Shown here piece by piece: positions 1 through 64,000 of a DNA stretch of 64,000 nt (position 1 is its first letter; each line of letters begins with the position of its first letter). Where the stretch lies: positions 13,114 to 77,113 of the forward strand of contig CANIKO010000010.1 of the NCBI GenBank assembly GCA_947468275.1, in the 5' to 3' direction. This DNA is from Bacteroidota bacterium (lineage in GTDB: Bacteria > Bacteroidota > Bacteroidia > NS11-12g > UBA9320). The notes under the pieces were generated by a model that saw nothing but the letters and a program-made list of their open reading frames with translations, was not told where the DNA came from and did not search any database. The position numbers were made by a program, and so were the translations under genes.

Positions 1-651
1 ACTCTGTTCTTCCATTTTAGAGTAATCCAAACTTCTACCGTCAATTCTTGGAGGGGTTCCAGTTTTCATTCTGCCACTTTCGAATCCGAGTTTATTTAAG
101 CATGCTGTTATTCCGTAAGATGCTGATTCTGAGGCACGACCTCCGCCAAAATTCTTTTTACCGATGTGTATCAACCCGTTTAGAAATGTCCCGCTGGTAA
201 CAACAATAGCCTTCGTTTTAAAGGTTATACCCAAGGATGTTATAATCCCTTCAACTCGACCATCAATTGTTAAAATTTGATCCACATTATCTTGCCAGAA
301 ATCGATGTTTTCATTTCTTTCTAAAGCTAGGCGCCATTCCCAGCTGAACATCATTCTATCACATTGCGATCTTGGGCTCCACATTGCAGGACCTTTTGAT
401 CTATTTAACATCCTAAATTGAATTGAAGTTTTGTCTGTTATTCTACCAGTTAACCCCCCAAGAGCATCAATTTCTCTAACAATCTGACCTTTTGCTACAC
501 CACCAATTGCTGGGTTACAACTCATTTTGGCTATAGTTTCCATGTTCATGGTAATAAGCAAAACACTTGAACCAAGTTTTGCGGCCGCATTGGCGGCTTC
601 GCAACCAGCATGACCTGCACCAATTATTATAATATCGTAAGTGCTTTTCAT
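1..651 (-). CDS. mnmG: tRNA uridine 5-carboxymethylaminomethyl modification enzyme MnmG (GidA), N-terminal part only (gene continues beyond window start)
   Basis: Reverse-complement of 601-651 translates MKSTYDIIIIGAGHAGCEAANAAAKLG... (FAD Rossmann GxGxxG), continuing with typical MnmG sequence; no stop before position 1. Confidence 0.85.
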   Translation of the reverse strand, partial: MKSTYDIIIIGAGHAGCEAANAAAKLGSSVLLITMNMETIAKMSCNPAIGGVAKGQIVREIDALGGLTGRITDKTSIQFRMLNRSKGPAMWSPRSQCDRMMFSWEWRLALERNENIDFWQDNVDQILTIDGRVEGIITSLGITFKTKAIVVTSGTFLNGLIHIGKKNFGGGRASESASYGITACLNKLGFESGRMKTGTPPRIDGRSLDYSKMEEQS

Positions 652-1067
652 ATAGGTTTCACGTGAAACAGGTCGTTTAAATATTTTAATTCCAGTTTTC
701 TCATTATAATTTTTTGGGATCTTGTTTTATCGTCAATTCCGCTCAAATGTAAAAGTCCATGTATAAGCACGCGGTGTAGTTCTTCATCAGGTGAAATGTT
801 AAGAGTTATTGCATTTTCTATTACGCGTTCGAGGCTAATAAATATTTCCGCATCATTTGAATCCTCGTCGCGTAAATCAAAAGTGATGATATCGGTATAG
901 TAGTCATGATTTAAAAATTGTTGGTTTATATTTAATAACTCTTCATCAGATATTATGTGAAGATATAAGTGATCAATATTTAAATTAAGCAAACTATTTA
1001 ACTGAATAGCAATATTTATTAGGTGGGTGTTTGGTTTTTTATAAGGGTTTTCTATCTCTATTTGCAT
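648..1067 (-). CDS. ybeY: rRNA maturation endoribonuclease YbeY
   Basis: 139 aa; metal-binding motif HGLLHLSGIDD (H-x3-H-x5-D type) typical of YbeY/UPF0054; 4-bp overlap with mnmG start. Confidence 0.8.
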   Translation of the reverse strand: MQIEIENPYKKPNTHLINIAIQLNSLLNLNIDHLYLHIISDEELLNINQQFLNHDYYTDIITFDLRDEDSNDAEIFISLERVIENAITLNISPDEELHRVLIHGLLHLSGIDDKTRSQKIIMRKLELKYLNDLFHVKPI

Positions 1068-2800
1068 TATCTAATAATAAGTATTGTTCCTGTCTTTAAA
1101 TAATATTTATTTCTTTCATCGTAAAATGTAGCCTTATAAAGGTAAGAGCCTTGCATAACAAATTCGCCTTCTATTTTCCCGTTCCAACCCTCGTCCATCT
1201 TGTTTGTTTCGTATATTTTCTCGCCCCAGCGATTATATATTTGAATTAAACCTCTTTCAAGGTCTAATCCTTTCCCGTATATTTTAAATATGTTATTATT
1301 ACTATAAGGGTTAATTGTTTTTGGAAAATAAAATTCCCCGACACTAAATATACAATTAACATTTGAAGTAGAAACGGCGCTGGTATTATTGCTGTTAAGT
1401 GTTTCTATATTGTTTATTCTAAAACATAATGAATCGGATGTTATGTTTTTAGAGGAATAAGATAATAATGTATTGTTTATAGATTCGTTTTTTAATAAGT
1501 TCCACGTGAAACGGTCGGGAGAAATTTCAATTGATTGAAGGGAAACTCCCTTTTCCCAATCTTTATATAGATTCCATCTAAATTCATATAAATTACCATT
1601 TAGTATTGGCTTGGACAAGTGAATAGATCTTCCAATATTTGAAATAGAAGTAATGTTATTGCATTTATCGGTAGTTTTAACTCTATAAGAATAATAGTAA
1701 TTGTTAAAATTGGCGTTAATATCTTCGAATGAATAATTTGATTTATTAGGGTCGAAATCCATCTTTAAAAAAGGATTAAACGACAATTCAGCTTCCTGCT
1801 TATCAATATAAAAAGAATCTATATCTGCTTTGTTATCAGCTATAAAATAACCTTTAAGTAAAGTGTTATTTTCTATTGTGATATTGCTTAAGTAATTAAT
1901 TTTTGGATCTTTGATTTTTCTGGTGTAAAAACAAATTGTATTTGAGGATGAGGTGGCTCGGGTTAAAATATTTTCTGTCCGAATATAAAAACACACACTA
2001 TCCCCTAAGGTAATATTTGAAATCGTGTGATTTGTGCCGGAGGGTGCTAAAGAAACACTTTTAGCGAATCCTTTGTTGTTCAAGTTTTCAATAAGATATT
2101 GTTTAATATTTGTCCATCCTTGATAGGTTGTCCAGTTTATATAGATACTTTTTGCGCAAGTATCTATTTTCCCAGTCAAATATGCTGCTTGTTGGTCATT
2201 ACTTATTGGTGCATAATTATCACAACTGTCATAGGTTGCAATTGCTATTTTAGTTGGATTTGATTGATCATAGTTTTTAAACGTTACAAAAGTTGTTGAT
2301 GTATCTAAAATTTTATCATATACAGGACTAATATAATGGTATAATCTATATCCTTTAGTGTCTGCTGCAGGATTACTGTTCCATCCGGCAGATAGATTTT
2401 GTGTTCCATAGTCAAAACTAACAGAATCCAATTCAATAACAGATGGTTTATTTTGGTCAATAGATTGAGGATTAGAAATAAAGCTATCAATACCGTTACA
2501 AGAAGTATAGGTAACTATTTTGAATCTCCAATCAGAAGTTAAGTCAGGAATAAAGACTGGATATTCGATGGTATTAATGACAGAAATTGTGGTTTTAAGT
2601 ATCCACGGACCATTGTTTTCGGAGGAATATAATTTGTAGTATTTGAAAGAATTGCAATTATCTTTGGCTGAATGCCAATAAATAGTTGCAATGGAATTAT
2701 TATTGTCTAAACATATTCGTAAAATTTCAGGACCATTATCAAGGCCCTTGCATATAATGGATGCAATTAATAAAAATATGGTTAATAATCGGTGGATCAT
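1067..2800 (-). CDS. Secreted protein with T9SS type B (gliding motility-associated, CHU_C) C-terminal sorting domain
   Basis: N-terminal signal peptide; C-terminus ...IQIYNRWGEKIYE...WNGK...GSYLYKATF...GTILIIR matches the IYNRWG/WNG/...R type B CTD pattern. Confidence 0.7.
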   Translation of the reverse strand: MIHRLLTIFLLIASIICKGLDNGPEILRICLDNNNSIATIYWHSAKDNCNSFKYYKLYSSENNGPWILKTTISVINTIEYPVFIPDLTSDWRFKIVTYTSCNGIDSFISNPQSIDQNKPSVIELDSVSFDYGTQNLSAGWNSNPAADTKGYRLYHYISPVYDKILDTSTTFVTFKNYDQSNPTKIAIATYDSCDNYAPISNDQQAAYLTGKIDTCAKSIYINWTTYQGWTNIKQYLIENLNNKGFAKSVSLAPSGTNHTISNITLGDSVCFYIRTENILTRATSSSNTICFYTRKIKDPKINYLSNITIENNTLLKGYFIADNKADIDSFYIDKQEAELSFNPFLKMDFDPNKSNYSFEDINANFNNYYYSYRVKTTDKCNNITSISNIGRSIHLSKPILNGNLYEFRWNLYKDWEKGVSLQSIEISPDRFTWNLLKNESINNTLLSYSSKNITSDSLCFRINNIETLNSNNTSAVSTSNVNCIFSVGEFYFPKTINPYSNNNIFKIYGKGLDLERGLIQIYNRWGEKIYETNKMDEGWNGKIEGEFVMQGSYLYKATFYDERNKYYLKTGTILIIR

Positions 2801-3028
2801 TTTTATTAATAGAGGCTTTATTTTCTATAAACGTTGTTTATTCTAAAAAATTCTGCAAAATAATGACAAAGGAAGACAAACTTTAGCAATATTTTAAGAA
2901 TTGCTATCTAATAGAACACTAAAATGTGACCTTACGATACTTTTCAAAATATTAATTATTTTAAAAAAGAATAATTGTGAGTAAATAAGGTAAAAGCTCT
3001 TAATTTTGTAAATAGTAATATAAATTGA

Positions 3029-4159
3029 ATGAAAGATAACCTCAATGAAAATGAAAAGAGGACAAGAAAGCGAATCGTTGTGAAACGTGATTCTTTAAAA
3101 AGCAACTCAGATAGGCCATTGGACCATAAGGTTGCTAATGAGTATTCAACAAATAACCCTAATAACACAGATAGGGCTTATAAAACTATAGAAAACAGGG
3201 AAAATGAAGGGAAGAGAAATTACCCTTCATCCTATTCCGGTGGAAACGAAAGAAAACCGTTTGACCCTAAAAGACAAAGAGGGGATGGACAAAAGCGGTT
3301 TGACTCAGGTTTTAAAAAGGAGTTTGTTGAAAATCCCCTAATGAACCATCAGTTTTTTAAAAAGCATGAAAGCAATGGAGCCGTCGCTCCTATTAGTCCT
3401 AGTGTTGTAAGAAAGGATGGTGAACTCATCCGATTAAATAAATTTATTTCGAATGCCGGTATTTGTAGTCGCAGGGAAGCGGACGAATATATTATAAAAG
3501 GGGCGATTAAAGTGAATGGTGAGATAATTACAGAATTAGGACATAAGATAAAAGCAAAAGATATTGTTGAGTATAAGGGAAAGAGAATATTTGAAGCGAA
3601 TCATGTTTATATTTTGTTAAACAAGCCAAAGGACACAATAACCACAACCAGTGATCCTGAAAACAGACCCACGGTTATGGATTTGGTTCAAAAAGCAACA
3701 GATCAACGTATATTCCCGATAGGACGTTTGGACAGGAACACAACAGGCGTTATACTTATGACTAATGATGGAGATTTTGCCCAAAAACTTTCACACCCAT
3801 CTAGCGAAGTAAAAAAAGTTTATTATGCTATTTTGGACAAACCATTAGAAAGAGAACATTTTGATAAATTAATTGATGGTGTGGAATTAGAAGATGGCCC
3901 TATGAATGTAGACGAAATTGCATATGTTGATCCTAAAGACCACACAATGATTGGAGTTGAAATACACAGTGGTAAAAATCGTGTTATTCACCGCATGTTT
4001 GAATCGTTGGGGTATAAACTTAAAAAACTAGACCGTGTTGTATATGCCGGTCTTGATAAAGGAGGTTTAAGAAGAGGTAAATGGAGATTTTTGAAATTTA
4101 ATGAGGTTCAAATGGTTCTCAATACTATTAAATACCACGATGAAAAAACCGTTAATTAA
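3029..4159 (+). CDS. rluB: rRNA pseudouridine synthase (RluB/RsuA family) with ~130-aa basic low-complexity N-terminal extension
   Basis: S4 domain (LNKFISNAGICSRREADEYIIKGAIKVNG) followed by catalytic RLDRNTTGVILMTNDG motif; true start may be internal. Confidence 0.8.
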   Translation: MKDNLNENEKRTRKRIVVKRDSLKSNSDRPLDHKVANEYSTNNPNNTDRAYKTIENRENEGKRNYPSSYSGGNERKPFDPKRQRGDGQKRFDSGFKKEFVENPLMNHQFFKKHESNGAVAPISPSVVRKDGELIRLNKFISNAGICSRREADEYIIKGAIKVNGEIITELGHKIKAKDIVEYKGKRIFEANHVYILLNKPKDTITTTSDPENRPTVMDLVQKATDQRIFPIGRLDRNTTGVILMTNDGDFAQKLSHPSSEVKKVYYAILDKPLEREHFDKLIDGVELEDGPMNVDEIAYVDPKDHTMIGVEIHSGKNRVIHRMFESLGYKLKKLDRVVYAGLDKGGLRRGKWRFLKFNEVQMVLNTIKYHDEKTVN

Positions 4160-5045
4160 AATTTTTCTTTTAAATTTTCTTTTAGTTTTATTAATATCAG
4201 GGTGTAAGGAAACGCCTCCTTATATTGACTTTTCTAAAAAAATTATTGGATTAAGAGACACTAACTATGTGGGCACAAATACTCCTTCGCCTGTTATGAA
4301 GAAAATTTATATTGAAGATTTAACAGGAGTGAGGTGTAATAATTGCCCTAAAGCTGCTGTTAATATTCATGACATTTCGCTTGCCAATCCCGGAAAAGTA
4401 GTTGCCTTGGGGGTTTATGCCAGTACATTAACAAATTTTATGACACCTTGGCCAGGATTTCAAAACTTAAGTACAACAGTCGCAGATAATATTTTTAAAG
4501 ATATTTTTAAAAGCCCTGGAGCTATCCCTACAGGAGGAGTAAACAGAAAAGTATTTCCTGGAGAAGCTATTACTGTAAGTTATAATAGTTGGTCAGGTTT
4601 TGCAGATATTATAAAAATGGAAGAATCACCTGTTATAATAAAGGATTCTCTTATTGCTTATGATTCAATCCTGAGAAAAGCTAGGATTCTGGTAAAATTA
4701 ATTTTTACCAAAAAATATATTGAAGAAGTTAATCTTTCGCTTTATTTAATAGAAAGTAAAATTATTTCAAAACAGAGTATGCCGTCCCCCGCAACTGAGC
4801 CTAAAGATGACTATGAACACAATCATGTATTAAGAAAAGCCATAACAAATTTTAGTGGTTTGCCTTTAAAAATAAATTCTTCAACTATTGGCAATTACGA
4901 AGTGGGCCGAGTTTTTGAAAAGGAGTTTGAGGTTGATCTTGATGCTAATTGGAAAGTTAAAAATTGTGCTTTTGTTGTTTTGGTTAATAGATTTGACGAC
5001 AATAGCAAAGAGGTGCTTCAAGCCTCAGAACTTGATTTGCAATAA
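4140..5045 (+). CDS. Omp28-related outer-membrane lipoprotein (thioredoxin-like CxxCP motif)
   Basis: Lipoprotein signal MKKPLIKIFLLNFLLVLLISGC; EDLTGVRCNNCP motif; family call from memory, not verified. Confidence 0.45.
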   Translation: MKKPLIKIFLLNFLLVLLISGCKETPPYIDFSKKIIGLRDTNYVGTNTPSPVMKKIYIEDLTGVRCNNCPKAAVNIHDISLANPGKVVALGVYASTLTNFMTPWPGFQNLSTTVADNIFKDIFKSPGAIPTGGVNRKVFPGEAITVSYNSWSGFADIIKMEESPVIIKDSLIAYDSILRKARILVKLIFTKKYIEEVNLSLYLIESKIISKQSMPSPATEPKDDYEHNHVLRKAITNFSGLPLKINSSTIGNYEVGRVFEKEFEVDLDANWKVKNCAFVVLVNRFDDNSKEVLQASELDLQ

Positions 5046-5959
5046 TGCAATTATCAACGTATTACAACGGTTATAAGCTATATTTACAATTAGAAAAAAA
5101 CCTCTCAAAAAACACAGTTGAGGCCTATCTAAGAGATATTTCTAAAGTAGAAAAATATTGCTCTGAAAAAGGGGTAGATATAAATGTTTTAGATCCTTCC
5201 GTTGAGTTTTTTAATGATTTTATTAAGTGGATTGCAACCTCCGGAAGTTCCTCAACATCCCAATCTCGCATACTGTCTGGAATAAGGTCATTTTATGATT
5301 ATTTGTTGCTTGAAAAATACATTGATACTAATCCTACAGAAATAATCGAATTTCCTCGTTTAACACGAAAATTACCGAATGTACTAAGCACAGCAGAAAT
5401 AGAATTAATGCTCGCACAAATAGACTTGAGCAAGGAGGGAGGGTTTCGGAATAAGGTGATTTTAGAACTTTTGTTTGCATGTGGTCTAAGGGTTTCTGAA
5501 TTGGTAAATCTTGAAAAATCGAATATTTATTTTAAAGAAGAATTTATAATGGTAACGGGTAAAGGCAACAAACAAAGACTAGTTCCAATAAGTGATAATG
5601 CTTTAAATTTAATACAACTTTATTTGACTACGGAAAGAAATAAAATAGAGTCAAAACCCAAAGACCAGGAAATTCTTTTTTTGAATAGGAGGGGAGGGCG
5701 TCTTTCAAGAGTCTTTATTTTTACGATCGTTAAGGAGATGGCAGCAAGGGCTGGAATACGAAAAAATGTTGGCCCGCATACTTTTAGGCATTCGTTTGCC
5801 ACAGGATTAGTAATCAATGGTGCTGATTTACGGGCGGTACAGAGCATGCTGGGACACGAAAGTATAACCACCACTGAAATATATGCCCATTTAGATAAAA
5901 AGCATTTGCATGATGTTGTTGACCAATTTCACCCACGTTCTAAAAATAAACTTAAATAA
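5045..5959 (+). CDS. xerD: Site-specific tyrosine recombinase XerD/XerC
   Basis: 304 aa; C-terminal catalytic box HTFRHSFATGLVINGADLRAVQSMLGHESITTTEIYAHL with RHRY-type residues. Confidence 0.8.
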   Translation: MQLSTYYNGYKLYLQLEKNLSKNTVEAYLRDISKVEKYCSEKGVDINVLDPSVEFFNDFIKWIATSGSSSTSQSRILSGIRSFYDYLLLEKYIDTNPTEIIEFPRLTRKLPNVLSTAEIELMLAQIDLSKEGGFRNKVILELLFACGLRVSELVNLEKSNIYFKEEFIMVTGKGNKQRLVPISDNALNLIQLYLTTERNKIESKPKDQEILFLNRRGGRLSRVFIFTIVKEMAARAGIRKNVGPHTFRHSFATGLVINGADLRAVQSMLGHESITTTEIYAHLDKKHLHDVVDQFHPRSKNKLK

Positions 5960-5961
5960 AT

Positions 5962-6267
5962 ATGATACTATACAACGTAACCCTAAATGTTGATGAAGAA
6001 ATAAAAGAGGAGTGGCTTCAATGGATGAAAGAAATTCATCTTCCCGAAGTGATGGCTACAGGCAAATTTATTTCTTATGAAATGTATAAAATACAAAATC
6101 ACAATCCACAGGATTCGAGCAACAATTATAGTGTTCAATATAAGGCAAAATCATTCGTAGAATATGAAGATTATATCAACACTTATGGTCCTGCCTTGAA
6201 ACAAAAAACGCTTGAAAAATATGGAGAGAAAATTTTAGCCTTTAGAACTCTCTTGGAAAAAGTATAA
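5962..6267 (+). CDS. DUF4286-family small protein
   Basis: 101 aa; MILYNVTLNVDEEIKEEWLQWMKEIHLPEVM pattern resembles DUF4286; 2 bp after the xerD stop. Confidence 0.45.
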   Translation: MILYNVTLNVDEEIKEEWLQWMKEIHLPEVMATGKFISYEMYKIQNHNPQDSSNNYSVQYKAKSFVEYEDYINTYGPALKQKTLEKYGEKILAFRTLLEKV

Positions 6268-6360
6268 GTTTTGTTAAGGTCTATTAATTCCTAAAATGAC
6301 ACTGCAATAAACCCTAAAATTCTCTTTTGGTTTCTTGTTTAAGCATGAGGCACATATTAA

Positions 6361-7566
6361 CTAACCCAGCCTTTCCACTGCTAATTCAGCCACAGTATGA
6401 CCAATACTTAGCGATGATGTAGCTGCAGGAGAAGGAGCATTTAAAATATTAATGATTCCTGGATTTTCTACAATTTTAAAGTCATCTAAAAGTCCGCCAG
6501 TTCTATCGCAAGCCTGAGCCCTAACACCTGAACCCGCAGGAATTAAGTCATCTTTTTTTATGTCTGGTACTAACTTTTGCAAGGCCCTTGTGAATGCAGA
6601 TTTGGAAAAGGAGCGGTAATATTCGCCGATACCTGTTTTCCAATATTTCAAGGCAACTTTTCTGAATCCAGGCCAACTGAAACAGTTCCACAAGTCACCA
6701 AAATTAATATCCGTTTTTTTGTAACCTTCGCGTTTAAATGCAAACACAGCATTGGGCCCAGCCTCAACGCCACCATCTATCATACGAGTAAAATGCACTC
6801 CTAAAAACGGAAAATTAGGGTCGGGAACTGGGTATATGAGATTTTTCACCAAATGTTGCTTTTCGGGTTTTATCATATAATATTCTCCGCGGAAAGGGAT
6901 TATACGGGTATCTAAATGAGGCTCGTTAATTTCAGCAACTTTGTCGCTATATAAGCCGGCGCAGTTTATAACTAATCGAGTAACTATTTCCTGATTATCA
7001 GTTTTTACATGGCTTTCATTTTCATTCAAGTTAATTTTAGACACTTTAAAATTGAACAGAATTTCTCCACCCAAAAACTTAATCCTCTCCACCAACACAT
7101 CACATACTTTACTATAGTTGATAATACCTGTTTGAGGGACATATAATCCTTCTATGCCTCTGCAATTAGGTTCACGTTCTTTAATTTCGGATTCGCTAAG
7201 CTTAAGTATTCCTGTCAGGCCGTTTTCAAGCCCTCTTTCATATAACATTTCTAATTGCGCAAGTTCTTTTTCAGAAGTAGCTACTACTATTTTGCCACAT
7301 AAATCATATGCTATTTTATTGTTGTCGCAAAACTCAAGCAACATTTTATACCCTTTTATACAATTTATAGCTTTTAAACTTCCGGGTTTATAATATAGCC
7401 CGCTGTGAATTACACCGCTGTTATGTCCCGTTTGGTGGGCTGCGGCATGGCTTTCTTTTTCCAAAACAACAAGTTCCAAATCGGGCTTTAAAGTTAAAAG
7501 CTGGTAAGCTGTTGCCAGCCCAACAATCCCTCCGCCAATTATTGCTATATCATACTTTTTTGACAT
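6361..7566 (-). CDS. lhgO: L-2-hydroxyglutarate oxidase/dehydrogenase (FAD-dependent oxidoreductase)
   Basis: 401 aa; N-terminal MSKKYDIAIIGGGIVGLATAY dinucleotide-binding motif; overall LhgO-like. Confidence 0.7.
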   Translation of the reverse strand: MSKKYDIAIIGGGIVGLATAYQLLTLKPDLELVVLEKESHAAAHQTGHNSGVIHSGLYYKPGSLKAINCIKGYKMLLEFCDNNKIAYDLCGKIVVATSEKELAQLEMLYERGLENGLTGILKLSESEIKEREPNCRGIEGLYVPQTGIINYSKVCDVLVERIKFLGGEILFNFKVSKINLNENESHVKTDNQEIVTRLVINCAGLYSDKVAEINEPHLDTRIIPFRGEYYMIKPEKQHLVKNLIYPVPDPNFPFLGVHFTRMIDGGVEAGPNAVFAFKREGYKKTDINFGDLWNCFSWPGFRKVALKYWKTGIGEYYRSFSKSAFTRALQKLVPDIKKDDLIPAGSGVRAQACDRTGGLLDDFKIVENPGIINILNAPSPAATSSLSIGHTVAELAVERLG

Positions 7567-7652
7567 AGCGCAAAGGTAATTCGATTTTGGATATCCATTG
7601 CCTTTGGTTTAAACCATCAGCAATAAATATCTATTTTTGTGCTTTATTATTT

Positions 7653-8666
7653 ATGACCACAAAAGAAACCCTTCAAAATATTTTAGCCAAACGTATCATG
7701 GTAATTGATGGTGCTATGGGTACTATGATTCAGCAGTATAAATTGAGTGAAGAAGACTACCGCGGCGAACGTTTTAAAGATTATCCTCAATCGGTAAAAG
7801 GAAATAATGATCTTTTGGTTTTAACACAGCCTAAAATAATTGGCGATATTCATAAAGAATTTTTAAAAGCAGGGGCAGATATTATTGAAACAAATACCTT
7901 TAATGCTAACTTTTACAGCATGTCGGATTATGCGATGGAAAATTTGGTGACTGAAATAAATCTAGAAGCTGCTAAAATTGCACGTAAAGTAGCATTTGAA
8001 CAAACAGTATTAACTCCCGATAAACCTAGATTAGTGGCTGGAGCCATTGGCCCAACTAACAAAGCCGGTTCATTGTCACCAGATGTAAATAATCCCGGAT
8101 TTCGTTCCGTTACTTTCAATGATTTGGTTAAAGCTTACTCTGAACAAGTCAATGCATTACTAGATGGTGGAGTTGACCTGCTTTTGGTGGAAACCGTATT
8201 TGATACACTAAACAGCAAAGCAGCATTATTTGCGATTAATACCATTTTGGAACAGCGGCATATGGAAATGCCAGTAATGGTAAGTGGCACTATTACTGAT
8301 GCCAGCGGCCGAACACTTAGCGGACAAACCCCTGAAGCATTTTATATTTCGATAAGTCATGCAGGATTATTTAGTGTGGGATTAAATTGTGCCTTGGGAG
8401 CATCGCAAATGCGACCATTTATTGAAGAAATATCAGATGTGGCGGAATGTTATGTAAGTTGCTACCCCAATGCAGGCTTGCCTAACGAATTTGGTGAATA
8501 TGATGAAACACCAGAACACATGGCTAAAGTAATTGAAGATTTTGCAAAAAGCGGATTTTTAAACATTGTTGGTGGCTGCTGTGGAACCACTCCTGCTCAT
8601 ATAAAAGCTATAGCTGACACTGTATCTAAATATTCTCCGAGAGCACTTCCAATTATAGTAGATTAA
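7653..8666 (+). CDS. metH: Methionine synthase, homocysteine S-methyltransferase (Hcy-binding) module encoded as a separate gene
   Basis: [27 protein letters not shown]... and Zn-ligand region [11 protein letters not shown] are typical of the MetH N-terminal barrel; listed ORF begins upstream at 7587 but the likely start is ATG 7653. Confidence 0.8.
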
Positions 8667-8693
8667 GTTCTGCCACCATTTGTTTCGTGAATC

Positions 8694-9179
8694 TTAGTGT
8701 GTTTTAGTAATTATTTTCAATAAATCGTCTTCCAAATTTTTTATTGGACTTTCTACTATTCTTCCCTGTTCATTCCCTGTTTTATCAATAATAATAAAGG
8801 TTGGAACAAATTTGATTTGAAATTTTTCATAATCTTTGGGAATCTGTTTTTCTTGGTTTACAAAAACAATTTTAAGGTTTTCGGTTGAAAATTGTTTGGT
8901 TTCTAAAATTTTAATAAATCGTGGTAGTTGAAGCCTTGTATCGCTGCACCATTCTCCTCCAACGATAATAATTTTCAAATTGTTCAATCCCAAAAGAGAA
9001 TCATAACCTTTTTCTGAAAGCGTATAATTTTTGTATTCTTCCTTAAACCAAAGGTACTGTTTCAGTTCATTTAGGGAAACCACCCCGGTTTTATAGTCTT
9101 CCTTTCGTGGATGGTGTAAAAGCGTGCAGCCTAAAATAAGACTCAATAAAATAGGGATTAAAATTTTAAGTCGGCTCAT
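8694..9179 (-). CDS. Thioredoxin-fold lipoprotein
   Basis: Lipobox LILGC; GGEWCSDT thioredoxin-like monothiol motif. Confidence 0.55.
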   Translation of the reverse strand: MSRLKILIPILLSLILGCTLLHHPRKEDYKTGVVSLNELKQYLWFKEEYKNYTLSEKGYDSLLGLNNLKIIIVGGEWCSDTRLQLPRFIKILETKQFSTENLKIVFVNQEKQIPKDYEKFQIKFVPTFIIIDKTGNEQGRIVESPIKNLEDDLLKIITKTH

Positions 9180-9240
9180 TTATTGCTTTTTGTTCTTTGA
9201 AATTGAGCTGGTAAAAGTAATATTTGTCCTCAATAAATAA

Positions 9241-11058
9241 ATGAGTAAAACATCAAAAAATATTCTACCTAAGAAGGAAAAACAGACGGACTACTTTCTG
9301 TTTTTACTCTTTTTTGCCACCATTTTGGTGTTTATTAAAGGCATGTCCTCAGATATTTTAAATTTTGATGATAATGAGTATTTTGAAAATTACCCGGAGG
9401 TAATAAATCTAAGTTTTGAAAGCGTTAAAAAATACTTTTCAAGCTACTATGTTTTGATGTATCAGCCACTGCCAATATTGAGCTTTGCACTTACTTATTC
9501 CTTTTTTAAACTCGATCCAACAGCCCATCATATTATTAATTTAGGACTTCATCTTTTCAATATTTATTTGGTTTATATTTTTATTGGGAAACTTACCAAT
9601 AAGTCGATTATTAAAAAAATTGTTGCTTTTTTGTTTGCACTTCACCCTTTGGCTGTTGAGGCCGTTATGTGGTTTTCGTGTCGAAGCAGCGGTATGTATG
9701 TTTGCTTTTATTTGCTGGGGTTACTTGCTTATTTAAACTATCAACAGGAGAGTAAATTGAAATATTTGATATTTTGCGGTATTTGGTTCGTGTTTTCTCT
9801 TTTGTCAAAAGCGCATGCGGTTACTTTTCCTTTGGCCTTGATGGTTATTGATATTTTTATTTATAAAATTTCTATTGGAAAAAAACTAATTTTAAGTAAA
9901 ATTCCTTTTTTAATGCTCTCGCTTTTCTTTGGTATAATAACATTGCTCAACAAAGACACTGCCAACAATATCACTTACAGTGTAGCCAATTATTCTATAT
10001 TTGATTATTTCTTCTTACTAAACTATGAAATTTTATGGTATTTTTTAAAAGTTGTTTTGCCTACTAGTTTGGCTCCTATTTATGTTTATCCTCCTAAAAT
10101 GGAGGGTTTATTGCCAACCATATACTATTTGGCACCAATAATTATAGGGGCATTGGTTTATTTAGTTTATAAAAATTTTAAATCCCGTTCTTATGTTGCA
10201 TTCGGCATCTTATTGTTTTTTGCAATATTATCTGTAAGCCTTCAAATTTTGCCGTCACGCCAAGTGATTGTGGCCGACCGATATAGTTATTTACCCAATA
10301 TTGGTCTGTTTTTTATTATAGCAAATCTTTATGCCGAATGGGCGGAAGGAAAAATAAATTCCTTAAAAAAAATAAAAGGAAAACAGTATTTGCTGTATTT
10401 TTTAGCTTTTGTTTTAATGATTTTGTCATTTAAACAGGTAGGAATTTGGAAAAGTAATATGACTCTGGCCGACAGAATCATAGAATCTAATCCTGAAACA
10501 GATTACATAGGACGAGCATATGGAATACGAGCTAATTATAAAAAGGATGTTATAAAAGATGTAAATGCTGCACTTGTTGATTATCAAAAAGCATTGGATT
10601 TGGATTCAACCGACTGGATTGCTAGCTATCAGGCCGGGTTGATTTACAAATCGCTTGGTGATAACTCAAAAGCTATTGATTATTTTAACAAAGCCCACAA
10701 GAGCGATATGGAAAACCCTATGCCTTTGTGCGATATCGGGGTGATTCAACTAGAAATTAAAAATTACGATTTAGCTTTAAAATTTGCTGATTCAGCAATT
10801 AAGGTTTATCCCAATTCAGCAAAAGGTTTAAATTTAAAGGCGGTATGTTTGTTAAATTTAGGAAACGCTATGGATGCAGAAAGGTTTTTTACAAAAGCAA
10901 TTTTAGCCAACCCAAATTATACCGAAGCTATTAAAAACAGAGGTATTGTGCGGTTAAAAAATCTTAATAATAATGACGGTGCTTGTGCTGATTTTAGAAA
11001 AGCCGCTGAATTAGGGGAGCCCGGAATGGACTTAATATTGAAAGATTACTGTAATTAA
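9241..11058 (+). CDS. Polytopic membrane protein with C-terminal TPR repeats (PMT/TMTC-like architecture)
   Basis: ~400 aa with multiple hydrophobic helices followed by TPR-like repeats (KALDLDSTDWIASYQAGLIYKSLGDNSKAIDYFNKA...). Confidence 0.6.
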   Translation: MSKTSKNILPKKEKQTDYFLFLLFFATILVFIKGMSSDILNFDDNEYFENYPEVINLSFESVKKYFSSYYVLMYQPLPILSFALTYSFFKLDPTAHHIINLGLHLFNIYLVYIFIGKLTNKSIIKKIVAFLFALHPLAVEAVMWFSCRSSGMYVCFYLLGLLAYLNYQQESKLKYLIFCGIWFVFSLLSKAHAVTFPLALMVIDIFIYKISIGKKLILSKIPFLMLSLFFGIITLLNKDTANNITYSVANYSIFDYFFLLNYEILWYFLKVVLPTSLAPIYVYPPKMEGLLPTIYYLAPIIIGALVYLVYKNFKSRSYVAFGILLFFAILSVSLQILPSRQVIVADRYSYLPNIGLFFIIANLYAEWAEGKINSLKKIKGKQYLLYFLAFVLMILSFKQVGIWKSNMTLADRIIESNPETDYIGRAYGIRANYKKDVIKDVNAALVDYQKALDLDSTDWIASYQAGLIYKSLGDNSKAIDYFNKAHKSDMENPMPLCDIGVIQLEIKNYDLALKFADSAIKVYPNSAKGLNLKAVCLLNLGNAMDAERFFTKAILANPNYTEAIKNRGIVRLKNLNNNDGACADFRKAAELGEPGMDLILKDYCN

Positions 11059-11124
11059 GCGGAAAGTCAAATATTCGGTTTGTATTTAAAAACAATAAAT
11101 TTATATTTGCAGCCCTTTAAAAAA

Positions 11125-11197
11125 GGTGCGGTAGCTCAGTCGGTAGAGCAAAGGACTGAAAATCCTTGTGTCGCCGGTTCGATCCCGGCCCACACCA
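11125..11197 (+). tRNA. tRNA-Phe (anticodon GAA)
   Basis: Cloverleaf: acceptor GGTGCGG/CCACACC, D-arm AGCTCAGTCGGTAGAGC, anticodon loop CTGAAAA, T-arm GCCGGTTCGATCCCGGC; no encoded CCA. Confidence 0.85.
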
Positions 11198-11205
11198 CTT
11201 TTACT

Positions 11206-11237
11206 CCCGTCATTTTTTTAATGGCGGGATTTTTTTT
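11206..11237 (+). terminator. Rho-independent terminator after tRNA-Phe
   Basis: Hairpin cccgtcatt / aatggcggg followed by T8. Confidence 0.5.
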
Positions 11238-11245
11238 ATAAAGCA

Positions 11246-12262
11246 ATGCAACCCAGAGTTTCAATAGTCATCCTAAACTACAACACCCGGCATTTTTTAC
11301 AAAAATTCCTCCCGGGAGTATTGGCTACAGATTATGAAAATTTTGAAGTGGTATTGGCAGATAATGCATCCAAAGACGATTCGGTAGAATTTGTTAAACA
11401 AAATTTCCCAACAGTAAAAATTATAACCTTAGTTGAGAACTATGGATTTGCTGGAGGTTACAACAAAGCCTTGTCGGAAGTAAAGGCAGATTATTTTGTA
11501 TTACTTAATTCTGATGTAGAAGTTCCTTCAGATTGGTTAAATCCATTAGTGGAATTGGCTGAAAGTGATTCAAAAATTGCCGCTGTTCAACCAAAACTAT
11601 TGGATTATAAGGATAAAACAAAATTTGAATATGCCGGTGGTTCAGGCGGTTTTATTGATAAATACGGATACCCGTTTTGTCGCGGAAGATGGTTTAATTA
11701 TTTAGAAACCGACAATGGTCAATACAATGATAGTCGAGAAATATTCTGGGCAACCGGTGCTTGCTTTTTAATTCGATCCAAATATTGGGAAGAAGCCAAG
11801 GGGCTAGATGAGGACTTTTTTGCCCATATGGAAGAAATAGATTTATGCTGGCGACTAAAGAATGCGGGATATAAAATTATGGTTTGCCCTCAGTCTGTGG
11901 TTTATCATGTGGGTGGCGGAACGCTGCCAGTAGGCAATCCTCGAAAAACCTATCTTAATTTTAGAAATGGGTTATTTTTATTGTGCAAAAATCTTCATAG
12001 TTCAAGGCTTTGGCAGGTTTTGTTCATCCGCTTTGTATTGGATGGATTGGCTGGTATAAAGTTTTTAACGGAGTTTAAATTCCGTGAAATAGGAGCAATT
12101 CTTAAAGCTCACATGGTTTTTTATTCGCAACTTAGGTATTGGTTAAATAAACGAAAACTTTCAGCACCGCCATCCTTGCACCCTAAAAATATGTATCAAA
12201 GGAGCATGGTTTTTGATTTTTATTTAAAAGGAAAACGAAAGTTTACGGAAACCGGTTTGTAG
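11246..12262 (+). CDS. Family 2 glycosyltransferase
   Basis: VSIVILNYNTRHFL...LADNASKDDS...LLNSDVEV DxD-type GT2 motifs. Confidence 0.8.
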   Translation: MQPRVSIVILNYNTRHFLQKFLPGVLATDYENFEVVLADNASKDDSVEFVKQNFPTVKIITLVENYGFAGGYNKALSEVKADYFVLLNSDVEVPSDWLNPLVELAESDSKIAAVQPKLLDYKDKTKFEYAGGSGGFIDKYGYPFCRGRWFNYLETDNGQYNDSREIFWATGACFLIRSKYWEEAKGLDEDFFAHMEEIDLCWRLKNAGYKIMVCPQSVVYHVGGGTLPVGNPRKTYLNFRNGLFLLCKNLHSSRLWQVLFIRFVLDGLAGIKFLTEFKFREIGAILKAHMVFYSQLRYWLNKRKLSAPPSLHPKNMYQRSMVFDFYLKGKRKFTETGL

Positions 12263-12306
12263 TTTTTTTTAACACGGAGGGACTAAGAATATGGGCTTCA
12301 CGGAGT

Positions 12307-12744
12307 TTATAAAATGTTTTCTTTGTCTAACAAATAAAGCAATCCAAGCTTATACCCTTCCAATCCCAAGCCTGAAATATTTCCTTTGCAGGCTCCCAAC
12401 AGCAAATCATGGTGGCGAGCCGTTTCACGATTGTAAATATTAGAAATATGAATACCTAAGACGGGTGATTTAATAGATTTTACAGCATCGGCAATAGCTA
12501 CGCTGGTGTGGCTATAGCCTCCGGCATTTAGTAAAATACCGTCCATTTCAAATCCCCATTCCTGTATTTTATTAATTAATTCTCCTTCAATATTACTTTG
12601 AAAATAGTGTACTACTGTTGTGTCCTTAAACTGGCTTTTAAGTTCCTTAAAGTAATCTTCAAAGGATTTATCTCCATAAATTTCCGGTTCGCGTTTGCCC
12701 AATAGATTAAGGTTGGGGCCATTTATGATTCCTATTTTTTTCAA
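12307..12744 (-). CDS. aroQ: Type II 3-dehydroquinate dehydratase
   Basis: (TTG-start) MKKIGIINGPNLNLLGKREPEIYG... canonical AroQ N-terminus; 145 aa. Confidence 0.9.
   Translation of the reverse strand: MKKIGIINGPNLNLLGKREPEIYGDKSFEDYFKELKSQFKDTTVVHYFQSNIEGELINKIQEWGFEMDGILLNAGGYSHTSVAIADAVKSIKSPVLGIHISNIYNRETARHHDLLLGACKGNISGLGLEGYKLGLLYLLDKENIL
12675..12743. repeat. Direct repeat copy 1 (aroQ 5' end, functional copy); partner at 13295-13363
   Basis: 69 bp, ~5 mismatches to 13295-13363: gttcgcgtttgcccaa[t/g]agattaaggttggggccatttatgattcctatttttttca. Confidence 0.85.
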
Positions 12745-12809
12745 ATAAAATTATTGAACCACAAAGAAACAATTTAAATAGTTTAGTGTAAATATTTTAT
12801 TTTTGATTT

Positions 12810-13058
12810 ATGATTTCAGATTATTTAAATGCTGCTATGCATCTAGCCAAATATGAATTTCTTCCAAACGACAAATTGTATTATGGCGAGATTGATGAGT
12901 TTAAAGGGCTTTATGCGAGTGCTACCAATTTAGAATTATGCCGGGATGAATTGATGTCAACTCTTGAGGATTGGGTGCTTTTCAGCATTCATAAAAATCT
13001 GCCATTACCAATTATAAATAATCTTAACTTGCAAATTAAGGATTTGGCAGATGCCTGA
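12810..13058 (+). CDS. hicB: Putative HicB-like antitoxin (UPF0150-like)
   Basis: 82 aa, overlaps downstream HicA gene by 8 bp; weak similarity to HicB/UPF0150 small antitoxins. Confidence 0.45.
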   Translation: MISDYLNAAMHLAKYEFLPNDKLYYGEIDEFKGLYASATNLELCRDELMSTLEDWVLFSIHKNLPLPIINNLNLQIKDLADA

Positions 13059-13275
13059 TTTTGGAAATATTTCCAGAAAGGACTTAATAAAGGCCTTGCA
13101 ATTACTCGGTTTTGAAGGTCCGTTTTCAGGTGGAAAACATCAATTTATGTTGAAAAGCGGATTGCGGCTTACCATTCCCAATCCCCATCAGTCAGACATT
13201 GGAATAGATTTGCTCAATAAAATTTTAAAACAAGCAGATATTTCAAAAATAGAATGGAGAAATTTAAAACTTTAA
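13051..13275 (+). CDS. hicA: HicA (YcfA-like) mRNA-interferase toxin
   Basis: 74 aa; LLGFEGPFSGGKHQFMLKSGLRLTIPNPHQSDIGIDLLNKILKQADIS matches the HicA G-(S/K)-H...IP.H....IG..L...ILKQ pattern. Confidence 0.65.
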   Translation: MPDFGNISRKDLIKALQLLGFEGPFSGGKHQFMLKSGLRLTIPNPHQSDIGIDLLNKILKQADISKIEWRNLKL

Positions 13276-13294
13276 CGTATCAAATCTTATAGAT

Positions 13295-13363
13295 CATAAA
13301 TCTCTAGTTCGCGTTTGCCCAAGAGATTAAGGTTGGGGCCATTTATGATTCCTATTTTTTTCA
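13295..13363. repeat. Direct repeat copy 2: remnant duplicate of aroQ 5' end (would encode VKKIGIINGPNLNLLGKRELEIYDL*)
   Basis: Near-identical to 12675-12743; reading frame stops after ~25 codons. Confidence 0.85.
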
Positions 13364-13690
13364 CTTGTCTCCTTTTTCTTTAGCTTTTTTCTTTAGCAAC
13401 TTTTTTATTAATTCCGATTGTTCAGCAACTAATTTAATAAGATATTTTAAAGTTGTTTTGTCTTCCTTTTCTAGCTCATTTATGGGATTAAAATCATCAA
13501 TAAAACTATCAAATTCCTCCTTTGTTATTTTTAATGCTGTAAATATTTCACTTAGTTTTTCATCATTTATAACGATTCTGTGTTCCAAATCTGAATATGC
13601 TTTTTGCGATATACCCAATTTAAGAGCTATATAGTCTTGAGAAAAATCTCCTTGTCGTCTTATTTTACGAAGTGTTTCGCCGTGGTGCAT
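13361..13690 (-). CDS. XRE-family helix-turn-helix transcriptional regulator
   Basis: 109 aa; LRKIRRQGDFSQDYIALKLGISQKAYSDLE HTH_3 motif; C-terminal Lys-rich tail. Confidence 0.7.
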   Translation of the reverse strand: MHHGETLRKIRRQGDFSQDYIALKLGISQKAYSDLEHRIVINDEKLSEIFTALKITKEEFDSFIDDFNPINELEKEDKTTLKYLIKLVAEQSELIKKLLKKKAKEKGDK

Positions 13691-13698
13691 ATTTGCTT

Positions 13699-13813
13699 GG
13701 GTATAAGTTAGAAGTAAAACTACTAACTTAGAAGTTATCCAGCTAGCTTATGCCAAAAATAAACTATTTACTTTGTTCTTGTATTGCAATACAAAAAATC
13801 AAATGCCTTGAAC
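13699..13813 (+). promoter_or_regulatory. Repeated leader element R, copy 1 (contains perfect palindrome TTGTATTGCAATACAA at 13779-13794)
   Basis: 115 bp ~93% identical to 15781-15897; lies in the divergent region between XRE regulator and Cys-rich protein gene. Confidence 0.6.
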
Positions 13814-13853
13814 AAATGATAGGCATTAAAAAAAATTTAAATTAAATACAAAA

Positions 13854-14393
13854 ATGAAAAGATTATTTAAACTCTTTGTTATAAGCAGTTTCTTATTATT
13901 CTCTTCGAATTCGTACTCAAGGGCAATTGGGACATTGATTAATGGTGTCCCAACAGTATCAGTAACAAATGAAGAATTTCAAACTCAATTGAATCTTCTG
14001 TCAAGCTGCACTTGTGGTATTTCAAATATTAACCTTGTTAGCACCTCAATAAGCTATAATCCTTCATCAGGAGGATTATTAAAACTGTCGTTTACGTGCA
14101 ATATAGCCAATGAGGTAGGGTTAATGAGAGTCAATATTACTAAGGAATTATCTTATGATAGTGGTAATAACGAATTCCATGTAATAAACGGTGGTGCAAG
14201 TAGAACTTGTATTGGTAAAAATTGTCTAAGTCGTTGTGACGTTGAAGGAGTAGGCTGTACCCCATGTGGTAGAGCCGACAATACTGAGATGCCCGCAACT
14301 TGCACAATGGCAACAGCTGAACAAGAAGGATGTATCTGGGGTTGTCTAGGAACGCTTTTTTTTGGCTGGTTAATTAGTTTATTTTGTTGCTAA
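13854..14393 (+). CDS. Secreted cysteine-rich protein (13 Cys) with hydrophobic C-terminal tail ending in CC
   Basis: Signal peptide MKRLFKLFVISSFLLFSSNSYS; C-terminal third TCIGKNCLSRCDVEGVGCTPCG...CTMATAEQEGCIWGCLGTLFFGWLISLFCC. Confidence 0.6.
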   Translation: MKRLFKLFVISSFLLFSSNSYSRAIGTLINGVPTVSVTNEEFQTQLNLLSSCTCGISNINLVSTSISYNPSSGGLLKLSFTCNIANEVGLMRVNITKELSYDSGNNEFHVINGGASRTCIGKNCLSRCDVEGVGCTPCGRADNTEMPATCTMATAEQEGCIWGCLGTLFFGWLISLFCC

Positions 14394-14453
14394 GTTTATT
14401 CTTGAGGGATACAATATCTTTCAAAGTTCTTTCTATTTCAACGTTAAAATTTT

Positions 14454-15581
14454 ATGATAAGAAAAATCTCTCTTTTTTTAGTTAACACTATACTGAGCTA
14501 CTTCCTTTCAGATATAGCTTTTTCTCAAAATATTAGAGAAGTAGAAATAAGAAATCATAATTATTTTAGTTCTACTAATCAAGTCATAGAAATTAAATAT
14601 ACATCAAAAACGAGAGATAATGCTAATTCCATCACAAGGCGTTATTTATTAAATTTAGAGAGCCTTAATAAAGGTTCTCTAAATTTAAATTATGTTGAAA
14701 ATAACTCTAAACTATATTTTAAATTTGTTAATAATGACTTGTATTTCAAACATCCTGATAGCATTAACTATATATTATTTGAACCAATAAATAAAAAAAG
14801 GAAGCCACCAAGTAATGTTTTTTTTTTAAAATATCTGCCTTTGTCTTGCACTTCCTTTTTTTTAAAAAATAGTTTTGAATCAGAGGATAGTAATTTTCAA
14901 ACTTGCGCCGGTGACACTTTTATTTTGGAACAAGTATCAAAGAAATTAGAAGTTGTACGAAAATTATACCTTGACAAAAATTTGCAGATTTTTAAAACAG
15001 AATATACTAGTACAGATTCAAATAGCCTTCAAGAAAAATGGCAATATGAATATAAAATATATAAAAATATTGAATTGAGTCAACTGGCAGATTCATTAAA
15101 ATTTGGCCCATTTAATAAAGAAAATTTTATAAAGAATAGTTATATTAATAAAGAAAGTACTATAATTTATGACGGCAAGACACATGTTCCATTGACAAAT
15201 AAAAAAACACTAATCCTTGATACAACTAAAATTAAATATTATATAATTGACTTATGGTATATAGGCTGCAAACCATGCAGTATGTTAAGACCTTATCTTG
15301 AAAAAATTTACACGAATATCGATACTTCAAAAGCAATTATGTTAGGATATAACGAATTTGATATTATGGAGGATATTAACACATATTTAAAAAGAAAAAA
15401 TTTTCAAATTCCAGAAATTGATAACTCTTCATTTTATTTGGAACAATTTCATACAAATATGCACCCTACCGTTCTTATCCTTGATAAAAAATTCAAGGTG
15501 ATAGAGACTTATGTTGGATATTCTACTTTAAATATTCTTAAAATTAGAACATTTCTCAAAGCAAAGAAATTGTTTTTGTGA
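14454..15581 (+). CDS. Secreted DUF4369-like + TlpA-like thioredoxin-fold thiol-disulfide oxidoreductase (CKPC active site)
   Basis: Signal peptide; C-terminal ~130 aa LILDTTKIKYYIIDLWYIGCKPCSMLRPYLEKIY...HPTVLILDKKFKVIETYVGY fits TlpA/AhpC-TSA fold with CxxC. Confidence 0.6.
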   Translation: MIRKISLFLVNTILSYFLSDIAFSQNIREVEIRNHNYFSSTNQVIEIKYTSKTRDNANSITRRYLLNLESLNKGSLNLNYVENNSKLYFKFVNNDLYFKHPDSINYILFEPINKKRKPPSNVFFLKYLPLSCTSFFLKNSFESEDSNFQTCAGDTFILEQVSKKLEVVRKLYLDKNLQIFKTEYTSTDSNSLQEKWQYEYKIYKNIELSQLADSLKFGPFNKENFIKNSYINKESTIIYDGKTHVPLTNKKTLILDTTKIKYYIIDLWYIGCKPCSMLRPYLEKIYTNIDTSKAIMLGYNEFDIMEDINTYLKRKNFQIPEIDNSSFYLEQFHTNMHPTVLILDKKFKVIETYVGYSTLNILKIRTFLKAKKLFL

Positions 15582-15626
15582 TAAAGACAAACTCGTTAGC
15601 ACATTTCTTGTAAAAATGCAATCCAA

Positions 15627-15786
15627 TGTCACCTATCTTTGCGGCAATGCGGCACATAGCATTTCTCCTTTTTACTTTCCCTCTTCTTTTGTTGGCACAA
15701 AACAAAGAACCTATTACTATTAATAATGCCGATTATCTGGATTTTAATAAAAACTATGCCAATGCCGAGCGGTTAGTAGTGGTATA
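15627..15786 (+). pseudogene. Duplicated 5' fragment of the OstA-like gene at 17429 (MSPIFAAMRHIAFLLF...NKNYANAERLVVV*)
   Basis: ~165 bp (15615-15780) ~88% identical to 17418-17582; frame terminates inside repeat R copy 2. Confidence 0.75.
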
Positions 15787-15897
15787 AGTTAGAAGTAAAA
15801 ACTACTAACTTAGAAGTTATCCAGCTAGCTTATGCCAAAAATAAACTATTTTCTTTGTTCTTGTATTGCCATACAAAAAAAAGGAAGAGCCTTGAAC
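15781..15897 (+). promoter_or_regulatory. Repeated leader element R, copy 2 (imperfect palindrome TTGTATTGCCATACAA at 15861-15876)
   Basis: Aligns to 13699-13813 with one 1-bp indel and a divergent 8-bp patch. Confidence 0.6.
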
Positions 15898-15934
15898 CTT
15901 TTAGATGGGCGTTAAAAATTTAAAAAAAATTATT

Positions 15935-16654
15935 ATGAACTTTTTTAAAAAATTATCTATACCCTTTCTTCTTTCTTTTACCCTAATTTTTACAGAATGT
16001 AAGAAAGAAGCTATCACTGATGTAAATTACTCTGAAATTAAAACTCCTGAACAACTGCTTGATTCCCCAAATGATCCTATAAATGAAAATATGTATTATG
16101 TAAAGGATTTTAATTTTCATTTGGATGGAGTTCCTGTGGCATATGAAACAATAGATTCGCTTTTTGATAATATATTGTACTCGGATTTTCCTGACACATT
16201 AAATGTATTTTGCTTTACAAATCTTGCTGCTTTTGATGATTACTTAACAGGAAATCCTAATAAAGCAGATGTATTAAAGGATATAAATGATATGGATAGT
16301 ATTGCGGCATTAATTCCTGACTCTTTAGATGATGAAATGAAATCTCCTGTAAAGGTAATCCCAGGTCAAATTGCACTTCTAAATGGGTCGTATTCGATTT
16401 CTGGTTTTGATATGCCAACTCCAACCACTAATGGAGACGGATTTACATCATGGACGCCTAAACTTAATCTTGGAAGTATGAATAATCGTGTAACTGGAAT
16501 TACTTTTTGGGCAATTACTGGTTCATTTTCGGTTTGGTGTACAAAGAAAAATTTCAAAGGAATGAAAAATTTCTATTGGGGATTTCCCTTTTTTGGAGGA
16601 AGATATATTTTAACAGATGTTAGATGGAACAATAATTTCATGTCTGTTTATTAG
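15935..16654 (+). CDS. Hypothetical lipoprotein
   Basis: MNFFKKLSIPFLLSFTLIFTEC lipoprotein signal; no recognised domain. Confidence 0.5.
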   Translation: MNFFKKLSIPFLLSFTLIFTECKKEAITDVNYSEIKTPEQLLDSPNDPINENMYYVKDFNFHLDGVPVAYETIDSLFDNILYSDFPDTLNVFCFTNLAAFDDYLTGNPNKADVLKDINDMDSIAALIPDSLDDEMKSPVKVIPGQIALLNGSYSISGFDMPTPTTNGDGFTSWTPKLNLGSMNNRVTGITFWAITGSFSVWCTKKNFKGMKNFYWGFPFFGGRYILTDVRWNNNFMSVY

Positions 16655-16717
16655 GGTTATAGATAATTTATAGTATTAAAAGTTAATGTGTAAATTGGCA
16701 TTGTAAATAAAAGTGTA

Positions 16718-17359
16718 ATGACTAAGGTAAAAAAAACAGTATTATTTTTTACAATTATTTTTCAATTTATCGCAATGAGGAGTTTTTGTAATGATACTTC
16801 TAATCTTAAAAAGTCCCAATTAAAAACCAAAAATTTTTACATTGGAATTCTGCTTGCACCTGCATATTTAGGTGGCTATGAGCAAAAATCTTTAGGAAAA
16901 AAATCAGGCCATATACCTTTTTTGTATAATCTAGGAAGTATTTTTTCTGAATACACTATCCTTAATAGGTATTCAGTTTTTGCAGGTTTTTCCTACGGTT
17001 ATAATTACTTCAGAGACACTATTAATGTCGGAAGCCTTGGTGGAACTTGTGGATTAAGATATAATATTCCACTTACAACAAAAAAGAAAAAGGAAGAAAA
17101 TAAACCAACATTACTTTATGCGCAAATTGGGCTTGGTTACACTAAAGGTTATTATTATAATGCCCCTAATTTAATAAGAATAAACAGACAAATAGAATGT
17201 TTTGGTCTAAACTTAGGTGTGAGTTTTATCCCATCTAAATTGTTTAAAAAAGCAAATTCTAATTTTATTATTGATTATTCAGTTGTCAAACCTTTTTATA
17301 ATGTGAAAAATAAAGAAGATCAATTTTTCGGTGGATTTGGAATTAAGTATAAGATTTAA
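16718..17359 (+). CDS. Putative outer-membrane beta-barrel protein
   Basis: Signal peptide, alternating aromatic/Gly-rich strands (GFSYGYNYF, GLGYTKGYYYN), C-terminal GGFGIKYKI. Confidence 0.4.
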   Translation: MTKVKKTVLFFTIIFQFIAMRSFCNDTSNLKKSQLKTKNFYIGILLAPAYLGGYEQKSLGKKSGHIPFLYNLGSIFSEYTILNRYSVFAGFSYGYNYFRDTINVGSLGGTCGLRYNIPLTTKKKKEENKPTLLYAQIGLGYTKGYYYNAPNLIRINRQIECFGLNLGVSFIPSKLFKKANSNFIIDYSVVKPFYNVKNKEDQFFGGFGIKYKI

Positions 17360-17363
17360 TCTA

Positions 17364-17402
17364 AAGAAAAGCTTACAATTTTTTGTAAGCTTTTCTTTTT
17401 TG
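17364..17402 (+). terminator. Rho-independent terminator
   Basis: Perfect 13-bp stem gaaaagcttacaa/ttgtaagcttttc, 4-nt loop, T-run. Confidence 0.7.
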
Positions 17403-17428
17403 AATATTGCTTTTTTAAATCCAATGCA

Positions 17429-18934
17429 ATGTTTCCTATCTTTGCCGCAATGCGGATACTAGCATTTCTTATTTTTTGTTTTCCGGTTCTTTTGTTGGCA
17501 CAAGACAAAGAACCCATTACTATTAACAACGCCGATTATCTGGATTTTAATAAAAACTATGCCAATGCTGAGCGCTTGGTAGGCCATGTGAGTATGAGCC
17601 AAGGCAATATGACCCTAACCTGCGACAGTGCCTGGTTTTGGAAAGATGAAAACAAAATGGAAGCGTTTGGTCATGCGTTTTTAAACCAATCGGGAGGAAC
17701 CATGGTGTGGAGCGACTACATGTTGTATAACGGCAATACCAAAATGGCCAGCGCCCAGCGCAATGTGAGAATGACTGACGGAAAAATGAGCCTAACCACA
17801 GATGCCATTCAATACGATGTAACCAATAAAATAGCCTATTATACCACCGGTGGAAATATTAAAGATGGCGAAAATACCATGACCAGCCGCTCGGGAAGTT
17901 ATTATTCCAAAAGCCGGGAGTATTTTTTTAAAGGAAAAATAAAATTGGTAAACCCCGAATATACAATGACAAGTGATACCTTGAATTATAACGGAAATAC
18001 AGAAACCGCTTATTTCTTTGGGCCAACGTATATAACAAGTACCGATAATCTTCTTTTTTGCAACTATGGCTGGTATGATACCAAAAAAAATACCTGTCAG
18101 TTTAGCAAACGAGCCTATATATTGAGTAAGGAAAACCGAATTGATTCAGACAGTTTTTTATACAATCGCAATACGGGCATTGGTCGGGCATTTGGAAATA
18201 TTACCTTGACCGATACGGTTCAAAAAATTGTAATTAAAGGCAAAAAAGGAATTCACAAGCGCTTTGAAAAAACTACTTTGGTTAGCGGGAATGCTATAGC
18301 CTTTAAAAAACTAGAAGATGATTCTCTGTTTATAAAAGCCGATTATTTTTTTGATAAACTGGATACTGCCAGCAAAAAAAGAACTTTAGCAGCTTATGGT
18401 GGTGCCAAAATTTTTAAACCTGATTTGCAAGGAATGGCGGATAGTTTAAGTTATTCTTTAACCGATTCGGTCATTCGGTTTTTTAAAGAACCTGTACTAT
18501 GGAACGAAGCCAATCAAACCACCGGCGATACTATTTTTATTTTTCAGAAAGGAAAAACCATTGACAGAATGGTGGTGTTGCAAAATGCAATGGTGGTAAT
18601 GGAAGATGCCCCGGGATTATACAATCAGATAAAAGGCAAAAAACTGTATGGATTGTTTGCAAAAAACAAATTGTACAGGGTAAATGTGCGTGGCAACGGG
18701 CAAAGTGTGTATTATGCCAAAGAAAATGAAAATAAATATTCGGGTGTAAATTATGTGGAATGCACCAATATGATTATAGCCATTGATTCTAATAAGGTTA
18801 AAAAAGTAACTTTTTTGGTGTCGCCCAAAAGCACCTTTTATCCTATTGATAAATTTCCGGCCGAACGGGCCAAACTTCGGGGGTTTAGCTGGCTGATAGA
18901 AAAACGTCCCAAACGGAAAGATTTCGAGTTTTAG
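17429..18934 (+). CDS. OstA-like (LptD N-terminal/LptA-fold repeat) periplasmic protein
   Basis: 501 aa; signal peptide then repeated OstA_N-like beta-jellyroll segments (MTLTCDSAWFWKDENKMEAFGHAFLNQ...); Bacteroidetes 'OstA-like protein' family. Confidence 0.65.
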   Translation: MFPIFAAMRILAFLIFCFPVLLLAQDKEPITINNADYLDFNKNYANAERLVGHVSMSQGNMTLTCDSAWFWKDENKMEAFGHAFLNQSGGTMVWSDYMLYNGNTKMASAQRNVRMTDGKMSLTTDAIQYDVTNKIAYYTTGGNIKDGENTMTSRSGSYYSKSREYFFKGKIKLVNPEYTMTSDTLNYNGNTETAYFFGPTYITSTDNLLFCNYGWYDTKKNTCQFSKRAYILSKENRIDSDSFLYNRNTGIGRAFGNITLTDTVQKIVIKGKKGIHKRFEKTTLVSGNAIAFKKLEDDSLFIKADYFFDKLDTASKKRTLAAYGGAKIFKPDLQGMADSLSYSLTDSVIRFFKEPVLWNEANQTTGDTIFIFQKGKTIDRMVVLQNAMVVMEDAPGLYNQIKGKKLYGLFAKNKLYRVNVRGNGQSVYYAKENENKYSGVNYVECTNMIIAIDSNKVKKVTFLVSPKSTFYPIDKFPAERAKLRGFSWLIEKRPKRKDFEF

Positions 18935-19052
18935 TTTTGCTAGACCTTTTGCAATGGTTTAAAACCATTAATCCCCATAAACCCAACCCTTCATCGAATG
19001 TTAAAACCAACACCCAAATTTTTTTATTGGTTTGTCCTTTTAAAAAATTATT

Positions 19053-21197
19053 ATGTTCAAAAAACTAGCCTTCTTTTTAGTTCCTTCGCTGCTTGTAGCC
19101 TCCTGCATGACTGATTCAAAAAAAACACCTCCCGTTACTTTCGGAACGCCACCTGTAACTAAATCCGTAAATATATCCGATGATTATTTCGGGACAAAAA
19201 TAGCCGACCCATACCGTTGGCTGGAATATGATACTGCAGCAGATGTGGCCGATTGGGTAAAAAAGCAAAATGAATACACCTACGGATATTTAAAGCAAAT
19301 ACCGTATCGAGATAAAATAAAAGCACGATTGGAAAAAATTTGGAACTATGCCAAATACAGCAGCCCCTTTAAAAAAGGCGATAATTATTTCTTTTATAAA
19401 AATGATGGCCTGCAAAACCAAAGCGTTTTGTATATCCAAAAAGGACTGAAAGCCGAACCTAAAGTATTACTTGACCCAAACACTTTATCTAAGGATGGAA
19501 CAGTTTCATTGGGCGGAATTTCATTCAGTCACGACAATAAATACATGGCCTATAGCCTCGGAAAAGCTGGCAGCGACTGGCAGGATATATATGTGATGGA
19601 AGTGGACAACGGCAAAACATTAGCCGACAATGTAGAGTGGACAAAATTTGGCGGAGCCAGCTGGAGAGGCAATGGTTTTTACTACAGCCGCTATGACAAG
19701 CCGGCCAGTGGCAGCGGATTATCCGAAGCTAATAAATATCAAAAAGTATATTTTCATCAAATAGGACAAGCCCAGGAAAAAGACCTTTTGGTGTATCAGG
19801 ATGCCAAATATCCGTTGCGCTATTACTGGCCATCCGTTACAGAGGATGAAGATTATTTATTTATAAATATTTCGGAAGGAACCAGCGGTGGCGAAATTTG
19901 GTTTGCCGACCTTAAAAATGGAAAAGACACCGATTTGAAACTTTTGGTAAAAGGTTTTGAAAACAACCCAGGAGTGGTAGAAACCCTGAACGGAAAAATA
20001 CTGGTAATGACCGACCACAATGCTCCAAAGTATAAATTAGTAGCTATTGACCCAAAAAATACAGCCATTGAAAACTGGCAAACTGTAATACCCGAAGGAA
20101 AACATTTGCTGGAATGGGTAAGTTTGGTAGGTAATAAATTTTTTGCAGGCTATCAGCAGGATGTGAGCAGCCATATTTACCAATACAGCCTAGAAGGAAA
20201 ACAAGAAAAAGAAATAGACTTGCCGGGTATTGGAACAGCCGGTGGTTTTGGTGGAAGCAAAAAAGATATGGAAACATTTTATCAGTTTACTTCCTTTACC
20301 GTTCCCAATATTATTAACCGTTATGATATTGCAACCGGGAAATCGGATTTATTTAAAACTATTGATTTTCCAACGGATTTAAACGGCTATGAAACCAAAC
20401 AGGTTTTTTACCCAAGCAAAGACGGAACAAAAGTCCCTATGTTTATTATTAGCAAAAAAGGTTTAAATTTAGATGGAACAAACCCTACGGTTTTATACGG
20501 TTATGGTGGATTTAATATCAGTATTACTCCATCCTTTAGCACCAGCAATATTGTGTTTTTGGAACAAGGCGGTGTGTATGCTATAGCCAACCTTAGAGGT
20601 GGAGGTGAGTATGGCGAAGACTGGCACAAAGCTGGAATGCTTGAAAAAAAGCAAACTGTATTTAATGATTTTATAGCTGCTGCCGAATATCTTATAAAAG
20701 AAAAATATACCTCTAGCAATAAACTGGCTATAAAAGGGCGAAGCAATGGCGGATTGTTAGTTGGTGTAGTAATGACCCAACGTCCCGATTTATTTAAAGT
20801 AGCCTTGCCGGGAGTAGGTGTTTTGGATATGTTGCGTTATCACAAAAGCACAGTTGGCTGGGGTTGGGCCGTAGAATATGGTAAAAGCGATGTAAAAGCA
20901 GAGTTTGATTATTTAATAAAATATTCACCACTTCATAATATTAAGGATAGCGTGAAATACCCTGCCACCTTAGTAACCACTGGTGATCATGACGATAGGG
21001 TCGTTCCTTCTCACTCCTTTAAATTTATAGCTACATTGCAAGCCAAGGCGTCAGTCAATAACCGAGCCACCCCTTACATGGTTAGAATTGATACCAACGC
21101 AGGACACGGAGCCGGTAAACCCACTTCAAAACTGATAGAGGAAGAAGCCGATGTCTGGTCGTTTGTAATGTATAACCTAGGAATGAACTTGGAATAA
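19053..21197 (+). CDS. Prolyl oligopeptidase (S9A family) lipoprotein
   Basis: 714 aa; N-terminal beta-propeller, C-terminal catalytic domain with GRSNGGLLVG nucleophile elbow and DHDDRVVPSHS; lipobox LVASC. Confidence 0.85.
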   Translation: MFKKLAFFLVPSLLVASCMTDSKKTPPVTFGTPPVTKSVNISDDYFGTKIADPYRWLEYDTAADVADWVKKQNEYTYGYLKQIPYRDKIKARLEKIWNYAKYSSPFKKGDNYFFYKNDGLQNQSVLYIQKGLKAEPKVLLDPNTLSKDGTVSLGGISFSHDNKYMAYSLGKAGSDWQDIYVMEVDNGKTLADNVEWTKFGGASWRGNGFYYSRYDKPASGSGLSEANKYQKVYFHQIGQAQEKDLLVYQDAKYPLRYYWPSVTEDEDYLFINISEGTSGGEIWFADLKNGKDTDLKLLVKGFENNPGVVETLNGKILVMTDHNAPKYKLVAIDPKNTAIENWQTVIPEGKHLLEWVSLVGNKFFAGYQQDVSSHIYQYSLEGKQEKEIDLPGIGTAGGFGGSKKDMETFYQFTSFTVPNIINRYDIATGKSDLFKTIDFPTDLNGYETKQVFYPSKDGTKVPMFIISKKGLNLDGTNPTVLYGYGGFNISITPSFSTSNIVFLEQGGVYAIANLRGGGEYGEDWHKAGMLEKKQTVFNDFIAAAEYLIKEKYTSSNKLAIKGRSNGGLLVGVVMTQRPDLFKVALPGVGVLDMLRYHKSTVGWGWAVEYGKSDVKAEFDYLIKYSPLHNIKDSVKYPATLVTTGDHDDRVVPSHSFKFIATLQAKASVNNRATPYMVRIDTNAGHGAGKPTSKLIEEEADVWSFVMYNLGMNLE

Positions 21198-21428
21198 GCT
21201 GAAAGTGAACAGCTAAAAAAGTAATAAGTTAAAAGGTTTAGTAGAATAAAAGTCTTTAAATAGCTTATTTCCTTTGTTTTTTAACTATTTGCCAAATTCC
21301 ACCCTTATAATATGGTTTGTTTAACACATAATTGTAAAAAGACTTAAAAGTGAGAGTTTTGACAATTGTTGAGGGGTTTATCCTGATCTATATTCCTCTA
21401 TATTTGGAAAATATTTTTAAAGGGGTTT

Positions 21429-22463
21429 ATGAAAAATAAAATAAGTTATTCCATAACTATAGCTTTAGTTATTGTGAGTTGTGGATTAACCTATCTAATT
21501 GAAGAATATATTCATCACTATATAAACCAAGCAACGAATAAAACCATAGCCCTCATTGAAGAAACCAATTCTACTGAGAGTTCAGAACTTAACCCGAGTT
21601 CAATAAAAAGATTTAGATTTATTAAGCCGCATATTTTATTTGACCTTAAATACGAATCTCCCACATTTAACGGGTTAAAATTAAAAATTAAAAATTACAT
21701 TGAAATTCTTAAAAAAGATCATAAGCTAATTAATGCTTCGGTATATCTGCGTTATTATGGACATGGAACTCAAATGAGCCTTAATCCTAACGAAACCTAT
21801 AGTCCAGGTTCATTGTTTAAGGTCGTCAATTTGATCCTATATCTTAAGTGGAGCGAACAAAATCCGGGATTGTTGGATAAAAAAATGGTTTACAATACCC
21901 CGAATTATCCTATTCCTGTTCAAACCTTTAATTCAAGGCAAATTGAAACAGGAAAAGAATATACAATAAAAGAGTTACTTAAATATATGGTTGAATACTC
22001 AGATAATAAAGCTACAACTTGGTTGGTGGCAAATATGGGAAGCGACCTTTACTTTAAAATGATGAATGAACTTCATATTCCAATGTCTCATACAAAAGAG
22101 GGTTTGCCTATTATGTCAGCTTCTCAATATTCGCAAATTATTAGAATATTATATCGTTCAACATACTTGAACAATGACAATTCGGAATTCGCCCTTAGTT
22201 TATTAAATCAAAGTGATTTTAGTTTGGGGTTGGTAAAAGGACTGCCTGATAATGTGAGTGTGGCCCATAAATTTGGAGAAGCAGGAACAAAGCGTCAACC
22301 TGAACTGCATGAAAGCGGATTGGTTTATATGGATTATGGTCCTTACCTTGTTACCATTATGACCAAAGGCTATAAAACAACCGACCTTCCTTTAGTAATT
22401 AGCACTATATCCAGAATGGTGTATGATGACATTTCGCTAAAAGAAGAGGCACCCTCCAATTAG
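21429..22463 (+). CDS. Class A beta-lactamase-related serine hydrolase
   Basis: SPGSLFKV (SxxK), YSDNKAT (SDN) motifs. Confidence 0.55.
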   Translation: MKNKISYSITIALVIVSCGLTYLIEEYIHHYINQATNKTIALIEETNSTESSELNPSSIKRFRFIKPHILFDLKYESPTFNGLKLKIKNYIEILKKDHKLINASVYLRYYGHGTQMSLNPNETYSPGSLFKVVNLILYLKWSEQNPGLLDKKMVYNTPNYPIPVQTFNSRQIETGKEYTIKELLKYMVEYSDNKATTWLVANMGSDLYFKMMNELHIPMSHTKEGLPIMSASQYSQIIRILYRSTYLNNDNSEFALSLLNQSDFSLGLVKGLPDNVSVAHKFGEAGTKRQPELHESGLVYMDYGPYLVTIMTKGYKTTDLPLVISTISRMVYDDISLKEEAPSN

Positions 22464-22616
22464 GGATTTTGACTATTACTTTAGTCGCGGCAATTCAATA
22501 TTTTGTTTTAAATCTTTAATGGATTTTTTTGGTTTCCTCAAAAATACACTCTCACCCTCAGGCAAATCTCAAATAACCGCTTCGCAATTATTATCTTTGC
22601 CCCCTAAATAGTTAAG

Positions 22617-23609
22617 GTGGTAAAAATTGGCAACATACAATTGGGTGAATTTCCCTTATTGCTGGCTCCTATGGAGGATGTAAGTGACCCTCCGTTTCGT
22701 GCCGTTTGCAAGGCTAACGGAGCCGACCTTATGTATACTGAGTTTATTTCATCTGAAGGTCTTATCCGCGATGCTGCAAAGAGCCGCAAAAAGCTTGATA
22801 TTTTTGAATACGAACGCCCAATTGGTATACAACTTTTTGGAAGTGATATAGAAAGCATGAGTGAAGCGGCCAGAATTGCTACATTGGTAAATCCTGATTT
22901 GATAGATATAAATTATGGATGTCCAGTAAAAGCTGTGGCATGTAAAGGCGCAGGTGCTGCATTGTTGCAAGATGTTCCAAAAATGGTGGCAATGACTAAA
23001 GCCGTTATTGACAGTACACATTTACCGGTTACAGTAAAAACGCGTTTGGGTTGGGATGAATCGACCAAAAATATTGTTGAAGTAGCAGAGCGATTACAAG
23101 ATATTGGGATTAGTGCATTGAGTATTCATGGCCGAACACGAGTGCAGCTTTATAAAGGCGATGCTGATTGGACGTTAATAGGTAAGGTTAAAAATAATCC
23201 AAGGATTCAGATTCCGATATTTGGTAATGGGGATGTGGATAGCCCCGAAAAGGCGTTTGAATTAAAAAATCGCTATGGAGTGGATGGTGTAATGATTGGT
23301 CGAGCTTCAATTGGAAATCCCTGGATTTTTAGAGAGGTAAAATACTTTATGAAACATGGTGAACACATGCAAGGCCCCACAGTTCATGAACGCGTTGCGG
23401 CCTGTAAACAACATCTTTTAGAGGCAGTAAAATGGAAAAACCCAAAAGTGGGCATATTAGAAATGCGACGCCATTATTCCAATTATTTTAAGGGGTTTCC
23501 GCATTTTAAGGATACCCGAATGAAGTTAGTTTTATCAGAAGATTTACAGGAAATAATGCAAATATTAGATAACATTGAACTAGGAATATTTGAAATGGAG
23601 GTTGTGTAA
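22617..23609 (+). CDS. dusB: tRNA-dihydrouridine synthase B
   Basis: GTG start; MVKIGNIQLGEFPLLLAPMEDVSDPPFR... TIM-barrel Dus family, catalytic Cys in ...NYGCPV... Confidence 0.85.
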   Translation: MVKIGNIQLGEFPLLLAPMEDVSDPPFRAVCKANGADLMYTEFISSEGLIRDAAKSRKKLDIFEYERPIGIQLFGSDIESMSEAARIATLVNPDLIDINYGCPVKAVACKGAGAALLQDVPKMVAMTKAVIDSTHLPVTVKTRLGWDESTKNIVEVAERLQDIGISALSIHGRTRVQLYKGDADWTLIGKVKNNPRIQIPIFGNGDVDSPEKAFELKNRYGVDGVMIGRASIGNPWIFREVKYFMKHGEHMQGPTVHERVAACKQHLLEAVKWKNPKVGILEMRRHYSNYFKGFPHFKDTRMKLVLSEDLQEIMQILDNIELGIFEMEVV

Positions 23610-23645
23610 TTAAGAATTGAGAATTAGAAATATAAAATTTAACAT

Positions 23646-26330
23646 TTGAAAGAAATACACCAATACATGCGCCTCAGTGGACTTGAGCCGCTGATAGTTA
23701 CCCCACAGACCAATTTTATGAATATTGGGGAACGAACCAATATTACAGGATCCAAACAGTTTGCTCGGCTTATTTTAAATGAAAAATATGATGAGGCTGT
23801 TTCTGTTGCTCGTCAACAGGTAGAAAATGGAGCTCAGGTAATTGATATAAATATGGATGAAGGAATGTTGGACGGGGTAGCTGCCATGACTAAATTTATA
23901 AATCTGATAGCCGCTGAACCCGATATTTGCAAAGTTCCTATTATGGTGGATAGTTCCAAATGGGAAATAATAGAAGCCGGATTGCAGTGCATGCAAGGAA
24001 AAGGAATTGTAAATTCAATTAGTTTAAAAGGGGGAGAGGAAGAATTTATACGTCAGGCGAAATTGGTAAAACGCTATGGCGCTGCAGCAGTAGTCATGGC
24101 TTTTGACGAACAAGGTCAGGCCGATAGTTATGAACGTCGAATTGAAATATGTCAAAGATGTTATGATATTTTAACAAAAAAAGTAAAATTCCCAGCAGAG
24201 GATATCATTTTTGACCCCAATATTTTAACGGTAGCCACAGGAATGGATGAGCATAATAATTATGCGGTTGATTACATTCGAGCGACCAAATGGATAAAAG
24301 AAAATCTCCCATATGTGAAGGTCAGCGGAGGTGTAAGCAATATTTCGTTTTCATTTAGAGGAAACGACCCAGTTAGGGAAGCTATGCATTCCGCATTTTT
24401 ATACCACGCCATTCAGGCAGGGATGGATATGGGTATTGTAAATGCTGGAATGATTGAGGTTTATGATGAAATTCCAAAGGATCTACTCGAAAGAGTTGAG
24501 GATGTTTTGCTAAACCGCAGATCAGATGCAACTGAACGATTAATCGAATTTGCTGAAACTGTAAAAGCAAAAGGTAAAAAGGAAGAGGAAGTTTTAGAGT
24601 GGAGAAATGCAAGTGTTGAAGAACGTTTAAAACATGCCTTGATTAAAGGAATTACTGATTTTATTGATGAAGATACTGAAGAAGCCAGAGTAAAACTTGG
24701 TAAACCACTTTTGGTAATAGAAGGTCCTCTAATGGCCGGAATGAACGTTGTGGGGGATTTGTTTGGCAGCGGTAAGATGTTTTTACCTCAAGTAGTAAAA
24801 AGTGCCCGTGTGATGAAAAAATCGGTGGCCTATTTGGAACCGTATTTATTAGAAGAAAAGGAAAGACTTATAGCCTTAGGTGGAGAACGAAAGGAAGACA
24901 GAGGAGCAGGAAGAGTTTTGATGGCCACAGTAAAAGGCGATGTTCATGATATTGGAAAAAATATAGTAGGAGTGGTGCTAGCATGCAACAATTATGAAAT
25001 AGTTGATTTGGGTGTAATGGTGAGTTGTGAAACTATTTTGCAAAAAGCCCGTGAAATTAATGTTGATATTATTGGTTTAAGTGGATTGATAACCCCAAGT
25101 TTGGATGAGATGGTTCACGTAGCAAAAGAAATGCAACGACAAGGATTTACAACTCCTTTGTTGATAGGTGGAGCCACCACCTCTCGTATTCATGCGGCTG
25201 TAAAAATAGCTCCTGAATATGATGGGCCAATGGTTCATGTCTTAGATGCTAGCAGAAGTGTTCCTGTGGCTGGTAACTTATTAAGTCCAGAAACTAAAGA
25301 GGAGTTTGCTAAAAAAATTAAGGCCGAATATAAAGTGCTCTCAGAAAATCATGCTTTACGTCAATTGGACAAAAATATTTTAACCCTTGAACAAGCAAGA
25401 GCGAATAAATTAATTATTGACGAAACAAAGTTAGAGAAGCCAAATTTTTTAGGAGTTAAAATTTTAAAGGATTTTGATCTTGCCGTTTTAAGAGAAGTAA
25501 TAGATTGGACGCCATTTTTCCAAACATGGGAACTTGCAGGTAAATACCCTAAAATTTTAAGCGATGTTTTGGTCGGAGCCGAGGCCACTCAACTTTTTAC
25601 GGAAGTAAATGCTCTAATGGATAAACTGATCGCTGGTAAACAGTTTACCGCCAACGCGGTTTTTGGAATTTTTCCTGCAGAATCTAAGGGAGATGATGTG
25701 ATAATTTTTAAAGATGAAACTCGTTTGGAGCCTTTAGAAACCTTTAATTTTTTGCGCCAGCAAAGGCAAATGGGACTAGGAATTCCAAATATCTGCTTGA
25801 GTGATTTCGTGGCGCAAAAAAATGATTATATAGGATTATTTGCCGTAACAGCAGGTATTGGAATAGATGAGTTGGCCAAGGAATACGAGAAGGATCATGA
25901 CGATTACCATAGTATAATGGTGAAAGCAATCGGTGACCGTTTTGCAGAAGCCTTTGCCGAATATCTACATAAATTGATGAGGACAGAATATTGGGGTTAT
26001 GCTAAAGAAGAAAATTTAACAAATGATGAGTTAATAAAAGAGTCATATCAAGGAATTCGTCCAGCGCCAGGCTATCCGGCTTGCCCAGAGCATTCAGAGA
26101 AGGTTAAATTGTTTCGTTTGTTGAGTGCTAAAGAAAGTGTCGGAATTGAGCTTACAGATAGTTTTGCGATGTTTCCAGCCGCATCCGTTTCAGGTTTTTA
26201 TTTTGCAAATTCACAAAGCAAATATTTTGCAGTTGGCCGTATTGGTAAAGATCAGGTTGCTGATTATGCCGAACGAAAAGGATTACAGATTGAGCAAGCA
26301 GAAAGACTTTTAGGTCCATTATTATTTTAA
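23646..26330 (+). CDS. metH: Methionine synthase (pterin-binding, B12-binding and AdoMet-reactivation modules; lacks Hcy module)
   Basis: 894 aa; begins at the pterin-binding module ([10 protein letters not shown]...), B12 region [14 protein letters not shown] (DxHxxG), C-terminal activation domain. Confidence 0.9.
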
Positions 26331-26512
26331 AATTTATTATTCATTCCTGAGTGATATTTAGAAAGGGTTTTCCCGCAAAATTATAACTCATTCCTAAATG
26401 AAAACTAGGTGTGTTAGGTTGTATTTAAATCAATCTCTGAATTTGAAAATTACCCAAAGGAACGTTAAAAATAAAGTTGAGTAAACTAGTTTAGTATCAA
26501 AAAATTAATATA

Positions 26513-26550
26513 ATAAAAAAACCCGCTTCTATTAGAAGCGGGTTTTTTTA
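26513..26550. terminator. Bidirectional rho-independent terminator between convergent metH and lipoprotein gene
   Basis: A-run, hairpin aacccgcttct/agaagcgggtt, T-run. Confidence 0.7.
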
Positions 26551-26572
26551 TTATATTAATTTAGTAAATGAA

Positions 26573-27430
26573 TTAATCGAAGGCTTTATTTTCGCCTAAT
26601 TTAACACGTTGCACATTTTCAATATAAGGAGCACTTACACTTTTGAAATAAACATAAGCTACAACATCAACAGTAGAAATATCTATTCCAGCTAAGTCTA
26701 CATCATAGCTATATTCACTTAATGAACCAGCTTTCATGTTAGCAGGATCAATAACTGTTCCTGTCATAGTACCTAAAGCTTTCATAAATACATGACCATG
26801 CTCATAATTTAAAATTGGATTTCCTTTGCCAAATAATGCGTGACCAGATGTTCCATTATATCCATTAGCTTGATCCCATCCAGAACCAGATCCTTTCATC
26901 ATTTTGTTTACCAAATAACCAATTACATAATATTTACCGGCAGGTAAATCAGCAGCACCTACACCAACCTTAACTTTTACGTTAAACTTGTTTACGCCAG
27001 TTGATTTAGAAGCATCAATAGATAGTCCACATTTTGCATCAGATGTTGTAACGTCACTACATTTTGCATCCCATTGGTCGCGTCCTACACATTTTCCAGT
27101 TATACGGTTAACAGCACCAGTAGGGTTACCTGCAGACCAAGCATCAGAAAAGGCTTTACTATCATCGCTAGCCATACCATCAGCACCTTGATAAAGGTTG
27201 TGCATAGATACATCATAAACTACGTCAGCACCATATTTAGTTTCCACTTTTGCTGCATAAATTTCACCATCAGGGCAATAAGGACATCCTGCACAAGTCG
27301 TCCATTCAATTAAAGCTTTTGCTGTGTAAGTTGCAGGGGCCTTGGTAACTGTTCCAGGGTCGTCTGTTTTCTTTTTGCAAGAAAAAAGGGCTAAACTAGC
27401 AATTGTTGCTAATACGAATAATTTTTTCAT
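26573..27430 (-). CDS. Lipoprotein with CxxCPYCP motif (possibly Omp28-related/thioredoxin-like)
   Basis: Lipobox LALFSC; TTCAGCPYCPDG motif; weak resemblance to 4140-5045 product. Confidence 0.4.
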   Translation of the reverse strand: MKKLFVLATIASLALFSCKKKTDDPGTVTKAPATYTAKALIEWTTCAGCPYCPDGEIYAAKVETKYGADVVYDVSMHNLYQGADGMASDDSKAFSDAWSAGNPTGAVNRITGKCVGRDQWDAKCSDVTTSDAKCGLSIDASKSTGVNKFNVKVKVGVGAADLPAGKYYVIGYLVNKMMKGSGSGWDQANGYNGTSGHALFGKGNPILNYEHGHVFMKALGTMTGTVIDPANMKAGSLSEYSYDVDLAGIDISTVDVVAYVYFKSVSAPYIENVQRVKLGENKAFD

Positions 27431-27474
27431 TTTTATGTTTTTATAATTTAGAATTCAAATGTATATTTTATTTT

Positions 27475-28641
27475 TTAAAAATTCCAACTCAATGTCTCAT
27501 TTCTGTAAAAAATCGACAAAATTTTACCATCGGCCGGTTTACAGTAACCAATAACTTGACTTTCAATGCCAAATGAGGATGAAATTTCAATGATTTTTTC
27601 TGCAGTTTTTCTGTCAGTATAAATTTCCATTCGATGGCCCATATTAAATACCTCAAACATTTCTTTAGAAGAAGTACTGGTCGTTTCTTGTATGGTTTTA
27701 AATAATGGAGGCACCGGGAATAAATTATCTTTTACTATCTCCAATTGATCAACAAATTTCATAACTTTGGTTTGAGCACCGCCTGTACAGTGAATTATAC
27801 CATTAATTTGTTTGCGATAGTTTTTTATTACCTCTTTTAGTAGTGGGGCATAAGTTCGGGTTGGTGATAAAATTGCCTTACCAATAGATATTTCAGTTTC
27901 AGGTAATGGATCTGTTAATTTAAAATTGCCGGTATAAAAATAGTCACTTTCGGCTATTGAATCAAAACTTTCAGGGTATTTTGATTTATAAGTTTCATTT
28001 AATATATCGTGTCTTGCCGAAGTAAGGCCATTGCTACCCATGCCGGCATTATATTCCGTTTCATAATTTGCTTTTCCATAGGAGGCTAACCCGACAATAA
28101 CATCGTCAGGCTGTATATTAATTTCAATGACATCCTCGCGTTTAAGTCGGGCGGCAAAGGTTGAATCAACTATGACGGTTCTAACTAAATCTCCAACATC
28201 TGCAGTTTCGCCACCCATGTTGTGAATATTAATTCCAAATTCTCTCATCGATTGACAAAAGGCTTCAGTGCCATTGATAATTTCAGCTACTACCTCACCT
28301 GGAATTTTGAATTTATTTCGACCTAATGTGCTAGACAACAAAAAATTATCGGTGGCTCCAACACAAAGCATATCGTCAAGATTCATAACCAAAGCATCCT
28401 GCGAGATGCCTCTCCAGACACTTATATCACCTGTTTCTTTCCAATAAAGGTAAGCTAAACTTGATTTAGTGCCGGCTCCATCTGCATGCATTATATTGCA
28501 CCATTCGGTATCATTGCCAAGATAATCTGGTGTTAGCTTGCAAAATGCGTTAGGAAAAAGACCTTTATCAAGGTTTTTTATGGCATTATGAACATCTTCT
28601 TTTTGCGATGAAACACCGCGCTTTAAATAACGATCGGACAT
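27475..28641 (-). CDS. purM: Phosphoribosylformylglycinamidine cyclo-ligase (AIR synthetase)
   Basis: 388 aa; PurM-family motifs (ADGAGTKS..., GGETADVGD, NIHCTGGAQTK). Confidence 0.85.
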   Translation of the reverse strand: MSDRYLKRGVSSQKEDVHNAIKNLDKGLFPNAFCKLTPDYLGNDTEWCNIMHADGAGTKSSLAYLYWKETGDISVWRGISQDALVMNLDDMLCVGATDNFLLSSTLGRNKFKIPGEVVAEIINGTEAFCQSMREFGINIHNMGGETADVGDLVRTVIVDSTFAARLKREDVIEINIQPDDVIVGLASYGKANYETEYNAGMGSNGLTSARHDILNETYKSKYPESFDSIAESDYFYTGNFKLTDPLPETEISIGKAILSPTRTYAPLLKEVIKNYRKQINGIIHCTGGAQTKVMKFVDQLEIVKDNLFPVPPLFKTIQETTSTSSKEMFEVFNMGHRMEIYTDRKTAEKIIEISSSFGIESQVIGYCKPADGKILSIFYRNETLSWNF

Positions 28642-28701
28642 GAGAAAAGCAAAGGTAATTCTATTTGAGTTGTTAGATTTATGATTTTAACTTTATGGAA
28701 T

Positions 28702-28740
28702 AAAAAAACCGTTTGAAATGGTTTCAAACGGTTTTTTTTA
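28702..28740. terminator. Bidirectional rho-independent terminator
   Basis: A7, hairpin ccgtttgaaa-tggt-ttcaaacgg, T8. Confidence 0.7.
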
Positions 28741-28755
28741 ATGTGATTTCTTATT

Positions 28756-31311
28756 TTATTTTGGTTTTTTCTCCAATAAAATATTGGTGTCTTCTAATTT
28801 AATTGAAAGATAATTTTCAAATAACCCATAGCCTAAGATTGCTTTTTTCAAAGTGCCTGTTCCTACCACACATCTCACATTAGTGATTTTAACATCACCA
28901 AATGCAATTTCTTTAACATCAAAAGATTTACTTTTTATTTTGGTGCCATCAGGTAAAATATAGGTTTTTGTTCCATCTGCAAAATCTGCAATTGTAATAA
29001 CTTTTGCAGCTAATAACTGAACAACAGCAGCTTCTGGTATTATAGTACTTGATTCTTCTGGATCATACTCAAATTTAACTGTTTTTTTACCAATTTTTCC
29101 TGTAGTTGTATATTTATCTCTCGATTTAATTACAGGAATCATATCATACTTCTCTTTCGTAGCTTCCAATTCTGCTCTTTTAGCTTCAGGGCTATTAGGA
29201 GCTAATATATCTTTAGGTAAATTCTTTTTTTCTAGTAGGTATTTCTTTTTTTCTTCTTCAAGGAATGGGCTTGAAACTGGGCCACCAGAAAGGGCAGAAT
29301 CATTAAACATTTTAATAACTTCTTTGGTCCATTGGAAATTACAATTTAATACCTTTACGACAGCTCGACGATTTTGTTGATGTTCTTCTTCAGTACAAGG
29401 GAAAGCTTTTCCTCCTTCACATTCACATTTGTTTACTAATTGTGATTCGCCATATCCCATAGCAGCTAAACGGAAAGGATTAATTCCGGCTTTCATAATG
29501 TAGGCTACTGCAGAGTCGGCACGACGCTGAGACAAAGCTCTGTTGTATTCAAATGGTGACCGGCAATCCGTATGCGTTCCTAACTCAATAGCCATTTTTG
29601 GGTACTTTTTAAGGGTTGCAATCAAATCATCCAACACTCTTTTGGATTCAGAACGGGTATAAATATTAGAGGAATCCAATCCATAATAAATTGGAAGTAT
29701 AAAGATATCACTGCACTGATTTTTCAAACAAAAATCTTTTCTAAAATCTTGTGATTGTTCAAGACCCATGGTACTCACAAATTCTTCTTTACTATCATAA
29801 TAATATTCTTCTCGTTTAGAGGCGAACAACTCATATTTAGTATTTACTTGAACTACAGTTTTGTAATAACCTTTTGCGTCGGTATAAAGTCTAATTTTAG
29901 ATGAATCGTGATTATTGCTGATTATAATTAATGATTTGGCCAAAGGTTTTCCATCCTTACAATCTGTAACAATACCTGAAAGATGAAAAATTAAAGGATC
30001 CATATAAAATTCATAGATATTATCATCTACTTTACCTCCTCCACTTCTATTGGATGAAAAATACCCTTTCTCTTTGGTGTCGTCCATTATTATCCCAAAA
30101 TCATCCCCATTCGAATTAATAGGAGCCTTCATATTCTCTGGTTTTTCCCAATCAACACCTGTTCCTTTACTAAAAAAAATATCTAATGCGCCTATTCCTG
30201 GATGTCCATCAGATGAAAAATAAAGGGTTCCATCTGAAGAAACATAGGGAAATACTTCATTTTCTTTAGTGTTAATGACTGGGCCAAGATTGATAGGGTC
30301 GCCCCATGTTTTGCCACGTTTTACATAATTTACAACATACAAATCGTGGGTATTGGTATCCCCAAATCCACCTGGCATATCTGATGCAAAATATAATTTA
30401 TCACCATCAGGGGATAATGATGGGTGTCCAAAATTTGATTTATCATTGCAAAAAGGAAGTGGCTTAGGGGTTATGTCCCATTCTTTACCGCTTTTGCGGG
30501 CCTCATAAATTTTACATTTCTTTTCGTCTCCTTTAATACCATTGCATTGAGTAAAATACATTTTGGTGAATTTTTCATCAAAGGTTACAGTACCGTCATT
30601 AAAGTTGGTATTTGCTCCAGGCACAGGTACAGCTTCACCCCATTTAACACTGTTTTTTTTACCTTGCGCTTCTATCATCCATAAATCACTATATTTTCTA
30701 CCGGTCCAATTGTATTGACCTTTGCTTTCTCCTCCCGGCCTGTCAGAAGTAAAAACGATTGTGGTTTTCTTTTTATTAGCCCACATTGGTGAATAGTCAT
30801 CATATTTAATTTTAGAGCCGCCTTGGTCGTTAGCTGGTTTAAATTCGGCCACATGATAACGGGTTTTTGCATCTTTCCATTTCATTCCCAATTCACATCC
30901 TTCAATCATAATAGCGGTATTAGGATCATCGGGTTGCATTTTTTGGTATTCCTGAAATTTTATTAATGCTTCGGTATATTTACCTGTCATTTTTAGGCAC
31001 TCACCCATTTTATAATAAAATATAGGATCTTTAGCGCCTTTTTGAATAGCGGTAGAATACCATTTCAAGGCATTTTTATAATCGTGATTGTAATAATACG
31101 ATTGCGCCGCATTAATACAAGACGAAAGTTTTTCTTTTTTTGTTGATTTTGCATTTTTGTAAACCTTGGAATACATATCTGCCGCCACTGCATACTCCTT
31201 CACTTTATAGCGGTTATTTGCATCTGAAAACGAAGGCTGACCACATTTGGCGCTAAGAAGCAAGACCGCAAATAATGAATAGAATAGTGATTTTATTAAT
31301 GTTTTTGACAT
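28756..31311 (-). CDS. OmpA-family lipoprotein with PorE-like architecture (TPR + TolB-like beta-propeller + CarbopepD_reg-like + OmpA_C)
   Basis: TPR N-terminus, propeller repeats, OmpA_C motif (NRALSQRRADSAVAYI), extra ~170-aa C-terminal tail; likely start MSKTLIKS at 31311. Confidence 0.55.
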   Translation of the reverse strand: MSKTLIKSLFYSLFAVLLLSAKCGQPSFSDANNRYKVKEYAVAADMYSKVYKNAKSTKKEKLSSCINAAQSYYYNHDYKNALKWYSTAIQKGAKDPIFYYKMGECLKMTGKYTEALIKFQEYQKMQPDDPNTAIMIEGCELGMKWKDAKTRYHVAEFKPANDQGGSKIKYDDYSPMWANKKKTTIVFTSDRPGGESKGQYNWTGRKYSDLWMIEAQGKKNSVKWGEAVPVPGANTNFNDGTVTFDEKFTKMYFTQCNGIKGDEKKCKIYEARKSGKEWDITPKPLPFCNDKSNFGHPSLSPDGDKLYFASDMPGGFGDTNTHDLYVVNYVKRGKTWGDPINLGPVINTKENEVFPYVSSDGTLYFSSDGHPGIGALDIFFSKGTGVDWEKPENMKAPINSNGDDFGIIMDDTKEKGYFSSNRSGGGKVDDNIYEFYMDPLIFHLSGIVTDCKDGKPLAKSLIIISNNHDSSKIRLYTDAKGYYKTVVQVNTKYELFASKREEYYYDSKEEFVSTMGLEQSQDFRKDFCLKNQCSDIFILPIYYGLDSSNIYTRSESKRVLDDLIATLKKYPKMAIELGTHTDCRSPFEYNRALSQRRADSAVAYIMKAGINPFRLAAMGYGESQLVNKCECEGGKAFPCTEEEHQQNRRAVVKVLNCNFQWTKEVIKMFNDSALSGGPVSSPFLEEEKKKYLLEKKNLPKDILAPNSPEAKRAELEATKEKYDMIPVIKSRDKYTTTGKIGKKTVKFEYDPEESSTIIPEAAVVQLLAAKVITIADFADGTKTYILPDGTKIKSKSFDVKEIAFGDVKITNVRCVVGTGTLKKAILGYGLFENYLSIKLEDTNILLEKKPK

Positions 31312-31454
31312 ACCCTTTTTGGCTATTATTTTAATAATCTTCAAACATGCAAAAAATTAGACAATTATCAAAGAATTCCGAAAAAATAGCTGTTATAAAT
31401 AACGAAGTTAAGTTGTAATTAGTGTTTAAATTAAAAGGCTGAGGTCAGAATAGG

Positions 31455-32792
31455 TTAATCTTTGAAGTTTTCTTCTTTGATAATTTTCCCTTCGCGGTCA
31501 AATAATTTAAAGGAACCGGTAAATGCAGGTTTAAAATAACTGTCTTTGCTATAAAATGCTTCTATGATGGAGGATCGCTTTTTACCTGAGTTGTCTCCGT
31601 TGTAAGGATGAATTTCAGGGTCTCCTTCTTTCATCGGAAATTTTCCATAATTGTAAATATTTAAAGTGCATTCCAAGGCAACTTTACCATTTTCATAATA
31701 ACCTTTCCATTGGCCAATTGGGGCATAGTTTGTAAACAGAAAACTATCTATTAAACTCATTGGATAAGTATAAAGTCCTGCGAACATAAATTGTTCCCCA
31801 TAATTTACAGCCATTGAATTATTTTTTACAACCAATTGCCCAAATGATTTTATCATTCCATTTTCATGGTAACTTTTTGCTGTTCCCATCGAGTCATTAT
31901 TTTCGAAATTGAATCTCGCTTTTAATTTCCCTGAGGAGTAGTAGTATTTTTCCCAAAGCACTTTTTTATTTTGTCGATTAATTTCTAATTTCAATAGTGT
32001 ATCTCCACATTGTATTTTATAGCCCTTTTCTAATATTGGTCCACTATTTTTAAATATCGTAGAATTCTCCGGATTATAATTTGTGTCAATCTTTGTAATA
32101 TTATTTTCCCGATAGGTAAACGTAGTAAAATCGGAAATATCAAGTAATTTTTTTTCTTGTCCCATAATGGTGATAGCTATAGGAGGTAATCTTTTGTCTA
32201 TTTCTCCTGGGCCAATAGCCGTTATATCATCCACCAAAATCTTATCGCCATGCCATGAGTATGCAATTAGCCGTTTTAATTCCAATGGAATTTGATTGCC
32301 AATTACAGAAAAAGCTACGGGATTACCACTTTTGGGAACAAATAGAATTTCACATTTTATAACTTTATATGTAATGCCTTGAAAAGAAAAATTTGGCATT
32401 ACAGCCCGAATTGTATTTTGAGCCAACAAAGCAACAGCGGCATAGTTACCAGATTCCAATGTTCCAAACATGGATTCAGGTTTTGGAACAGATTTTACCC
32501 TAAAAAATATAGTATCAGTCTTTCTAAAACGTCTTTTTTTATAGCTAACGATTACTTTGCAGGTTCCAGTTGTTGTTGCTTTCAAAAAATAATTTTGAGA
32601 AGTTTTAACAATCGTGCAATTTTCGCAACCAACCGCAAGTTGGTTATTGGTATATCCTTCCACCGCTATTTGCACCGGATTATCCAACCCGATATAAACA
32701 ACATTCATGGCCGGCAAAGCCACCACTGGTTTTTGGGCTTGGGATAAATGAATTAATAAAAAGGTCGTGATAAAAAGAAGAATTTTTTTCAT
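31455..32792 (-). CDS. Secreted hypothetical protein with C-terminal MORN/YwqK-like repeats
   Basis: Signal peptide MKKILLFITTFLLIHLSQAQ; repeats YHENGMIKSFGQ / YYENGKVALECT. Confidence 0.45.
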   Translation of the reverse strand: MKKILLFITTFLLIHLSQAQKPVVALPAMNVVYIGLDNPVQIAVEGYTNNQLAVGCENCTIVKTSQNYFLKATTTGTCKVIVSYKKRRFRKTDTIFFRVKSVPKPESMFGTLESGNYAAVALLAQNTIRAVMPNFSFQGITYKVIKCEILFVPKSGNPVAFSVIGNQIPLELKRLIAYSWHGDKILVDDITAIGPGEIDKRLPPIAITIMGQEKKLLDISDFTTFTYRENNITKIDTNYNPENSTIFKNSGPILEKGYKIQCGDTLLKLEINRQNKKVLWEKYYYSSGKLKARFNFENNDSMGTAKSYHENGMIKSFGQLVVKNNSMAVNYGEQFMFAGLYTYPMSLIDSFLFTNYAPIGQWKGYYENGKVALECTLNIYNYGKFPMKEGDPEIHPYNGDNSGKKRSSIIEAFYSKDSYFKPAFTGSFKLFDREGKIIKEENFKD

Positions 32793-32985
32793 GATAAAAA
32801 GAAAACGATTGGCTAAACGAAAATAGTACTTTTTGCAGGAAAATTTAGTTTAGAAGGAAGCACATCCCCCAGCCCCCTTCCATGGGGGACGGCTGACCTA
32901 CCAGTATTGAACATTGAGAATTGAGCGTTGTTTATTGGATATTTTCTTTAGAAATTAACCATTAATAATTTAGCATTAACAATTA

Positions 32986-34017
32986 TCAACCCCATCCTTG
33001 TGCCTTAATATCAAACTGACTTCCTGATGGAGTAATCAATTGGCATATATTGGCTTGATTGGTTGCAAAACCAATGACAGAGATGTCCATATTGGATTTT
33101 ATTTTTTCAAAATCGGTTTGGTCAATGGTAAATAATAGTTCAAAATCTTCGCCACCATTTAAGGCACACATAGTGGCATCCAAATTAAATTCACTGGCCA
33201 TTTCAAGGGTTTGTGTATCTACAGGAAGTTTTTCTTCATAAATAGAAAAACCAACATTGGATTGCAATGCCAAATGTTTCAGTTCAGACGCCAAACCATC
33301 ACTAATATCAATCATTGAAGTTGGTTTTATATTTAACTCGGCCAAGAGTTCAATAACGTCCTTACGAGCTTCGGGTTTAAGTTGTCGGCCTACTATGTAA
33401 TCGTAACCTTCTAAATCGGGCTGCATCTCTGGGTTGGCTAAAAAAACGCGTTTTTCGCGTTCCATGAGCTGATGGCCTAGGTAAGCGCCACCTAAATCGC
33501 CAGTTACACAAAGTAAATCATTGACTTTGCAACCTGCTCGAGTTACATATTTATCCGGCGCCACTTCACCAATAGCGGTTATTGAAATGGTGAGTCCCTG
33601 TGGCGAAGTGTTGGTATCCCCACCAATTAAATCCACTTCATATTTTTCGCATGCAAGGTATATTCCGGTGTAAAATTCTTCCAAAGCTTCCAAAGTGTAT
33701 TTACTGGATAAGGCAATAGAAAGAGTTATAAATTTTGGGATGGCATTCATGGCATAAATATCACTGATATTAGCAACCACTGCTTTGTAGCCTAAATGTT
33801 TGAGAGGAGTGTAGGCCAAATCAAAGTTTATATTTTCTACCATCAAATCGGTAGTTATAACCTGCAATTTTTCAGAATTTGGTTTTAAAATAGCGGCATC
33901 ATCGCCAATACCTTTAATAATATTAGGGTTTTTGGGACTGTAATTTTCGGTTAGTTTTTTAATTAGGCCAAATTCGCCAAAAGATTCAAGCGTAGTTTTT
34001 GATGAGTTTTCAAACAT
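32986..34017 (-). CDS. thiL: Thiamine-monophosphate kinase
   Basis: 343 aa; PurM-like fold with ThiL N-terminal EFGLIKKL...GIGDDAAIL motif. Confidence 0.75.
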   Translation of the reverse strand: MFENSSKTTLESFGEFGLIKKLTENYSPKNPNIIKGIGDDAAILKPNSEKLQVITTDLMVENINFDLAYTPLKHLGYKAVVANISDIYAMNAIPKFITLSIALSSKYTLEALEEFYTGIYLACEKYEVDLIGGDTNTSPQGLTISITAIGEVAPDKYVTRAGCKVNDLLCVTGDLGGAYLGHQLMEREKRVFLANPEMQPDLEGYDYIVGRQLKPEARKDVIELLAELNIKPTSMIDISDGLASELKHLALQSNVGFSIYEEKLPVDTQTLEMASEFNLDATMCALNGGEDFELLFTIDQTDFEKIKSNMDISVIGFATNQANICQLITPSGSQFDIKAQGWG

Positions 34018-34123
34018 TCTGCGAATTTAGTTCACTAAAATGCGAAGTAACCAAAGCTAACTAAATAATTTTCTTTGAATTGTAATTATCCTTCATTTTA
34101 TTTACATAAATATTCAAAGCATT

Positions 34124-34810
34124 ATGAAGCTTTTTACGGGGATATTAGACCTTATATTTCCAGTGGTTTGCGTTAATTGTGGAAATTCCTTGGTATTAAA
34201 TGAAACCATACTCTGCACTATTTGTATTGTAAAATTACCCATTACCAATTTTCATAAAGACCCTGATAATGATATAGCCAAAGCCTTATGGGGAAGAGTT
34301 AATATAGATTTTGCTACCGCATTTCTTTATTTTAAAAAAGCAGGAATAACCCAACAATTGCTTCATCAATTAAAATATCGAGGTAGAAAAGACATTGGAG
34401 TATATTTGGGGAGGCAATTTGGAAATAAGATCAGGGGTATAGATTTTATTTCAACGGTAGATTATATAATTCCGGTGCCATTGCATAAATCAAAAGCCAA
34501 ATCCAGAGGCTATAATCAAAGCCAACTTATTTGTGAGGGAATGAGCGAGGTGCTATCCATACCTGTTTGTAATAATTTAATAAGAATTAGCTTCACTGAT
34601 ACTCAAACTCGCAAACGCAGATTTGATCGATGGCTCAATGTTTCAGAAAAATTTGTTTTAAACGAACCGGAACTCTTGGAAGGAAAACGTATACTTTTAG
34701 TAGATGATGTTTTTACCACCGGAGCAACGATTGAAGCATGTTGCCAAGCATTTAAAAATGTAAATAATATTAGTATTGGAGTGGCAACGCTAGCAATGGC
34801 GGCCCATTAA
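34124..34810 (+). CDS. comF: ComF-family phosphoribosyltransferase
   Basis: N-terminal Zn-finger CVNCGN...CTIC; C-terminal PRTase motif ILLVDDVFTTGATIEAC. Confidence 0.75.
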   Translation: MKLFTGILDLIFPVVCVNCGNSLVLNETILCTICIVKLPITNFHKDPDNDIAKALWGRVNIDFATAFLYFKKAGITQQLLHQLKYRGRKDIGVYLGRQFGNKIRGIDFISTVDYIIPVPLHKSKAKSRGYNQSQLICEGMSEVLSIPVCNNLIRISFTDTQTRKRRFDRWLNVSEKFVLNEPELLEGKRILLVDDVFTTGATIEACCQAFKNVNNISIGVATLAMAAH

Positions 34811-37239
34811 TTCACTGTTATTTTTTTTGCAGCGTATCCTTTTGTCTGGATGATATATAGTCCTTTTACCATACTCATTGTAGATACACTCAACGTGCTT
34901 TCGGCGGCAACTATTTTTGATAAAATAGTTTGGCCTATTGCATTAATAATAGTAATGTTTATTGGTGACTTTAAAGGGTTAACAATATTAATATAATCAT
35001 TTGCAGGATTTGGGTATATTGTTAATTGACCCATTGGTATAAGTGGTTTAACCCCGTTTTCCAATGACACAATATTTTTAGCAGTATTGGTAATTATAGC
35101 TTCCTGAAAATCGAAATTAATGAAAGCTCGATTGGTTATTTCGGTGCCAATCGGCAATGTGCCTGCCAAATTAAGTTTGTAATTTATGTAACCTTGGCTA
35201 GCAGATTCATTGGTTTTAGTATCGACCAATAAAATATTATTAAACATCCATGAGAACATATACTGATATTTTCCATTAGGTTGTTTCCAATACGTCATAA
35301 CCGATTGGAAATTTTTTAAATGACTTGGATCTTCCTCTGTACCTAGTGGACCAATGGACAAATCAGAATCAATAGTGTCGGTAATTAGAATATTGTAGGC
35401 GGTGTCAATACCTGTATTTTGAAACCTTATTTTGTAATCAATAACTTTTGTATTAGGTTCAATAAAATATTTTTGTTGAGTTTTTTTGTCATTTGGGTCA
35501 ATGGCTGCAACAATTTTTTGTTTTAAAATACTGGAGTTGTTGGTCATATCCTCATCTTGCAAATCACCAATAACGATTTTAGCGTCAAAAAGTATTTCGC
35601 TTTCTAGAGCAATCTCAACAGGTATAGTAACTTTTACATTTACACAATATCTTTCGTTTGCTAGTAATGGTTTAATATTCCACTTGGCCGTATTATTTAT
35701 AAAAGTTTGGGGTTGGTCGCTAAATACCCAATTTGTTAGTCTGTCATCCGTTTTAAAAATCAGCTGTCCTGATTCTATTTTTTGAGTTCCTTTATTTTCA
35801 ACACAAATTTTATAATTTTCATCAAACCCTTGTCTGGCTCGCCAACCAGTAAAGTCGCATACTTGCACTGCTGCATCCGTATGTGTTCCATTGGGTCTTA
35901 ATCCAAAATCAATATTTGCGATGGTTAATTTGGACGTGATAATAGCGGGCTTAATACTTCCGCAAGTGGCCTCCCTATATTTAGGAAGTTGCAATTCGAT
36001 AAGATGCTGGATTTTAGAATTGCTGTCAATAGGGAAGTAATAGCGACCGTTATAATCAGTCATTATAAAAATATTTTCAGGAGTTAATTTAACTATTACG
36101 CCCGGAGTGTTGCTTTCGCCGAATTCTTGAGTGCAGTTTTGGTTCACATCATTAAATACTTTTCCGGCAACGATGGCACTTCCAAAATCTAATTTTCCAG
36201 TGTGATTAAGCAGTAACCCTTGATAGTTTTCAAAAGCACCTGAAATGAATACCTGATCTTTTCCATTAAAAATAATGTCATTACCTATATAATCAAAGGT
36301 GGGAACGGTCCAAGTGTTGCCATTCCAAAAGGCCAAACTGGCAATATTATTTGTAATGGTATTTGTAAATTTACCTGCGGCCCAAAAGTTTTTTCCTATT
36401 TGGCGCAAGTCAGAAATTGAATTTATTTTCCAATTCGTTAATCCATTTGATATTTGCTCCCATGTGGTATCCGTTTTTTGAATAGAAAATGAATTTTGAT
36501 TATCAAAATCAACACCAGCCATTACAAGCTTGTTCTGGAATTTTCCTATAGCAATATTTCCGTTAGCAAATGGCGCATTTGAAACTATGCTCCAAGTGTT
36601 GTTTTCAAATTTGGCAAAATATCGATTGTCTAAGTTAATGGGAGATGTGAACGAGCCAATAGCCCAAATGATGTTATCTTTATATTCGAAATTTGAATAA
36701 TAATCATTGGCTCCATAATTCGCCGGAAGACCTGCATAAATAGAACAGTCGCTTTGTCCAATTTTAAGAATCGTGATTAATTGTCCTGCAACAGTAATCT
36801 TGCCACAAAGTAACAAGCCATTATTCGTGTTTAGAAAAGTAAGTTTCTTGGAAACTTTTGTTTCGGCTGTTGTTATGGTTTCCCATTTTCTTCCCGAATT
36901 TTTAATTAAAAGCAGCTTGTCGTTATTTTTATTGGTTAAAGCTAGGTATAACGTGTTATTAATATAATAAACAGCCTTGGCTTCAATGGATTGAGGAATG
37001 GTAGAAATTGTATTTAATAAACTTGTGGGTATGTCATTATAGCGAATCCAAAAATTACCATCCCACTTGTTTACAGCAAATTTTTCATTTTCATTGCTCA
37101 CCACCCACATTTTATCTCCTTCTGAGCAGGAAATATTTAAGGAGTTTTTTTGACCTAAACCCATTGGTAAAATAACCTGAGCCTTAGTAATATTTACTAA
37201 TACCAATAAAAGTATAAATAATTTTACAATAGCTTTCAT
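34807..37239 (-). CDS. Secreted beta-propeller-repeat protein with T9SS type A C-terminal sorting domain
   Basis: Signal peptide; Reg_prop-like repeats (NxxW); CTD LTIYPNPANDYINIVNP...GLYIIQTKGYAAKKITVN. Confidence 0.7.
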   Translation of the reverse strand: MKAIVKLFILLLVLVNITKAQVILPMGLGQKNSLNISCSEGDKMWVVSNENEKFAVNKWDGNFWIRYNDIPTSLLNTISTIPQSIEAKAVYYINNTLYLALTNKNNDKLLLIKNSGRKWETITTAETKVSKKLTFLNTNNGLLLCGKITVAGQLITILKIGQSDCSIYAGLPANYGANDYYSNFEYKDNIIWAIGSFTSPINLDNRYFAKFENNTWSIVSNAPFANGNIAIGKFQNKLVMAGVDFDNQNSFSIQKTDTTWEQISNGLTNWKINSISDLRQIGKNFWAAGKFTNTITNNIASLAFWNGNTWTVPTFDYIGNDIIFNGKDQVFISGAFENYQGLLLNHTGKLDFGSAIVAGKVFNDVNQNCTQEFGESNTPGVIVKLTPENIFIMTDYNGRYYFPIDSNSKIQHLIELQLPKYREATCGSIKPAIITSKLTIANIDFGLRPNGTHTDAAVQVCDFTGWRARQGFDENYKICVENKGTQKIESGQLIFKTDDRLTNWVFSDQPQTFINNTAKWNIKPLLANERYCVNVKVTIPVEIALESEILFDAKIVIGDLQDEDMTNNSSILKQKIVAAIDPNDKKTQQKYFIEPNTKVIDYKIRFQNTGIDTAYNILITDTIDSDLSIGPLGTEEDPSHLKNFQSVMTYWKQPNGKYQYMFSWMFNNILLVDTKTNESASQGYINYKLNLAGTLPIGTEITNRAFINFDFQEAIITNTAKNIVSLENGVKPLIPMGQLTIYPNPANDYINIVNPLKSPINITIINAIGQTILSKIVAAESTLSVSTMSMVKGLYIIQTKGYAAKKITVN

Positions 37240-38489
37240 TTTTTACTTCCTCCTATACTATAGTTAAGGTTCACATTTAATCCGTAATTGTAATATCTGG
37301 TTTTTACTGGATAATCTTTAACCCTTGCAGAACTTAACAAGGTTGAAAAATTGGGTTCAACTGTAAAAATAAGATTATTATTTGTTTTAATAAATACTCC
37401 TGTTGAAATAGACAGACTTGAATTCCATTTTTTGATAGAATTATTACTATTGATGTCTTCTAAATTTAAATAAGTTGGATTGACGGTTTGTCCACTGGCG
37501 CACCAAAGTTTTGAAACATTAACACCAACTTTGCTCTCAATACCCCATTTTTTATTAATATAGGTTCTGTTTCCCGCCAATAATGGAATCGAAATGTATT
37601 TAATGGACGCTTTGCTGATTTTTTGTATATGTAAATAATCGCTAGGGTTTAATGGGTTATACCCCGTTATGCCTCTTCCTACTATTACATTAGGAAAATC
37701 AGTTATAGTATAGTTAAAATCATTATTAACGCTATATGTAGTGCTATATATTCCCTGACGAATATACCAGTGTTTTCCAATGTTTACTTGCCCATGAACA
37801 CCATTATTAAATCCGCTGCCAAATGAAGCGCTGTTGGCAATAGAAGAAAAATAGTTGTGGTTAATCCAGTTGTTTTTATTTTGTTTAATTGCGTCTATAC
37901 CCATAGCAGGAGACACATTTATACCAAATTCATAACTGAAGCGGCTTGGTTTTTTATTGTTAGGTTTGGGTAATTCTAATTCTTTAATTTTTTCAACAAT
38001 TGGTAAGGATAGCTTCCAGATATTACCTAGTGATTTTGATATTAAATAAATGGATTCAAAAGGATTGTTTGTTATTGCAGTATTAGCTTCAGTAATTTCA
38101 ATTTTTGAATCCTTGTTGAGTTTATAAATATTGTTTTTCGCAAATGAGGTAACAGTTTTGGTCTTAATGTTATTTGTGCTATTGAATGATTGGGAAACAA
38201 TTTTATCATTAGTTGCATCTTTCTTAACAATTAAATCATATGTGGTTTTTTCCTTTTGAACTGTGATTTTTTTTGTAAATGTATTAGAGTCTTTCTTTAT
38301 TAGCAAAGAATAAATACTTAATCCGGCAACTAATAATAATGGTAGAGCTGCCCACCAAATCCAAGCAAAACGTTTTTTATTGTTTAATTTTTCTTCAATT
38401 GCAAACCAATCAGACATAGGAATTTCTCCCTCAAAGGAGGAAAACGTATCCCTTAATAAATTGTCCATATCGTTGCGTTGGTTAATCAA
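37236..38489 (-). CDS. Putative anti-sigma factor with single TM helix and C-terminal outer-membrane beta-barrel-like domain
   Basis: Short cytoplasmic N-term, TM (FAWIWWAALPLLLVAGLSIYSLLI), long periplasmic region; 4-bp overlaps with sigma gene upstream and cargo gene downstream. Confidence 0.5.
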   Translation of the reverse strand: MINQRNDMDNLLRDTFSSFEGEIPMSDWFAIEEKLNNKKRFAWIWWAALPLLLVAGLSIYSLLIKKDSNTFTKKITVQKEKTTYDLIVKKDATNDKIVSQSFNSTNNIKTKTVTSFAKNNIYKLNKDSKIEITEANTAITNNPFESIYLISKSLGNIWKLSLPIVEKIKELELPKPNNKKPSRFSYEFGINVSPAMGIDAIKQNKNNWINHNYFSSIANSASFGSGFNNGVHGQVNIGKHWYIRQGIYSTTYSVNNDFNYTITDFPNVIVGRGITGYNPLNPSDYLHIQKISKASIKYISIPLLAGNRTYINKKWGIESKVGVNVSKLWCASGQTVNPTYLNLEDINSNNSIKKWNSSLSISTGVFIKTNNNLIFTVEPNFSTLLSSARVKDYPVKTRYYNYGLNVNLNYSIGGSKK

Positions 38490-39052
38490 TTTTCTTTTTC
38501 TTTAATTAAGTCGATAAGTAATTGTCTAGCTCTGCTCAATCTGCTTTTTGACGAACCAATTTGTATGTCTAATGCTTCTGCAATTTGTTGGTGTGAATAA
38601 CCATCAATTGAATACATATTAAGCACTATTTTGTATTTTTCAGGCAACTGATTAATATATTCTAATACGGCAGTTACAGGTAAGTTTTTTATAGAATTTT
38701 CAACTACCTCCTCATTCCCAATACTATTCTCAGTAGTGTATTGTACGTTAAGGTCATTGATATCTAAATGTATACTTTTATTTTCTAATTTATTAATATG
38801 AGAAAGGCAGGTATTAATAAATATTCTGGTCATCCAAGTTTGAACTGCACTATCGCCTTTAAAATCATTAATTTTGGTGTATACCTTTACAAACCCATCC
38901 TGAACCATATCTCGTGCGGTTTCATAATTATAACAATATCTAAGGCAAACTCCCATCATTTTTTTTGAAAACAATTCAAACAACAACTTTTGGCAATTGC
39001 GATCATTTTTTTTGCATCCTTTAATGATTTCATCAATATTGCTGTTGTTCAA
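38486..39052 (-). CDS. ECF-type RNA polymerase sigma-70 factor
   Basis: 188 aa; region 2 (FSKKMMGVCLRYCYNYETARDMVQDGFVKVY) and region 4 HTH (SHQQIAEALDIQIGSSKSRLSRARQLL). Confidence 0.85.
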   Translation of the reverse strand: MNNSNIDEIIKGCKKNDRNCQKLLFELFSKKMMGVCLRYCYNYETARDMVQDGFVKVYTKINDFKGDSAVQTWMTRIFINTCLSHINKLENKSIHLDINDLNVQYTTENSIGNEEVVENSIKNLPVTAVLEYINQLPEKYKIVLNMYSIDGYSHQQIAEALDIQIGSSKSRLSRARQLLIDLIKEKEN

Positions 39053-39123
39053 AGTGTGTTATATTAATAGACTGCGATTTAAACAAAGGTTGCATTTTTT
39101 ATTGCAATTTTTTTGTTAAACAT

Positions 39124-39152
39124 AAAAAAGGGGCCTATTCGGCCCCTTTTTT
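39124..39152. terminator. Bidirectional rho-independent terminator
   Basis: A6, hairpin ggggcc-tattc-ggcccc, T6. Confidence 0.7.
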
Positions 39153-39172
39153 ATTAAAGATAATTATATAAA

Positions 39173-42100
39173 TTATTTTATAACAGAAACTTTACGGGTA
39201 GTTTGTCTACCGTTAGTTAAGATTCTTACAGTGTATAATCCGTTAGCCTCATTGCTAAGGTCAATGGTTTGAACACCATTTTGACCATGAATAGCATTGA
39301 TTTGAGCAACCAAAGTACCAGTAGCATTATAAACTTGTACATCCATAGTTTCTGGAGTAGCAAAGTTGTAGCTGATATTTACTAAACCTTTAGAAGGATT
39401 AGGGAATACATTGATAGTTTTTTCTAAATCCATAGAAGCAACACTTCCTTGAATTGTAGGGAACATGCGGCTTACCCAGATATTTCTTTCGTAAGGTGCA
39501 CTCCAGTTACCGCTCAAGTCAGAAACTCGGAACGTAACAGAGTATAGACCTTCAGCATATGTATTAAGGTTATTGCTTATTACGATTAAACGTGGACGCA
39601 AAACAGAAGGAGCATCATAGTTATCTGTAATAGTTAAACCAGCAGAAGCATCTACAGTAGAGAATAATCCAACGTTCATGGCAGAACCATTAATAACAGG
39701 AGCATCCATATCTACTACTCTCACCCAACGGTTACGAATAGTTATATTACCACTACCATCAGTTGCAGTATAAACATCACTGTATTTTCCTAATTTGTAA
39801 GGATTAACATTGCTTGTTTTTGTTAAAGATACTTGAGAGTTATCATAGTAGTTATCACCAGTACTTGCTTGAACAGAAGCATATGCTTTATTAACTGGCC
39901 AAATAACGGTATCAGAAGTGTTTAAGTTAATTGTTGGTCCAACATAATCGTCAACGATGTATTTGTAAGTTTGAGTAACAGCTTTGTTACCTGAGATATC
40001 AGTTGCATTGTAAACCATTGGGTAAGTTCCTTTGAAACGTGTATCTACAGTACCTGATGTTCCTGGAGTTACAACTAAAGTTGGGTTATCATAATTATCG
40101 GATACTTTAGTACGGTCAATAAAGATAGAAATGATTTGCACTTTTACCTCGCTGTTTACATCTGCATCAGAATTAGCTATAACAGGTTTTTGAGAGTCAC
40201 GTACAATAACAATACGCACTTTTACTGCTTGATTACCAGCCACGTCATTAACAACATAATTAAGCTTGTAAGTTCCTAAAACGCTAGAATTAACTGAACC
40301 TTGAATTACAATAGCATTGGTAATGTTACCATCTTTGTTATCCATAGCTTTAGCGCCATCTTCAGTATAGGTACCGAAAACTTCCACAAAAACTGTATCA
40401 CTACCGTTAAGTGTAAGTGCTGGTTTGGTTTGATCTTTTACTACATAAACCACACGAGTTACAGGCACGGCAGCATTTCCACCAGCATCTACAACACTAT
40501 AGGTAACATAATATACACCAGTAAAAGCCATATCCACATCTGAAGTTTTGGTAATATTAATACTAATATCACCTTCTGTAGGATCAATAGCTGTAGCACC
40601 GTATTCAGTATAAGTAGAACCTACTTCTAGGTGAAGAGTATCTTTGTTGATAAGTTTTAATACCGGAGGTTTGCCATCATTTACAAGATAAATTTTATAA
40701 TCTTCAAACTCACCGATACGGTTGGCATTATTAACACCACTCGCAGCACCACAAGGTTTGTTAGGGTCTGTTGAATAACTAGTACCAATTCTCATTCTAG
40801 TTTTGCCTAAGAAAGCAACGGTTGAGTTAGGTACAGTAAAATTAGCTGAGAAAGAAGCGGTTTTGGCAGTAGCTTCTGAAGCTACTTCTTCACCTGCATC
40901 ATCAAAATCACCGTCAATATTGTAATCAATCCACACCTTACGGCTCATTGGGTTAATGTTAGTTGCGCGGCTAGTAAAGATGGTATAAGTACCACCATAA
41001 GTTAGATCGGCAGAAAGGCTAGTATTGGTATAATCATCATAACCTTGAGAGTTATTACCTGAAGTGTTATCAATTAGAACAACATTTTTATTATTTGATA
41101 ATTTCACATTGTTAATAGCAACATCCGTAGATGAAGAAACACCTAATAAAGGAGTGCAATGTTCAACTACAATTTCATAATCTGCTTTAATATTAGAAGC
41201 TACAGTAGCAGCAGAATCTAAACTATTCCAACCTTTAAGAGAAACAGTGTATTTTCCTTTAGCATTAAATTTAACCGTAGCAACTCCCCATGCGTCTTGA
41301 GTTAATATTTGCACAGTACTGGCTGGGAAGAAACTCCATATAAATTTATTGGCTTTTATCGCTTTATTTTTTAGTGGGCAGAAAGGAGTAAGAGTTACTA
41401 TTTCACCCGTAGTTGGACGACGGTTGCTGCTAGTAAAATCTAATTCCGCTTTTTTATGTGGAGTTACCACAACTACAGATTTTGTAAATGAACTATGACC
41501 TACACAAGTGGTAGCATCCAAGTTTACATCATATTTATTATCGGTTAAAAGAGCATAATCCAAATTTTTGCCATACCCTACTTGACCATATCCTGGTTCG
41601 ATATCCCATATATAATCGGTTTTACCCATTACATTTTGAGACGTGTTGGTGTATGTATAACTAATAGGGTTATAAAGTGTATCAGGAACAGTAAAGCTTG
41701 CAACAGGCGCAGCAGTTGATCCTTTTTCAGTAGTCCAGCTAGCAATAAATCCTGAATCTACACCAGTACCGTTAGTACTGTAATAAAGATACATGGCACC
41801 TGAGGTTGCTACGATTGTAGTACCCATTGGTGAAACGCCTGCAGTAAATCCAAGACCTGGATGTAATGGTGTTCCTCCAGCATCGGTTCCATCATAAATT
41901 TTAAGATAGTCGCCGGCTTGAACTTTGAATTGAGAGAATTTTAGATTTATTTTTTTAGCACCGCAAGGAATAATAGTTGCATAGTCAATACGGTTATTAG
42001 AATAGTTACCTGTTCTTCCGCCGTCATCAAGAATATTACCACTTGATTCATAAATAGGCTGAACTGTACCGGCACCCATGTTATTATCTTTAAAAGGAGT

Positions 42101-43258
42101 ACATCTTACATAAAGGGGTTTACACAACAAACTAGAAGGACCTTGATTGTTTGAAGTTTGCAAACACACAGTATAGTTACCAATTTTATTAAAGAATACA
42201 CTTGGACTAGAGTTGGTATATGGATTATTACCCACTAAGTTAGAATTATATGTTTCAATATCTTGACGAGTTGCAGCCGAGTCGGCCTTGTCGTACATAT
42301 ACCAGCTCCAATAAGTTGGGCCGTTGGTAGAAAGATCTAAGAAATTAACTGTACCAAAACGCTCTACTTCGTTTGTGTTAGATGCAAAATCTACCACTGG
42401 TTTAGAAGATGGGCTAACAATATTAATACATTTTAAAACAGAGTCACGACCTAAACAATTCCAGCTTCTCAAACGAACACAGTTAGTACCTGCAGTTTTA
42501 AAGATATTGGTAGCATCGGTAGTAGTATATTCAATAGAACTGTTATCATCTACGTCCCAAGAGTGACCGATATAGCCGCTTTGGTTATTATTGGTCATTT
42601 TTACAGGAGTTCCAATATAAGCTTGGCTAGCCATGTAAAATCCAGCAGAAAGACTGGTTGAAGTACCAATTTTGATTGTATAATCTTCTGTTTCACCATA
42701 AGAAATACTACGACATGCGTCACCTGCAGCCCAAGCGCCCATTCCATAATATTCACTTCTCACTCTCATGCGGGTAGTTCCTGATACAATACCATTACAA
42801 GCAATTGTGGCAGTTCTAGACTGTACGTTTCCAACACCGTTAGAAATGTCAGACCAACCTGAAGATACCCATTCACCCGCATCATTAAAGTCATAATCTC
42901 CGTTTAAATCTACCCAAACACCAATGTGTATAGGATAAGACGGACCGGTACTAAATGAAAACGTGTAGTTGCCCCCACCGCTTAAAGCGAAAGAAGGTGA
43001 TGATGACATCATTGTGTAACCACCTGAAGTGGTATTACATTGGTCATCCGCTTTGTTAAACAAAACATTAGACCCTTGTTGAACCCTAACTGTACCTACG
43101 TACATTGACCAAGAGGAACAAGGAGAATTGGTTGTAGGAGCCGAGCAATACGGAGATTGCGCATGGCTAAGATTGTAGGCTGAAGAGCCTAACATGCCAA
43201 TAAGGATAAGTAAGTACCCTAACACTTTTGAGTTTTTGAAAGTAATTTTTTGTGTCAT
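39173..43258 (-). CDS. Large surface adhesin-like protein (GEVED-like and DUF5011/HYR-like Ig repeats) with T9SS type A C-terminal sorting domain
   Basis: 1361 aa; signal peptide; CRSISYGETEDY (GEVED-like); repeated ...DNKDGNITNAI...VNDVAGN... Ig-like modules; CTD INVFPNPSKGLVNISY...GLYTVRILTNGRQTTRKVSVIK. Confidence 0.75.
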   Translation of the reverse strand: MTQKITFKNSKVLGYLLILIGMLGSSAYNLSHAQSPYCSAPTTNSPCSSWSMYVGTVRVQQGSNVLFNKADDQCNTTSGGYTMMSSSPSFALSGGGNYTFSFSTGPSYPIHIGVWVDLNGDYDFNDAGEWVSSGWSDISNGVGNVQSRTATIACNGIVSGTTRMRVRSEYYGMGAWAAGDACRSISYGETEDYTIKIGTSTSLSAGFYMASQAYIGTPVKMTNNNQSGYIGHSWDVDDNSSIEYTTTDATNIFKTAGTNCVRLRSWNCLGRDSVLKCINIVSPSSKPVVDFASNTNEVERFGTVNFLDLSTNGPTYWSWYMYDKADSAATRQDIETYNSNLVGNNPYTNSSPSVFFNKIGNYTVCLQTSNNQGPSSLLCKPLYVRCTPFKDNNMGAGTVQPIYESSGNILDDGGRTGNYSNNRIDYATIIPCGAKKINLKFSQFKVQAGDYLKIYDGTDAGGTPLHPGLGFTAGVSPMGTTIVATSGAMYLYYSTNGTGVDSGFIASWTTEKGSTAAPVASFTVPDTLYNPISYTYTNTSQNVMGKTDYIWDIEPGYGQVGYGKNLDYALLTDNKYDVNLDATTCVGHSSFTKSVVVVTPHKKAELDFTSSNRRPTTGEIVTLTPFCPLKNKAIKANKFIWSFFPASTVQILTQDAWGVATVKFNAKGKYTVSLKGWNSLDSAATVASNIKADYEIVVEHCTPLLGVSSSTDVAINNVKLSNNKNVVLIDNTSGNNSQGYDDYTNTSLSADLTYGGTYTIFTSRATNINPMSRKVWIDYNIDGDFDDAGEEVASEATAKTASFSANFTVPNSTVAFLGKTRMRIGTSYSTDPNKPCGAASGVNNANRIGEFEDYKIYLVNDGKPPVLKLINKDTLHLEVGSTYTEYGATAIDPTEGDISINITKTSDVDMAFTGVYYVTYSVVDAGGNAAVPVTRVVYVVKDQTKPALTLNGSDTVFVEVFGTYTEDGAKAMDNKDGNITNAIVIQGSVNSSVLGTYKLNYVVNDVAGNQAVKVRIVIVRDSQKPVIANSDADVNSEVKVQIISIFIDRTKVSDNYDNPTLVVTPGTSGTVDTRFKGTYPMVYNATDISGNKAVTQTYKYIVDDYVGPTINLNTSDTVIWPVNKAYASVQASTGDNYYDNSQVSLTKTSNVNPYKLGKYSDVYTATDGSGNITIRNRWVRVVDMDAPVINGSAMNVGLFSTVDASAGLTITDNYDAPSVLRPRLIVISNNLNTYAEGLYSVTFRVSDLSGNWSAPYERNIWVSRMFPTIQGSVASMDLEKTINVFPNPSKGLVNISYNFATPETMDVQVYNATGTLVAQINAIHGQNGVQTIDLSNEANGLYTVRILTNGRQTTRKVSVIK

Positions 43259-43426
43259 ATAAGTTGTTATTATAAAAATTAATTTTTACAGCTTTCAAAC
43301 ATATGAATTCTGTTGATATATTTGACCGTTACTTAATGAATGGTTGCAAAAGATTTCTAAAATTAATTTTGATTAGAATGTAATAGCTTGATATTCAGTA
43401 ATATTTAATTTATTTATGACATAAAA

Positions 43427-46400
43427 ATGATACTAAATCCCGCACAAAATAAGGCTGTAGAAGCAATTGATGGTCCATTAATGACAATCGCTGGTCCAGG
43501 AACTGGCAAAACACAACTTTTAAGTGCTAGAGTTAAGAGTATTTTAGAAAAAACGGATTTACATGCCGAAAATATACTTTGTCTCACGTTTACTGATGCT
43601 GCCGCTGTGGCTATGAGAAAACGACTCATTGATTTTATGAAGGCAAATGCACACCGGGTTCCAATTTTTACCTTCCATTCATTTTGCCAAAAAGTAATTA
43701 CGGATTATCAAAATGAACTTGGTATACAATCGCTAGAGCCTATTTCGGAATTAGAAACCATTCAATTCTATAATAAGATTATAGACAATTTTGAATTTGG
43801 CAATCCCCTTAAAAATTATAAACTGCCATATGTTTATCGAAAAAATTTAGTGGAATTGAATCGCTTGTTAAAGCAGGAGCGGATAACAAAAGAGCAGCTT
43901 TTTGATATAATTGATAAACAAATGGAAGAATTGCCTTTTAATGAAAAGGTATTGTATAAAAGGGCTTATAAAGGAAATAAGGCTGGTGATGTAAATAAAA
44001 ACAATTACGATAAAGAACTTGATAAGCTAAACAAATTAAAAGCGGCTACCGAAGCCTGTTATAGTTATCGCCAAAAATTATCAGAAAATGGCCGCTACGA
44101 TTTTGATGATATGATTCTTTGGGTTATTCAATTTTTGAAAGACAATGAATTTGCGCTGCTTCGATATCAAGAGCAATATCTATATATAATGGTGGATGAA
44201 TATCAGGATACCAACAAGGCACAAAATGAATTGATGCTTTTGTTGGCTTCGTATTGGGAAAGTCCGAATCTTATGGTGGTGGGTGATGACGACCAATCCA
44301 TTTATAGGTTTCAGGGAGCCAATGTAGAAAACCTACATGATTTTAAAAGTCGGTTTGCTAAAGATTTACTTGAAGTGGTGTTAAGTGAAAATTACCGTTC
44401 ATCGCAAGCCATACTAGATTCGTCAAGTGCGGTAATTAATATTAATACAACACGACTTATTGCCGATAAAAAATTAGAATCGAAAAGTAATAAACTTTTA
44501 TCCAATGAAGCGCCATTAGTTATTGAATGCACCAATCAGTTGTATGAAACTGCATATATTGTAAATGAAATAAGTAAGGCATTAAATAAAGGTGTCCCTT
44601 TGTCTGAAATAGCTGTGATTTATAGAAATCACAGTCAGGTTGACTATTTAAAGACGTATTTAAGCCTAAAAAATATTCCCTTTTATCTTAAGAAAAGAAC
44701 AGACATTCTTAGCATGCCGTTCATTTCCAATATTATTGAATTGCTATATTATATAAAGGATGAAAAAGCCAAATCTTACTCAGGTGAGCATCGATTGTTT
44801 AAAATTTTGCACTATGATTTTTGGGAAATAGCCCCGGCCGATTTGGCCAAGTTGGCTTTTTACCTCAAACAAGAGCGATTGCCTTGGCGTGATACTATGA
44901 ATGGCTTAGGCAATAATGAATCTTTGCTTAAAATAATTTCAAATGAGTCGGTACAAAAAATAATAAAGCTGGCTTCGGATATCGAATACTGGATTGGAAA
45001 ATCGTTTAATTTTACGTTGCAGCAATTGCTTGAAAAAGTGATAGCCAAAGGCGGCATTTTATCGTTTGTGCTGCAAGCATCCAACAAGCTATTTATGCTG
45101 CAAGCACTGCAAACATTCTTTGATTCTTTAAAAGAAGAAACCCGAAAAAATCCAACGCTGAGCCTTGAAGATTTTTTGAAAAATATAAAACTAATGCAGG
45201 ACAATGCAATTGCATTGGAGGCCGAAGAAATAATTGAAAAAAGTGATGCTGTAAATTTGCTCACAGCTCATGCCAGTAAAGGGTTGGAATTTGAAATGGT
45301 ATTTGTGATGGGGTGTAATGATAAAATTTGGGATAAAAGCAAAGATCGTTTGCCATTTAATATTCGTGAAGTAATTGTTGGGGCCTCTGCCGATTCGCTT
45401 ACCGAAGAAAACCGCCGCTTGTTTTATGTGGCTTGCACCCGCGCCAAATCGTGGCTGTATGTTACCTATAATAACAAAGATTTAAATTTAAAAGATCTTC
45501 AGGAGTCGTTATTTGTTACCGAGTTTTTACAATCTGAAATTCCTCAAAAAATTAAAGCTGAAATTGACGATGAACAAATCCTAGAGATACAAACGTCTAT
45601 TTTTGGGACGGATACTGCCGACAAGGATTTTGAGCCCATTGACAAGGAGTTCCTAAATAAGTTTACCGAAAACTATGTTTTAAGCGCTACGCATTTAGAT
45701 AATTACTTGGAATGCCCAATAAAATTTTATTATCGCAATTTGTTGCAAATTCCATCGGCCAAAACCGGTCCTTTAAGTTTTGGAAACGCTATACACCGAG
45801 CCTTGGAATTGTTTTTTAAAACCATGTTAAAACATCCGCAAAAACTTTATCCATCCTTGGAACAAATGGTTTTATGGTTTAAACTGGATTTGCAAAAACA
45901 TGCGGATTCGTTTAATAACGAAGATTTAATTCGAACGTTAGAATATGGATCTGAAAAAGTATTGCCACAATTGTATAAAACCTTTTTACCCGAATGGGAA
46001 GAAAATAAAAACCGTGAGCCTGAAAAAAACCTAGTGGACATCGTGGTAAACAATGTTCCGATAAAAGGAAAGTTAGATCAATTGGTATTTCATGATAGTC
46101 ATTCGGTGCATGTAATTGATTTTAAAACCGGGAAATTTAGCAGCGAAAAAAAGAAAACACTTTTGCCGCCGGTAATTGGCGTAAACCCTGAAACTGCAAA
46201 ATTTGAAGAATTATATGGAGGTAACTATTGGCGACAAGTAGCGTTTTATCATTTACTCATAAATAATGACCCATTGCATAATTATAAAACCCTTTCGGGC
46301 GAAATGTTTTTTGTAGAACCCGATAACAAAGGAAACTTTAATAGAGAAAAGATTTTTATACAGCCACATGAACATAAATTTATGGAGCAATTGATAGCCG

Positions 46401-46540
46401 AAGTTTATGAAAAAATCAAAAACCATGAGTTTACAAAAGGCTGCGGTGAAAAGGACTGTGAATGGTGTAATTTTAATAGCTACTATTTAAAAAGAGAAAT
46501 TTATAGCAGTGAAGGATTGATGGAAAGCAGTGATGAATAG
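43427..46540 (+). CDS. UvrD-family helicase fused to C-terminal PD-(D/E)xK Fe-S nuclease domain (AddA/AddB/Cas4-like)
   Basis: Motif I AGPGTGKT, motif II VDEYQDT, ...VIDFKTGK nuclease motif, Cys cluster C-x(n)-CGEKDCEWC. Confidence 0.75.
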   Translation: MILNPAQNKAVEAIDGPLMTIAGPGTGKTQLLSARVKSILEKTDLHAENILCLTFTDAAAVAMRKRLIDFMKANAHRVPIFTFHSFCQKVITDYQNELGIQSLEPISELETIQFYNKIIDNFEFGNPLKNYKLPYVYRKNLVELNRLLKQERITKEQLFDIIDKQMEELPFNEKVLYKRAYKGNKAGDVNKNNYDKELDKLNKLKAATEACYSYRQKLSENGRYDFDDMILWVIQFLKDNEFALLRYQEQYLYIMVDEYQDTNKAQNELMLLLASYWESPNLMVVGDDDQSIYRFQGANVENLHDFKSRFAKDLLEVVLSENYRSSQAILDSSSAVININTTRLIADKKLESKSNKLLSNEAPLVIECTNQLYETAYIVNEISKALNKGVPLSEIAVIYRNHSQVDYLKTYLSLKNIPFYLKKRTDILSMPFISNIIELLYYIKDEKAKSYSGEHRLFKILHYDFWEIAPADLAKLAFYLKQERLPWRDTMNGLGNNESLLKIISNESVQKIIKLASDIEYWIGKSFNFTLQQLLEKVIAKGGILSFVLQASNKLFMLQALQTFFDSLKEETRKNPTLSLEDFLKNIKLMQDNAIALEAEEIIEKSDAVNLLTAHASKGLEFEMVFVMGCNDKIWDKSKDRLPFNIREVIVGASADSLTEENRRLFYVACTRAKSWLYVTYNNKDLNLKDLQESLFVTEFLQSEIPQKIKAEIDDEQILEIQTSIFGTDTADKDFEPIDKEFLNKFTENYVLSATHLDNYLECPIKFYYRNLLQIPSAKTGPLSFGNAIHRALELFFKTMLKHPQKLYPSLEQMVLWFKLDLQKHADSFNNEDLIRTLEYGSEKVLPQLYKTFLPEWEENKNREPEKNLVDIVVNNVPIKGKLDQLVFHDSHSVHVIDFKTGKFSSEKKKTLLPPVIGVNPETAKFEELYGGNYWRQVAFYHLLINNDPLHNYKTLSGEMFFVEPDNKGNFNREKIFIQPHEHKFMEQLIAEVYEKIKNHEFTKGCGEKDCEWCNFNSYYLKREIYSSEGLMESSDE

Positions 46541-46634
46541 TTGGTTTTAACTATTTGACAAAAAACAAATCCGCCCGTCTCATGTTCACTATTAAAACAA
46601 TTATTATATCTTTGTAGAATAATTCTAAATAACG

Positions 46635-47198
46635 ATGGAATCAATTGATTTAGTAAACGTATATGCCGAAGCTACTCCCAATCCGGGCAGCATGAAATTT
46701 GTAATTAACCGTATGATTTGTCCTAACGAAAGTGTGGATTTTCGTAAGGCAGAAGAAGTTAAAAGCAGCCCGTTGGCCACCGCATTATTTGAGTATCCTT
46801 ATGTAAAAGGAATTTTTATAATGAACAATTTTATAACTATTACCAAAACTGAAGAGCACGAATGGGTGGATGTGATATCTGAAATGCGCCAGTTTTTGAA
46901 AGATTATATTGAAGCAGGAAAAGTAGTGTTGGAAAAAAGGACCGATCTTACTGAAGAAGAAGAAACGGAAGTTATTACCAAAATAAAAAAATTATTGGAT
47001 GATCATGTAAGGCCAGCTGTGGAAATGGATGGTGGTGCTATTGATTTCAAAAAATTTGAACACGGTGTGGTAACAGTTACCATGAAAGGTTCGTGCAGTG
47101 GATGTCCTTCATCTACTTTAACCCTAAAAGCCGGAATTGAGAATTTGTTAAAACGCATGGTTCCTGAAGTGGAAGCCGTAGAAGCTGAAGCAGTTTAG
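46635..47198 (+). CDS. NifU/Nfu-family Fe-S cluster scaffold protein
   Basis: Nfu N-domain plus C-terminal NifU motif GSCSGCPSSTLTLKAGIE. Confidence 0.8.
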   Translation: MESIDLVNVYAEATPNPGSMKFVINRMICPNESVDFRKAEEVKSSPLATALFEYPYVKGIFIMNNFITITKTEEHEWVDVISEMRQFLKDYIEAGKVVLEKRTDLTEEEETEVITKIKKLLDDHVRPAVEMDGGAIDFKKFEHGVVTVTMKGSCSGCPSSTLTLKAGIENLLKRMVPEVEAVEAEAV

Positions 47199-47287
47199 GA
47201 AGGAACGGGTTATTAAGTTAGAAGGGGTTATTAAGTTATTTGTTATTGGAAATAATATTCGGAGTAACTCAATAACCCAATAACAAA

Positions 47288-49246
47288 TTACCGAATCAAA
47301 TGAACAATTCCTCTTTGGAAATTCATATTCCCTTTGGAGCAATTTGATTTTACATTAAGACTCCAAATATACACTCCGTTTTCACACAGTTTATTTTCAA
47401 AATAGCCGTTCCAGGCCGCATTTGGGTCGGTGGTGTCAAATAATTTTTGCCCCCATCGGTCAAATACCAAAAACCGGTAATAATTATAGCTTTGGATATC
47501 TGAAACGGGTTTGAAGCTTACATTTATATTATCATTTTCGCCTGGAGTAAATGCATTAGGAATCCAAACATTGCCGGCACCTTCATATACTTTAACCACT
47601 GCACTGTCGGAAGCTTTAAAATTACACAACTTATCGCGAACGGTTACCTTATATGTGCCGGAGGTAGATATATAAATGGTAGAACTTGTTTCACCTGTAC
47701 TCCACTTTGTGGCATAATTAACTGTATCGCGTATTCCGGTTCTCAAACTCACAGTATCATTTTCGCAAATTTCAAGTAAGGGGTTTCCAATATTTACGGT
47801 AAGTAGTTTTCGTTGTGCAATAGTAATAGTATCGCGGTTGGAACAATTTTTATTAATTGACAAAACACTGTATGGCCCAGGTTTTACAACATGAATCCGA
47901 ATGGTAGTATCGCCCGTGTTCCAAATATATTTTGAAGCAATTTCTTTGGCACTAAGTATTAAATCTACCTGCCCACAAACGGTAGTGTCTTTTCCGAGAT
48001 TAATTTTGGGCAATGGTTCAAGGGTCAGGATAATGCTATCTCTTTTTTTACACCCTCCTTTATCTATTTCAAGCCAATAGATTCCTGGTTTTTTAGCCAT
48101 AATCGTATCACCGGTAGAACCATCCGACCATAAATAACTATCAAAGATTCTATTTTTAACTTCTAATTTCTTAATTAGTGAATCGCCACAAAAAGCAGTG
48201 TCTTGGCCTAAAGAAATTTCCTTTACCCCTGGTAATATTTTTTTCTTAGCTATAAAACTTCCGCAATCGGTAAATATTTCAACTTCGTAGGTTCCGAATG
48301 CGGTAACTTTTATTTTTTGAGCGGTATCGTTTTTTATAACAATGTTTCCTCCTTTGATATCGGTTCCCTTCCATTTTACTTTTCGGGTGGGGTTGCCGGC
48401 ATCCAGTTCTAAATCAAAATTTTCTGCACAAATAAAGGTGTCTCGGCCAAGGCGGGTTTTGTGCTGAAAACTTCCGGCTTCAATAAAGACATAGGAATCC
48501 AATAATGGGTCGCCAACATCTGCAATGGCTAATTTTATTGTATATGTTTTACAGGGTTCTAATTTTAAATTAGCTTTTAAAATAGTGGTGTATCCATCGG
48601 CTTGCAAAGTCTTTTCTCCTAAATAATTATATCGGAAATATTGTGTATTTCGCTTTTGATTTATATTGTCAATACTTACCGGAAGGGTTTTTCCTGGAAC
48701 CAATGCAACATTTTGTTCTCCAGTAATTCCTGGCCCACTAATAAAAAATCCGAAAATATCGCTCACTCCTTTGTCTACATATTCGATATATTCTTCCGAA
48801 GCAAAAATGTAGTTAAATTCAATATCTTCTGTCTGTGGAATAAAGTCAAACTGAAGTGTTGCCGCATCATAGGTAGGTTGGGATGCATATAAATCTAGCA
48901 AAGCGCTGCCGGATGATTTGACTTCAGAGGTAGAGGAACTTCCTGAATTATTTGGCCCCTTAGCTCCCACAGCGATGCCGCTGGAAAGTATAATTCCAGC
49001 TTCCATTTGTAATTTGGACTCCATTCCGTTTTCAAAAAAACCGCAGGAACGTTTGTATCCAGTAAAAACAATATTATTCGTGGTAATGCCTTTTCCTACT
49101 AACACATTAGTTACTAAAATATAAGGAGCAGCTTCGCCAATTATTATTTGCGAATGGACAAAAAAAGACACCAACAGTAAAACTATTGTGACACTAAATT
49201 TGCGCAGCCATATAAACAGATTATTCACAGTGATTTGAATATACAA
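47288..49246 (-). CDS. Secreted protein (choice-of-anchor-like N-domain) with T9SS type B (CHU_C) C-terminal domain
   Basis: CTD NVWIPNAFTPGENDNINVSF...VFDRWGQKLF...WNGYF...GVYIWSL...RGIVHLIR. Confidence 0.7.
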   Translation of the reverse strand: MYIQITVNNLFIWLRKFSVTIVLLLVSFFVHSQIIIGEAAPYILVTNVLVGKGITTNNIVFTGYKRSCGFFENGMESKLQMEAGIILSSGIAVGAKGPNNSGSSSTSEVKSSGSALLDLYASQPTYDAATLQFDFIPQTEDIEFNYIFASEEYIEYVDKGVSDIFGFFISGPGITGEQNVALVPGKTLPVSIDNINQKRNTQYFRYNYLGEKTLQADGYTTILKANLKLEPCKTYTIKLAIADVGDPLLDSYVFIEAGSFQHKTRLGRDTFICAENFDLELDAGNPTRKVKWKGTDIKGGNIVIKNDTAQKIKVTAFGTYEVEIFTDCGSFIAKKKILPGVKEISLGQDTAFCGDSLIKKLEVKNRIFDSYLWSDGSTGDTIMAKKPGIYWLEIDKGGCKKRDSIILTLEPLPKINLGKDTTVCGQVDLILSAKEIASKYIWNTGDTTIRIHVVKPGPYSVLSINKNCSNRDTITIAQRKLLTVNIGNPLLEICENDTVSLRTGIRDTVNYATKWSTGETSSTIYISTSGTYKVTVRDKLCNFKASDSAVVKVYEGAGNVWIPNAFTPGENDNINVSFKPVSDIQSYNYYRFLVFDRWGQKLFDTTDPNAAWNGYFENKLCENGVYIWSLNVKSNCSKGNMNFQRGIVHLIR

Positions 49247-49379
49247 AGAAACGTTAATTTTAGTTTAAATAAATGATGCGACCCATTCATAAATGCACTG
49301 CATATTGAATTATTGCAATTATTGTACATAATTGTGTTCAAACTATTCTGAATATGCATAAAAAAAGTATGTTTGTAAT

Positions 49380-50039
49380 ATGAAAAAAATATTTACTCTT
49401 ATTGGACTGTTAATTTGTTTGAATAGTTACTCGCAATCTGTATTTGTGCCGGCATCGGCCTACAATTCTCATTTTTGTTCTGAATTTGATATTACTGTTC
49501 ACAGTAAATTTACCAATAAGTTTGTTACTAATAAACTTGAATTTATAAGAATTCAAAAAACGGTAACCTCTAATTGGACCACTGCCTATTGTGATTGTGA
49601 ATTGTGTCACGATATAAATACAGATACTGGAAAATTTTCTGTTGCCATTGGCCAAACCTGTGAAACTTCAGCGCATTTTTATCCTGATGGAGCCAAAGGT
49701 ATAGGGTATATAAAAATTAAAGTTTTTCCTGAAGGCGACCCTGCTAATTTTGTAATAGGTGAATACAGTGCTAGCTGCTGGGGTGTTTCGGCCACGTTTA
49801 TCGAAAACCAAAAATTAGCAGTTTCCCCAAATCCTGCCAATACAGTTTTAAACATTGGTTTTGGTGCGGGAGGTGAGTATACCATCAGTATTATAAACAC
49901 CGAAGGAAAAGTAATTGTAAATGAAAAAGTAGAAAATTTAGTAAACACTTTAGATATTTCTAACTTTAACTCAGGCTTATATTCCGTAAAAATAGAAAGT
50001 GCCGGAAAGGTATTTTATTCTAAATTTATAAAGCTTTAA
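49380..50039 (+). CDS. Small secreted protein with T9SS type A C-terminal sorting domain
   Basis: Signal peptide; CTD VSPNPANTVLNIGF...GLYSVKIESAGKVFYSKFIKL. Confidence 0.65.
   Translation: MKKIFTLIGLLICLNSYSQSVFVPASAYNSHFCSEFDITVHSKFTNKFVTNKLEFIRIQKTVTSNWTTAYCDCELCHDINTDTGKFSVAIGQTCETSAHFYPDGAKGIGYIKIKVFPEGDPANFVIGEYSASCWGVSATFIENQKLAVSPNPANTVLNIGFGAGGEYTISIINTEGKVIVNEKVENLVNTLDISNFNSGLYSVKIESAGKVFYSKFIKL
49965..50039 (+). repeat. 75-bp near-identical repeat (CTD 3' end), partner at 54570-54644
   Basis: 1 mismatch over 75 bp while upstream CTD sequence is divergent. Confidence 0.85.
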
Positions 50040-50057
50040 AAAAATAAAATAAGTTAT

Positions 50058-50096
50058 AAAAAAAGAGGTCGGTAGTTTTTACTGACCTCTTTTTTG
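50058..50096 (+). terminator. Rho-independent terminator
   Basis: Hairpin agaggtcggtag-ttttt-actgacctct then T6. Confidence 0.6.
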
Positions 50097-50221
50097 TGAT
50101 TTTTTTTTCTAACTTATTGTTTTAGGAAGAGAAAAAACAGAAACTATAAAATAGTAATCCTTGCAATACCAAAAAAAATAATGTAATCTTTGATAAAAAA
50201 TTAAACTCTAATTAAAAAATT

Positions 50222-50668
50222 ATGAAAAAATTTATCTTACTCCTTACTTTAATCGGCTTTGGTTTTAGTAATAGAATAGAGGCACAGTGTATTAATTATA
50301 ATTGGACAAATAATTCTGGTTGCGATTGGAATATTAAGTTCTACGATAATGCAGGTAATAATATTGCAATATCAAATGCTACTGCTACCGCCAGTAGTGG
50401 AACTCCTACCGTACCTTCTGGAGGAGGATGTTTTGGGTGCAATTCTCTGATGGCTGGAGGGAGGATTGATTTCACAAATAGTTGTGGGTGTACCATTTCT
50501 ATTCCTTTGTTAGCTGGCACTACTGTTACAACCGTGATTGCAGATTGTGCCTTGCAAGGATGCAGTACTATAAGTTGCAGTGGAACTCCAGTTACTTCAA
50601 GCATTGCCGCAATTAGGTCTACTCCGGGATTTCCTTGTGCTAATTTTTATACTATAACCCTTAATTAG
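50222..50668 (+). CDS. Small secreted Cys/Gly/Thr-rich hypothetical protein
   Basis: Signal peptide MKKFILLLTLIGFGFSNRIEAQ; 14 Cys in 126 mature residues. Confidence 0.5.
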   Translation: MKKFILLLTLIGFGFSNRIEAQCINYNWTNNSGCDWNIKFYDNAGNNIAISNATATASSGTPTVPSGGGCFGCNSLMAGGRIDFTNSCGCTISIPLLAGTTVTTVIADCALQGCSTISCSGTPVTSSIAAIRSTPGFPCANFYTITLN

Positions 50669-50729
50669 CGTTTAATAGAAAATCTTGGTTTGTCATTTGA
50701 CAATTACTCTGAATAAATTTATTCAATCT

Positions 50730-53700
50730 ATGCTTCGTTTTATCTGGGCGTTTTTATTAATATTTTTGATACAATTATGCCCTTTCAAATCAACAGCAGA
50801 AATAAATAAAATTTATGGAGATGCATCTTTAACCTATTTTAAATCTAATGCTGGACAGTGGGATAAAGATGTTCATTACAGGCTTATCAGTAATGGATAT
50901 GCAATTAGTTTTTTTAACAATAAAGTATCTTTTGCTATAAGCCGACAATCTGATGATAAGATACAAAATACTTTTAAAGAAAAATTAAAACTACCAGAAC
51001 TAGATTATTTAGTTTGGGAAATTGTCTTTGAAGGTTCTGAACACTGCATTCCAATTGGAGAAGGAAATATCCCTTCTATTTATCGTTTTTTTGGTAACGG
51101 TTCCTGTAATGGTAAAACTATAGATTTATTTAAAAAAATAGTTTACAAAAATATTTATCCTCAAACCGACCTCGTATTTTATGTTGATTCCAAAAAGCAA
51201 ATTAAATATGATTTTATTCTTCATCCTGGAGGCGATATTTCTAAAATTAAAATGAAATATAATGGAATTGAGGGCTTGAAATTAAATGAACACAACGATT
51301 TGAATATTAAAACGGTATGGGGTGATTTTAAAGAAAACACGCCTTTTTCTTTTCAACAAATTAATGGGCAAGAAATGATTGTAGATGTTAAATATTTTTT
51401 GGCCAATAATAATACATTAACTTTTGAATCTATTAAGGATTTGGATAGAACAAAAACTTTAATTATTGACCCTGTTCTATTAGACTGGAGTACCTATTTT
51501 TATGGAAATTCACGATTTAATATAGATAATTCAAATCAAATTGTACAATATGTTGGTGGGGTAGATATTGACTCTAAAGGGTACACGTATGTTGCAGGAA
51601 CAACCAATCAAGATTTTCCAAAAATACCAGGGTTACACAACTCAAAACCAGGTAATTTTCCTTCAAGTAAGACGGATGCTTATTATTGTAAAATATCTCC
51701 AAAAGGCGATTCGTTTTTGTTTTTTAATTATTTGGGAGGAGCTAATAATGATATGGTTAATACGCTTCATATTAATTCAAAAGAAGAAGCTGTAATAACA
51801 GGTTATGGAGGACCTGGATTCCCATTCACTAAAGGAGCTTTGGATACTAATTACGGAGGTTTTGTAACAACATTTAATAGCACAGGCGATTCCATAAGAT
51901 TTTCAACATTCTTTCATCCATTTTCGGGAAATAATGCAATTATTACAGAATCGGGCGAAGTAATTATTGCAGGGGCGTGTTCAGGAGGAATGTTAGTTAC
52001 TTCGGGTGCTTATCAAAATAAATATCAAGGAGGATCAGTTGATGGTTTTGTTGCAAAAATAAAGTCAGATGGTAAAAGTCTATCTTTTTCAACCTATATC
52101 GGTGGAGATGATATGGAAGAAATTTATGGTATTAGTATTAATTCAAAAGAAGATATTTATTTAGTAGGTTACACACGCTCAAACAATTTCCCAATAAATA
52201 CATCTAATAATTCTTTTAAATACTTAAAAGGTGGTGCAGATGGATTTTTACTAAAATTGGATAATAGCGGCTCAAAAGTTCTTTTTAGCGATGTTATTGG
52301 GGGTAGCTATGATGATTTTTTGCAAAGTATTTTTATAAATCCCAAAGAAGAAATATTTGTTTCAGGTTTTACCAATTCTAATAATTTTCCAGTAAGTGTT
52401 TATCCTATTGCACATCAAGCTTCAAACGCAGGTAAATATGATCTTGTTGCAATGAAGTTTTTACCCAATGGTTCTAACTACAAGTATTCAACCTACATTG
52501 GAGGAAGTGATAATGAATATTGTAATAATTGGATTAATGGCATGATTACCCAAATAGCAGTAAATGCAAAGGATGAAGCGATAATTATGGGGGTTAGCCA
52601 ATCTAACGATTTTCCGGTGACAAGTGATGCGCTTCAAAAAACGAATAAGGCAAAAGCGAAAATACAAGAACCGCTTAATTTAACATTAACAAAGTTATCC
52701 TTTGGAGGTGATAAATTGATTTATAGTACTTATTTTGGAGGAGGTTATTCCGATAATTTATTATCTGGACGAATTAAACGATTTAATTGTGTCACAAATA
52801 TTGTAATCGCAGGAGCCACAATGTCACGCGATTTCCCTACAACTACTGGAAGTATATACCCAAATGCACCAAAGGATACTTTATTTGGCAATGGAAAACA
52901 TTTCACATACGCTTATGTGAGTTTCATTTCCAAATTTTCAGATACACTAAAAGTTGAGAAACCAAGTTTTGGCAATAGAACTAAAACTCGGTGCAATGAT
53001 TTTTTAGAGATATTGGACGGATTAAATCAGGGAAGTTATAGGCGGTGGAGCACGGGTGACAGCAGCCAGTTTCTTTTGGTAAATAAAGCGGGCACCTACT
53101 GGGTAGCAACCACCTATGGCTGCGATACAATTCGCGACAGCATTACCATTATTAACCCAATTAATAAAGCTAATTTTACGATTTTGGATACGGCCCAATG
53201 CCTAGCCGGAAATAGTTTTACATTTAAAGAAACTACACAATTTAAAAATACAAAGCATAAAGAAAGTAGTTGGTATTTTGATGATAGCACCAGTATAATG
53301 GATACTATTGCCAAAAAATCATTTACCACACCCGGCATTCATTTTATAAAACTAGTATCTCAAAGTACCGCTGATTGCATGGATTCCATCACCACAACAG
53401 TTCATGTGTACCCCAATACACAACCCAATTTTGTTATTAACGATACATCTCAATGTTTAAAAAATCAAAACTTTAATTACACGAACACCTCTACCGACAC
53501 CGGCAAAATAAGCTACCAATGGGATTTGGGCGACCAAACCTTTAGCAACCAAAAAAATATTTCAGCTAAAACCTATCTAAAAGACAGCAGCTATGTTATT
53601 AAACTTATAAGCACCACCGACAAAAATTGTGAGGATACAGCTACCAAAATAATCTCGATAAAACCAAGCCCCGTGGCTGATTTTAAATGGGATATAGCCT

Positions 53701-54644
53701 GTAGCCGAACCGTCACAAATTTTAAATACACCGGTTCAAAACCTATTCAATCATTTCACTGGAATTTTAACAACGAAGCCACTTCCACCCTCGAAAATCC
53801 CTCCCATAAATTTGCCGCCGCAGGAACCTCAATCTCAACCTTAACCTTAACCTCAAGCAACGGATGCTCTGATACGCTTAAAAAATCCATTGACATAAAA
53901 CCCCAATCGCAAGCCGATTTTACGACCCAAGATGTGTGTGAAAACACCACCACAGATTTTGTAAATACATCCAAAGATGCCACAAGCTATAATTGGAAAT
54001 TTGGAGATGGAAATACCTCCAATCTTCAATCCCCCAAACACCAATATCAAATCAGCGGAAAATCTACTACCTTTAATGTTACCTTGGTAGCCATAGTAGC
54101 CAATGGTTGTTCCGATTCCATAAGCAAAGCCACCACAGTAAATGCCAATCCAAGCGCAGATTTTAGCTATACCACCGGCGGCAAGCAAGTAAATTTTACA
54201 GCTACCGAAACCGCAGCTACCCTATACCAATGGACTTTTGGCGATGGAGGAACCGTCAATACCGCAACCCCAAAAACCACTTACAACTACACCAAATTTC
54301 CTTCAGGCAAATACACCGCTTGCCTCAAAGTTATCAATGCCGCCAACTGTTTTTCAGAATCGTGCAAGGAAATTGTTATTACAGGTGGCATTGCAAACCT
54401 CTCAGAAAAAAGCTTTAAAATTTACCCCAATCCCAACAATGGAAGTTTTACCATTGAAATTGAAAATCCTGAAAACGATGGAATAATTAGTATTTACAAT
54501 ACGATAGGGATGCAAATTAAAACTATAGAAACCAATTCATCCCAAAGCCAATATTTAATAAAATTAGATTTTAACTCAGGATTATATTCCGTAAAAATAG
54601 AAAGTGCCGGAAAGGTATTTTATTCTAAATTTATAAAGCTTTAG
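50730..54644 (+). CDS. Large secreted protein with SBBP-like beta-propeller repeats, multiple PKD-like domains and T9SS type A C-terminal sorting domain
   Basis: Likely start MLRFIWAFLL at 50730; repeated ...FTxxxxCxxxxFxFxNTS...WxFGDG... PKD signatures; CTD KIYPNPNNGSFTIEI...GLYSVKIESAGKVFYSKFIKL. Confidence 0.75.
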   Translation: MLRFIWAFLLIFLIQLCPFKSTAEINKIYGDASLTYFKSNAGQWDKDVHYRLISNGYAISFFNNKVSFAISRQSDDKIQNTFKEKLKLPELDYLVWEIVFEGSEHCIPIGEGNIPSIYRFFGNGSCNGKTIDLFKKIVYKNIYPQTDLVFYVDSKKQIKYDFILHPGGDISKIKMKYNGIEGLKLNEHNDLNIKTVWGDFKENTPFSFQQINGQEMIVDVKYFLANNNTLTFESIKDLDRTKTLIIDPVLLDWSTYFYGNSRFNIDNSNQIVQYVGGVDIDSKGYTYVAGTTNQDFPKIPGLHNSKPGNFPSSKTDAYYCKISPKGDSFLFFNYLGGANNDMVNTLHINSKEEAVITGYGGPGFPFTKGALDTNYGGFVTTFNSTGDSIRFSTFFHPFSGNNAIITESGEVIIAGACSGGMLVTSGAYQNKYQGGSVDGFVAKIKSDGKSLSFSTYIGGDDMEEIYGISINSKEDIYLVGYTRSNNFPINTSNNSFKYLKGGADGFLLKLDNSGSKVLFSDVIGGSYDDFLQSIFINPKEEIFVSGFTNSNNFPVSVYPIAHQASNAGKYDLVAMKFLPNGSNYKYSTYIGGSDNEYCNNWINGMITQIAVNAKDEAIIMGVSQSNDFPVTSDALQKTNKAKAKIQEPLNLTLTKLSFGGDKLIYSTYFGGGYSDNLLSGRIKRFNCVTNIVIAGATMSRDFPTTTGSIYPNAPKDTLFGNGKHFTYAYVSFISKFSDTLKVEKPSFGNRTKTRCNDFLEILDGLNQGSYRRWSTGDSSQFLLVNKAGTYWVATTYGCDTIRDSITIINPINKANFTILDTAQCLAGNSFTFKETTQFKNTKHKESSWYFDDSTSIMDTIAKKSFTTPGIHFIKLVSQSTADCMDSITTTVHVYPNTQPNFVINDTSQCLKNQNFNYTNTSTDTGKISYQWDLGDQTFSNQKNISAKTYLKDSSYVIKLISTTDKNCEDTATKIISIKPSPVADFKWDIACSRTVTNFKYTGSKPIQSFHWNFNNEATSTLENPSHKFAAAGTSISTLTLTSSNGCSDTLKKSIDIKPQSQADFTTQDVCENTTTDFVNTSKDATSYNWKFGDGNTSNLQSPKHQYQISGKSTTFNVTLVAIVANGCSDSISKATTVNANPSADFSYTTGGKQVNFTATETAATLYQWTFGDGGTVNTATPKTTYNYTKFPSGKYTACLKVINAANCFSESCKEIVITGGIANLSEKSFKIYPNPNNGSFTIEIENPENDGIISIYNTIGMQIKTIETNSSQSQYLIKLDFNSGLYSVKIESAGKVFYSKFIKL

Positions 54645-54674
54645 TACCAAATAGCGTTTGAAATTTATATAAAA

Positions 54675-54697
54675 AGCCCCGTTTTGGGGCTTTTTTG
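54675..54697 (+). terminator. Rho-independent terminator
   Basis: agccccgttttggggct + T6. Confidence 0.65.
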
Positions 54698-54874
54698 TTG
54701 GATGTATAATTTCATTAGTATTGATCTCTTAAACAACAATGTTTTGCAGATTTGCTGGGATCAAGTTGAGTGGTTACTAGACTTAACAACTTCAATTCTT
54801 TATATATGACTTAAATCATATTTTTATAATAATTATTTTCATCTATTTGTTAAGAATTTAAACAAATTATCTAT

Positions 54875-55450
54875 ATGAAAACAACAAACAAAAGTTACGC
54901 AAAAGGATTAATTGCATGTGCCTTATTAATTTTCTCATTTCAACTTTCTTTCGCCCAATGGTCAACTTCAGGTAATTCATTGAGTACTGGAAATTTTTTG
55001 GGTTCTACAAATGCGACCGATTTAGTATTTAAAACTAACAATACAACACGGATGATCATTAAATCAGATGGAAATGTGGGGATTGGTACAACTAACACCA
55101 GCGGTTTTCTCCTTTCTGTAGATGGTAAAATCCGTGCAAGAGAGGTGAGAATAAATATGGACACATGGGCTGATTATGTATTTGCTGATACTTATAAGCC
55201 GATGAATCTTACCGAACTTGAATTATTTATTAAAAAAAATAAGCACTTGCCTGGTATTCCGTGTGAGCAAGAAGTAATTACTTCTGGAATTTCAATTAAT
55301 GAAATAACGTTATCTTTAATTCAAAAAATAGAGGAAATAACACTTTATACTATTGAAATAAATAAAAAAATGGCTGATTTACAATTGTTGGTGGCTAAAC
55401 AGCAAGCAGAGTTAGAATTATTGAAAAATCCACAACCTGTTAAACCTTAA
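54875..55450 (+). CDS. Secreted Bacteroidetes-specific small protein (N-terminal Gly/Thr/Asn-rich repeat region, conserved WADYVF...KKNKHLPGIP core, C-terminal coiled coil)
   Basis: Signal peptide; motif DTWADYVFADTYKPMNLTELELFIKKNKHLPGIPCEQEV recalled as a recurrent uncharacterised Flavobacteriia family. Confidence 0.5.
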   Translation: MKTTNKSYAKGLIACALLIFSFQLSFAQWSTSGNSLSTGNFLGSTNATDLVFKTNNTTRMIIKSDGNVGIGTTNTSGFLLSVDGKIRAREVRINMDTWADYVFADTYKPMNLTELELFIKKNKHLPGIPCEQEVITSGISINEITLSLIQKIEEITLYTIEINKKMADLQLLVAKQQAELELLKNPQPVKP

Positions 55451-55462
55451 CTCTCAATAGTT

Positions 55463-58400
55463 ATGAAAAAAAGGTGTCTTTTTTTATTTGTTTTTGGGAT
55501 AAGTATGTTAATTGCAAATTTAACGTATGCTCAACCCAGATATGTAACTCCACAAGAAGGTTTTCGAGAACTTTTTTTGCCACTTACACGAGGGATTCCT
55601 AGTGCCCCTATTCTGTATGAAATGAACTTACATGAACTGGAAGATACTTTTTATAGGGCTATATGCCATAAATCAATTGATGCTGATGGGTGGATTACCT
55701 TAATGAATACGCTTTGGTGGTGTGCTTATGATACCCTTGATGTGCCCGATATGTCAGTAATGGAAGATACAGTTGAAAAAATTATTAAGGCCGACCCTTT
55801 AATGGTACCTATTGGCATAGCGGCATACGATTATCATAGATATAATGAAAATGTTTTTAATGTAAACGGAGAGTACTTTGATTGGACGGATAGTACAATT
55901 GTAGATCATGCTGGACGCATAGAGCCATTTGATGTAAATCCATTTGACCTGTCGAGAGGTATTCTGCAAGACTTATTTAGTGCATCCCCCCTTGTTACAT
56001 CTCATCCTTATAAAAAAGTTAAATACAGGCTTGATCCTTATTTTTTTAATTTTGGATTATCTACTTTAGTAGGCTTACCTACTACTTTTACTTGGAAAAT
56101 TGACTTTGGTGATGGTAATGGATTTATAACTTTTGATCCATCATCTTTAATTATTCAAGAAGTTAATTATACTAGTGGGGGAATAAAAACATTAACGGTT
56201 CAGGTTGAAAAAGATGCTGTTCCTATAGCCATTTCAGTTTCCGAAATCTACATTGAAGGGTTTGATAAATTAGTGCCAAATGAGAATATTAAAGTAGGTA
56301 ATGTAAATGCCGACCTTTTTACAGCTTGCAATTCATCGGGGAAACTGGTAATGGTTGTTACGGGATTTGACCCTTTGGGAACAAATACAAATGAAAAGAC
56401 TGCAAATAATTTAATTATAAATTCAAAAATAAATATGCTATTAAATTATGGTTATGATATAGCTGTTGTTGAATTTACAGAACCACACACCGGGATATTA
56501 GCTTTGGCCGATGAACTAATTGAATTTATTGAACATATGAAATGCCGTTATGATAATGACCACCCATTTGTTATTTTTAGTTCAAGTTTAGGTGGCCCCG
56601 TGACACGGGTAGCCCTTACAAAAATGGAAAAAACTGATTATATGACTGCTGCATTTGCTAATGCATCCATATGCAATCCTTTACGTATGCATAATACACG
56701 TCTTTGGATAAGCCTAGATGGTGAAATGGATGGGGCAAATGTTCCTATTGGACTGCAAGAATCAATAAAAGGAAGTGTGGAGGTAGCTAATTTTATTGAA
56801 GGATTAGGGAAAATAAAAACAGGTATGGGTGTAATGCTTCGGCAGGTTAAAAGAATAAAAATGCAAGAAAAATTTGATAAGGCGATAGCAAACCAAACCG
56901 CTCGTGAATTATTTAGTGTTCATGTGGATACTAAAAACGGCATGAATGAATATACTCACGACCCTGAATTTGACACAACATGGGCAGAGATAAGAGCACT
57001 CAACCCTGCCACAAATGGGTATCCTAAGTATTGTAAAAAAGTTGCATTATCTAACGGTTTATTTGACGGAAAAAGACAGGTAGCAATTGGTGATAGAGTA
57101 GCGCAAGGTGGTGATACTATGAATTTTTTAAGCATGAATACAAAATTGCGATATCAAAGATTTAACCCGCTATACCTATCGTTTACAACCATGCATTATG
57201 CCTATTATTTGGCTCCCAATTTTGCTACAGACACTGTTTCTCGCATTCATGTATCTGTAAATAAAGTTAATTTCAAGAAACTAATGAAGGCTATCGCTGC
57301 TTCTATTGCTTTAAATTCAACTTCCCCTTTTAATGCTATTTATAATACTCATGTATTTGATAGAACCGCAATAATGAATAACGACAGCCATAAAAGTTGG
57401 GATATTGTAGGTGGAGGCCGCGAGGGGCATTGGGTTTCAGAATTAAAAAGTGTTCCACCAGGTTTTAACATTAATCCAATAACCTTAAGACCATTTAAAA
57501 AGTTTCCGGGTTTAGGCTACACCATTTTTGACATAAATACAAGTCTTGATACTGTAAATGGATTTTTTGCAGCCACAACAGGTTGGCCAATAGAGTATTT
57601 TAACTTAAACAGCCGATGTGTGGCTACCGATTGGACACTTGCTTATACCAAAAACACCTTTGATATGGTAAGAACGGGTTTTGATACCGATATGGAAAGC
57701 GAAGGAATAGACAGCAACTTAGCCCGAACCCCTTTTGATGTAATAATAGCCGGAGTTACCAATGCTAATTACCCCAAAACATGGAGCAGCACGGGTGGCC
57801 GCCCCTATTGGCACAGAAGTGTGAGAACAACAGAAGCTGATAATGGAGCAGGTGATAATCTTACAATGATTGTTAGGGAAATTGGCGATAAGTATCATTA
57901 TTTAGATAACAGAATAGTAAACCGCACGGAGATGTACAGATGCCATGATAGTATTGTTGCTGGAAGTTCTTCAAATCCAAAATATTATTATGCGCTTGGA
58001 AGTCCAGCCGGAAAATATCCTGCATTGCAATCAAAAACAAATCAATTCAATGTAGTTGATAGTGGCTTTTTACATTTAATAAGTACCCGCGAAATAATAT
58101 TACGGCCTGGTTTTAATGTACTTGATAGTGGCGAAATGATAGCCGAAATAGACTCGGTTCCGGTTTGCAATTTAACCTATGAAGAGATAACAGAAATAAT
58201 GCAAACGGAATTTGGTGCCTCCCCTTTAAAATTAGATGCCCTACCCAATGATGAACTGAAAAAAAGGGAAGGATTTAAATTATATCCCAATCCGGCAGGT
58301 AAAGTGGTGAATCTAATTGGAAGCTCAGTCAATTTTGAAGCAACGTTTATTGATTCACATGGAAAGAATATCAACAAATATCGAGGATGGAAATCAATAG

Positions 58401-58492
58401 AAATAAATCTTGAAAATTTACCACAAGGAGTTTATTATTTTAATATTACCTTTGATAATCAAGAGCAACATCTTAAATTTATTAAATTATGA
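55463..58492 (+). CDS. Secreted putative alpha/beta-hydrolase (lipase/esterase-like SxSxG) with T9SS type A C-terminal sorting domain
   Basis: Signal peptide; HPFVIFSSSLGGPVTRVAL nucleophile-elbow-like motif; CTD FKLYPNPAGKVVNLIGSSVNFEA...GVYYFNITFDNQEQHLKFIKL. Confidence 0.6.
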   Translation: MKKRCLFLFVFGISMLIANLTYAQPRYVTPQEGFRELFLPLTRGIPSAPILYEMNLHELEDTFYRAICHKSIDADGWITLMNTLWWCAYDTLDVPDMSVMEDTVEKIIKADPLMVPIGIAAYDYHRYNENVFNVNGEYFDWTDSTIVDHAGRIEPFDVNPFDLSRGILQDLFSASPLVTSHPYKKVKYRLDPYFFNFGLSTLVGLPTTFTWKIDFGDGNGFITFDPSSLIIQEVNYTSGGIKTLTVQVEKDAVPIAISVSEIYIEGFDKLVPNENIKVGNVNADLFTACNSSGKLVMVVTGFDPLGTNTNEKTANNLIINSKINMLLNYGYDIAVVEFTEPHTGILALADELIEFIEHMKCRYDNDHPFVIFSSSLGGPVTRVALTKMEKTDYMTAAFANASICNPLRMHNTRLWISLDGEMDGANVPIGLQESIKGSVEVANFIEGLGKIKTGMGVMLRQVKRIKMQEKFDKAIANQTARELFSVHVDTKNGMNEYTHDPEFDTTWAEIRALNPATNGYPKYCKKVALSNGLFDGKRQVAIGDRVAQGGDTMNFLSMNTKLRYQRFNPLYLSFTTMHYAYYLAPNFATDTVSRIHVSVNKVNFKKLMKAIAASIALNSTSPFNAIYNTHVFDRTAIMNNDSHKSWDIVGGGREGHWVSELKSVPPGFNINPITLRPFKKFPGLGYTIFDINTSLDTVNGFFAATTGWPIEYFNLNSRCVATDWTLAYTKNTFDMVRTGFDTDMESEGIDSNLARTPFDVIIAGVTNANYPKTWSSTGGRPYWHRSVRTTEADNGAGDNLTMIVREIGDKYHYLDNRIVNRTEMYRCHDSIVAGSSSNPKYYYALGSPAGKYPALQSKTNQFNVVDSGFLHLISTREIILRPGFNVLDSGEMIAEIDSVPVCNLTYEEITEIMQTEFGASPLKLDALPNDELKKREGFKLYPNPAGKVVNLIGSSVNFEATFIDSHGKNINKYRGWKSIEINLENLPQGVYYFNITFDNQEQHLKFIKL

Positions 58493-59148
58493 GACCACTA
58501 CTTTATGGTTTAACACTATCATTAGTTGTATTAACAAATTGCAAGCCTCAAGAGGATAGCACCCCGCAATTTACTTTTAAAGGCCAAATACTTAATGCTA
58601 CAACCAACGAAGTTCCTGTAGGACTTTCGGTTACTCTTCAAGCCACATCATCTCCTGATTTGTTCACAAAATTTAAAAAAGAAATACTGGGAACCGCCAT
58701 TACTGATAGTATGGGGAGGTTTTCTATTACTTATAAGAAAACTAGTTTACCCATTTTAACACTATTATCTCAATTTCTTACTTATAATGATCTTCCAATA
58801 AATAAAAATGTGGATACTATTTTCTATAGAAGTACAAAAGGTACAATTTCTTTTATTTTAACAGCAATTAACCCATTAAAAATTGAAGACACTTTATATT
58901 TAGCTATTCCAGCATTAGATATTGGAAAAGATGTAACCTTAGAAAAAATTTCAGGGCCATTTCCTCAAAAAAAGATTATTCAATATCGAACTCTCACGGA
59001 TAGGGGTAGTTTACAATATTTCTGGGCAATAGGATATACTCAATGGGATAGTGTAATGAGGTTTTCACATCTTTATTCCAAGAATAAATTAATTTACAAT
59101 ATGCGCGGAGACCCATATATAGATACAATAAAGATAAAATATAGGTAG
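58489..59148 (+). CDS. Lipoprotein, copy 1 (candidate cognate immunity/partner protein of upstream T9SS cargo)
   Basis: ATGA overlap with upstream stop; lipobox LVVLTNC; 219 aa; paralog at 59339-59998. Confidence 0.55.
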   Translation: MRPLLYGLTLSLVVLTNCKPQEDSTPQFTFKGQILNATTNEVPVGLSVTLQATSSPDLFTKFKKEILGTAITDSMGRFSITYKKTSLPILTLLSQFLTYNDLPINKNVDTIFYRSTKGTISFILTAINPLKIEDTLYLAIPALDIGKDVTLEKISGPFPQKKIIQYRTLTDRGSLQYFWAIGYTQWDSVMRFSHLYSKNKLIYNMRGDPYIDTIKIKYR

Positions 59149-59153
59149 CCAAG

Positions 59154-59342
59154 ATGGTCAATATTACTGGAAGCTCAGTCAATTTTGAAGCAACGCTTAT
59201 TGATTCACGTGGAAAGTATATTAACAAATATCGAGGATGGAAATCGATAGAAATAAATTTAGACTGCTTACCTCAGGGTATTTATTATTTTTCCATTACC
59301 TTTGATAATCAAGAGCAACATCTTAAATTTATTAAATTATGA
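59154..59342 (+). pseudogene. Orphan duplicated fragment of T9SS CTD 3' end (last 62 codons of 55463-58492 gene)
   Basis: MVNITGSSVNFEATLIDSRGKYINKYRGWKSIEINLDCLPQGIYYFSITFDNQEQHLKFIKL vs upstream ...VNLIGSSVNFEATFIDSHGKNINKYRGWKSIEINLENLPQGVYYFNITFDNQEQHLKFIKL. Confidence 0.7.
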
Positions 59343-59998
59343 GACTACTAATTTATTGCCTTGTTTTTTCGGTTTTATTTATCTGTAATTGCAAGTCAGA
59401 TGACGAGAGTGTTCCTGAATTTACTTTTAAAGGTCAGTACATTGATGTAATAAATAATAAAGTTCCTGTGGGGCTTGCAGTTACTCTGCAAGCCACCTCA
59501 TCTCCTGATTTGTTCACAAAATTCAAAAAGGAAATACTAGGAACTGCCATTACTGATAGCATGGGTAGATTCTCAATAACTTATAAAAAGACTAATTTGC
59601 CAATTTTGACATTAATGTCACAGTATTTTACGCACGAAAATTTACCTATTAATAAGAATATTGATACAGTTTTTTACATTAGTAATTATGGTACTTTAAT
59701 TTTTGTTTTAACAGCAGATATCCCATTAAAAAATCAAGACACTTTATATTTAGGAATTCCACCTTTTAAATTAAATCAAACTGAAAATATAGTTAAGCTT
59801 TCAGGGCCTTTTTCTCCTCAAGAAGTCATTAAATTTCGTCTAATAGTGGAAAATGGGGGTATACAACATTTTTGGGCAATTGGTCGTTCACAATGGGATA
59901 GTGTAACTTATTTTCCACATAAATATCTGGGAAATAAGTTGCAAATAAGTATGAGAGGAGACCCATATGTAGATACGATAAAAATAAAGTATAGATAA
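59339..59998 (+). CDS. Lipoprotein, copy 2 (paralog of 58489-59148)
   Basis: 219 aa; shared core VPVGLAVTLQATSSPDLFTKFKKEILGTAITDSMGRFSITYKKT; ATGA-type overlap with the fragment ORF. Confidence 0.55.
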   Translation: MRLLIYCLVFSVLFICNCKSDDESVPEFTFKGQYIDVINNKVPVGLAVTLQATSSPDLFTKFKKEILGTAITDSMGRFSITYKKTNLPILTLMSQYFTHENLPINKNIDTVFYISNYGTLIFVLTADIPLKNQDTLYLGIPPFKLNQTENIVKLSGPFSPQEVIKFRLIVENGGIQHFWAIGRSQWDSVTYFPHKYLGNKLQISMRGDPYVDTIKIKYR

Positions 59999-60052
59999 TA
60001 TGAGACTACTACTTTATGGTTTAATACTATCATTACAATGTATATAAATAAA

Positions 60053-60084
60053 GGCTGGTAATCAATTGCCAGCCTTTATTTTTT
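60053..60084 (+). terminator. Rho-independent terminator ending the + strand cargo/lipoprotein array
   Basis: ggctggtaat-caat-tgccagcc then T-rich run. Confidence 0.65.
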
Positions 60085-60107
60085 AGATAAAATTCTTAGG
60101 AAGAAAA

Positions 60108-60131
60108 CTCCCCTCTCATAGAGGAGAGGGG
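60108..60131 (-). terminator. Hairpin terminator downstream of moxR
   Basis: ctcccctctc-atag-aggagagggg; T-rich on minus strand transcript. Confidence 0.5.
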
Positions 60132-60145
60132 CCGGGGGTGAGGTC

Positions 60146-61111
60146 TTAATACAACTTCTTAATAATATCATTGATGCTGATTCCTTCAGCTTCAGCTTTG
60201 TAGTTTTTTAATACCCTGTGACGCAATACCGATTCGGCTACTGCCTGCACGTTTTCAATGTCCGGTGAATATTTTCCTTGAATAAGGGCATTACATTTTG
60301 CGCCCATTATAAGGTATTGGCTGGCACGAGGCCCTGCGCCATAGCTCACGTATTTATTTACTTCGGCAGTTGCCATGGGGTAACCCGGGCGGGTTTTGCT
60401 CACCAGTTTCACAGCATATTCATACACATTATCAGCCACCGGCACTTTACGTATCAAATCCTGAAAGTATAAAATTTCGGCAGCACCAAATACTTTTGTA
60501 GGGGTGGTGGTGACATTGGTTGTTGTATTTTTTACCACCTTTATTTCCTCTTCAAAACTTGGATAGTCTAAAAAAAGATTGAACATAAAACGGTCTAATT
60601 GAGCCTCCGGCAAAGGATAGGTTCCTTCCTGCTCAATAGGATTTTGAGTAGCCAATACAAAAAATGGATTGGGCAATATATGATTGGTTCCTCCCACGGT
60701 TACGGTTTTTTCTTGCATGGCTTCTAACAAAGCTGCTTGAGTTTTGGGAGGGGTACGGTTTATTTCATCGGCCAAAATTATATTGGCAAACAATGGCCCT
60801 TTTGAAAAACGGAAATTCTTTTGGTCGTCTAAAATTTCGGAGCCTGTAATATCACCGGGCATAAGGTCGGGAGTGAATTGTATTCGGTTAAAACTTAAAT
60901 CCAGAGATTCGGAAATGGTTTTTACCAATAAGGTTTTTGCCAATCCGGGCACTCCTACTAATAAACTATGACCTTTGCAAAAAATAGAAGTTAGCACCCC
61001 ATCCACCACTTCATCCTGCCCCACAATTACTCGTGCTATTTCTTTTTTTAAGTTTTTAACTTGTTCTTTAAAAGCTTCGGCAGCTTCTACTTCATTTTTA
61101 TATTCTTGCAT
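60146..61111 (-). CDS. MoxR-family AAA+ ATPase
   Basis: 321 aa; Walker A GVPGLAKT, typical MoxR length and VIVGQDEVV motif. Confidence 0.85.
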   Translation of the reverse strand: MQEYKNEVEAAEAFKEQVKNLKKEIARVIVGQDEVVDGVLTSIFCKGHSLLVGVPGLAKTLLVKTISESLDLSFNRIQFTPDLMPGDITGSEILDDQKNFRFSKGPLFANIILADEINRTPPKTQAALLEAMQEKTVTVGGTNHILPNPFFVLATQNPIEQEGTYPLPEAQLDRFMFNLFLDYPSFEEEIKVVKNTTTNVTTTPTKVFGAAEILYFQDLIRKVPVADNVYEYAVKLVSKTRPGYPMATAEVNKYVSYGAGPRASQYLIMGAKCNALIQGKYSPDIENVQAVAESVLRHRVLKNYKAEAEGISINDIIKKLY

Positions 61112-61129
61112 TCTTTTACAAATATGTCT

Positions 61130-62500
61130 TTAATCGTTTGTTTTCCATCGATTCATTTCCTTACAATTGGTATAGCTAGGTTCAATGCGGATGTAAACGG
61201 TTTTTTTAAATTTTGCAGCCCAATCTTCCATCGCTTTTTGTTTCTTTTGTTCCAAAGCAAAAGCTTGAATTTTTTGATAATCATCTTTCATATTGGCACG
61301 GTGAGGTTTCATTTCCGACTTAAGATATAAAATACGATAGGCCGAAGAACCGTCCTGAGCCTGAATAGGGGTGGGCTTTGAAAAATCTCCCGGCTTCATT
61401 TTTTGTATTTGTAAAACTACATCTTGGTCCAATAATTCAATTTCTACTTTATTTGAACCTACATTAGGATCGGAAAAAAAACCGCAATTGGATTTGGTAA
61501 GTTCGTCTTCACTGTATTTTCCGGCAGCCTTACAAAAGGTTAATGAATCGGCCTTTATTTTAACAATTAAATTTTTTAAAAATGTTTCTGTTTCGGCTAG
61601 GTCGCGGGTAATAATAGTGGGTTTAATAAGAATATGGCGAATGTTTATTTTTTCTCCTTTTCGATCAATTAATTTAAGAATATGGTATCCAAATTGAGTT
61701 TCGACAATGGAAGAAATAGAGTCGGGTTTTAGTTTAAAAGCCATGGTTTCGAAGGCTGGTACCATATCTCCTCGTTTAAAATAACCTAGTTCACCACCGT
61801 TCAATGCTGAACCTTTATCATCACTAAAAATTTTAGCAGTGAGTTCAAAATTTCGTTTTCCCGCTATTATTTCTTCTCTGTACTTTTTTAAAGTATTATA
61901 AGCGTATTCTTTGGCATATTGATTGGCCTTGGGAATCATAACAATTTGCCCCAATTCAACTGTTGCCCCAAAAAGCGGCAAACTGTCATAAGGTATTTCA
62001 TCAAAATATTTTTTTACTTCTGTTGGGGTAACTTTTACCGCATCCATCATTTTTTTTTGCACTTCCTGCACTTGCATTTGCTGCATAATGCGGGGTTTCA
62101 TTTCTTCTTTATATTGAAGGATGGTTTTTCCCAAATATTCTTCCAGCCGCTTTTCATCACCAATTTGAGAAACAAAATATCTTATTTTTCGGTCCATCTC
62201 ATAGCTTATCTGCTCATCTGTTATTATAACACTGTCCAATTCGGCTTTGTGAAGCATTAGTTTTTGCAATATAAGTTGGTTTAGAATTTCACATTTCAAA
62301 TTGCCTTTGTAATTTGTGTATTGATCTTTAACCTGAAGAAATTCAGCTTCCCATTCTGATTTTAAGATAATATTATCTCCAATAAGTGCTACTACTTCTT
62401 CCAAAATTTGTTTGGGTTGTGCAAATGCTGATGTAAAAGATAACATTACCATCAACAGGAACAAAGCTCCCCATTTTTTAAAGGATTTAAGTTTACTCAT
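61130..62500 (-). CDS. surA: Peptidyl-prolyl cis-trans isomerase SurA-like (SurA N-domain + PpiC parvulin domain)
   Basis: Signal peptide; parvulin-like GGELGYFKRGDMVPAFE... region. Confidence 0.75.
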   Translation of the reverse strand: MSKLKSFKKWGALFLLMVMLSFTSAFAQPKQILEEVVALIGDNIILKSEWEAEFLQVKDQYTNYKGNLKCEILNQLILQKLMLHKAELDSVIITDEQISYEMDRKIRYFVSQIGDEKRLEEYLGKTILQYKEEMKPRIMQQMQVQEVQKKMMDAVKVTPTEVKKYFDEIPYDSLPLFGATVELGQIVMIPKANQYAKEYAYNTLKKYREEIIAGKRNFELTAKIFSDDKGSALNGGELGYFKRGDMVPAFETMAFKLKPDSISSIVETQFGYHILKLIDRKGEKINIRHILIKPTIITRDLAETETFLKNLIVKIKADSLTFCKAAGKYSEDELTKSNCGFFSDPNVGSNKVEIELLDQDVVLQIQKMKPGDFSKPTPIQAQDGSSAYRILYLKSEMKPHRANMKDDYQKIQAFALEQKKQKAMEDWAAKFKKTVYIRIEPSYTNCKEMNRWKTND

Positions 62501-63386
62501 ATTGCGGTAAATTAATTTTGATTTTATTGTCTTTCAATGCCTTTTTCACTAATTGGTTTTCCAATTTTTCCATCAATTTTACTTTGCGTTTATTCAATAA
62601 TATCTGGTTTATGTTTTCTTCTACAAATTCAAACGGCGAAATATTGTCTTTAATTCTGAAATTTAAAATATTAATGTACCATACAAATTTTGCTTCTTCA
62701 ATTTTAAATACGCGGTTGTTATTAATAAAACTTTCCTGGTTATAAGTATTAATAGGAACCACCTTTAAAATATCATCAAATGCTAACCATTTATCTTTTT
62801 CAAGAAATGCGTTTCCCCCATTTTTTAAAGCAATGATAGCCATTTTGGTAATAGCCTCGTCATTAGCATTACTAAATTTGCTCCAAAATTTGTATTTATT
62901 TTCTAAATCTAATGGCATTTTAATAAATACGAATTGAATGATGTTTTGTTTCAATTCAAAATTTTCGGGGTATTGTTCATAATAGGCTTTAGTTTCGCCA
63001 AGCGTAATGTTGGTATCTAATTTTTCAGCCAATTTTTTTTTGAGAAACTCAAATGTAATAAGGTCTTGCCTGTAATTTTCTACTTTTTCATTGATCTCAT
63101 CGCTATTGCCCATGTCGCTATTTTGAGCATTGTTTAAAATCACCTGTTTTTGAATCCAATTGTCAATAAATTCCTTAATAAAGAAGAAGCTATCTTGGCG
63201 GTTCATATTTGGACCCAGCATCGATTCGATTTCAGCCATATGAAGCGTTTCGTCAAATGCCGTAGCAACTATATTTTGGCCTGTTTCCTGTTGTTTATTG
63301 CCTTGGCATGAGCTTATTGAAAAAACCAACCCTATTGCTGTGATAAAGCATGAATATATTAAATATAAGGAGGTTTTTGGGATCAA
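62493..63386 (-). CDS. SurA-N-domain-like periplasmic chaperone lipoprotein (hypothetical)
   Basis: Lipobox ISSCQG; 8-bp overlap with surA; operon context with PPIases. Confidence 0.45.
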   Translation of the reverse strand: MIPKTSLYLIYSCFITAIGLVFSISSCQGNKQQETGQNIVATAFDETLHMAEIESMLGPNMNRQDSFFFIKEFIDNWIQKQVILNNAQNSDMGNSDEINEKVENYRQDLITFEFLKKKLAEKLDTNITLGETKAYYEQYPENFELKQNIIQFVFIKMPLDLENKYKFWSKFSNANDEAITKMAIIALKNGGNAFLEKDKWLAFDDILKVVPINTYNQESFINNNRVFKIEEAKFVWYINILNFRIKDNISPFEFVEENINQILLNKRKVKLMEKLENQLVKKALKDNKIKINLPQYE

Positions 63387-63391
63387 AGATT

Positions 63392-64000
63392 TTACTTAAA
63401 CAACCTATTTACACCGTCAGTATTTATAGCCACGGGGTATTTGCCTTTTAATTCTTTTATCCAGTTTTCTTCTAAATAGGCTTGATAATCAGAAGTTGCC
63501 ACTCCCATAATTTCACTAAGTTCCTTTGGGGTAGGCTGCATAACTTCATATATTTTCACGAAGCTTTGTTTTTTTCCGTTAGGAGGTAAGTCGGTAATTC
63601 CTTCTTCCCAAACCAATTTGTCTACGATTTCGTTTTGTCCTTTTTCGTACTTTCCTCGTGTAATGGTAACTGCTAATGGATCTTTGGCATTTATTTTTTT
63701 ATAAATAAGTGTGTCAGGTAAATTTTTCTTTATGAGTTTTTTAACTGCCTTGGCAACCTTAGCGTCAGCACAATCAAATACTGCTGCATTTGCTCTGGTT
63801 CCCCACATATATTTAGTTTTGTTTGATTCGTAGTAACCCTTAAGTCCAATGGTATCTTCTACCGATTTGCTCCAAACCATCTTGTCGGTTAGTTCAAATA
63901 ATAAAATTCCATCTCGGTATTCTTTCATTAGATTTTTAAAGTCGGCATATTTTTCTTCTAAATGATCTTCTTCGTAAGCAAAGTTCATTTTTTCAACATA
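63392..64000 (-). CDS. Peptidyl-prolyl isomerase/chaperone family protein, C-terminal part (N-terminus likely beyond window end)
   Basis: ORF runs to window edge without credible start context; PPIase-operon context. Confidence 0.4.
   Translation of the reverse strand, partial: YVEKMNFAYEEDHLEEKYADFKNLMKEYRDGILLFELTDKMVWSKSVEDTIGLKGYYESNKTKYMWGTRANAAVFDCADAKVAKAVKKLIKKNLPDTLIYKKINAKDPLAVTITRGKYEKGQNEIVDKLVWEEGITDLPPNGKKQSFVKIYEVMQPTPKELSEIMGVATSDYQAYLEENWIKELKGKYPVAINTDGVNRLFK

What the first reader, a model, noticed from the sequence alone, without database searches (positions are those of the whole stretch)
13854..15581. Cys-rich secreted protein paired with a dedicated DUF4369/TlpA-like thiol-disulfide oxidoreductase (CKPC)
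The 179-aa product has a signal peptide and 13 cysteines, most of them clustered in the last 60 residues. It has an unusual hydrophobic C-terminus ending in ...GTLFFGWLISLFCC. The next gene encodes a secreted protein whose C-terminal domain has a thioredoxin/TlpA fold with a CKPC active site. This pairing resembles a disulfide-rich toxin, bacteriocin or adhesin cargo with its own oxidoreductase. Both genes sit in a mobile-looking, regulator-controlled cassette. The hydrophobic di-Cys tail could be a membrane anchor or a lipid-modification site, but I cannot assign it to a known family.
Basis: partly seen in the sequence, partly recalled or inferred. Interest (0 to 1): 0.7.

Follow-up and report, generated by a model that had tools for sequence, protein, structure and literature searches.

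The report
Disulfide-knot protein with dedicated TlpA-like partner
A rare, fast-evolving pair of exported proteins in uncultured freshwater Bacteroidota, made of a small cysteine-knotted protein and its own thioredoxin-type enzyme, sits as one of several swappable cargo cassettes behind a conserved repressor-controlled promoter; its function is still unknown.

Summary
13854-14393 encodes a 179-aa exported protein with 13 Cys, and 14454-15581 a 375-aa exported protein with WYIGCKPC in a TlpA/ResA-like C-terminal domain. DUF4369 was not found.

Both families are very rare: 19 cluster representatives among 1.84 billion, and no Pfam or NCBIfam model. The pairing is real. In every homologous locus with readable downstream DNA, from two lineages only about 21-25% identical, the Cys-rich gene is followed within 0-60 nt by the same 373-387-aa partner.

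The closest genome has aroQ directly beside the OstA-like gene, so the 4.65-kb stretch 12745-17398 is an accessory island. It holds HicAB, an XRE repressor, and two cassettes. Each cassette follows a copy of one ~160-nt regulatory region, whose first ~100 nt are 98% identical, and the two are separated by a duplicated OstA 5' end.

The toxin/bacteriocin reading is untested and has no exporter to support it.

The parts
13854..14393 (+). Cys-rich exported protein, 179 aa. Layout: signal peptide 1-22; alpha+beta roll domain ~25-118; six-Cys knot 119-150, which is the hypervariable segment; C-terminal helix 155-175; terminal CC.
14454..15581 (+). Partner protein, 375 aa. Layout: signal-like N-terminus; ~240-aa N-terminal domain of unknown fold; C-terminal TlpA/ResA-like thioredoxin-type domain. 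The WYIGCKPC motif spans residues 268-275 (CKPC at 272-275, nt 15267-15278); cis-Pro P338.
13361..13690 (-). XRE-type HTH regulator (109 aa), divergently transcribed from the cassette.
   Evidence: HTH_3, 32.9 bits against cut-off 23. Homologous regulators sit in the same position in L001, L004, L005, L007 and L037.
13700..13853 (+). Regulatory region P, copy 1. It has direct repeats TAA(G/C)TTAGAAGT at 13704-13715 and 13724-13735, a perfect palindrome TTGTATTGCAATACAA at 13779-13794, and a short hairpin before the ribosome-binding site.
15596..15779 (+). Displaced 5' end of the OstA_2 gene: the native upstream region plus codons 1-51, ending in a stop. It separates the two cassettes.
   Evidence: 84% identical to 17399-17582; its upstream region matches that of the empty-site genomes
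15781..15934 (+). Regulatory region P, copy 2. It is 98% identical to copy 1 over ~100 nt; its palindrome is at 15861-15876.
15905..17359 (+). Second cassette with unrelated cargo: an exported ~240-aa protein (15905 or, more likely, 15935 to 16654) and an exported beta-rich 213-aa protein (16718-17359). Neither has a family match.
17429..18934 (+). Intact OstA_2/LptD_N-like gene. Its 5' end (17399-17582) is the second copy of the duplicated segment. This gene is the right boundary of the island.
12810..13275 (+). HicB (12810-13058) and HicA (13051-13275) toxin-antitoxin pair, bracketed by 69-nt direct repeats of the aroQ 5' end (12675-12743 and 13295-13363). This is the left part of the island.
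   Evidence: L009 has HicAB alone at this site

Best explanation
The two genes form a co-transcribed, co-inherited envelope module.

- The small protein is exported by Sec. It folds into a helix-on-curved-sheet (alpha+beta roll) domain that carries a compact knot of six invariant cysteines, followed by a C-terminal helix.
- That helix is amphipathic in much of the family. In this lineage it is hydrophobic enough to sit in a membrane.
- The downstream gene encodes an exported fusion of an uncharacterised ~240-aa domain with a TlpA/ResA-type thiol:disulfide oxidoreductase domain (CKPC).
- The most likely mechanism, which is inferred, is this: the N-terminal domain of the partner docks the small protein, and the CxPC site reduces or reshuffles its cysteines so that the knot reaches its correct state. 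Dedicated Trx-fold enzymes serve single substrates in the same way.
- What the matured protein then does is not shown. The fold resemblance suggests binding of a lipid or other hydrophobic ligand at the envelope.
- Several features suggest a role in conflict or surface variation rather than housekeeping: the presence/absence polymorphism, the hypervariable mosaic knot segment, the toxin-antitoxin neighbours and the repressor control.
- The module is one of at least four unrelated exported cargoes that are exchanged behind the same conserved XRE-regulator/promoter platform, between aroQ and an OstA-like gene.
For: Pairing:
- The same partner family lies 0-60 nt downstream in the window, L001, L004, L005, L037, L031-33 and L034/35. 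A 386-387-aa gene sits in the same place on two contigs without DNA.
- No terminator lies between the two genes.

Redox domain:
- W268, C272, P274, C275 and P338 are invariant across 7 partners that are only 21-45% identical.
- The profile hits Bacteroides TlpA-like proteins (2lrn/4grf, 2lja) and ResA at E about 1e-5.
- The full-length homologue in L039 passes the Pfam AhpC-TSA and Redoxin cut-offs.

Substrate:
- Exactly six Cys plus N123 are invariant in 19 sequences.
- The knot is modelled at pLDDT 87-89.

Accessory and exchanged:
- Empty site in L006 (OstA 96% identical), L008 and L012. HicAB only in L009. Other cargo behind the same P region in L007, L037 and window cassette 2.
- The module proteins are 45-49% identical between genomes whose OstA is 79% identical.
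- Between the window and L002 the knot segment has dS 1.37, against 0.14 in the N-domain. That pattern indicates a mosaic allele.
Against: - No enzymatic, structural or expression data exist.
- The partner could not be modelled (pLDDT 43), so neither docking nor even the Trx fold is shown in 3D.
- The window protein's own Trx profile scores are below the curated cut-offs.
- Conserved adjacency also fits a toxin-immunity or stable-complex relationship.
- Partner-like proteins also occur without a Cys-rich neighbour (L039).
Confidence: 0.55

Rival explanations
1. Bacteriocin-like or membrane-active toxin plus a maturation/immunity protein. The disulfide-knotted protein would be an antibacterial effector whose variable knot loops set target specificity. 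The partner would fold it and/or protect the producer.
For: - Hypervariable, mosaic knot segment between invariant cysteines.
- Strain-variable island next to a toxin-antitoxin pair.
- Dedicated Trx-fold helpers for disulfide bacteriocins are known from sublancin and pediocin (my own knowledge).
Against: - Nothing at the locus would take the protein across the outer membrane.
- dN/dS in the variable segment is 0.2-0.4, not above 1.
- The partner's catalytic motif is strictly conserved, which an immunity protein would not need.
- Nothing was found in phage, plasmid or viral collections.
Confidence: 0.15
2. Envelope-level phage exclusion or surface-masking module. It would be moron-like cargo under a CI/XRE-type repressor, and the alternative cassettes at the site would be alternative exclusion devices.
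For: - The regulator resembles phage and defence-system regulators: PHROG repressors at E about 1e-5, PADLOC HTH_VI at 7e-6, capH at 1e-3.
- All alternative cargoes are exported proteins.
- The site behaves as a hot spot and carries toxin-antitoxin modules.
Against: - There are no phage genes in or near the island.
- The pair has no PADLOC or PHROG match.
- No homologue was found in 50,697 phage genomes or in IMG/VR.
Confidence: 0.15
3. Periplasmic metal-handling protein (Cu or Zn). Its cysteines would be kept reduced by the TlpA-like partner, as TlpA does for ScoI and CoxB.
For: - TlpA-family enzymes are reductants for Cys-ligand metal sites (established knowledge; reviews listed).
- One CxxC and closely spaced Cys are present.
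- The only sequence hit in the PDB is a zinc RING, at E 0.52.
Against: - That PDB hit is not significant.
- No His or Met ligands are conserved.
- No metal transporter or oxidase genes are adjacent.
- Hypervariable inter-Cys loops and strain-variable presence are unusual for a metallochaperone.
Confidence: 0.1
4. Chance ORFs, or decaying genes with no function.
For: Very few homologues and no family model.
Against: - Homologues at 21-99% identity are spread over two lineages.
- The cysteines are invariant.
- dN/dS is 0.05-0.15 in the N-domain.
- The AF2 model is confident.
Confidence: 0.02

Closest known systems
TlpA / ResA / CcmG-type periplasmic thiol:disulfide oxidoreductases, including the Bacteroides TlpA-like proteins 2lrn/4grf and 2lja
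   Same: - Exported Trx-type domain.
- W...CxPC active site, as in ResA (CEPC) and TlpA (CVPC).
- cis-Pro 'PTxxLxD' loop.
- Best profile matches at E about 1e-5.
- These enzymes serve one or a few dedicated Cys-containing substrates.
   Different: - Three residues lie between W and the first Cys (WYIGC).
- A ~240-aa N-terminal domain has no detectable family.
- The window protein scores below the family cut-offs.
- The substrate family is new, and the gene is strain-variable cargo rather than a housekeeping gene.
Dedicated Trx-fold helpers of disulfide-containing bacteriocins: BdbA/BdbB with sublancin 168, PedC with pediocin PA-1 (my own knowledge; not checked in papers here)
   Same: A Cys-rich exported product is encoded beside its own thiol-disulfide enzyme, on accessory DNA.
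   Different: - Those systems belong to Gram-positive bacteria.
- Their peptides are short with leader sequences, and they have an ABC/C39 exporter and immunity genes.
- Here the product is a 157-aa folded domain with a Sec signal and no exporter.
TULIP/BPI-like lipid-binding proteins: BPI, PLUNC, Takeout/JHBP, SMP domains, bacterial YceB/P47, and Bdellovibrio TipA with its operonic adapter TipB (bioRxiv 10.1101/2025.09.09.675085)
   Same: - A helix packed on a long, strongly curved antiparallel sheet, with a C-terminal helix.
- TipA/TipB is a precedent for a bacterial TULIP protein with an operonic partner.
   Different: - Only about 105 residues align, at 7-14% identity.
- Foldseek is not significant.
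- The six-Cys knot insert has no counterpart.
- No cavity or lipid has been demonstrated.
- The partner here is a redox enzyme, not a beta-sandwich adapter.
Gene-cassette arrays (integrons; the recombinase-associated orphan immunity gene arrays of Bacteroidales, recalled from memory)
   Same: Unrelated small cargo units are stacked in tandem behind repeated conserved non-coding sequence at one chromosomal site, and the content varies between strains.
   Different: - No recombinase lies within about 5 kb on either side, and there is no attC-like 3' element.
- The repeat is a promoter/operator region.
- The junction duplicates 184 nt of the neighbouring gene's 5' end.
- Exchange can be explained by homologous recombination between the conserved flanks.

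Membership tests
TlpA/ResA-like thiol:disulfide oxidoreductase (thioredoxin fold) | CxxC active site preceded by Trp, at the start of helix 1 | tested here: met
   WYIGCKPC at residues 268-275. W268, C272, P274 and C275 are invariant in 7 homologues.
TlpA/ResA-like thiol:disulfide oxidoreductase (thioredoxin fold) | Conserved cis-Pro loop | tested here: met
   P338 is invariant, in HPTVLILD / YPT(V/L)YLL. That it is cis is inferred from the alignment to ResA.
TlpA/ResA-like thiol:disulfide oxidoreductase (thioredoxin fold) | Profile score above the curated family cut-off | tested here: inconclusive
   - Window protein: Thioredoxin_2 23.5 bits against a cut-off of 27; ResA model 28 against 170.
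- Family profile against the PDB: E 9e-6.
- The full-length homologue in L039 passes AhpC-TSA (35.9 against 26) and Redoxin (31 against 26.6).
TlpA/ResA-like thiol:disulfide oxidoreductase (thioredoxin fold) | Thioredoxin fold in three dimensions | tested here: inconclusive
   The AF2 model from 3 sequences has pLDDT 43. The C-terminal secondary-structure order is compatible with the fold, but the model is unusable.
DUF4369 (N-terminal domain of many Bacteroidota TlpA-like proteins) | Match to the Pfam DUF4369 profile | tested here: not met
   No hit at E<=0.1 for the window protein, and none at E<=1 in any of 5 family members.
TULIP/BPI-like lipid-binding fold | Significant structural superposition on family members | tested here: inconclusive
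TULIP/BPI-like lipid-binding fold | Hydrophobic tubular cavity that holds a lipid | not testable with these tools
Bacteriocin operon with dedicated oxidoreductase | Export and processing machinery (ABC/C39 transporter, leader peptide) and an immunity gene | tested here: not met
   The island holds only HicAB, the HTH regulator and the two cassettes. No transporter or peptidase families were found.
Bacteriocin operon with dedicated oxidoreductase | Antibacterial activity of the product | not testable with these tools
   This needs an experiment.
C-terminal sorting or lipidation signals (T9SS CTD, PEP-CTERM, GlyGly-CTERM, LPXTG) | Signature motif, then a transmembrane helix, then a basic tail (or the ~80-aa CTD domain) | tested here: not met
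   - No NCBIfam or Pfam hit.
- The tail ends in CC with no basic residues.
- The tail is amphipathic in 7 of 19 members, and CC is present in only 8 of 19.
Site-specific integrative element or integron-like cassette | Recombinase gene associated with the array | tested here: not met
   No such ORF lies between 9241 and 23609. The flanking genes are tRNA-Phe, a GT2 glycosyltransferase, aroQ, OstA_2 and a prolyl oligopeptidase-like protein.
Site-specific integrative element or integron-like cassette | Empty site in relatives, and repeats at the junctions | tested here: met
   - Empty site in L006, L008 and L012.
- Repeats of 69 nt, ~100 nt and 184 nt.
- The same OstA(codon 51)|P junction occurs in L002.

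The most novel reading that the evidence does not exclude
The small protein founds a new family of bacterial TULIP-like envelope effectors. Its hypervariable disulfide-knot loop would set target specificity, and maturation would need a private TlpA-type enzyme. The locus would be a recombinase-free 'cassette platform', made of the XRE repressor, a palindromic operator/promoter and the OstA 5' arm. Freshwater Bacteroidota would use this platform to swap and stack unrelated two-gene exported modules.
Probability: 0.15. Interest if true: 0.7.

Novelty: new variant of a known kind. Interest (0 to 1): 0.45.

Why it matters
If the pairing works as inferred, it adds a new substrate family and a new domain architecture to the dedicated periplasmic thiol-redox systems. 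It would do so in a phylum whose envelope disulfide biology is poorly known. It would also give a handle on a piece of 'dark matter' that strains of abundant lake Bacteroidota gain and lose.

The surrounding platform may be of wider use for reading accessory-gene hot spots in uncultured Bacteroidota. It consists of one conserved repressor-and-operator region driving interchangeable exported cargo, stacked through duplication of a neighbouring gene's 5' end.

The practical limits are that the organisms are uncultured and no function is assigned.

Tried and rejected
- **Family scans of the 179-aa protein.** Pfam, NCBIfam, PADLOC and PHROGs found nothing, and Pfam found nothing in all 19 family members.
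- **PDB sequence search with the family profile.** Only a non-significant RING hit.
- **Foldseek against the PDB and viral structures.** Nothing significant. AFDB50 was not available.
- **Structure of the partner.** The 3-sequence alignment gave pLDDT 43, so I ran no fold search on it.
- **Pattern scan of 185,579 species genomes for the Cys-rich protein.** No relative was found. Two broader alignments were too divergent to yield search patterns.
- **Phage, plasmid and IMG/VR searches.** No match.
- **Rfam on the island and on the 550-nt element of L034.** No credible hit.
- **Homology between the other cargo proteins.** BLASTP found no similarity between the window's second cassette and the second cassette of L034/L035, between the L007 455-aa and L039 406-aa proteins, or between the first cargo genes of the L007 and L037 cassettes.
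- **5'-UTR hairpin in P.** Only weak covariation.
- **Rejected: the tail as a universal membrane anchor or lipidation site**.
- **Rejected: DUF4369**.
- **Rejected: chance ORFs**.
Full report
**1. What is in the sequence**

- ORF 13854-14393 (+) encodes 179 aa. By inspection it has a Sec-type signal peptide, MKRLFKLFVISSFLLFSSNSYS|RA.
- It has 13 cysteines, nine of them in the last 60 residues, and it ends ...GTLFFGWLISLFCC.
- Sixty nucleotides downstream, with no terminator-like site between, ORF 14454-15581 (+) encodes 375 aa. It has a signal-like N-terminus, and WYIGCKPC at residues 268-275 (nt 15267-15278 for CKPC).
- Divergently upstream lies a 109-aa HTH_3/XRE regulator at 13361-13690.
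No DUF4369 match exists in this protein or in four homologues.

**2. The partner is a TlpA/ResA-type protein by sequence, but not yet by structure**

- The window protein alone gives only sub-threshold thioredoxin matches: Thioredoxin_2 E 7e-5 at 23.5 bits against a cut-off of 27, and the ResA model at E 1.3e-6.
- A profile of seven family members matches the Bacteroides TlpA-like proteins 2lrn/4grf and 2lja, and Bacillus ResA, at E about 1e-5 over residues ~245-363.
- W268, C272, P274, C275 and the presumptive cis-Pro P338 are invariant in sequences only 21-45% identical.
- One full-length homologue (L039) passes the Pfam AhpC-TSA and Redoxin cut-offs.
- The AlphaFold model built from the three sequences I was allowed to use was poor (pLDDT 43). 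The fold is therefore inferred, not shown.
- The ~240-aa N-terminal domain matches nothing.

**3. The Cys-rich protein founds a small, uncharacterised family**

- A word-indexed search of 5.8 billion proteins found three close relatives.
- An exhaustive HMM search of 1.84 billion cluster representatives found 19 proteins at E<=1e-3. One of them is a spurious eukaryotic repeat protein.
- None of the 19 aligned members (the window protein, two close homologues and 16 of the representatives) has a Pfam family.
- The alignment shows a signal peptide, a conserved N-terminal domain, exactly six invariant cysteines (C119, C124, C128, C135, C138, C150) plus N123, and a C-terminal helix.
- The window protein's other seven cysteines, including the terminal CC, are lineage-specific. 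CC occurs in 8 of 19 members.
- The tail is membrane-like in the window's clade (mean Kyte-Doolittle hydropathy 1.7-1.9). In 7 of 19 members it is clearly amphipathic and too polar to span a membrane, for example WGEDLEGVITDIRAWLQE.
- The tail matches no known sorting signal.

**4. Fold of the Cys-rich protein**

- AlphaFold with the 19-sequence alignment gave pLDDT 81 and pTM 0.72. The knot is at 87-89 and the tail at only 60-66.
- The predicted order is two short strands, a helix, long antiparallel strands, the knot, then two C-terminal helices.
- Foldseek found nothing significant in the PDB or among viral models.
- I therefore treat 'lipid or hydrophobic-ligand binder' as a lead, not a finding.

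**5. The pairing is conserved**

- In the window's own clade, the Cys-rich gene is followed directly by the partner in L001, L004, L005 and L037.
- A second lineage is only ~21-25% identical and has different neighbours (PolX, a GT9 glycosyltransferase, SecDF). There the same two genes are 10-15 nt apart: L031-33 and L034/35, plus two contigs without DNA that carry a 386- or 387-aa gene in that position.
- I found no Cys-rich homologue whose readable downstream DNA lacked the partner. In L036 the downstream ORF is a 112-aa fragment that I could not assign.
- Partner-like proteins do occur without the Cys-rich gene (L039).

**6. The genes are accessory cargo in a recombination hot spot**

- Scanning species genomes with the neighbouring OstA_2 protein retrieved freshwater-lake MAGs. 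These are deposited as 'Chitinophaga pinensis' or 'Bacteroidia bacterium'.
- In the closest one (L006, OstA 96% identical), and in L008 and L012, aroQ lies directly beside OstA.
- L009 has only HicAB between them. L007 has the HTH regulator followed by unrelated cargo of 144 aa and 455 aa.
- In the window, the 4.65-kb stretch 12745-17398 is therefore an island, built as follows:
  - HicB/HicA, bracketed by 69-nt repeats of the aroQ 5' end.
  - The HTH gene.
  - Regulatory region P, then the Cys-rich/partner cassette.
  - A displaced OstA 5' end (15596-15779). It still carries the upstream sequence seen in the empty-site genomes.
  - A second copy of P (98% identical over ~100 nt).
  - An unrelated cassette of two exported proteins.
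  - The intact OstA gene.
- The identical OstA(codon 51)|P junction occurs in metagenome contig L002. There it is followed by a different allele of the Cys-rich gene.
- L037 shows a further stacked array with remnants.
- P is conserved in front of four different cargo types. It contains a palindrome, TTGTATTGCAATACAA, that is invariant at all but its two central positions, and two TAAnTTAGAAGT repeats. Exact copies of both motifs are found nowhere else in the 64-kb window. They are the obvious candidate operators for the regulator; that is an inference.
- No recombinase lies within about 5 kb. Exchange by homologous recombination between the P and OstA arms is the simplest explanation, and site-specific insertion is not excluded.
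- The second lineage shows the same logic with a different repeat. A 550-nt upstream element precedes both the pair and an unrelated two-gene cassette in L034/L035.

**7. Evolutionary rate**

- Between the window and L004, OstA is 79% identical. The Cys-rich protein is 49% identical and the partner 45%.
- Between the window and L002, the N-domain is 96% identical (dS 0.14). The 42-residue knot segment is 47% identical, with dN 0.44 and dS 1.37.
- Both rates jump together. This is a recombinant, mosaic allele rather than simple positive selection, and dN/dS stays at 0.2-0.4 in that segment.
- Elsewhere in the protein dN/dS is 0.05-0.15, so the gene is functional.

**8. Interpretation**

- *Shown:* a conserved, co-transcribed pair of exported proteins; a CxPC Trx-type domain in one; a six-Cys knot in the other; accessory, exchangeable status behind an XRE-controlled platform.
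- *Inferred:* the partner acts on the knot cysteines as a dedicated reductase or isomerase. This is how TlpA/ResA-type enzymes treat their substrates (established knowledge). The product would act at the envelope, possibly on a hydrophobic ligand, in some strain-variable interaction.
- *Rivals:* a toxin with a maturation/immunity protein; envelope-level phage exclusion; a metal site kept reduced. None is excluded.
  - The toxin reading lacks any export route across the outer membrane.
  - The phage reading lacks any phage homologue.
  - The metal reading lacks conserved non-Cys ligands.

**9. Verdict**

The DUF4369 label, the membrane-anchor/lipidation idea and the toxin label are not supported.

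This is a new substrate family and a new architecture within a known kind of system, embedded in an interesting cassette-swapping locus. Function remains unassigned and the hosts are uncultured, so I score interest as moderate.

Noticed in passing
window 12675-12743 and 13295-13363, bracketing 12810-13275: The HicB/HicA pair is flanked by 69-nt direct repeats (94% identical) of the 5' end of aroQ. Related genomes carry other two-gene modules on the opposite strand at the same spot (L001, L005), or HicAB alone (L009). The site is therefore a second swap point inside the island.
   Followed up: partly
window 15596-15779 vs 17399-17582; pseudo-ORF 15626-15787: A 184-nt duplication of the OstA_2 5' end (84% identical). 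The truncated copy keeps the native upstream sequence seen in empty-site genomes. The intact gene has a different upstream sequence, as if a replacement 5' end came in with the second cassette. The junction is identical in L002.
   Followed up: partly
window 15905-16654 and 16718-17359: The second cassette behind P copy 2 encodes two exported proteins with no match in any of the four libraries searched (Pfam, NCBIfam, PADLOC, PHROGs). The ATG at 15905 lies inside the conserved 5'-UTR hairpin of P, so the true start is probably the ATG at 15935 (MNFFKKLSIPF...). A remnant of the 213-aa gene occurs in L037 (39% identical over 69 aa).
   Followed up: partly
L034 3468-4017 and 6078-6626 (also L035; 69% identical copy in L031-33): A ~550-nt conserved non-coding element, 95% identical between its two copies, precedes two unrelated cassettes in the second lineage. 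It runs through the start codon and first codons of each cassette. It gives spurious long ORFs, including the N-terminal extension of P0024. It has no Rfam match, so it could be a long leader or an unknown RNA.
   Followed up: partly
L007 6294-8079; L037 2144-2641; L039 2454-6603; L041 516-1600: - Other cargo sits behind the same HTH/P platform: 144 aa plus 455 aa in L007, and a 165-aa Cys-containing exported protein in L037.
- L039 has a partner-like TlpA protein flanked by a small CSAC thioredoxin-like protein and two paralogous ~405-aa proteins.
- In L041 an IS3-type transposase pair lies directly upstream of a partner gene fragment.
   Followed up: no
window 14649-14688: An 18-bp imperfect-free inverted repeat with a 4-nt loop (TTAAATTTAGAGAGCCTTAATAAAGGTTCTCTAAATTTAA) lies inside the partner's coding region, at residues ~66-78. 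The corresponding peptide is not conserved in homologues. Its significance is unknown.
   Followed up: no
window 11125-11198 and 8694-9179: A tRNA-Phe(GAA) gene lies two genes to the left of the island. Further left is a separate 161-aa Thioredoxin_9-family protein. Neither appears to be linked to the cassette.
   Followed up: no

Follow-up and report, generated by a model that had tools for sequence, protein, structure and literature searches.

A type IX-secreted lipase/esterase-type hydrolase and its tandem lipoprotein genes in Bacteroidota: a candidate effector/immunity-like module

Lipase toxins exported through type VI secretion systems (T6SS), the Tle effectors, are reportedly accompanied by Tli immunity proteins that are encoded in tandem lipoprotein arrays of varying copy number. 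Bacteroidales are said to carry acquired interbacterial defense (orphan immunity) clusters, in which T6SS immunity genes are found together with a recombinase, and the polymorphic toxin loci (CDI, Rhs) contain orphan C-terminal/immunity cassettes. For type IX secretion (T9SS), we know of no way to deliver a protein into another cell, and no effector/immunity-like enzyme-lipoprotein pair on this route was found described in the literature. In Staphylococcus aureus, TslA, a type VII secretion system (T7SS) phospholipase, is paired with TilA (DUF576) immunity lipoproteins, which are likewise encoded in tandem arrays of varying copy number (10.1101/2023.07.29.551094).

Here we describe a locus in a 64,000-nucleotide stretch of contig CANIKO010000010.1 (the window) from a Bacteroidota bacterium, which an earlier note, made from the sequence alone, had likened to the T6SS Tle/Tli loci. 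The array layout is indeed alike by analogy: in both cases, a serine-hydrolase (GxSxG-type) lipase-like enzyme adjoins small envelope-located, often lipoprotein, partners that form tandem diverging arrays and occur as orphans elsewhere. The likeness does not extend to homology, however, as neither the window cargo nor the window lipoproteins are homologous to any of the Tle1-5 or Tli families, and no T6SS components (VgrG, Hcp, PAAR) are annotated in the 21-kb context of the same layout in locus L002. With TslA/TilA, the locus shares tandem partner arrays of variable copy number, with conserved stretches across which recombination reshuffles them, and a lipase outside the producer cytoplasm that is neutralized by an extracellular lipoprotein is proposed here by analogy. 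In contrast, the two systems belong to different phyla, envelopes and secretion systems, and their protein families show no relation (no DUF576 match); the enzyme described here has ~1000 aa and several additional domains, and its lipoprotein gene is located downstream, overlapping the cargo stop.

The cargo gene (55463..58492, forward strand, as are all features below) encodes a 1009-aa protein. Its N-terminal Sec signal peptide, predicted by direct reading of the sequence (MKKRCLFLFVFGISMLIANLTYAQ), is followed by a conserved N-terminal domain, a PKD-like sandwich (FGDGxG at aa 215-220) and an alpha/beta hydrolase that bears a helical lid and contains an inserted beta domain; then come a C-terminal beta domain and, last, the type A T9SS C-terminal sorting domain (CTD; aa 940-1009, 58280..58489). 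The CTD matches both PF18962 (35.8 bits, cutoff 27, aa 940-1007) and TIGR04183 (34.3 bits, cutoff 23) above the curated cutoffs, which, together with the Sec signal, bears out the previous assignment of the protein as a T9SS type A substrate. At least three more CTD-bearing genes lie within 12 kb of the cargo (49380-50039, 50685-54644 and a CHU_C gene at 47288-49246), an indirect indication that the host may encode and use a T9SS. An upstream gene (54875..55450), whose end is 12 nt from the cargo start, encodes a secreted protein of 191 aa that has a tail-fibre-like motif at its N-terminus and a coiled coil at its C-terminus; this gene is linked to the cargo only in the cargo's nearest subclade (L001, L009-L012 and L023).

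The alpha/beta-hydrolase region spans aa ~291-795 of the cargo (56333..57847). The profile and structure check of this domain recovered an alpha/beta fold, and because the structural matches are generic esterases and lipases, "lipase" is to be read as a class guess. The hydrolase-like motif noticed earlier, SSSLGG, forms the nucleophile elbow at aa 373-378, with Ser375 at 56585-56587, His784 at 57812-57814 and three acid candidates, Asp419 (56717-56719), Asp734 (57662-57664) and Asp759 (57737-57739). Across the hydrolase family, which comprises 496 representative clusters, Ser375 is conserved in 99%, His784 in 100%, Asp419 in 97%, Asp759 in 83% and Asp734 in 77%; the window protein keeps all of them, with an SxSxG elbow (S-S-S-L-G-G) where the family consensus is GESMGG. 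Relatives of the cargo match DUF676, PGAP1, LCAT and Abhydrolase_1 at the nucleophile elbow: among eight family members scanned, DUF676 is above the cutoff in four (20.5-30.8 bits, cutoff 20.3), and PGAP1 only in P0181 (37.1 bits, cutoff 24.3). The window cargo itself does not match the Pfam DUF676, PGAP1-like or LCAT models (PF05057, PF07819, PF02450), and in profile scans both its hydrolase domain and the window lipoproteins stay below the curated cutoffs of Pfam and NCBIfam. Compared with these hydrolases, its core is broken by an inserted beta domain of ~170 aa and flanked by the N-terminal, PKD-like and C-terminal beta domains and the T9SS CTD. We regard the cargo as a putative serine hydrolase of the lipase/esterase type, with an alpha/beta fold probably related to DUF676/PGAP1.

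As described before, the cargo stop overlaps, as ATGA, the start of a gene for a 219-aa lipoprotein (lipoprotein 1, 58489..59148; lipobox ...LTN-C18). Lipoprotein 2 (59339..59998), also of 219 aa and 62% identical to lipoprotein 1 at the amino-acid level, starts in an ATGA overlap as well. Both copies are intact and evolve under purifying selection (omega 0.26). The lipoprotein nature of these products is evident from the lipobox Cys, which follows a hydrophobic h-region and is invariant across 38 aligned homologs; all except 2 of the jackhmmer-retrieved ORFs contain a lipobox context, and 55 contexts are distinct. The structural model of lipoprotein 1 is all-beta and of moderate quality only (pLDDT 64.9), in which a transthyretin/CarboxypepD_reg-like sandwich at the N-terminus is followed by a C-terminal beta domain that is variable; this predicted fold is a generic two-sandwich architecture common in Bacteroidota surface binding proteins. 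A Lif-type foldase identity was rejected, as no Lif-type Pfam family is matched and the model is not helical. The surface lipoprotein export signal (LES) of Bacteroidota is C-X-K-(D/E)2 or an S-D-D-type acidic stretch just after Cys+1 (PMC5080379). In both window lipoproteins, position +2 past the lipid-modified Cys is K, and acidic residues fall within +4 to +6 (CKPQED in lipoprotein 1 and CKSDDE in lipoprotein 2), and in the family contexts K is found at +3 in 67%, D/E at +4 in 49% and at least two acidic residues in 20 of the 55. The periplasm-facing orientation originally ascribed to the lipoproteins is an assumption; their post-Cys residues appear to resemble the surface-export signal.

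The tandem duplication with divergence is real, with a period of 850 nt instead of the ~830 first given, and encompasses two units in register, 58294-59147 and 59144-59997 (together 58294..59997), each joining the terminal ~195 bp of the cargo to a lipoprotein gene. The units are 86% identical over the CTD part and 73-75% identical over the lipoprotein part, and BLAST of the repeat copies gives E = 7.5e-156, far beyond chance. The relic copy of the last ~195 nt of the cargo (CTD 3' end) occupies 59144..59338 and is open as the 62-codon ORF reported previously (59154-59342), the stop of which overlaps the lipoprotein 2 start. A third, truncated copy is present directly before the terminator, its coordinates being 59999-60035 instead of 60000-60037; these 37 nt are 95% identical to the lipoprotein 1 start. 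In this scar (59999..60047), a lipoprotein-1-type gene is cut down to its first 12 codons (MRLLLYGLILSL...) within a 15-codon ORF (60000-60047), and L002 and L005 have the same scar. The operon is closed by an intrinsic terminator, a strong hairpin followed by a U-run (60046..60081; dG -21.2 kcal/mol, z = -5.8). The array is not an assembly artefact: the same layout is repeated, at 99.94% identity, in two other public assemblies, L002 (GCA_947446425.1) and L003, and a collapsed repeat is of no concern because the copies differ by ~25%.

Relics of the CTD 3' end, from 17 to at least 398 nt long, recur in other lineages, and the one in L004 decays with stop codons. As the lipoprotein start overlaps the cargo stop, a piece of the cargo is carried along in every duplication, and the retained CTD fragments, which the earlier note had interpreted as a sign of the swapping of effector C-termini, are better explained as an unavoidable by-product of this arrangement. 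Separately, recombination that exchanges the cargo 3' end jointly with the lipoprotein does occur.

The survey of homologs covered 39 related cargo loci from different families of Bacteroidota. In 32 of these, homologous lipoprotein genes are located directly 3' of the cargo, starting -4 to +82 nt from its stop, in one (14 loci), two (13), three (4) or four (1) copies, so that linkage of the cargo to lipoprotein genes in varying tandem copy number is a family-wide feature; the upstream genes vary and the neighborhoods are otherwise unrelated. The remaining seven loci showed no lipoprotein gene chain after the cargo ORF. The catalytic residues are intact in all six of these that were checked, and in one of the seven, L012, the cargo is frameshifted and lipoprotein genes lie further downstream. 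Conversely, intact lipoprotein genes occur without a cargo in L004 and L008, where the last codons of the cargo are kept upstream. Such immunity-like genes without an adjacent cognate effector are reminiscent of the orphan immunity clusters of Bacteroidales; unlike in these clusters, only one or two genes are involved, and no recombinase was seen near the L004 and L008 orphans.

Comparison of strains reveals turnover of alleles. Within one species, the flanks of L002 and L006/L005 are 97.6-98.6% identical and the arrays differ, with different lipoprotein alleles and a swapped cargo C-terminal patch (window/L002 versus L006). Between the alleles, cargo aa 1-760 show zero amino-acid differences (dS 0.014). 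Divergence is found jointly in the C-terminal beta domain of the cargo, at a hypervariable patch formed by the loop at aa 831-870 (57953..58072; dN 0.44), and in the C-domain of the lipoprotein (dN 0.41). These two divergent parts enclose the CTD and the lipoprotein N-domain, which are conserved (dN 0.01-0.05), and dN/dS is <1 everywhere (0.02-0.55). The swapped part of the cargo, aa ~761-1009, contains neither Ser375 nor the Asp candidates, and His784 is unchanged. As in CDI and Rhs loci, the 3' end of a large gene and a small downstream gene are exchanged jointly between strains, and displaced copies with a relic of the large-gene 3' end pile up downstream or elsewhere; here, in contrast, the catalytic domain belongs to the constant part, and the relic is a decaying piece of the secretion signal rather than a toxin domain. 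The locus does not fit a classical polymorphic toxin system, whose variable C-terminal toxin domain changes along with its immunity gene: here the catalytic residues are found within the constant part or at its margin. Over the 5.6-kb module (54570 to about 60100), identity to L002 is 99.7-100%, against 82-93% in the flanks, which shows that the module was transferred horizontally between species, recently. On the left, the ~100%-identity block shared with L002 is delimited by a 74-nt T9SS CTD 3'-end copy (54570..54643), with which the upstream 1319-aa cargo gene ends. This copy and a second one at 49965-50038 are the two arms of a direct repeat that bounds a 4.5-kb indel.

The best reading of the locus, which we hold with about even confidence, is that of a secreted hydrolase with cognate neutralizing, immunity-like lipoproteins, and the orphan arrays, the strain-level allele turnover and the between-species transfer are consistent with an effector/immunity-like conflict module. 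The main rival, rather unlikely in our estimate, is a docking or accessory role, whereby a surface-exposed lipoprotein would anchor the secreted hydrolase on the producer or present its substrate without inhibiting it, in the manner of SusE/F-type lipoproteins beside enzymes or of a cohesin-dockerin pair. It agrees with the post-Cys residues that resemble the export signal (K at +3, the acidic residue at +4, CKSDDE in lipoprotein 2; PMC5080379), with the transthyretin/CarboxypepD_reg-like two-sandwich fold, with the position of the covarying cargo patch in a small beta domain beside the CTD, away from the active site, and with the existence of certain cargo genes without a nearby lipoprotein gene, but does not readily explain arrays of two to four diverged paralogs, strain-level allele replacement, orphans that stay intact once the neighboring cargo is lost or the module's recent between-species transfer.

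That the lipoprotein acts only in cis, as a periplasmic chaperone, foldase or transit inhibitor for the export of its own cargo, with no role against the enzymes of other cells (compare Lif of the Pseudomonas lipase or PhlB of the Serratia phospholipase), is improbable: a helper would need neither diverged multi-copy arrays nor orphan arrays, a nearby lipoprotein gene is missing from six cargo loci whose catalytic residues are intact, and Pfam scans of the lipoproteins yielded no Lif-type family, the model being all-beta, while Lif is helical. A helper of this kind would fit the tight translational coupling (ATGA), the approximately 1:1 cargo-lipoprotein linkage in 14 loci and the fact that T9SS cargo crosses the periplasm folded (PMC10202324). 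Chance adjacency, or a decaying duplicate array of an unrelated paralog family without functional coupling, could be invoked for a hydrolase domain and lipoproteins that fall below the curated Pfam/NCBIfam cutoffs; it is most improbable, being already strongly disfavoured by the linkage conserved in 32 of the 39 loci, across several Bacteroidota families and unrelated neighborhoods, and by the two intact window copies under purifying selection. The neutralization reading has observations counting against it as well: the covarying cargo patch is outside the catalytic domain, so that docking fits it as well as inhibition, and to this are added dN/dS <1 everywhere, the seven loci without a lipoprotein chain, the SxSxG elbow, the generic nature of the structural matches of the hydrolase, the generic lipoprotein fold with its model of moderate quality, and the fact that the T9SS is not known to deliver proteins into other cells.

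Under the reading as a hydrolase with neutralizing lipoproteins, the operon would be a self-contained, mobile Bacteroidota module, in which the hydrolase gene is translationally coupled to at least one cognate lipoprotein gene. The cargo would be exported by Sec, fold in the periplasm, pass through the T9SS via its CTD and act extracellularly on an ester-linked, probably lipid, substrate; it might serve an antibacterial role. The lipoproteins, lipid-anchored in the envelope and facing the periplasm or the cell surface, would bind the hydrolase allele-specifically and neutralize it, shielding the producer, and extra or orphan copies may shield against the variants of neighbors. Arrays would grow by tandem duplication, each time with a piece of the cargo 3' end, and recombination joining conserved lipoprotein 5' ends or CTD 3' ends of different copies would shrink or reshuffle them.

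Tentatively, it is possible that this phylum-wide T9SS lipase-type family of ~500 representative clusters consists of effectors, interbacterial ones or ones that damage the envelope in another way, which work from outside the cell and are paired with allele-specific, possibly surface-exposed, immunity lipoproteins. In that case, the T9SS would for the first time have an effector-immunity system tied to it, and the immunity arrays, orphan immunity genes and between-species module exchange would evolve much as in the T6SS and T7SS systems.

The cargo, the 1009-aa T9SS-secreted hydrolase (55463-58492, +), is followed by the gene for lipoprotein 1 (58489-59148, +; 219 aa), whose ATG overlaps the cargo TGA (ATGA). 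Behind it lie a 62-codon ORF copied from the 3' end of the cargo's type A C-terminal sorting domain (CTD) (59154-59342, +) and the gene for lipoprotein 2 (59339-59998, +; 219 aa), which overlaps the stop of the 62-codon ORF in the same ATGA arrangement. A 37-nt copy of the lipoprotein gene start, the scar (59999-60035, +), comes next, and a hairpin of -21.2 kcal/mol with a U-run (60046-60081, +) closes the operon. Every element listed in the earlier note is thus present in the ORF map and the sequence. The tandem duplication that it described also holds, with a corrected period: the repeat finder returned strictly 850 nt rather than about 830 bp, with units at 58294-59147 and 59144-59997 that are 86% identical where they derive from the cargo 3' end and 73-75% identical in the lipoprotein portion (BLAST E = 7.5e-156). 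The same layout is found at 99.94% identity in two independent public assemblies, L002 (GCA_947446425.1) and L003, so the array is real, and the concern that it might be a collapsed repeat is ruled out. A sigma-70 promoter scan was uninformative (32 sites versus 27.8 expected), Bacteroidota promoters being outside its coverage. A second G+C-rich hairpin with a T-run on the minus strand (60108-60131) serves the convergent MoxR-like gene (60146-61111, minus); the intergenic region therefore has back-to-back terminators.

The only Pfam or NCBIfam match of the cargo is the type A T9SS sorting domain (aa 940-1008), which scores above both curated cutoffs; searches of Pfam, NCBIfam and PDB sequences matched this CTD and nothing else, and a profile of the hydrolase core had no significant match among PDB sequences. 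A word-indexed protein search returned only 4 relatives. Exhaustive HMMER searching of 1.84 billion representative proteins identified 496 at E <= 1e-3, including 96 at E <= 1e-30, most of them about 1000 aa long and matched over the first ~540 residues or the full length. In the alignment of 118 full-length members, the nucleophile elbow is GESMGG, with Ser375 present in 99%; His784, His410, Glu389 and Gln432 are each present in 100%, Asp419 in 97%, Asp759 in 83% and Asp734 in 77%. The window cargo and its two closest relatives carry SSSLGG instead of GESMGG at the elbow; the window cargo retains the Ser, the His and all three candidate acid residues (Asp419, Asp734 and Asp759), and the cargo of locus L001 has Glu at position 419. 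More distant relatives match DUF676, PGAP1, LCAT and Abhydrolase_1 at the elbow. In the predicted structure, a signal peptide is followed by an N-terminal alpha+beta domain that is conserved, by a PKD-like sandwich and by the hydrolase core, which bears a helical lid and is interrupted by a beta domain of ~170 aa; behind the core come the C-terminal beta domain, which is small (aa ~800-900), then a disordered stretch as linker, and the CTD. By its sorting domain the cargo qualifies as a T9SS type A substrate, and by its fold as an alpha/beta-hydrolase, as the earlier note had read it from the sequence; it is only distantly related to DUF676/PGAP1. It is a predicted serine hydrolase of the lipase/esterase type, and the evidence supports no narrower substrate class. 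A 191-aa secreted protein (54875-55450) ends 12 nt upstream of the cargo and precedes it only in the nearest subclade of the window (L001, L009-L012 and L023); its sequence includes a tail-fibre-like motif (phrog_9942, E = 1.9e-5) and a C-terminal coiled coil and gives a match at E = 0.004 to PDB 8ojn, a 'cell wall surface anchor family protein'.

Both window lipoproteins have a hydrophobic signal sequence, and their Cys is invariant across 38 aligned homologs, in which further invariant positions occur only in the T-D-x-x-G-x-F and D-T-L motifs. The structural model, built from a shallow alignment of 10 sequences, is all-beta with two domains and a moderate pLDDT of 64.9, so that its Foldseek matches to transthyretin-like and pilin-type sandwiches are indicative only. 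Weak Pfam matches to TTR-52 (11/38 members) and CarboxypepD_reg (5/38) occur in the family, and a PHROGs search gave no match. Identification as a Lif-type foldase was rejected, the model being all-beta and the protein matching no Lif-type profile. Between lipoproteins 1 and 2, constraint is strong on the N-domain (omega 0.085) and far weaker on the C-domain (0.26-0.55); positive selection (omega > 1), sought between paralogs and between alleles, was not found, with dS saturated in the variable parts. From the lipid-modified Cys onward, the proteins read CKPQED and CKSDDE, respectively, and in the family 67% of members have K at +3 and 49% an acidic residue at +4. These residues resemble the Bacteroidota surface-export signal (LES), C-X-K-(D/E)2 (PMC5080379), and the 'periplasm-facing' orientation ascribed to the lipoproteins in the earlier note is therefore an assumption.

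The partnership extends well beyond the window. A survey of one genome per GTDB species with a 6-sequence core alignment turned up 44 loci; Saprospiraceae, Chitinophagaceae, Flavobacteriales, Crocinitomicaceae, Vicingaceae and Cytophagales are among the groups represented. The GESMGG-type patterns of the survey bias it away from the window's own SSSLGG subclade. Of the 39 loci with at least 800 nt of downstream sequence, 32 have lipoprotein homologs, collected with jackhmmer seeded with lipoprotein 1, directly after the cargo stop, at a distance of -4 to +82 nt: one copy in 14 loci, two in 13, three in 4 and four in 1. The conserved arrays of variable copy number that the earlier note had proposed to look for thus exist, and chance adjacency of the two genes is effectively excluded. 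Genes upstream and further downstream of the pair vary by locus, so the pair behaves as an autonomous module. Seven of the 39 loci have no lipoprotein chain after the cargo; one of these, L012, does have lipoprotein genes, further downstream of a cargo that is frameshifted, and four of the other six group together in the family dendrogram. The cargos of all six retain the catalytic residues, so an adjacent lipoprotein is not universally required; that such cargos might differ in catalytic residues or be missing the C-terminal beta domain was checked, and neither holds. Three loci (L025, 10272-11068; L041, 10221-10975; L045, 10288-11034) have, after the cargo and in place of one ~220-aa gene, two half-size lipoprotein genes of 120-132 aa; both encode a lipobox of their own and match the family profile. 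At L011 (11698-14017), a pair of lipoprotein genes and a shortened third one (75 aa) precede a 5'-truncated subtilase (Peptidase_S8) with a T9SS CTD. At its stop the subtilase gene overlaps the beginning of the next gene, which encodes a different lipoprotein of 320 aa; the two may represent another type of T9SS cargo-lipoprotein pair.

Copies of the cargo 3' end precede extra lipoprotein genes in five other lineages, each derived from its own cargo and ranging in length from 17 nt (L043) through 45 nt (L039), 51 nt (L050) and 93 nt (L011) to at least 398 nt (L037). Since the lipoprotein gene begins within or right at the cargo stop, tandem duplication of an intact lipoprotein gene with its initiation region must carry some of the cargo 3' end along, and the CTD fragment is best explained as a by-product of duplication. 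Judging by its decayed counterparts in L004 and L008, the window's 62-codon ORF is in all likelihood a young relic; it may help the translational coupling of lipoprotein 2. A functional mini-gene was rejected on account of the variable relic lengths and of the homologous piece in the orphan array L004, which carries stop codons and conserves only the last ~18 codons; at the orphan in L008, only YHKFIKL and the stop codon are left of the cargo end. The dS between the relic and the cargo CTD (0.34) is about one third of that between lipoproteins 1 and 2 (1.07), a difference better accounted for by gene conversion or by mosaic origin than by a single old duplication.

Allele turnover is visible within one species, to which L002, L005, L006 and L007 belong (flanks 97.6-98.6% identical). 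In the window and L002, the cargo is followed by lipoprotein 1, the relic, lipoprotein 2 and the scar. In L006 and L007, it is followed by P0007, a lipoprotein allele with 73% amino acid identity to lipoprotein 1, and then by a near-copy of the lipoprotein 1 gene (99% identity), which directly abuts the P0007 gene with no CTD relic in between; in L005, by P0007, the scar and the terminator. The scar is the beginning of a gene resembling the second lipoprotein gene of L006, so a distal copy was lost in the past. Between the window/L002 and L006 cargos, residues 1-760 have no amino acid differences (dS 0.014, dN 0) and divergence lies beyond, which places a recombination breakpoint inside the cargo gene. 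The earlier note took the CTD fragments as a sign of C-terminal swapping; the fragments do not bear this out, and the swap itself finds support in this breakpoint. In the same comparison there are two hot patches, a cargo loop (aa 831-870, dN 0.44) and the lipoprotein C-domain (aa 101-219, dN 0.41), separated by a conserved CTD and lipoprotein N-domain (dN 0.01-0.05). Co-variation of the cargo's C-terminal beta domain with the lipoprotein C-domain, seen in a single allele pair, suggests a specific contact.

Intact orphan lipoprotein genes without a cargo occur in L004 (a pair set in another genomic context, of which one shares 94% nucleotide identity with lipoprotein 2) and in L008. Each is accompanied by a relic of the last cargo codons, and the orphans are therefore descended from linked modules. 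In L004, a 237-aa alpha/beta hydrolase with the motif GVSLGG and an apparent signal peptide (10150-10863) starts 9 nt after the stop of the second orphan; in size unrelated to the cargo family, it could be a coincidence or a different partner enzyme. In L008 (2306-3180), the lone orphan lies on a short contig without a cargo gene; its neighbours there are a DUF2158 gene and the gene for a 213-aa protein rich in Cys, a context unlike all others.

The whole unit, too, seems to have been transferred recently from one species to another. Positions 54570 to ~60100 of the window share 99.7-100% nucleotide identity with L002 (7654-13190), against 82-93% in the right flank and 85.5% in the left, the flanking housekeeping genes encoding MoxR, SurA-like PPIases and a UvrD-like helicase; the block may possibly reflect a doubly chimeric assembly rather than transfer. 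Its left edge coincides with a 74-nt repeat of a CTD 3' end. This direct repeat (49965-50038 and 54570-54643, 98.6% identical) corresponds to the 3' ends of two T9SS CTDs and borders a 4.5-kb insertion (50039-54569), absent from L002 and L006, with genes for a 148-aa protein and a 1319-aa protein with DUF7948, PKD and a T9SS CTD. The 219-aa and 1319-aa T9SS-CTD proteins of the window share their last 23 residues. In this genome, recombination seems to use CTD 3' ends as its substrates.

We favour, at about an even chance, a secreted hydrolase with cognate neutralizing lipoproteins; its bolder form, in which an interbacterial T9SS effector is paired with immunity proteins, is put forward tentatively. 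A conflict module is favoured because of the translational coupling, the phylum-wide linkage and the one to four diverged tandem copies, together with strain-level allele replacement with a co-varying enzyme patch, the orphans and the horizontal exchange of whole units. The main rival, in which the lipoprotein is a docking or accessory partner without inhibition, is rather unlikely; it draws on the generic, binding-type fold, on the LES-like N-terminus and on the position of the co-varying cargo patch outside the catalytic domain. Multi-copy arrays and orphans speak against a chaperone or transit inhibitor acting only in cis, which is a quite improbable role for the lipoprotein.

The neutralizing-lipoprotein reading has a precedent. 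Secreted phospholipase TslA is neutralized by the extracellular lipoprotein TilA from variable tandem arrays, and these immunity arrays recombine across conserved stretches (10.1101/2023.07.29.551094); this system is the closest likeness of the conflict-type pattern. The effector/immunity-like reading of the earlier note is thus partly supported: linkage, arrays, allele turnover, orphans and exchange favour it, and the resemblance to T6SS lipase effector/immunity (Tle/Tli) loci drawn there is one of analogy, as neither a T6SS link nor homology was found. The module is not a Tle/Tli pair, but its mode of action may be similar. Nor is it a classical polymorphic toxin, since the constant part of the gene includes the catalytic domain.

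The T9SS has been known as an exporter of digestive enzymes, adhesins, gliding-motility proteins and virulence proteases. We found no T9SS effector-immunity pair described in the open-access full-text literature; in a 2023 review devoted to T9SS effectors, 'antibacterial', 'lipase', 'competition' and 'bacteriocin' are all absent from the text, and 'immunity' occurs once, in a reference title on host immunity (PMC10202324). What is new, and partly supported, is an effector/immunity-like logic on a new secretion route, carried by two uncharacterized protein families; the comparative evidence is strong, and the function of the module is predicted. Even if the lipoprotein only docks the enzyme, two large uncharacterized protein families with a conserved partnership have been defined. 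If they are toxin and antidote, they would represent an undescribed contact-independent or surface-based form of competition in Bacteroidota of soil, water and sludge, in which a diffusible or surface-bound enzyme, and not an injected one, would drive the same arms-race genetics.
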